From positions 60,574,001 through 60,638,000 of the forward strand of contig NC_134470.1 of NCBI RefSeq assembly GCF_964194025.1: a DNA stretch of 64,000 bases, written 5' to 3'. The notes under the pieces are model-generated. The model saw only the letters and a list, made by a program, of their open reading frames with translations, was not told where the DNA came from and did not search any database. How positions within the stretch are numbered: position 1 is the first letter of the stretch; each line of letters opens with the position of its first letter. The stretch comes from Convolutriloba macropyga (lineage: Eukaryota). Of this stretch, positions 1 through 64,000 are shown piece by piece. Made by a program: the position numbers and the translations under genes.

Positions 1-3000
1 ATACATCCCCACATTAAAATTAACACCTTTGATGTAGTAAGGTATACAAAACCTACAGATGAACAAATAGACGAAAAGTGAGTTCACATTTTGGTTAATT
101 ATTAGAGAAAATAATGGGTCTTATGTCTTAGACATGTTGAATAGTGAACTTGAGACTAGAATGCAGGAGCAAGAAATGAATCAATCTGTTTGGAGTATTC
201 AAACGTTTATCAAAAAAAATTTGTATATACACCGGTTTTATCCTGCTGGAGGTTGTACTACAAAGTTACCATTCACATCTAGATATATACTTAATATACA
301 TAAGACTGACAATAAATGTTTACAATGGTGTTTCATTGCTTATATACATCCTGCTAAAGACCATACCAATAGAGTTAGTAATTATAATAAACCTGAATAT
401 CATAGTGAGATAAAATTGCCGAGGATACCACATCCCTACAGATATAATTATTTACAGTAAATACAAGAGTTAAACAAAGATCAAGTATTATTTGATGAAA
501 TTAATCTAAATAAAAAACTATTAAAAAACTATTAATCCCGTATTAATAAATCATAATGATCCTAAACGATGTAATACATTATAGTGGGATAATCATTATT
601 TCCTATGTAAAGATGTATTATTTTTATTAAGGTCGTCTAATCATAATTATTACCCATGTATAAAATGTTGTGTGTCATTTCGAACTGAAAAGGCATTAAA
701 TAAACATTTAGAATTGTGGGATAGTATTGGAAGAAGAACAGTTCATAATGATGGTTATCTAAAGTTTGATTATAAGAACAGAGTACCACTTGCTATGTAT
801 TATGATTTTGAATGTATAAAAAAACAGAAAACATCTTCCTATTGCTTCTGGGATATATATTAAAAGTGACTATCCTGATATTTTAGAAGATAATTATGAA
901 AATTACTGTGGTAAAGACATAGTTGATTGGTTTATAAGTCGGATGAGTTATTATAATAAACTATTTAAAGAGATATTTAGTAGAAATATTCCATTGAAAG
1001 AAGATAGTATTGCCTCGTTAAATAGTAGTTGTTATTATTGTAATGAGGAAATGGGAGAGGATATTGTTAGAGATCATGATCATCTAAATGGTAAATTGAG
1101 AGGATATGCTCACAATAAATGTAACCTTCAAGTTAAGAATAATTTTGTACCAAAATATGCATTTAATTGTACTAATTATGATAACCACCTATTTATAACT
1201 AAACTAGTAAAGAAGGTTAGACTTAGAGTATTGACTAAAACTGGCGATGTTTGTATTGATATGGGATATGCTAAAGCATTAGATATGTCTAGGTTCTTCC
1301 ACCTAGTTAGATTAGATGCTATAAGTAAAACATTGAGTGATAAAAATGGGTAACATTAAACGAATTTGAGTTAGAGAGACGAAAAAGTATATTTCAGTAT
1401 GAGTGGTTAGATAATATAGGTAAACCTAGTACTACAGAACTGCCTCCTAAAGAAGCATTCTATTCAAAGTTGAAAAAGAGTGGTATTACAGATAAAGAAT
1501 ATCAGCAGGCAATAGATTGTTGGAATAAGACTAGATGTAAGACAATTATAAATTATATGCTGTTATATCTTAAAACTGATATGTTTTTTTATCAGTTGAT
1601 CTATTTGAAAAGTTTAGAGATAAGTGTTTAGAATATTATGAAGTAGATCCTTGTTACACATATTCTACTCCTGGATTAACTTGATTTTTTGGGTTGAAAT
1701 ATACTAATGTTAGACTTAAATATCAGAAAGCAAATACTGTTAAAAGCTATGCTACAATACAACGTGGTATTAGAGGTGGTATAGCTTCAGTATTAGGCCA
1801 ATGTCATTTAAAATTTAAAAAAAAAAGAAATATATCCTGAGTATACAGGGAAAAAGAATTATTTAAAATTTTTAGACTTCAACTCATTTTATGCTTCTTC
1901 TATGACACAAGCTTTACCTACTGGTGAGATTAGTGTTTGTGATAATCCAGTATACACTAGATCTAGCTCTAACACAGGTTATATAAATATACCATTGATA
2001 TAAAGTGTAATGATGAGTTGAAATAGAAAACAAAGAAATATTCATTCTTTCCTGACAAGACTAAGAGTGTTATTGATCATTTTACAAATTATCAAAATGA
2101 AAATATAAAGAAAAGATATAAACCAAATGAGAAGTTGTTGATAAAGTAAACAGATAAGGAAGACTTTGTGATTGATGGAGAGATGTTAGATTGGTATTTG
2201 GATAATGGTTTAAGATTGGAAGATATTACAATAAAGCAAAATTTAGAGTAATGTAAAGATGAATTTTTAAAATTTCATATGGAGTTTAATATTCAGAAAA
2301 GAAAAGAAGCTAAAGCTAAGGGAGATAAATTTGTAGATGTATTCTTTAATTTAATGAATAATGCCTTTTATGGAAAAACATTAGAGAATAAATATAATAG
2401 ATAAGATGTAGAGTTAGTTTTTGATGTAGATAGATATATTAAATTAGTGAAAAATTTTAGTTTTAAATGTGCTGTATAGCTTGATGATGATCTGGTGGCT
2501 GTACGTAAAAGAAGAGGTAATGTTAAGTTAGATAAGTTTAAATAATTGGTTTTTTTTTATTAGAGAAAGCTAAACCGTTTATGTATAAAGCTATATATGA
2601 ATTTTTTGAGAGAGAGTTAGATTGTAGTTATTATTATACAGATACTGATAGGATATGTATAAATATTAATGTTCCTTTAGGTATTGATATAGAAACTGAA
2701 ATGAATAATATAAGCGGCATAATACATAAATCAGAGTTAGGTAAAATGAAAGATGAAATACCGAACGATACTATTATAGAAGCTTGTTTCCTTAAAGCTA
2801 AAGCATGTTGTTTTACTACAGTTAAAGGAGAAGCAGAAAAGAAGTTAAAAGCAATAACTAAGGCTACTATTAAAAACCAAATTAATGTCGAAGATTTTAA
2901 AAATGTTATATATGAAGGTAAAACTAAGTATGTAACTAATTATAGTATTGATAGTAATAGGCATCATTTAGAAACTAAGGAACAGTATAAGATAGCTATA

Positions 3001-3060
3001 GATCCATTTGATGATAAAGGTATTAGAGACAGTAATAGTGAATTTTGGGTTTTATCAATG
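1..3060 (+). pseudogene. Decayed protein-primed family B DNA polymerase (Polinton/Maverick/adintovirus-type pPolB)
   Basis: Collinear motifs across frameshifted/stop-broken ORFs: NIHKTDNKCLQWC (vOTU-like, ~290-330), C2H2-like CIKC..H (~655-710), ExoI YYDFEC (~800), RDHDHLNGKLRGYAHNKCNL (EndoVII/HNH-like, ~1070-1130), ExoII NCTNYDNHL, Pol motif A LDFNSFYASSM (~1872-1905), motif B LMNNAFYGKT (~2350-2380), motif C YYYTDTD (~2630), LGKMKDE. The 5' end runs off the window. Confidence 0.9.
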
Positions 3061-3841
3061 AGGTTGCTTCGCAGATTATTAAATTATTTTTTCTGAATCA
3101 AGTAAAAATAACAAGAAAAAAATAAATTAGAGTAAATATCAGTCAAAATATGGTAAATATGATAAATGGGAAAATGAGTATTTTGTATATGGTTGGGTCC
3201 GCTCACCAGCACGGATAAGCCCGTATACACATTACTACTTGGAGTTATGTACGGGAGAGAGCTGGTGAAATTGCTGTTTGTTTTTGTGATAGGATACACA
3301 GCTTGCTGATCATGGTCATTCAAAACATGACAGGCTTTTGCAAATTTGAAACGACTTAACTGGAAGAGTTATTGCATACTTTAGCCAACTTGAGACGGAA
3401 GATTTTTACGTGCTCATTATCAGGCCAATGTCCGAAAAGACAAATTTCAATAAATTTTGAGTTCTGTAGAAACAAAATCAATTTGAGCATAAAATTAGAT
3501 TAAAACTTCATTGCCCAAATTTTACTAGTAGATACTTGAAACCAAATTCAAAAGCTTAATTGCTCTTGTGTACAGTGATATGGGTAATAATTAATGTTTA
3601 GTTAGGCTTTCTTTAATTTCTGTAAAATTATTCTGTATCCGTGGGAAAAGAGTAGTTTTTCGCAAATTTGAAATAAAATAGTCTAGTCAAACTCGTTTCC
3701 ACACACGCTTACAATTCTAATCCTAAAATATGGCTCTTGAAAAATCCCGACAAAATCAATGAGTATGTATTTACTCGATTTTTTGGACATTGGCCACGTA
3801 ATGATTTTGATCTACTAATCATGTTCAATTTTTTTGAACAG

Positions 3842-4135
3842 GAGGCAATGAAACACGAATGGATTCAGGGTAAGGCAGCCAAGGTGCACCTCACTCTGGT
3901 CAAAGACAATCTTGAGAAAACTCAGGCCTTCAAAAAGTGGAAGAAGGTGTTGAACACGGTAAGGGCATTCCCCCCAGCTACTACAACCAGTCCTGTCCAG
4001 GGTCAACAATCCTCATCAGCCAGAGAACCCAGCAGCAACAACAACAGCAGGTCCAATGATACTCCTCCTGTCAACAATAACCAGAATAATAATAACAACA
4101 ACAATGCTGAAAACAGTGCCAACAAGAACAAATAA
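3842..4135 (+). CDS. Probable terminal coding exon of a CaMKI/CaMKIV-like Ca2+/calmodulin-dependent kinase (kinase C-terminal end, autoinhibitory/CaM-binding helix, Asn-rich tail)
   Basis: Branch-like CTACTAAT (~3812) and T-rich acceptor ending AG at 3840-3841. The phase-0 exon reads EAMKHEWIQGKAAKVHLTLVKDNLEKTQAFKKWKKVLNTVRAF, resembling CaMKIV QALQHPWVTGKAA..H..LQEFNARRKLK and CaMKI ..KSKWKQAFN. Stop at 4133-4135. No upstream exons found in the window. Confidence 0.65.
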   Translation, partial: EAMKHEWIQGKAAKVHLTLVKDNLEKTQAFKKWKKVLNTVRAFPPATTTSPVQGQQSSSAREPSSNNNSRSNDTPPVNNNQNNNNNNNAENSANKNK

Positions 4136-4399
4136 AAACAACCAAACATCAGTCGAAACAAAAATACTTGATAGTAGGCTCAGTCGAACGCTTAATTTGT
4201 TTCGTAGGACTCTAGCAAATGCGAAGTCTTCCCAGTTTTCAGTGTTGTTCGCAATTTCACCGTTAATGAAAAATTTTATCAAACAATGTTTGATGTATCA
4301 CTTTTTCGCCTAATCAAAATCCATCATAAAAGTAAAGCCGAAAACAGCAATGGATATAATCGCATCTTTGAGATTTTGATAGGGCTTGGAAATGTTAAA

Positions 4400-4860
4400 C
4401 CCGGGTCGAGGTTTGGCGGTGAATTTTCGTAAGAAATGCGGTGAAATGCGGTGAAGAAAAATAATTTTCACTGCGTATTTCTTACATCTTTTTGCGGTGA
4501 ATGCGGTGAATCGCGGTGAATTATTTATTTTCACCGCGTTCTCAGTATTCTTACAAAAAAGAATCGTCCCCACACGGGTTCGAACCTCTGACCTCCTGCA
4601 TTCCTTCCAATGCTTAGTCCAGTGCGCCAACTTTCACTCACGTCTCCGAAATTTCTCGTGAGTTTAAATCAGAGTAACCTTTGGAAATCATATGCGGTGA
4701 ATTTTTGTAAGAAATGCGGTGAATTTCGCGGTGAATTTTTGTAAGAAATGCGGTGAAATGTGGTGAATTATTTTTTTCACCGCATTCACCGCTTTCACCG
4801 CATTTCTTACAAAAATTCACCGCATTTCTTACAAAAATTACCCGAAAACCTCGACCCGGG
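4400..4860. mobile_element. Non-autonomous DNA transposon (MITE family A, CACTA/CMC-like), copy 1
   Basis: TIR CCCGGGTCGAGGTTT...AAACCTCGACCCGGG, many GCGGTGAA/TTCACCGC subterminal repeats in both orientations, AA/AA 2-bp flanks. Second copy at 49360-50007. Confidence 0.85.
4555..4635 (-). promoter_or_regulatory. tRNA-derived Pol III cassette (A box, B box, T-run) inside MITE A copy 1
   Basis: Minus strand: TGGCGCACTGG (4629-4619), GGTTCGAACCC (4586-4576), then TTTTTT (4560-4555). Confidence 0.6.
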
Positions 4861-5471
4861 AAGTATTAAATAGTTGATTATTTTTCAACTCCGAGCATCT
4901 GATTTTTTGTTTTTAGTCCCATTGATTGTTATACTTCATAAGAAACATACTAAAACAAGGTATATTTTTCCTAAAATCGCGCCATGTTATATAGTAGGAA
5001 AAAATAAATGGCAATAGGTTCTTTTATGTTTTTTTTTATCTTGCTTTTATCAAATCGACATAATTGTTTTCTTTAATAGCATTCAACGTAACGTAATAAA
5101 AAAAAACTTGCTTTCAATTCATCAGGTTTAATAAGTTGGTCTTACTAAAATAAGTTTGAAATTAAGCTGAAGAAAAAAATTTAGCATTTTATTCTAAGAG
5201 TTGAATTCATTTTTTGGCTCTCCGAATTGGCTGCTGTGCTTAAGTTCACTTGTCTAAAGAAGATTTCCATAGTTGAAATAGGGCAGGCCTTCTTCCGAAC
5301 CAAATCTGTGAATTGCCATAATTTGATTAAAAATTTGGCATGTTTTTGCTGGGGAAACAGATGTATAAAACCTACATCAATAGTCTTGCCTTTTGTTGCA
5401 TTACACTTCTAGTACTCAATTGGCTATAACCTTCAAACAATTTTTCATGAATGTGTAATGAAATTGACTCT

Positions 5472-6814
5472 TGAAGAACTTGAAAAACATGGGTGGGGAG
5501 ATTCCCTAATCAAATCCCAACAATTTGTAGATACTTGAATATTAAAAAAAGAGAGAACTAGAGGAGTGGTAACTTGGCAAGCCTATTATCCTATATAACA
5601 GAGAGGGTTATACCAGGCCATTCTGTTACTCCTAAGATCCAGATTGGAGGCAGCAGTTTTTTTTAAAACAGTAATGGTAAAGTTGGATTCAGAGTTCTCT
5701 AGCCTCAACTATGAGCTAAGTGTATGGAAAAAAGGAAATAATTATAAAATAGGTGGTACTATGATCAAGAAGTATACCAAGTTCTCAATGCAATAAAATT
5801 ATATTGCGAGATCAATCGGTGGCCCAAACGACTACTAAAACTGAAGCTGAAGCTATGTTCGTCGTAGTTCACTCCACAACCCAACCAGACGAGTATCAAC
5901 CACTTGAAAAAGGAACAAAAGATCTATTGCCCGTCAGGTGCTTCAGGGTTTTTAAAGACAGTGTTACGTGTTTACTTGGTTCACCTATCCATACCACATG
6001 GGTTAGTCTTACTCGCCAAATCTTTCACGAGCAGGCAACCCTGTCCTCAGAGTGGCTTCAATTATTCAGTCTCCAAAGGAGCCCGCCGATTGATACTCTT
6101 GAAAACTGTCGTCTTGAAGGTGTTTGCAGTCCCTCTCTTGATGTCCAAGTCCCGGGAGATCCTAACTTAACCTAATAGTCATTGATCTCTGTAAAAACAC
6201 CTATGTTCCTAACTAGCTACACCGAGTCTATCGAATAAACCTGAGAAGTTAGATAATTCGAACTAAAGAAAGACTATTACCGCTGAGAATAACAAAGGTT
6301 GTATAAAAAGCAAGTAAATTTAGAATCAAGAAATTGGTTTAAGAAAAAGACTCAAAACTTAGCCGTATTCTGGCTTATCTTTTCACATCGTGAGATAATT
6401 GAGTCCTACGGGCTTAATTTAGCCTAAACATTTGAGAAAATACCTTTTAAGGGCCAAAAATGTGGCCTGATTTCTAGGGGTTTTTTTTATATCTGTACGT
6501 ATTATGTAAGGTCTGAAAAATGCGTTCCCGGTCATTTGTTGATGCCTAAGTCTTCGAATAATAATTTTAGTACACTTTCAAGGTGTTTCGTTTACTAAGA
6601 TTATCAGGTCCTAATATCTTTGTTTTGAATTTGGTACTAACTTAGTTTGAGAGAATCAAACCATAACTCAAATCTTGATATGTACAAACAACTCTATATA
6701 TCTCTTTGGTCTATTTTCGGTTTCGGTTTATACAGTTCATTGGGATAATTTAAAGTTTAGTTCAAATTCTTTTAACTTTCCTTGTCCTTTAGTTCCTAAT
6801 TTTCAATTTCTACA
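5472..6814 (-). repeat. 3' LTR of the Gypsy element (~1343 bp)
   Basis: On + it begins TGAAGAACTTGAAAA and ends TTTTCAATTTCTACA (TG...CA, short inverted termini). Aligns with 17967-19492 apart from a ~180 bp segment it lacks. Confidence 0.85.
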
Positions 6815-6826
6815 CTTCCCCCTTGG
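6815..6826 (-). promoter_or_regulatory. Polypurine tract of the Gypsy element
   Basis: CTTCCCCCTTGG on + (CCAAGGGGGAAG on -) directly abutting the LTR. Confidence 0.75.
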
Positions 6827-6959
6827 ACTCAACTATTCTCCTTAACAGCTTTAGTTCTTCACAAGTCTTCAGCGCTAATTAAGCAAATGGGTTATGTGAA
6901 GAATACAAGGATACAAGGGTAAAAGAGATTACAAGGAAGGTACAATTCTCATTAAAATG

Positions 6960-9004
6960 CTGAAGACTCTAATTTGTTTTGCTCTCTGACTCTACAAAGT
7001 AACTCTGAGTGCTGTGTTGGTTGGTCGTCCTCTGTTTTGTCATATATTTTGCTCATGTGAGGTCGTGCCTTCGCTTTGAAGCAAAATTTTTCCATTTCCA
7101 GAGTAAATTGTTGAGATAAAAGTGATAGCCCATAAAAACATTCCTAAGAAGCCTACCACATTATTAGCAGTTCCTCCAACTGTGTTTTGTCTTGGTCGCT
7201 CTTGGCTGCTCCGATCAAAATCTTCTACCAAATTTTTGATCTTTGCGGTGTCTGTTCCAAATGGTGGTTTGATTGTAGTTCGACTTTGACTTGTTCCATT
7301 ACTTTTCTTTGGTAGACCATTGTGGTACTTAAGGAACTCAGGTCGTGGTTTTCTGGTATCGACGACGTGAACGCCTCCTCAATTAGAGGGTTGAGCCCTG
7401 CAGTCATAACCAGCCCGGCTTCGTTCTGATTATTGTCTGTTGAAGGGCGGAGAACCAATTCTACATTAGGTATTTCAGTTGTCGCGTTACAAGGAGGTTG
7501 TATGATGCACCTTCGGCTTCCTCTCAGTCTACGGCTCTTTAGGGTGTTATCTGAGATTTCAGTGATTCAATATTTTGTGGTTGCTGACAAAATAAAATAT
7601 TTTGAAAGCGCTGAATAGGTTGAAGTTGGCAAACTTCGCAGGTGTATGATATCAAACTTTAAGGTCTGTAAGACAGCTGCTTTGTGACCAAAAAATAGAC
7701 TGACCAGACAACCAGCTTGTTGGTTTTTAGTCATTGAGAAGGGTTGTTCAAAGAGTTTTAGTCGTTTTGAACCCTGACAAGAGAGAATCTGTGCTTCATC
7801 AACTTCAGCAAAGTTAATCGTAGCTTCGTAGCTTTAGGTACAAGCACTAACGCCGTAGTTGAATTTGCATTAGGTTGCGGAAGGAACACTCCTTTAAAGA
7901 CTTTGTGGATAGAATTTGACTTAACATCGGGATTTAGATTTTTAAGAGGAGCCCCTTGTCCCCAATAAAAACTTTTCCAAGTAGCTCAAGTTCATAGTAG
8001 AGACTAACATACTGGAGTGGTATTGGCATCGTTTGTGATGGAATCGGAGAGGTTGTAGAATTCGTTGCAATTTGTCTGGTTCAATGAGTTTTGATGGCAT
8101 TCTCCCGTTTGACATCTCCTGGAAAGCCTCCCGAAATTTGTTATTGAATTTCTTGAGTTCATACTTAAAAGATTGCACTTCCAAAAGGTGAGACACTAAC
8201 GCGAAGGAGACGTTATTGATCACGCTTTGCGCTTTGAGGAAAAAGGTGATTACTTCGCTCCTCTTGTGATTGCAGACTTGGGCCTGCTGTACTTGTTCCA
8301 TATCGTATTCCAGGTTGTTAATGGCTTCCATTACGGTTCCGAAGTTCCCAGCTGTATAGTTCAAGATAGTTTTCATTTGTTCCTGTTGTTTTAGGTTTTC
8401 GTTGCCCAGGATGTGTATTGTGTCATCGGTGTGGCTCGATAAATGATTTAGCTTGTAGTTCATGTGGTTCAAGTGAGTTGCAATACGTCGCATTTTTTTC
8501 GTCTGAGCCCTGACAAAGATGAAAATGGAGAGCATTTTGCAAGCTGCTTTTTCCAATTTGGGCTCCAAAACAAAAGCGGCAGCAGCTCCAGCTGGAAGCA
8601 ACGTTATTGAGCTTCTTTTACTGTTCAAAAGCTTGGTAGAATTTGCAAAAATCTTCTCATCTCGAAGCAGCTGAGTCCTTTTGCTTCGATCTCGGAAGTA
8701 TCTTTTTGTAGCGATGTAATGAGTGTGTTCTGACTGTTTTCCAGGATGCTGTTTACTTTTGGTTCTTGCATTTTTCCCACTGCGTCTCTCTTCACACGCG
8801 AACTTCCATCTCTTTGAGGATTTTCGAAAAATGTTAAAATGCGCCGCAGTCAATGTCCAAGAGTTTAGGAAAAGGCACCGCAATTTCTATCAGTTCAATC
8901 GAATCAACTAGAGCGATTGGAGTCTGTTGGACAAACGCAATGTTTGCTCGAATTGTTACTTCTGCTAGAGTAATCCGGATAACAAGAAAAAGATAGCACT
9001 TCAT
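6960..9004 (-). pseudogene. env: env-like class I (F-type) fusion glycoprotein of the Gypsy element
   Basis: ATG at 9004 followed by a hydrophobic signal-like stretch (MKCYLFLL). ORF 7942-8883 contains basic site SKR|S, hydrophobic ITLLPAGAAAAFVL, long heptad-like helices and SNGRMPSKLIEPDKLQRIL. Cys-containing segment at ~7650-7900, TM-like VVGFLGMFLWAITFISTI at ~7105-7160. Lies between integrase and PPT. Confidence 0.75.
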
Positions 9005-9760
9005 AAAAATTTTGCCAAAGTTAGAGTAAATTGCACTTTTGGTGACAATTTTTTCATACTTTCATAACTAAGGTTTCAGTTTTTTTAAGAAAAAAAAACC
9101 CGTGCAATTATTATTTAGAACTAGGTTGTGTATTCAAATTGGTTCCAACGCCCGAACATTTTTTTTGTGCATTGCTTTTTTGCTTTGCTCTAAATTTCTT
9201 TTTTTTGTCTGGAAACCCTAATCGATCTGAAAAAATTCAAGTGAGTGTCACACATAGTCTGGGTTCTGTTTCGACGAGTGTTGCTATTCTTAAGAGCTAT
9301 TTAAAGTCATAATCAAGACTTTTCCAAAGTTTTGATCGCTTTTTTTGTGTGTTTAGCGATTGGCCTTGGAAGAAGAAAATTTTATTAGTCCATAGTAATT
9401 CTCTCTATCACAATACATTGATAAAAAATTAATTTGGTAACGTTTCAAAGTTTTGTGTCGAGTTTGTTCAGTAGGTTCTTCAAGTGCTCTATGATTTTTG
9501 TTCTCATTCGTCATTGATTCCGTATCTTTTGGGGAATGGCTTAGCCCACTTGGGTCGTCCCTCCGTGTTAGAGAGTAGGCTTGGGCTCGGTGTTTCAAAA
9601 TTGAGTGTCATTGGTGTCCGTTTCAACCCTTTCGCTTTATGAGGTCTATGGATGCCCTTGAACTCTGTATTGAAAGTCTTATTTGGAGTAGCGCTTTGTT
9701 GATCCGGTGGGTCTGTTTGCTGGGCACTAGGGGGAGAGGGTGCCAGGTTGGCTTGTCATG

Positions 9761-9802
<42 letters not shown>
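9761..9802. repeat. (CT)n/(GA)n microsatellite within the integrase C-terminal region
   Basis: About 20 CT units, read as RERERE on the minus strand. Confidence 0.95.
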
Positions 9803-9807
<5 letters not shown>

Positions 9808-10680
9808 GTCAGTTCAGTTGCCTGTACTTCCTCGACGTCCTGCATCTGGCAGTTTGCCTCTCGTCTGATCGCAGAAGTTTTTGCTTGTTCCTCATGAACT
9901 CTTCTTGGTGACTTAGGTAGGAGTAAATCGATTGGAAATTTGCACTTTTGTCCGTAAACTAAAGAGAAGAGATGTGCCGTGTTGTTCTGTGCACTGTTGT
10001 GTTGTAAACGAAGCTCAGAAATGGAAGCATCTCGTCCCAAGTGTTTGGATTTCCCGCACAGTATTTCTAAATTACATCAGCAATGACTCGGTTGTGTCGC
10101 TCAACCATGTCATTGCCTTGAGGGTGGTAAGGCGAGGTCTTTGTTTCATCCATTCCGAACAGCTTGCAAGAGTTCCAAGATAAGTTCACTGCAAAAGTTT
10201 GAGTTTGGTCAGGGTGAATAGAACCTAGGGCACCAAACAGAAGAACCCAAATTTCCACGATTGCTCTTGCCACGGCCTCGGCAGTTGTGTTTTGCAATGT
10301 TGTGCTGACTACAAATTTGGCGAAGTAGTTCGTGAGTACGAAAATATAACTGTACACTAATTTTTTTTAAATACTGGCCCCAGGATGTATGCAGCCGTTT
10401 TGTTGAAACGGACTCCTACGTTGATTGTTTACAAGGGTGCTTTCCGTTTATTCCCAACTGTAGATTGCGACTGACACGTCAAACAGTTTTCACATTTCCT
10501 CTCGATGTCTTTTCTTATATTTGGCCACCAGAAACGTTGCCTAGCTCTGTCGAATGTCTTCTGAAAAGCGAATTGTCCCCCACTTATCTTAGAGTCGTGT
10601 AGTTTTTCTAGAACTTTTTCCCGTAGACTTGTGGGAGCCACGAACTGTCTGACATTAGAGTTTGTACCCTCAATAAACCA
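9803..10680 (-). pseudogene. Gypsy integrase (zinc-binding domain and DDE core)
   Basis: LHD..GGQF..KT..RARQRFWWPNIRKDIERKCENCLTCQ; YIFVLTNYFAKF; IHPDQ; TSPYHPQGNDMVERHNR; NTAHLFSLVYG. Confidence 0.9.
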
Positions 10681-11707
10681 CTTTTGTTAGAGAACTCCCT
10701 CTGCAATTTCTAGTTGTTCCCATACACACCAGATAGCCAGCGCATCCTCTCCGGCTGCAATAGCTGCCTTTTCTTTCACGTTAAGTTTGCCAAGGGACGT
10801 TTGCGTGCCGTTTTTGTCAGCATTGGCCCATTGAAAAACGAGTGTAATTGCTAGGTCTTGCGCCTGATGTTCTTTAGCCGCTTCTCTGCCCTCCTCTAGA
10901 ATAATTTCCATTGATGTCTCGTCGATGTTGAGAAGGTTTGTTTCATGTTTGCACGATTGGTCCGGATTTGTGGTCATTGGAACTCTTCCAAAATTGCTAT
11001 GGCTGCAGTAGTTGCTTCCATCGTCAGTTTCAGGAACTCCTATCTCGGTTTCGTTGAAATGGACAGTTTCTGTGGTCATCTGGGTCCCACCAAACTCGGT
11101 TTGGCCGGAGTAATCATTCTCCTCGTCGGTCTACCAGTCCGATCCAGTTTTCATCTGGATGCCCGTTCCTCCTTCACAGCATCATAGAGCTTCCGGAAGC
11201 TCAGAATGTAGAGAATTTCATATTCGTCGTCATTGTCGCTGTCCTGCTGCTGAGTTTTATATTGCTGGGGTAATTCGGAGTATCACTCTGTCTTCTGAGG
11301 TCCAAAATCTGAATCCTTATCCGTTTCAACCCATTCTGTAGTCTCATCTTCGAACTCATGTCTGGTGAACGTTAGAGTTTTTTGCCATTTGAGTTTCGGG
11401 GGTCAGTGCGTGGGTTAGGAACAAGGTGGCCGAGTGGTTAAGGCTTTGGATTGCTATTCCAATACGGTTCCGTGCGTGAGTAATTTTTACATCTGTTGAT
11501 GAACCTGGGTGGGGTTCTGGTGAAGTCACCATTTGGATATGCCCGAGTGCGTCACTTAAATTGTCAGCTGGTTGGTTGTCGCCAAACATCTCTTTCTTTT
11601 CCTCTTCAGTCAATTCGGGAGCCTGGCTACACTCTCGTGAAAGTTCATCTGCGTTTCCATTTTTCCCACCAGGACAATGAACCACCTGGAAGTCAAACTC
11701 TTGAAGC

Positions 11708-14700
11708 TTTTGTAACATTCGAAAGATCATTCCATCGTTATTTTGCCTGAACAGGCATTGAAGTGAAGCGTGGTCTGTTCTCAACACAAACTTTGTCCCC
11801 TAGGTATGGTTTGTATGACTTCATTGCCTGGATTACAGCTAGTGCCTCCCGCTTTGTTGTTGAAATTTTACATTCGGCTGGTGATAGCACTCTGCTTGCA
11901 AACGCTACCCGATACGCAATACCATCTATGACATTCGAGAGTACTGCGCTCAAACTGTTGTCAGTCGCGTCTGTATCTAGCACAAATGGTGAGCTGTAGT
12001 CTGGATGCGACAAAACCGTGCTCTTGATAATTGCTGTTTTCAGGTTCTCGAAAGCAGCTTGACAGTCCAGTGAATCTCCGGCTTTTTTAGGTGATCTCAT
12101 GTAGTGCTTTTGCTATCCCGGCAAAGTCCTTTACGAATCGACGATAGTAACTGCAGAATCCAATGAATGATCTCAGTTCTGTAATATTTTCTGGTCTTTT
12201 CCACTCTTTTGAGGGCTCTGATTTTTCCGACATCGGGTGAAAATCCTTCGGCACTGAGTTTTTACCTCAAGTACGTAACTGAGTTTTGGTATAATTTACA
12301 CTTCTGTGGCTGAAGATTCAGGTTTGCTTTCCGTAGGGCTTCAACAGCAAGTCGGAGATATTCTTCGTGTTCTTCCTCTGACTTGCTGAAGAATAGAACA
12401 ACGTCCAGAAATATGAGAACAAAACTGAAAAGGTACTCGTTAAAGATTGCTGTCATCAATCGTTGAATTGCACCTGGGGCATTTCACAGTCCAATTTGTA
12501 GTCGGAGGAACTCGTAATGACCACCGTCAGGGGTAACGAATGCAGGTTTTGTATCGCTGAATCTGCTAGTGGGACCTGCCAGTATCCGGAGGCTAGATCC
12601 AGGCTCGAGAAAACTTTAGCTCCGTGAAGATGATCAAGGATTAGATCTATTCTGGGTAATGGGAAAGCATCTTTTCTAGTTACGTCGTTGAGTTTTCTAA
12701 AGTCTACACATATTCTACTGCTGCCGTCTTTCTTTGTTTTAGTACAATTGGCGCTCTGTACGGGCTTTTAGATGGCCGGATGATATTCGTGAAGAGCATA
12801 TCATCTACTTCTTGTTTCACAACTTCTATCTTCCCGGGTGCTAATCGATAGGGAGAAAAATAAATTGGGTCAGCGTCTCCAGTATCAATCTCGTGCTCCA
12901 ACAAATGTGTCTGACCCAACTCGGCATCGCTTAGAGCTAACAGATCTCGAAAAGTGGCAACTGTACTCATTATCTTGAGTCCAATTTCGTGGTCTGTCGG
13001 GTCCGAATTTACCAGGTTGCAAATTTATTCCGCCTCGTTCTCTGATGCTGGCATGGGACAATTGTTTGTTCCTGTTTCTCCAGCTCCGTGGGATTGAAAC
13101 TCACTCGCCGCCTCGCCCACCTAGAGTTGGCTGCTTTTTCTGTTTTCCAGAGAAATGTCAAATTGAATGCACTGCTCTCTTTGCCCATCATTAGTTTTTG
13201 TAACATTCGAAAGATCATTCCATCGTTATTTTGCCTGAACAGGCATTGAAGTGAAGCGTGGTCTGTTCTCAACACAAACTTTGTCCCCTAGGTATGGTTT
13301 GTATGACTTCATTGCTTGGATTACAGCTAGTTAGCACTCTGCTTGCAAACGCCACCCGATACGCAATACCATCTATGACATTCGAGAGTACTGCGCTCAA
13401 ACTGTTGTCAGTCGCGTCTGTATCTAGCACAAATGGTGAGCTGTAGTCTGGATGCGGCAAAACCGTGCTCTCGATAATTGCTGTTTTCAGGTTCTCGAAA
13501 GCAGCTTGACAGCCCAGTGAATATCCGGCTCTTTTTTGTGATCTCATGTAGTGCTTTTGCTATCCCGGCAAAGTCCTTTACGAATCGACGATAGTAACTG
13601 CAGAATCCAATGAATGATCTCCGTTCTGTAATATTTTCTGGTCTTTTCCACTCTTTTGAGGGCTCTGATTTTTCCGACATCGGGTGAAAATCTTTCGGCA
13701 CTGAGTTTTTACCTCAAGTACGTAACTGAGTTTTGGTATAATTTGCACTTCTGTGGCTGAAGATTCAGGTTTGCTTTCCGTAGGGCTTCAACAGCAAGTC
13801 GGAGATATTCTTCGTATTCTTCCTCTGACTTGCTGAAGAATAGAACATCGTCCAGAAATATGAGAACAAAACTGAAAAGGTACTCGTTAAAGATTGCTGT
13901 CATCAATCGTTGAATTGCACCTGGGGCATTTCACAGTCCAATTTGTAGTCGGAGGAACTCGTAATGACCACCGTCAGGGGTAACGAATGCAGGTTTTGTA
14001 TCGCTGAATCTGCTAGTGGGACCTGCCAGTATCCGGAGGCTAGATCCAGGCTCGAGAAAACTTCAGCTCCGTGAAGATGATCAAGGATTAGATCGATTCT
14101 GGGTAATGGGAAAGCATCTTTTCTAGTTACCTCGTTGAGTTTTCTAAAGTCTACACATATTCTACGGCTGCCGTCTTTCTTTGTTTAAGTACAATTGTCG
14201 CTCTGTACGGGCTTTTAGATGGCCGGATGATATTCGTGGAGAGCATATCATCTACTTCTTGTTTCACTACTGCTATCTTCCCGGGTGCTAATCGATAGGG
14301 AGAAAAATAAATTGGGTCAGCGTCTCCAGTATCAATCTCGTGCTCCAACAAATGTGTCTGACCCAACTCGGCATCGCTTAGAGCTAACAGATCTCGAAAA
14401 GTGGCAACTGTACTCATTATCTTGAGTCCAATTTCGTGGTCTGTCGGGTCCGATTTTACCAGGTTGCAAATTTATTCCGCCTCGTTCTCTGATGCTGGCA
14501 TGGGACAATTGTTTGTTCCTGTTTCTCCAGCTCCGTGGGATTGAAACTCACTCTCCGCCTCGCACACCTAGAGTTGGCCGCTTTTTCTGTTTTCCAGAGA
14601 AATGTCAAATTGAATGCACTGCTTTCTTTGCCCATCATTAGTTTTTGTAACATTCGAAAGATCATTCCATCGTTATTTTGCCTGAACAGGCATTGAAGTG

Positions 14701-16085
14701 AAGCGTGGTCTGTTCTCAACACAAACTTTGTCCCCTAGGTATGGTTTGTATGACTTCATTGCTTGGATTACAGCTAGTTAGCACTCTGCTTGCAAACGCC
14801 ACCCGATACGCAATACCATCTATGACATTCGAGAGTACTGCGCTCAAACTGTTGTCAGTCGCGTCTGTATCTAGCACAAATGGTGAGCTGTAGTCTGGAT
14901 GCGACAAAACCGTGCTCTCGATAATTGCTGTTTTCAGGTTCTCGAAAGCAGCTTGACAGCCCAGTGAATATCCGGCTCTTTTTTGTGATCTCATGTAGTG
15001 CTTTTGCTATCCCGGCAAAGTCCTTTACGAATCGACGATAGTAGCTGCAGAATCCAATGAATGATCTCAGTTCTGTAATATTTTCTGGTCTTTTCCACTC
15101 TTTCAGGGCTCTGATTTTTCCGACATCGGGTGAAAATCCTTCAGCACTGAGTTTTTACCTCAAGTACGTAACTGAGTTTTGGTATAATTTGCACTTTTGT
15201 GGCTGAAGTTCAGGTTTGCTTTCCGTAGGGCTTCAACAGCAAGTCGGAGATATTCTTCGTGTTCTTTCTCTGACTTGCTGAAGAATAGAACAACGTCCAG
15301 AAATATGAGAACAAAACTGAAAAGGTACTCGTTAAAGATTGCTGTCATCAATCGTTGAATTGCACCTGGGGCATTTCACAATCCAATTTGTAGTCGGAGA
15401 ACTCGTAATGACCACCGTCAGGGGTAACGAATGCGGGTTTTGTATCGCTGAATCTGCTAGTGGGACCTGCCAGTATCCGGAGGCTAGATCCAGGCTCGAG
15501 AAAACTTCAGCTCCGTGAAGATGATCAAGGATTTGATCGATTCTGGGTAATGGGAAAGCATCTTTTCTAGTTACCTCGTTGAGTTTTCTAAAGTCTACAC
15601 ATATTCTACTGCTGCCGTCTTTCTTTGTTTAAGTACAATTGGCGCTCTGTACGGGCTTTTAGATGGCCGGATGATATTCGTGGAGAGCATATCATCTACT
15701 TCTTGTTTCACAACCGCTATCTTCCCGGGTGCTAATCGATAGGGAGAAAATTAAATTGGGTCAGCGTCTCCAGTATCAATCTCGTGCTCCAACAAATGTG
15801 TCTGAACCAACTCTGCATCGTTTAGAGCGAATAGATCTCGAAAAGTGGCAACTGTTCTCATTATCTTGAGTCCAGATTTGTGGTCTGTCGGGTCCGATTT
15901 TAACAGGTTGCAAATTTATTCCGCCTCGTCCTCTGATGTTGGCATGGGACAATTGTTTGTTCCTGTTTCTCCAGGTCCGTGGGATTGAAACTCTCTCTCC
16001 GCCTCGCAGACCTAGACTTGGCCGCGTTTTCTGTTTTCCAGAGAAATGTCAAATTGACTGTACTGCTTTCTTTGCCTATCATTAG
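11708..16085 (-). pseudogene. Gypsy RT-RNase H block present as three tandem copies (11708-13194, 13195-14641, 14642-16085)
   Basis: Each unit has [42 protein letters not shown](D/V)[44 protein letters not shown]. Period ~1447 bp, units near-identical. Confidence 0.95.
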
Positions 16086-16400
16086 TTGCCTTGACTGAAA
16101 GTCGATCGACATTTGATTTTACTGCAAAATAGGTGTTCATAAGATCAGCGGTAGGTCTGTGTCCGGTGTGACAAGAAATTCCGTCTGAACGACCATTCGC
16201 AGACCGAATGCAAGAATTCCGACGAACATTCCTAGAATGCGGAACGGGTCGTTTGTTGCAGATAAGACTGTATTGTGGAAGTCAGACAGTTACATTGGTG
16301 GTGAATAAAGTTTGTATATTTGCTCAGATATAATATTCATTTTACTGCCTGTGTCGGGCAGTGCCCTGTGCATCTTTACGTTTGGTTTTGCACCAACTTG
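16086..16400 (-). pseudogene. Gypsy aspartic protease
   Basis: HRALPDTGSKMNIISE (DTG active-site motif, ~16345-16360). Confidence 0.8.
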
Positions 16401-16479
16401 AACAGTAGATTTAAAAATGAAACTAGCATTCTCGATAATTGCACTGTTAAAGGTTTCATGTCGTTTTGCTCTCCGCAGT

Positions 16480-17496
16480 ATCATCTCAACAACTGGCTGT
16501 GTTTCGACGTTTCCATCGTCTTGTCTTCTTGGAGTAATGGTTCGTATCGGGCACCAACTTGCAGTGACACCAGTTCTGAAAATGATAGCATTGTACGTTG
16601 CTTTTCCGTTCAACTCTGTTAGGGCTGCGCGACGCTCTAGGTGCAGGATCAAGTTCTGTTAAAAACCGGCTCTGTGTATCTAAAAATCTCTCCATGATTT
16701 GCTTGTGACGTTCTTGCTGTTTCAACATTTTGTTGAAACCCCTGATCTGATTTTCCATTAAGTCGTCACCTAGTCCCATGCCCACATTCGTCGATAAATC
16801 TCGGATTTAGGCTTTTTCCATTTTCTTTGTAGTCGCCTTGCGTCCAACGTACGTGTCCTGTCCTTCTTGGTTGTTATCGGGCGTTTTCAACGTTAGCAAT
16901 TGCTTCGTGGTTTTTTTGAGCTATGGTTTTTTTGAGAGGGCTATGGTTTTTTTGAGGGGATGCATTGAAAGTGTCCTGATTTTTTTGGGAGGATATATCA
17001 TATCTCATTGTCCAACAATCTATAAATAAATGCGTCCCTATTTGCTTCTTGCCTTCCGGCTGCACTCAAACGGGCGTTTGCTGCTTCGACCCGTTTTTCG
17101 GACTCTTTGTGAGAACTCTTGTATGCTCTCCCCTTCATTTTGCTGGAAGTTCTTAGGCTCTGTACTGGCACTCCTTGCATTAGGAAAGTCTCAAATTTGG
17201 TTGTTGAGGGCATTGAGCACACGCTCGATGGTTGGTGCTGGTTTTCCTTGTACTCGATTGAAGTATTGATTCGGGAGGTTGTAGTTCTCGTCAAGTGCGT
17301 AGTTGTTCAAGCAAGTGGGGAGGACTGCTCGCTGCCTGGTGTCACCCCAATTGTTTGCCTAAGACACTGCTTCGAAATGGCGTATACATCACTCGAATTA
17401 CTCGAAGCCTTTGCTCGGATAACGTAAGGGAGTTAGAGGTGGAGCAGCCACTACGATTTGCTGCTGGGTGTTGTTGTTGTTGTTTGGGTTTTCCAT
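16480..17496 (-). pseudogene. gag: Gypsy gag
   Basis: ATG at 17496: MENPNNNNNTQQQ...RHFEAVS*ANNWGDTRQRAVLPTCLNNYALD (Gypsy-like capsid N-terminus). Frameshifted CCHC knuckle CYHxQ...TASWCP at ~16550-16590. Confidence 0.75.
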
Positions 17497-17950
17497 TTAA
17501 ATTGTGTTCACGTTAGGAAGGTTAGTTGATTTCTTTCTCAAAAAAGATGTTTACTTTAATGACTTTGTTTTTTCTCTTTCAAGAACCCCCCGGTCAGTGA
17601 TTTTTTTTTACTTTTACAAAAAAGACAAAGAAACAGAAGCTAGAAACTATAAATTAACAATTTGGATTCGCAGTATTTCAAACGTTAAAATTTCGTTTTA
17701 CTTTCAGAGGAATTGTCTTTAAATTAGAAGTCAGTTCTCTTTTTTATGGTTCTGATGTAAGCTATTTTGATTATGATCGGTCTTTCTTCTCTATTGTTTC
17801 GTAAGCAATCTCTTCCCTTTTTGTTCAAATTTTTTTTGAATTTTAACTGACGGTACGTTTGCCTTGCTCGCGTTCTTTGTTTTATATTTAAGTATTCTCC
17901 TTTTCGCTACCTTTTACAGTAATGCCTGTGACTTTTTCTAACAATAAATA

Positions 17951-17965
17951 CTTCTGTGGTTGCCA
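17951..17965 (-). promoter_or_regulatory. Primer-binding site of the Gypsy element (tRNA-Arg-like)
   Basis: On the minus strand the LTR ends ...CCACA, then T, then TGGCAACCACAGAAG, which is close to the complement of a ...CTTCGTGGTTG-CCA tRNA-Arg 3' end (recalled, not searched). Confidence 0.65.
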
Positions 17966-17966
17966 A

Positions 17967-19492
17967 TGTGGAATTTGAAAAACTGTGGTTGGGAGATTCC
18001 CTAATCAAATTCCAGCATTTTGTCGATACTTGAAAATTAAAAAAAACAGAGAACTTGAGTAGTGGTAACTTTGCAATCCTATTATCTTATGTATCAGAGA
18101 GGGTTATACCAGGCGATTCGGTTACTCCTAAGATTCAGATTGGAGGCAGCAGTATTTTTAAAACAGTAATGATAAAGTTGGATTCAGAGTTTTCTAGCCT
18201 CAACTAAGAGCTAAGTGTATGTAAAAAGAAAAACAATTATCAAATAGTTGGTACCGTGAGTGAGAAGTATACCAAATTCTCAATGAAACTAAGTTATACT
18301 ACGAGATCAATCTGTGACCCCAAAGACTACTCAAACTGAAAAAGATGAAGCGAAATTTGTCGTAGTTCACTCCACAACCCAACCACAGTAGTGTCAACTA
18401 CTTGAAAAAAGAACAAAAGTTCTATTGCCCATCAGGTAATTCAGGAATACTGTAGACAGTGTTACGTATCTGCTTGGTTCACCCATTCATACCACATGGG
18501 TTAGTCTTACTCGCCAAGTCATCCACGAGCAGGCAACCCTACCCCCCGAGTGGCTTCACTTTTTCGTTCTCCAAAGGAGCGCAGCGATTGATACTCTTAA
18601 AAACTCTCGTCTTGAAGGTTTCTGCTGTCACTCTCTTAATGTCCAAGTCCCGGGAGATCTTAAATTAACCTAATAGTCATTGATCTCTTTAAAACCACCT
18701 ATGTTCCTAAGTAGCTATAATATGTTTTGAATTAAAGCCAACTCTAACTTAAGAAAATACTAGACTTATAAATTAAAGATTGCAAAGTTACCACAGACCT
18801 TATTCCTAACTGAATCAAAGCTAGAGTCAAACCAAATGTATTCTAAAACAATTCTCCTAACTATTTTCTATTTTTCTATTCGATCTCTGAGTCTACACCG
18901 ACTCTATCGAATAATCCTAAGAACTTAGAAAAATCAAACTAATGAAAGATTATTACCGATGAGAAAAACAAAGGTTGTATAACAAGCAAGTAAATTTAGA
19001 ATCAGGGAATTGGGTTTAAAAAAGGCTAAAAAATTAGCCGTATTTATACTAGCTTATCTTTTTGTATCTTGAGAAAATTGAGTCCTGCGGGCTTAATTAA
19101 GCCTTATAATTTGAGAAAACACCTTTGAAGGGCTCTGAATGTGGCCTGATTTCTATGGGTTTTGTATATCCGTACATAAAATGTAAGGTCCGAAAAACGC
19201 TTTCCCGGACATTTGTTCATGCCTAAATATTCGTGTAATAATTTTAGTATACTTCCAAGGTGTTTCGTTTACTAAGATTATCAGGCCCGCATAATATCTT
19301 TGGTTTAAATTTAGTAACAACTTAGTTTGAGAGAATCAAATAAAATTTCTAATCGTGATCTGTACAAATAACTATGTTTCTCTTTGGTCTAATTTCGGTT
19401 TTGGTTTATAGGGTTCATCGAGAAAAAACAATAGTAAGTTCAAATTCCTCTAACTTTCGTTTTCTTTTAATTCTTAAGTTTCAATTTCTAAA
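17967..19492 (-). repeat. 5' LTR of the Gypsy element, also bordered by a second PPT (shared LTR)
   Basis: Starts TGTGGAATTTGAAAA and ends TTTCAATTTCTAAA. Homologous to 5472-6814 with many substitutions and an extra ~180 bp (~18718-18895). Confidence 0.85.
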
Positions 19493-20320
19493 CTTACCTC
19501 TCGGACTCAACTATTTTTCTTAATACTTATAATTCATCACAAGTCTTTAGCGCCAATTAGGTAAGTGGATTATGTGAGGAAACAAAACTAGAAGGGTATA
19601 AGAGATTACAAGGAAGTCACAACTCTCATTAAATTGCGGACGACTCTAGTTTGTTCTGCGCTTTGACTCAACAAAGCAATTCTGTTTGCTGTGTTGGGTG
19701 GTTGTCGTCCTCTGTTTTTTTTTATAGATTTCGCTCATATGAGGTCGTGCCCTCCGTTTGAAGCATAATTTTTTCCATTTCCAGAGTAAAATTGATGGGA
19801 TTGTGAAAAAAGCGATAACACATAAAAACAGTCCTAAGAAGCCTACCACATTATTAGCAGTTCCTCCAGCTGTGTTTTGCCTTGGCCGCCCATGAATGCT
19901 CCGATTCAAATCTCGTACGAAATTTTTGATCGTTGGGGTGTCTGTTCCAAACGGTGGTTTGCTTGTAGTTCGACTTTGACTTGTTCCATTACTTTTCTTT
20001 GGTAGTGCATTGTGGTACTTAGGGAACTCAGGTCGTGGTTTTCTGGTATCGGCGAGGTGAACGCTTCCTCAAGTAGAGGGTTGAGCCCTGCAGTCATAAC
20101 CAGCCCGGCTTCGTTCTGACAATTGTCTGTTGAGGGGCGGAGAACCAAGCCTCCATTAGATATTTCAGTTGTCCCGTTACAAGGAGGTTGTATGATGCAA
20201 CTTCGGCATCCGCTCAGTCTACGGCTCTTTAGGGTGTTATCTGTGATTTCAGTTATTCATTATTTTGTGATTGCTGACGAAATTAAAAATTTTGAATGCG
20301 CTGAATAGGTTGCGGTTGGA
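19493..20320 (-). mobile_element. Truncated second tandem Gypsy copy: degenerate PPT and env 3' end
   Basis: Collinear with 6815-7630, including TM and tail VVGFLGLFLCVIAFFTIPSILLWKWKKLCFKRR. Homology stops abruptly near 20320. Confidence 0.85.
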
Positions 20321-20358
20321 ATTATTGGAAGCTAAATTTTTATTAAGTTGATATATTC

Positions 20359-20424
20359 TTTGTGAATAGTCAATTCCGGATTTGTGAATAGTCAATTCCG
20401 GATTTGTGAATAGTCAATTCCGGA
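20359..20424. repeat. Perfect 22-bp tandem repeat x3
   Basis: TTTGTGAATAGTCAATTCCGGA three times head to tail. Confidence 0.95.
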
Positions 20425-23400
20425 AAATTTTGGTTGAAAATGACTTTGCAAAAATACTTACAAGGGTATTGACTATACTGCAATATCTTACCAGACAAAA
20501 GGTTTACTTGCAAGATTCATGCCAAGTTGGATCTCTTTGACTGTTTGCGGAAAAAATTCAACAGAAAAAAAACCCACTTTGTTTCTGATGGAAAATAAAC
20601 CCCCATGGAAATAAACCCCCACAGAAATAAATCGCAACGGAAATAAAAACCCCCAATTTACTATTAAAGAGCTAGGCATTGAGCGCTTTTGGCCATGCTT
20701 CGCGGGTCATGGCCTTGCCCTAGGGGGCTGTGGTACTTGATATGAATCTACCACAACCGAATAATTTATCACGACCAAAATTAAATTTTATTTCTGTAAT
20801 TTCTTTAGTTTTAAGAAGCAAATTGAATAAAAAATTAATAGCAAATCTGTTCAGTCTACTAGTCACATTTTGGTACTGGTTTTGTAAACGATACTGACAG
20901 AAATTAAGATCACCGTAGAATCATGGATCTTTGAATTATTCCTTTGCGTTTTTGGGATAGATACAATTACACCTTTCAAAGACATTTTTTTAAATAAAAT
21001 CTATCGTTTGAATTAAATCTTATGTCTTTTACAATTCTTTTCCTTTCATTTCTTTCTCTCATTTAGACTTAGTTTAGAAACAAACATTTTTGTACGTTTC
21101 ATTTTTCTTCAAAAATTCGGAAGTGCAATCATATTTGTCAGCTTAAAAAATTGAAAAATAGTCAGAAACACACTGATTGTCAAGTTGTTGATTAAGCTCG
21201 AAACTGTTCAGATATTTTGCTTCCTGGCAAGTTGAATCGCTGTGTTGCTAAATCTTGAAACATTTTGGAAGATATCTTCAAAATAACCGTTTGAAATCGA
21301 CTGAGCAATGTTGAGAAATTTTTAATGACACTTCGATTGAGTTTTTGCGTTTCAGACAATTGATTAAAATGAATTTTTTAAGTTTCTATTCTTTTTTCTT
21401 CAAAATCTCTTCTAGCAGGAGTGAATCGAATATCAGAGAAAAACTTTTCGTATCAGAATATTTTGATGATGTCAAAAATATTATATTTTCCCAGAAAAAA
21501 ACAGTTTTCAATCAAATTTGATTTTTCGAAAGGAGTGAACACATGGAATGAAGTCATATTGGAATGTATTATTTCACATCCTTAACGTAATACTCATTTG
21601 TCTTGAGAAATAATTAAATATCTGTATTTTTAATTTCTTGTTGACACTATAACAATGCAGCCCAATCAACTTGCAGTTGCTTATAAATTATTTATGGTGG
21701 AAATTGGAAACCATACACAACATTATCAATCAGTGGTGAGTGAGCTGATAAAGTCAATTTATGCAGAATCTTATAAAAGTTTCAAAAAATTTAAATATGC
21801 TTATTGTTTATATACTGAAATATTCATTGATTATTTCCTTTATCCTGTTTGCTTTTACAGCTTGGTAGTTTACTGTTATAAACACTTGTTCACATTTTTC
21901 AAAACCGATTAAAAATAATTTTAACTGTATTACAAACAAACTGTGTATGGTTTCCAATTTGCTAATTTTTATCGTTTTGATTTTGAGAGCCATGCAATTT
22001 TTCATTATATTCTTTCTCTTTTTATACTGAAATTGAGATGCTTAGCGAAACAGAGCAAAATGAACACAAGGATATGATTGTTTAGAGGTCAATCGAAGTT
22101 CGCGTCAGCCACTGAAAAAACAAGGAAGCCCGGCAAGCTATGAGAACCAATATCGGCTTTCATGATAAATTGCCTTCTTAACTACCATTAACTAAGTTAA
22201 AGCTAACTAAGTTGAAACAAAATAATATTAACCCGAATTGTTTTCACAAACAGGCAGCGTATGTTGTTATTTTAGTTCCATTATAACCCCCCTACCACTA
22301 ATCAATTTTCTCTACCTTCACATGTTTTTTTGTCTTAATCCAAACGAACCCAACATATACAGATCATAGACAGCTATACGTTATTTTTTAACTTTGATTT
22401 TAAAAAATTTAAATGAAATAATTTGATTGTTTTTCTTAATAACGATTGTTAAATAAATAGGTTAATGGAAAACATTAAAAAACATTCTAAGAGATTTATC
22501 AAAAATAACGAACTTTGACAAAACTTTAGTATAAAAAACTCAAAAAATGAGCGTCGATGATTTAATTTGATCACAAAACCTCTAACATCCGCCACTGCAC
22601 CGCAAAGATGTAAATGCACCAATTTATGGTATAGTTGGAGCTAGAATAGCTTTTGAGGGTATCGCCATTTTAAAATACTCATGCATGTGATCGAGTCATT
22701 CGACATTTTCTAAATTTGCTATATTTTTTGTATGTACAGTCTGATGATGAGAGGAAAGTGAAACATTCTGTGAAGTGTTGACAGAGAGTGTAAATGAGGC
22801 TGTGAAGAAGAGGGACAGACTGGGATGTTTCTTAATGGAGTCTGGGCAGACTGGCAAAAGTATTTATACTGATATTCGTCTGGTACAAAAATGGTTACAA
22901 TTGAAAGTCAATGGAACTACATTGAATTTTACAGCGACCAAGGTCCGGGTAATCAATTGAATAATAAACCGAATTCGGACAAAAATATTAACCTGAATCC
23001 AACTACTCTCTTTATTTTGAATGTAAAGAGAAGTTTGTATGGACAAGGGCTTCTTAGTTGAAGACATTCAGGTCCGCTAACCATGCAGAGGACAAGAATA
23101 ACAAAAATTTGAATCAAACAGAAGGAAAACAAATGTATCAAAAATGGCAAATAAGAATGAAAAAGTGAATAAATTTCAAATGTTCCCAGTGTATTGACTC
23201 CCACTCAAAATTCTAATTGAAAAAGATGGAAATCGAAAGTTTTGCTAATTCCAGCTCATGTTGTCAAGCTGACATTGGGAACGTGGCCACTGCCACAGGA
23301 CCATCTAAGATGTTTCCTGAGCATCTACTGCACGCTGCTATATACAAAGCCACCGACTAATCAAAACAAGCTATTTCAAGCATTAATAAACTGACAAATT

Positions 23401-26143
23401 TAGCGAGCAGAGACCAAACTCTAAATTTGATTGCGCCATCCTTCTGCTGTTTCATCAACCGCATCGTAAAAATTAAGAAGTGGATTGTAAACGGTTTAAT
23501 ATGTAAAAGGTGCGCTCTATAGCTATGTGAGAAATGTTCCGACGGCTTATTCAAAGTTTTTCACAGGGAACTAACTAGGAAACAATTGCTTTAATCTCCT
23601 GAAAACATGTTGGTGTTGCTATTAAATGTGGAGCTGAAAACCTATGCACCCCTCAAAAATAAGTTCTGAGAAGTTCTTTAATTTTGAAAAAAAAAACTGA
23701 AAAGCTTGCAGAGTGACTTTAAAAATGATTTCAATTCTATTAAAAGATTTCCGTTTCCTATTATTTTTGAAACAGTAAAATCATTTTTCTCAGTTATAAC
23801 TCTTTTCTCGTCCTCCTGTCAGTTGCAGAATAATAGCGTTTATGATGATAACACTTATCTTTGCAGTTAGCCGGGCGGTGAACACCGGAGATCTTTTAGG
23901 TCAATTTCTTTTTCTTTAGCGTTGAGGCACAGTATCAACCAAATTAACTCAGTTTGTCAAGTATTCTCCATCGTTTTTGGTATCTCATGGACGGCATAAT
24001 TGCAGGATCGGATCAAGATCTCTCGGAGGCTTTAAATTACATAGATAGTGGAATAAAAGGAAACAAAAAAACAGCATGCTTTTTGTTGGTTCTGCCCTTG
24101 GAACCTTCAGTTTTGTAATTTAAATACCTGGTGGTCATTAAATGCATGATCCGTACACTCCTTCCGCTGCAACTATATGAAGTGGAATAAATTTTAACCG
24201 ATTTCGTCTGTTGGAATGAACCCTTACTGAGCACAAAAATCTGGGACCAATTGCAACAGTCAATCGAATATTTTTGAGAACAACCTTGTCCCTCAATCTC
24301 TAAGATTGGAGTTGGAATCAGCCAACCAATTGATCAACAAAAGCCACCTACGTCGACTCTGTCATGTAGTCATCTGGAATGGTGGAACCTATATCTGGAC
24401 TAACCTCAATGAAGGGTCCCTATCAGCTCCAATTTGCCGACAAAGTATTTTTTGCAGACATTTGGATTTTCTAATCAGCTGACCTGTCATTAGCCTGCAA
24501 GGGACTAGTTTGAGTTGTCTCAGCTTGTTCAATGCGTAACCCAGCTACAAGGATTTTTCTAGAGAGGCAATGATGTGAGTATAAAGCTGCATTCCGCGTG
24601 ATTATCATTACTCACCCAAACAGAGGGAAGTATCTCAAAAACTACTGTCGACCAATTCTAGAACAACAAAATTGCCAATATTTAATTTTGTATAATGCAA
24701 AACAAATGCAGTTTGCAGAAAGGTGAAGTAATTCACTATAGTTTCTTTCATTAAATTTTGATTGTGTTGTTCTGTAAAAATACTGAATAAATAGTTTTAA
24801 TTTAGATGTATTTTTATGACACTGAATTTGGACAAATACAATAAAATAATTGTACTCATGTTAATGTTTGTTATTCGTGGGCATTAACGTATTTGTGGGC
24901 AAATGTGTAGATTTTTGTCCAGTGTTATTCTATTGAAAAAAAATTGCTGGTCGTTTGTTGATTGTCTCCAAATTCGTTCTTGCCTTGAAAATGCTACTTG
25001 ATAAATTCAATTGAGGAGCAAAAAATTCCTCTTGAATAAACTAATTCTGTTTTGTTTTTGCATTTTTATTTATTTATTTTACATATTTTTTGGTGAACGC
25101 AGTTCAACAACCCCGCAACTATACTAAACATAAGTTGAGGTTTTTTCTAAGGCTATTTGTACTGTTGAAAAATTGCATGAGAAGGTTCAAATCAAAAAAT
25201 CAACATCCGCAAAACTCTCTAAATTTGTCCGGATCATATCAAATTCCGTAACTGAAAAGTGTTAGAATTTTTTCATATTGCATCCAAAAAACTCAACATC
25301 TCTATTTTCTTAAAATTTTTTGAATTGGATTGAACTTCCGGGAGGTTGGTGGCCATGCCAATAAGCACTGAATCATTCTGTAGAAATTCTGTTTTTTAGG
25401 ATGGCCAGTACTTTGTTCATGTTACAATATACACTGGTCAATCTTAATTTTTGAGTAAAAATTTACTGCATGAGAAATAACATGTCCAGCGTAACTCTCC
25501 TAAACCAGGTTTGTTATAAGTGCGATTCGAACTTCCAAGTGTGTACTTGTAACATTTAATTTGCGTTTCGAGTCGTAACCAATTAGATAAATGGACTTTT
25601 TGGTAGTTGCCTACAAACTAGCTTATTTACAAATAGGTGAGCATATTTTTATAGTAACTACCAGTTAGAGGCTACAAAAGTATAACATTTTTATGCCCAG
25701 GCATAAATTTGGTTATGAGTAATTTTCAGACTATGCAGGATAAACTTATCCTGGGCGAACTGTATGAGCTCAATGTAATTATAAGGAATAAAAAGTGCAC
25801 ATAAAAAACTTAAAATTTTCTGGAGATTCAATGTTTCAGAAGGCAATTTCGTTTTTACTATTGATATAGTAGCTGAAATGCTCTGTGTCTCAAGTCCGGG
25901 GCTCATCCTAGTTCATTCTAGTTTCCAAAAATTTCTAGTTTACTAGTTTTGAATCTTCCAATGCTATACGCAAAGGACGAACTTTTTTGTTTACTTATTT
26001 GCAATACAACATTGTTCTAGCTTTTCAATAAATCAGCGAACGTCAGTTGAAATAATTTCAGAAAGGCTAGGTAGGCATTTTGCGTTTATGCATCATGTTC
26101 CCATCCCTCTCATTCGCACACCTTGATCCAGCAGGATAAAATA

Positions 26144-26348
26144 GAGGGCGGCTAAATTTCTGTAACAAATTTTGGATCTTTTCCGTTGCTCCTCGCCCAG
26201 CCTAATGGATGCACACTATTTGCACCTCTCCGACAACGTTCCATGTTTTTATATAAAGATTGGCGCGTGCTCTGTAACTGAAAGAGCATAACGTACTGAG
26301 GGGAGGGCACAAAAAAAGATCCCAATTTTGTTAGACACCAGCTGCTCC
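26144..26348. mobile_element. Small degenerate MITE (possibly Tourist/Harbinger-like)
   Basis: Left TAACAAATTTTGGATCTTTTCCGTTGCTCCTCGCCCAG versus reverse complement of right TAACAAAATTGGGATCTTTTTTTGTGCCCTCCCTCAG. Ends GAGGGCGGC / GGAGCAGC, flanked by ATA and TAA. Confidence 0.45.
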
Positions 26349-29300
26349 TAAATAAGTACAGGTTTTCAAATTTAAGTACTTAAATGTTCTACTAATGGTC
26401 CTTTACAAATGGAAAAATTCTCATTTACTTGAAAATGAGACAATTTTCAAGGTCTTCAAAATGTCTGTTTTGCAGTTATAAAAATTTTGAAGCAGAGCCG
26501 ATTTGTTCAAAAGCGTATGTCTCGTTTTTTTTTTAGAATTTTATTGAATTTGATAAAAAACAATTTATAGCTTATATTTCATATTTTTATATTTTTTTTT
26601 TCGTTTTATTGTTAATTTGATTTAAATGCAATTAGATTCTCATCAGGTGAGATCATGGTCGCCAAAAAGCACTGCGTTAGCAAAAATTATAGTTTTGAGC
26701 TTTCCCTTAAAAAGGACTTGTTAATCATTGCTTTTTTTTGCCTTTTTTGTTGTAATGCTGTCCCACGTCGATTACACATAAGTCACCGATATCTTTTAAA
26801 AAATTGTTCTGCTGAAAAGAATAAAACTGGAAACAGCCTCTCATAACTTTATTATAGTTTAAATTTTGTTTTTTTTATGCAGTTGAAATTAACTATAAAA
26901 GTAGAATTAATTTATTGGACGTAAGTAATCCGTGATTATCACATAAAAACAAAATCTCAAAAGCTCCTCGAAAAGTTTTATTCAAATCAATACAAAAATT
27001 GTTTGCCCTCAATAAAGTTTTTCTTGCGCAATGCGTTAGAATTTACTACGATAAATATTTTTTCAGAGCTATGGCCTGATAGTTGTAGGGCAAGGTGTGT
27101 GATTCACACGCCAATTTTTGACTGTTCAATCCTACCTACGTGAATCTTTGAATCTTTTGTGTCACGATCACCTCTCACTTTACCCTAGCTTCAGGTTGAC
27201 CATAGCGTGGCCAATTTTGCCTGAAATGCTGGTACCAAGTGAAAGGTGCAGACGCAAAACATGACTATAATCAAAACGCAATAATGCTAATGAAAAACAC
27301 AGTATGAAATCTGGGTAATAAAAAGAAAATGTGCAGCTGAGAACAGGCCGCTGTATCCTAATACTGTTCCTCCCGCTGCTATTACGCAGAAACCACAACT
27401 ATTAATTAACTTATTATATATTGACGACAAAATTAATTGAGCAAAGGAAACCAGTTTGAACAAGTAGGAAACGAGCTAAATTTAAGTCGTCCTCTACGAG
27501 CTAAAAACATACGTGCCATTTAAAAACTAGGCACTTCTATCGAACCTGTTTCTATCAAGACTGCGATGGTCTGATACTCTGGCGGGTCGGTCTCAATCCT
27601 AGGTGACTCTCTTCTTGAAGATTAGCTTCAAGAACAATTCTGGTCTGTAGCGACTGTCACTACCTGATTTTGAACCAGCAAACAAGCTTGGTCAACGGCA
27701 TTTTGTATCTTAGCATGTTATTTAGGAATAATCATGTTTGCCAAAGGAGAAGTTGAAATAGATCTCGGATCTGTCGGAGTAATAAGTTAATTTTTATCAA
27801 TGTTTGAAGAAAGCTTAGAGTGATAGTGAATATGTCTGTTATTACAACTTTCCCCGCTTACCTATTCTTAATCAGTCGATACCACTAAGCGACTACTCTT
27901 ATCCTTACAAAATATAAATCCCTTATCATAAATTGGAATTCCAGCTGATGCAATTAACTTCAACTTACCTGGAATTTTGGGTGCTCGCCTCTTTAGCCGA
28001 CAAACTAAAGGACAGATTTTTCACATCAATCGGTCCATTTTGCTAAATTTTTGACATTTTTGATTTATTTTTTTACTGTCAACAAATATGATTCTACATT
28101 GCCTAAATAATTGGACGTTTGCTTGAAGAAAGTAATCAGAGCTTCTGCTTTCGAAGCCTTTCTGTTGTGATCACACAATGTGAAAAATATTAAGGTGAAC
28201 GAGATTAAGAAGTCAATTAATTTTCCGAATGTTGTCCGAGCCAATTTTTCCCTGCAACAATGAATTTCAACTATTTTATTTCAGGGAGTTTTATTTTTTA
28301 TTTTACTCAAGCTCAAACTTTGTCGGTTAACGCTGAATTTTTGCATTTGGCAGTGTCACAATAAGTTGTTTGCTAATTCAAAGTCTCGCATAAGAGCTCA
28401 ACCCTATTTCGTACGAGTCTTGTAGTCTAGCGTGTAGGTATTGAATTGACACTACAGATCTAGTCTTGCGCCCTTAGCATGAGTGAGCCCAGTTGCCAGA
28501 AACTAGCCCCTAATGCGGATCCAATAAAGCCGCTAATCCCCTTGCAGATTTTAATCCCCACCTAGTGGAACTACCCTTTAGTGTATGCCTTTTACCTGCC
28601 TTGGCTGCTCGGTGCCGTTATTCCGAAGTCATATTGGCCCGAACCCATTGCGCCACCCAATATATTTTAATCGGATCATTGTTTTTTGTGTTGAATGCAA
28701 AAGCGTTTTTAAACTAAATTTGGAGCCAACAAATTTTTGGACAGTTACATGCTCTGATAATTGAAAATTTCTTGGTTCATGAGACTTTAAATTTGAATCT
28801 TAGGATTTTTTCTTCAAAATTAAATTTCCTTCTTCAGTTGACCATTGTGCTACCCTGTTTCAATTCAAAATATGAGAAAACAATAACACTCTGAATCTTG
28901 AATTTTTAAATTGAAATAATTATTTTTGAAAGTAAAGTACTTCGTAGGAGCGAAAATCGGTCAAGGGCTTCATACGACCCCCCTTTGTCCATTCAAAATA
29001 TGGTTATGATTATGCGCAACAAAATTATCTGCTATCCCCATTTCTGTCTCAATCGTGCAGAGGACCCGTGTCAACCCCTCCTCCTCTCTCCCCGCGTGTC
29101 CACCCCTGTCTAAGGAAGGTACTTAATCCCCTGCCATAATACATAGACCCCTTTCGAACCCCTTCTCTCAAACTTTACCATGGACAAAAACACTTACTAC
29201 AAACGTTTCCAATTTTTCCTTATTCAACTTTTATCACTGCTAGAATATCGACTATCAAATGCTTTAAACTCACCTAGCTCTTAAACACCGTTAAATTACG

Positions 29301-30332
29301 CAAATATTCTCAAAAATTTTGGTAGTAAATTTCCAAATAAATGTGACTTAATGCTACAGGGATTATCAAATCTGAGCTGCGGTTTTGATATATTAAAAGA
29401 TTGCTTACTACTTAAAACTACTACAGTTATTATTTGTAGTTATATCGTGTTATTATGTTCTGGCACCTACAAACGTGACTTCCAGCTGAGTAGTTTCGAA
29501 TTTTCCAGGCTCCTAAAATTTTTCTGGACAAAATTTTTAAATATAATCTTTGTATTTTTGGTTTTGCAACAATATCACTTAGCATTTTGGCTGTAAAAAA
29601 GTACGATTTGAGCTGCGTTTTTTTCAAAACTTTCGTTTAGTACAGAAAAGGTTGTTTTCAAAGATTTCTTAAAAATTTTTTGTATGTCAAAATTTTTGAG
29701 GTAGAGTAGAAAAAAGTCAAAAGGCATGTTTCATTTTAATGCAGTCTTTAAAAGCTTTTCTAGGTAAACTCCGAAACTGAATGTAATTTTTGAAAGTTTT
29801 TTCTCGTATCGATGTTCCCTTTTAAGAGTGGAAAATGATTCTAATGAAAACATAAAGTCTCAAAAAAAAATCAACTTAAGAAACCNNNNNNNNNNNNNNN
29901 NNNNNNNNNNNNNNNNNNNNNNNNNNNNNNNNNNNNNNNNNNNNNNNNNNNNNNNNNNNNNNNNNNNNNNNNNNNNNNNNNNNNNNNNNNNNNNNNNNNN
30001 NNNNNNNNNNNNNNNNNNNNNNNNNNNNNNNNNNNNNNNNNNNNNNNNNNNNNNNNNNNNNNNNNNNNNNNNNNNNNNNNNNNNNTATACATTTGATATA
30101 TATTTGATATATATTATTTATTATATATATATATATATGTACATTTATATATAAATATTTATATGTATATAAAAATATATGATATGATTGATTATTTTCT
30201 ATCTTAACCGGATTTACACGCCTATCTGTTTATTTTGAAAGTTTTCTATGAGTTGATTAGGATTCAACAAAACCATAAAATCACTGGAAATTACCAATTT
30301 ATGATATTTTCATTAGCTGAATAGAATAGTTT

Positions 30333-33313
30333 TTGTTCCGACCCACATTAGTGGAGGAGGAACTATATACTCAAACGGGTTTTTTTGTTCAGACAGTTTT
30401 GGTCGATCGATTTAATCATCGTAGAGAGTTGTGAGTAGAATTATTAGAAAACCCGTCCAGCGTAGAATATGGAATTAAAGAGATTTTTGCATTTTCCTTG
30501 TTTTTTATAAGGAGTTATCGAAATTCAAAGTTTTGTGAATATTAGACGTAATTCAGCTGTTTTACTTCACATTTTCAGTATTTTTGATCAAATTTTCGTC
30601 ATTTTTGTTAACCTATGTTAAAATTGTTCAACATAGTGTAATTGATTTTATCTCTAAAATTATCTCTAAAGATAGAGGAGGGCTGCTAAATTGTTCGATA
30701 AGAGTTTTTTGGCTAGAATTCATGAAAGTTTTTTGAAAACACAGATTTTTTCAAAAATGTCACCAAATTTGCTTTTTTTAGATCACTTAATTTAAATTCG
30801 CCAAAAATAGACATCTGAAATCTGAACCCATATTTTTTGTAAGCTCAAAAAAAGCTAGTTGTACTTCCGCTGGCTTTATGGGTATTCTGGAATTATTATT
30901 TTGCCAGTTTTTTGCAAATTTAAATTCGACAATCGAACAAAATGCATTATTTTTTTGGCAAATTGAAAAATTCAGTTTGAAAATAAATCTATTTTGCAAC
31001 CCTTTGAACAAATGAGTGTTTTGTTAGACACGCAAGAAAATTGTAGTTGATCTTGATATCACCATGGATTCCTACGATAAAAAATAACTAGATTTTAATC
31101 AGGCGCGAACTTTTTTCCAAAATATTTCTGCTATGTTTTTGTAAATTACTGTCAAGAATTGAAAAGCAGTGCCCAATTAATAACAGATTTTTTCCCACAA
31201 ACAAGGCCCAACAAGATTATATTATTGTTTCAGAGTTAAGCTTATGGATTTTATGGCTCTGACCAATCGTTTTCGTAAAAATTTTACGGACATTTTGAGT
31301 TTTGCTTTCTTTTGTTAAATTTTTTGTAGCCCAATGACTTAGTGTCCAAAATCAAGGGTCCACTTAGTTTTTTAGAGGAACAATTCAAACTTGACAATTG
31401 TTATCCAAGGTCTTTTATGACTTTGAATATATTTGTTTTATAGAAATATCGGTGAATTTTTGACCTTGCCACTGTTTTATCTTATTTCTCTCAACTTCGG
31501 GCGCAATTTCAGTAAAAACAAGCAAAACCCAAAATCGATTATGCCGGTATTATGCCAATATTATGAGTTAAAAATTAATGCCGGTAACGGTTTTGTATTC
31601 AACTAATGGTTTCTTGGTTTTGATATTACGCGTTTTCAATTTTTTTCATTTTTGAGCATAATTGCATATTTTTTGAGTTCCTTTGTTTCCTTGTCAAATT
31701 ATCACATTATTGACAAGTACAATTGAAGGAAATCATAGTAGAGAAATTGCACAATTTTGGCACAAAGGGGCGTACCATTATATGTTAACTGTGTTTGTTG
31801 AATAGTTTTTGCTTTTTGGGCTGGGACAGAGTTATCTCGCAAAACTTTCTGCATTTTTTTGTGTTTGCTTATGTTTGTCCGATTTTTTGTTGTTGTACGC
31901 CATATATCTGAGATTTACAGGTCTCATTTGTTTCTGCAGGAGCTATACCTCAATTGAGTTAAAGATTTCAGTTTTTAACTGTTTGTATTAATAACTTTCA
32001 AGTTAAAATTCAAAGAAAAGAAATTTTTTATTTCAACTGACTTTTTTTTGCTTTGTATTTTTGTCACCATGTAACTCAATCGTTAGAAGCCTCTATTACT
32101 TTTGTTGATTCAAACATTTCTTTGCGATTGTTTGTGCGTTGTGACTGATTGCTTTGACCATTTAGTTTCGTAAGAAGTTTTCGAGATTTATATACTGTTC
32201 AATTTTTTGGCTTTCTTTTTGTCATATCTACGCAGTCCCTCTATAAGGAAGACTCGTTGATGTTAAGATAAGGAGACAAAGATGGCATAATTTTCTTGCA
32301 GTTAACATCTTATATTTATAGTGCCATGAACAGTGTGACGTCATAAAATTGTTTGAAGTCTTGGTTTCTTTACGTATTTGTTGTTATTTTGTGGGGTCGT
32401 GAAATAGTCTCAGTTTTAACAAGCTCAATTGCTTCCTGGGGTATTGCATCTTAATTCATCGCTGTTTATTGAAATCTTATGTCTTTTATGATTTTTGAAA
32501 ATAATTGTTTTCGAGATTCGTCTTTTTTAAAATAGTTTTTCTATCGATTTGTAGCTCAGTGTCTATAAACACAGGTCACAACTCGTTTCCAGTGCGCTAT
32601 AATTTATTCTGTATAACTGTTTTAACTTCAACCATTTTTTTCTCGGCTTTATTACTAGAGTTACTACGAGATTTTATAAAGTGTTTGAGATTTTAGTTAT
32701 TTGTACGTTTTAAAGGATTTTCGTTTTCCTTTTAATTTAAAACCATAATCGTAAATCCCCATGGCTTGCAAATTTTGCGCAAAAGGAAAAAGGATAATGA
32801 CAGGTCCCAGTTGCTTACCTTGGAGATGTAAACGAACATTTGAATGATTTCAGTTGATATCTAATGATATTAATAACTGAAATTAATTGTTTTCAAAAAA
32901 ATAAGCGTATTTTTGAACTTCGCACCTCTTTGCTCTTTTTGTTGACCTGTAAACTAGTCACTTTGAGGACAGATCCATACTTTTTTTTATGAAATATAGG
33001 TGAAATTGTTTTGTTTAGATTTTCTCTGATGCGAGGTTGTTTTTCTTATGATTTCTTTTTATTATAGACATCGAGTTTTTGTCAAAATATTGTTCGTTGT
33101 TTGATTTTTCTTATTGTTCTTTTAGTAGTCCTATCATGAACAACTTTCATCGGCCCTCTAGCGTGGCATTATTGTATTCCACTGGTTGTTTATTGAACGA
33201 TATGTATGTTTTGAAAGTTTTTCTTTCTCTTCATCATTTTGTGGCCAACTAAGTCAAATATGTGATAAGCGGGGGTCGGAACATTATATGCGTACGCACA
33301 TTACCTCCCTGTT
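30333..33313 (+). mobile_element. DINE-1/Helentron-like non-autonomous element (HINE), copy 1
   Basis: 5' subTIR TTGTTCCGACCC with nearby partial IR GGAGGAAC. 3' subTIR GGGTCGGAACA, hairpin ATGCG-TA-CGCAC, end ...CTGTT. Interior homologous to 51030-53530 and 59041-61398. Confidence 0.7.
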
Positions 33314-36300
33314 ATTGTAATAGAACAATTGTTCTAGGGTAATCATAGTTTCTCAGTGCAATATATTTTTACAAGTGGTAGCTAGAAATTTAAAAAAATT
33401 GGATCAGCTTCTGTGCCCGAATATATAAAAAACATAATAGTATNNNNNNNNNNNNNNNNNNNNNNNNNNNNNNNNNNNNNNNNNNNNNNNNNNNNNNNNN
33501 NNNNNNNNNNNNNNNNNNNNNNNNNNNNNNNNNNNNNNNNNNNNNNNNNNNNNNNNNNNNNNNNNNNNNNNNNNNNNNNNNNNNNNNNNNNNNNNNNNNN
33601 NNAACTAAACCCATTCAGTACTGGCTACACAATGCCCGTGGTTTACTATTATAACCGAATTTTTGGACACATATCTAATAAGATCTTTTGTCTAATTGTA
33701 AAAACTTTAAAGGGTGTGAAAGTTTCTTGCGATTTCTTTCAGGGTGGTCATATGTCGACTTGCAGCAATCAATAGGCGTTTTTACGCAAATTTTTATGCA
33801 AATTGTTGCATGATAGGCAAAGGTTCTTGTTTTGTGAATTATTACTTCATCTTTTATAATAAACACAATAATANNNNNNNNNNNNNNNNNNNNNNNNNNN
33901 NNNNNNNNNNNNNNNNNNNNNNNNNNNNNNNNNNNNNNNNNNNNNNNNNNNNNNNNNNNNNNNNNNNNNNNNNNNNNNNNNNNNNNNNNNNNNNNNNNNN
34001 NNNNNNNNNNNNNNNNNNNNNTTATTGTCAATATTATTATCACCACCGTTATTAGGATTACCACCATCATCATTGCCATCATCATGATCATCAGTTTCAA
34101 TTTTAAGAAAATGTTTGATCGAATTATTGAACATGAAACCAAACTTTTAATCAGAGGCCTTTAACATGATTTAGTTTTGTCACACTAGCTATTTCGGTGT
34201 GGGTTAGATATTTTAAACCGTTTGCAACTCACATTGCCCAAAATATAAAAGATCCCAATATTTGCTACACTAAAGCGCTTTGAACGTTCTCCAGGAGAGC
34301 ATATAAGTTGCTAATAATGGGCTAATGGAAAACCATTTGAGTGTAAATTGTATGTACACACCCCCTCGTTTTATTGGAGCCTAAATCAATTAGTGACCTT
34401 GAAATAAGGTATAGTATCAAAGCCTGTTAAAGATATCTTTTGACCTCTGTTAAATACCAACATTAGACTGAGTTGACTACAATAAAGGGAAAACAAATCT
34501 CTTTTTAACCTTGATTATTCTTTTTCCTGACCGAGTTTCTTTTGGGCTCGTCAAAAGCACTCTTTTAAACGGTCTTTGTTCTTCCGAATCAACGATAGAA
34601 TTAATTGCTGCACTAGCATTTTCTCTATAGTAGCTCTCATGTAAGCACTGTTTTTTTTAATATTTGCCAAAAAATGGTTAACCAGCTGACGAAAGCAGAA
34701 ATTTTGTAGGAAAGAAACTTATTATACCCTACCTTCTGTTTATATTTTTTGCTCTTAATTTTGTTGATTATGCAATAATTGGGAGTCCAAAGGTGGTTAC
34801 AAATAGAAACGGAGACGTTCACGTCAATATTGAATACTTTTTTGATATGTTCTTCAATGATGTACCAAACACAGCAGGTTGATGAAATTCGTTTGCACAT
34901 CAGGTCTGTTCATCAAATTAGTTGCTAAAACCAGAGAAAACAAAAGAACCGAGGTAAGGAATTTTGAATAAGATACTCAGCTAGCAAAAAAAGTCCCAAA
35001 AAACAATCCAAAGAACTGAATGAAAATCGGTTCCACTATTTAAACAGCGAAAAACAAAGAAAATTTACGAAACAAATGACAAACATAGTTTCACAAAATT
35101 ATAGTAAAACCTAAACACTCTCAGGATAATTGTGTTGAACACAATAGTTATTGATCAAAATTTTCAGGAGGCCAGTCTAGAAAATTTCGAAATCGAAGGC
35201 AAAAATTAATTGATAAACTGACATAAAAATTTAGAAGTTTGCAAAAAATACAAAAGATTCAATTCAGTTTCTAGATGACAGATCTTATTGTCTTCAAAAC
35301 CAAAGCTGAAACACATAATCTTGACTTGAGTTCATGAAATTTAAGAAAAGACAAAATTTTTCACAAAAAGATGCTTAGAAGCCTAAATGACTTTTGTCGA
35401 TTCAAACATTTTTTTGCGATTGTTTGTGCGTTGTGACTTATTGCTTTGACCATTTAGTTTCGTAAGTTTTCGAGATTTATAAACTGTTCAATTTTTTGGC
35501 TGTCTTTTTGTCATATCTACGTAGTCCCTCTATAAGGAAGACTAGTCGATGTAAAGATAAAGAGAAAAAGATAACATAAGGTTCTTGCAGTTAACATCTT
35601 ATAATTATAGTGCCATGAACAGTGTGATGTCAAAAAATTGTTTGAAGTTTTGGCTTCTTCACGTATTTAATATTATTTTGTGGGGTCGTGACTTAGTATC
35701 ATTTTTAACAAGCCCAATTGGCTTCCTCGGGTATTGCATCTGAATCCATCGCTTTTTATTGAAATCTTAAGTCTGTTATGATATTTGAAAAAAATTGTTT
35801 TCAAAAACATATTTATGTTTTTGAGCTTCGTCTTTTTTTAATAGTTTTTTTGATCAATTTGTAGCTCAGCTTCTATAAACACAGGTCACAACTCGTTTCA
35901 GTGAGCTATATTTTATTCTGCATAACGGTTTAGCTTCAAATATTTTTTTCGGCTTTCTTACTAGAGTTATTACGAGATTTCGTAAAGTGTTTGAGATTTT
36001 AGTTATTGTTAAGTTTTAAAGGGTTTTTGTTTTCCTTTTAATTGATGACAATAATCGTAAACCCCAACGGCTTGCAAATTTTGTGCAAAGGGAAAAGGGA
36101 TAATGACAGGTCTCAGTTGCTTCCCTTGGAGATGTAAATGAACATTTGCGTGATTTCAGTTGATATCTAATGACATAAATAACTGAAATTAATTGTTTTC
36201 AAAAAACAAACGTTTTTTTGAACTTCGCGCCTCTTTGCTCTTTTTGTCGACCTGTCAACTAGTCCCTTTGAGGACAGATCCACACTTATTTTAATAAAAC

Positions 36301-36776
36301 ATAGGTGAAATTTTTTTGTTTGGATTTTCTCTGATGCGAGATTGTTTTTGTTATGATTTCTTTTTATTATAGACATCGAGTTTTTGTCAAAAAAACGTTT
36401 GTTGTTTGATTTTTTTTTCATTGACTTTTTTAGTAGTCCTATTATCAACAACTTTGATTGGCCCTCTAGCGTGGCATTATTGTATTCCATTGGTTGTTTA
36501 CTGAACGATATGTATGTGTTGAAAGTTTTCTTTCTCTTCATCATTTTGTGGCCAATTAAGTCAAATATGTGATGAGTGGGGGTCGGAACATTATATGCGT
36601 ACGCACATTACCGAGTCTACTTGTTAATGTTATAGAACAATTGTTTTAGGGTAATCATAATTTCTCAGCGCTATATATTCTCACAAGTGGTAGCTATTAA
36701 TTGCTTTAATTGGATCAACTTCTGTGCCCGAATATATAAAAAACATAATAGTATATTATTTGCGCTTTGAAATGCA

Positions 36777-36807
36777 CAGACACACACACACAAAAACACA
36801 CATATAT

Positions 36808-36862
<55 letters not shown>

Positions 36863-36863
36863 T
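36777..36863. repeat. (CA)n(TA)n microsatellite
   Basis: Seen directly. The paralogous position in copy 1 is the N-gap 33444-33602. Confidence 0.95.
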
Positions 36864-37103
36864 AGTTGAAAAAAGTTTCGGCTGAACTAGACCCATTCAG
36901 TTCTGGCTACACCATGCACATGGTTTACTATTATAACCGAATTTTAGGACACCTATCTAATAAGATTTTTGTCTAATTGTAAAAACTTTAAAGGATCTGA
37001 AAGTTTCTTGCGATTTCTTTCATTGTTGTCATATGTCGACTTACAGCAATCAATAGGCGTTTTTACGCAAATTTTTATGCAAATTGTTGCATGATAGGCA
37101 TAG

Positions 37104-37766
37104 CCCTAGTCAAGACCAGATGGTTTTCTTGCAAGATCTTCCAAGATTCTTGCGAAAAATGGTTATCTTGCACGATCTTGCAAGAAAATGGTTATCTTGC
37201 AAGTTTCTTGCAAGTTCGATCCTATCGAGCTCTGCTATCATTGGTTGTTTTAGACGCATTATCTTTCATTTAGCGCAAACTATTACCAAAATATAGTGGA
37301 AGGAGTTTTCAAAGATCATTTGAAGCAAAATTTATATCAGATATCTGTAATTTATTACAGCCGGTGTTTTAATACTGGTCACTCTCTTTTATTTACATTA
37401 ATTCGTGCTTCAAATTTCTTGTTTTGCTACTATTGAAAACACTTTACTTTCTTTTTCTAAATTGATTCAATTTTTAGTTTGAGCGGAAAAAAACAAAGTT
37501 GATGCTCTTTTGGTTGTAACGATGTATCACAATGTAAAAAAAATTGATGGGAAGCGTCTCATTTTGATCTTGTTCGATCATGTTCATTTTATTTGCATAT
37601 TTGCAAGATGAATGGTTATTTTGAAAAATTCTTGATAGACAAAGGTTTATCTTGCAAGATTTTGCAAGATTTTGGAAGAAAATCTTGCAAGACGATGTAT
37701 CGTCTTGCAAGATTTTGCCAGAATCTTGCAAGATCTTGCAAGATAACCATTTGTTAACGACTGGGG
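37104..37766. mobile_element. MITE family B (CCC...GGG termini, 2-bp TSD AG)
   Basis: TIR CCCTAGTCAAGACCAGATGGTTTTCTTGCAAGATCTT versus reverse complement CCCCAGTCGTTAACAAATGGTTATCTTGCAAGATCTT, TCTTGCAAGA subterminal repeats, AG at 37102-37103 and 37767-37768. Empty paralogous site with a single AG at 33821-33822. Confidence 0.9.

Positions 37767-64000: not shown

Follow-up and report, generated by a model that had tools for sequence, protein, structure and literature searches.

The window analysed here, a 64-kb stretch of DNA, carries on its minus strand an old copy of a Ty3/gypsy LTR element (Table 1). Along that strand the order is the truncated env tail of an upstream copy with a polypurine tract (PPT), an LTR, a decayed primer-binding site (PBS), gag-pol, env, a PPT, and an LTR.

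Table 1. Features of the window element (positions counted from the first nucleotide of the window)
Feature	Position	Strand	Remark
3' LTR	5472..6814	-	begins TGTAG
Polypurine tract	6815..6824	-	
env pseudogene, predicted F-type class I fusion protein	6952..9004	-	72.5% amino acid identity to unbroken copy L004
TM and basic cytoplasmic tail	7068..7159	-	split by frameshifts; TM 7159-7109, basic tail 7106-7068
Cys cluster	near 7509-7489	-	
G-x-x-P-x-x-L-I-x-P-x-x-L motif	8106-8068	-	
Degenerate cleavage site and fusion peptide	8560..8622	-	R-x-[K/R]-R at the same place in unbroken copies
SKRS	8622-8611	-	followed by Ala/Gly-rich peptide, 8610-8560
Signal-like start	9004-8963	-	
Decayed gag-pol	9507..17490	-	gag with CCHC, protease, RT, RNase H, bridge, integrase
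Decayed primer-binding site	17948..17965	-	in young copies complementary to host tRNA-Arg(TCG) 3' end
5' LTR, common to the upstream truncated copy	17967..19492	-	K2P 0.16 to 3' LTR
env 3' end of upstream truncated tandem copy	19632..20337	-	residues ~461-695; own PPT

The env pseudogene and its surroundings

The sequence-only reading had placed a third gene between the integrase and the PPT, and this is indeed where it lies. The gene is no open reading frame, though; it is interrupted by about four stops and 10 frameshifts, its features are spread over three frames, and the longest open piece encodes 314 amino acids. It ends at about 6952 and not at 6960. The signal-like start, the Ala/Gly-rich peptide, the G-x-x-P-x-x-L-I-x-P-x-x-L motif, the cysteine region, the TM, and the basic tail were all found on the minus strand, within the stretch which that reading gave. 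The proposed SKR|S cleavage-like site is borne out in part, as SKRS precedes the hydrophobic peptide, but a furin consensus (R-x-x-R) is missing and the cut falls one residue later in unbroken copies. An acceptor-like site before the ATG is also missing from the window env, the 314-aa piece has no Pfam match, and the other window env pieces match no Pfam envelope family. In a frameshift-aware comparison 490 of 676 aligned residues (72.5%) are identical to those of a natural unbroken copy of 695 amino acids, hereafter L004. This similarity, together with the at least 130 related places in the genome described below, excludes on sequence grounds that the features of the window env arose by chance. 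The window env is a pseudogene within an ordinary dead insertion and is capable of none of the entry steps proposed below.

The upstream env tail was suggested to keep a cleaner TM and cytoplasmic tail that would aid reconstruction. Its TM and basic tail do lie in one frame (19849-19769), but it too is frameshifted as well as truncated, and no reconstruction of env is needed because natural unbroken copies exist. Since the 5' LTR also belongs to the upstream copy, the distance between the two window LTRs was not used as an age. Tandem copies sharing an LTR recur in the family; besides the one in the window (17967-20337) they are found at L049/L050 (C16) and at L038 (C13). Within the window pol a segment of 1447 bp covering the end of the protease, the RT, and the RNase H is tandemly triplicated (~11750-16087). 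The three copies are 93.5-97% alike, and this is therefore a real duplication after insertion and not an assembly echo.

The window also contains other mobile DNA. At positions 1-3096 there are remains of AT-rich coding sequence in which an endonuclease VII-like domain and what we take to be DNA-polymerase-B-like motifs can be seen, and related DNA continues upstream; this is probably a relic of the Polinton/Maverick type. Judged from translations only, a decayed BEL/Pao-like LTR element lies at 39764-43309 and a decayed LINE-like element at 55655-58040.

The only full COX1 of the assembly, on one unplaced contig, follows the invertebrate mitochondrial code (TGA=Trp, AGA=Ser, ATA=Met, AAA=Lys), and is 92% and 75% identical to the COX1 of two acoels and at most 68% identical to that of named non-acoels; the lineage of its best match is Xenacoelomorpha, Acoela. 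From this one contig the host is taken to be most likely an acoel. Chromosomal cox1 fragments, examined as a check on this host assignment, proved to be of algal type. These Algal-type cox1 fragments are found on a large chromosome (L066/L067, G000:C13:6184365-6189242) and are 86% identical to a non-animal COX1 and 57% to an acoel COX1. They have an intron-like interruption that presumably bears a LAGLIDADG-like motif, and either were acquired from an alga living in the host or eaten by it or are the product of a chimeric assembly.

A Ty3/gypsy family with three subfamilies

At least 130 places in the genome match the 314-aa env piece, a lower bound as 126 of 624 candidates were scored. Over the full length of the window env, no other copy exceeds 83% identity to it. 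The flanking DNA was examined for 14 copies; these had been picked for long open frames and are thus biased towards young ones. The sequence-only reading had asked for intact copies and held that absence of the gene from other family members would speak against it. In all 14 copies pol was found upstream of env, with env between the integrase and the PPT inside the LTRs, and seven of them have an unbroken env of 693-697 amino acids from ATG to stop. Six of these seven full-length proteins display R-x-[K/R]-R at about residue 130, the cut directly preceding the hydrophobic peptide.

The two LTRs of a copy differ by a K2P distance of 0.0025-0.021 in each of eight copies; they are about 1.55-1.6 kb long and start with TGTAG. 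A target duplication of 5 bp is present in five of six copies checked. The PBS is complementary to the 3' end of host tRNA-Arg(TCG) genes. A tandem array of such genes with a spacing of 413 bp (L074, G000:C1:20114001-20118000) is the likely source of the primer for the env family. Gag and pol are encoded in one frame, comprising a PNMA-like gag, a CCHC motif, protease, RT, RNase H, and integrase. The layout LTR-PBS-gag-pol-env-PPT-LTR with the order PR-RT-RH-IN is that of the Metaviridae (Ty3/gypsy). The best match of pol among solved structures is Ty3 (360 bits), followed by the next family at 199, foamy virus at 117, and a gammaretroviral RT at 105 bits; by these scores the RT is nearer to Ty3/gypsy than to retroviruses or caulimoviruses.

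The env genes fall into three subfamilies, A, B, and C, that are 33-47% identical to one another. They form one clade in the env tree (SH-aLRT 100), a quick tree of 39 long rows from which fragments were left out. The RT phylogeny that had been called for, with 120 of 125 rows, likewise groups the three subfamilies as one clade; this tree carries neither named reference clades nor the elements of Chary and Hayashi. Subfamilies A and C (L033, L050) have an acidic low-complexity spacer of 100-200 amino acids between the RNase H and the mini domain described below, while B is without it.

By sequence comparison, the family is thus a recently multiplying Ty3/gypsy LTR element of which the window holds an old copy. 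Current activity is not inferred from this, as none of 13 copies with an examined internal region has a single unbroken gag-pol frame and the dN/dS of env within subfamilies does not differ from 1.

Similarity of Env to F-type fusion proteins

Insect errantivirus Env and baculovirus F have a common architecture. The natural unbroken env genes of the present family encode a signal peptide, a furin motif, a hydrophobic fusion peptide, heptad helices, and a TM, and the subfamilies have a common cysteine spacing and 5-7 N-glycosylation sites. The L004 protein alone gave no match to a Pfam envelope family, only weak coiled-coil matches, and a single-sequence search of the PDB gave no match. A representative protein library contains 546 of its relatives at E≤0.001; a word-index protein search found only two close ones. 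P0006 and P0008, the nearest outside relatives, show an identity of about 28-31%.

The Pfam family Baculo_F (PF12259) matches 14 of the 103 members of an alignment of natural sequences and 10 of 41 proteins scanned. The subfamily-C protein P0168, 95-97% identical to both pieces of the subfamily-C copy L050, scores 32.7 bits, above the curated cut-off of 24.1, and a subfamily-B copy falls just below it with 22.2 bits. A profile built from the 103 sequences matches PDB entries 9w4c and 9w4d, named only "fusion protein," with an E-value of 1.5e-11, and then metapneumovirus F (4.5e-4).

The AlphaFold monomer model of L004 has a pLDDT of 80. When used for a fold search of the PDB, the matches listed are paramyxo- and pneumovirus F throughout, the best with an E-value of 5e-8. 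Among 36 matches at E≤0.001 in BFVD, granulovirus and NPV F are found at 1e-15 to 1e-12, but the top places are taken by glycoproteins of chu-like viruses and a protein from an abalone herpesvirus; lispivirus glycoproteins are also included. A VIA comparison with prefusion RSV F gave a Z of 9.3 and an rmsd of 7.7 over 393 residues, and one with coronavirus S2 a Z of 9.0 over 213 residues. The Foldseek TM-scores are low, 0.19-0.32 in the PDB and up to 0.47 in BFVD, and the rmsd values large. Together with the score for coronavirus S2 this means that the fold signal stems in part from the helix bundling common to class I proteins. The low TM-scores probably also reflect that a monomer was modeled in another conformation.

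The proposal that env encodes an F-type class I fusion protein therefore agrees with the fold search, the family profile, and the Baculo_F match of a sister copy; similarity to class I fusion proteins, the absence of which was to have counted against it, is found with both the natural L004 model and the profile. Since these matches are joined by the signal peptide, furin motif, fusion peptide, cysteines, N-glycosylation sites, and TM, the F-type assignment, although a prediction, is well supported. The predicted fold and the domain order resemble those of baculovirus F (PF12259) and paramyxo/pneumovirus F, with weak but significant profile matches. Unlike these, Env is encoded by a retroelement, is only 8-17% identical to them, and has no known attachment partner.

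Selection, expression, and origin

When the window lineage is compared with subfamily A, the dN/dS values obtained for env are 0.21 (0.14-0.32; 210 codons) and 0.34 (0.18-0.64; 104 codons); for another copy the value is 0.34 (0.25-0.45). The corresponding values for pol are 0.13 (RT) and 0.15 (integrase). No ratio is given between subfamilies A, B, and C, where dS is saturated. Within subfamilies, where the young copies are near-identical, the env ratios are 0.5-2.0 with wide intervals and do not differ from 1, as expected because of decay after insertion. The ratios between lineages indicate that env evolved under purifying selection; such selection does not prove extracellular infection.

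A YAG directly precedes the env ATG in 32 of 38 distinct copies, in all three subfamilies; it is mostly TTTAG and twice TTCAG. The DNA upstream of the three subfamilies is otherwise unalike around this site. For comparison, AG precedes 107 of 1823 ATGs in the 64-kb window, and TTTAG five. As the copies are related, the independent evidence amounts to about three lineages. Env of Drosophila gypsy is made from a spliced RNA, according to the available part of PMC4276936, and because of this the conserved YAG is read as a likely splice acceptor. Alternatively, it may act as an in-frame stop that protects the ATG. Visual inspection of the three leaders revealed no splice donor that stood out. Contigs of sequencing run X1, which has a second organism code and is RNA only by guess, show no leader-env joint in their subfamily A and B stretches, and one runs unspliced across the start of env; neither observation bears on expression or splicing.

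About 1,500 env-carrying Ty3/gypsy elements with F-type or gB-type env have been described across metazoans (Chary and Hayashi, eLife 2026, PMC13524379), and the kind of element found here is thus already published. The survey separates "insect" and "ancient" errantiviruses by the bridge between RNase H and integrase. A model of the subfamily B bridge (pLDDT 85.5) displays an RNase H (residues 11-127), helices (181-234), and three strands (239-263), followed by the integrase zinc finger. The predicted bridge is that of the mini-domain pattern of the "ancient errantiviruses," a call judged from the secondary structure of the model and not from superposition. The designation "errantivirus-like" in the sequence-only reading consequently holds in the operational sense of a Ty3/gypsy element with env used in the sections consulted of PMC13524379, but the resemblance is to the non-insect "ancient" group and not to the insect genus. 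Shared with the former, as described there, are the order GAG-POL-ENV, an F-type env whose product has a furin site and a fusion peptide, the RNase H and mini-domain bridge, and multiple young copies. A tRNA-Arg PBS is also recorded for annelid ENV_F elements in the same source. Unlike the "ancient errantiviruses" covered there, subfamilies A and C have the added acidic bridge spacer, and an acoel is the most likely host; the phyla surveyed do not include Xenacoelomorpha. The text and searched supplements, figure supplements excluded, contain no acoel name, and the main text does not mention splicing; echinoderms and flatworms are reported to lack an F-type env (PMC13524379).

In the insect errantiviruses gypsy, ZAM, and Idefix, env is likewise the third gene and follows the integrase, and its product has a signal peptide, a furin site, a fusion peptide, and a TM; splicing of the env RNA is likely, though only predicted, for the present family (PMC7879559, PMC4276936, as far as available). 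They differ in using Ser, Lys, or Leu tRNAs instead of Arg, and Drosophila gypsy uses a frameshift where the present family has gag and pol in one frame (same sources). The pseudo-RNase H duplicate in the bridge of genus Errantivirus is absent from the subfamily B bridge model, and while that genus has insect hosts the present element has a non-insect host.

Taken together, the window very probably contains the dead env of a single old member of a Ty3/gypsy LTR family with many copies, from what is most likely an acoel, and the predicted F-type class I protein encoded by that family likely served the entry of particles into new cells. By analogy with Drosophila gypsy and with paramyxo- and baculovirus F, gag-pol would be made as one polyprotein from full-length RNA, and Env likely from a spliced subgenomic RNA using the conserved YAG before its ATG. 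Env would enter the ER and trimerise, a furin cut would expose the fusion peptide, and refolding of the heptad helices would let the particle fuse with a neighbouring cell. In this way the element could pass from the cells that express it to stem or germ cells. As had been proposed, the ancestor may have been infectious.

An unlikely rival is that a true F-type Env no longer drives entry, or never did, and that the family multiplies intracellularly while env is carried along or used otherwise, as for particle trafficking or the blocking of rival elements. This would fit the ratios within young subfamilies, which do not differ from 1, and the mechanism of transmission outside Drosophila is stated as unknown in the consulted part of PMC13524379. 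A passenger gene would, however, soon be lost, while the dN/dS between lineages is 0.2-0.4, and subfamilies with no more than 33-47% identity have retained the furin motif, the fusion peptide, the pattern of cysteines, the TM, and the acceptor-like site.

Recent capture of env from an exogenous baculovirus, chu-like virus, or mononegavirus, or horizontal acquisition of the element from another marine animal, is considered distinctly improbable. The best structural matches are viral proteins, but they share only 8-17% identity with Env. The single deep env clade with saturated dS, the like grouping of pol, and the presence of pieces of env and pol with mostly 80-95% similarity in the sequencing run of the second organism code also argue against it.

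There is very little room for kinship with the lokiretroviruses or Odin-type retroviruses. Lokiretroviruses are reverse-transcribing elements that also have a mononegavirus-like F env, and the position downstream of pol is the same here, but they have a dual RNase H, an RT on the retrovirus side, and vertebrate hosts (PMC9040795, as far as available). The present pol is Ty3-like by its bit scores, and its modeled bridge contains a single RNase H and, in place of a second one, a mini domain of three strands, which largely rules out such an identity. That the gene belongs to the host and encodes a coiled-coil membrane protein, or that it is a chance neighbour of the element, as the missing Pfam matches of the window pieces and the weak coiled-coil matches of L004 might suggest, is refuted by its constant place within the LTRs of every copy examined and by the F-like predicted fold, and deserves virtually no credence.

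A bolder extension of the favoured reading, in which Env likely served particle entry, can be put forward only tentatively, namely that acoels hold an old enveloped Ty3/gypsy lineage of their own that diversified in place into subfamilies and is still spreading from cell to cell by means of a spliced F-type env, for instance into neoblast stem cells. No env-bearing element from an acoel or other xenacoelomorph was found in the literature searched, which took in neither journals behind a subscription nor Repbase and other repeat libraries; within it both the conserved acceptor-like site and the phylum of the likely host appear to be new. Xenacoelomorpha is a key phylum, either early-branching or allied to the deuterostomes. 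The proposed age of env-bearing Ty3/gypsy elements, before the split of the bilaterians, rests on host coverage in which Xenacoelomorpha is unsampled, according to the available part of PMC13524379. An acoel F-type family with deep diversity within one genome fills this gap, and the conserved acceptor-like site offers a precise and cheap test of gypsy-like env expression in non-insect elements. If acoels do hold an old enveloped lineage that is still spreading, it would be the first from Xenacoelomorpha and would provide a non-insect animal in which the infectivity of ancient errantiviruses could be tested.
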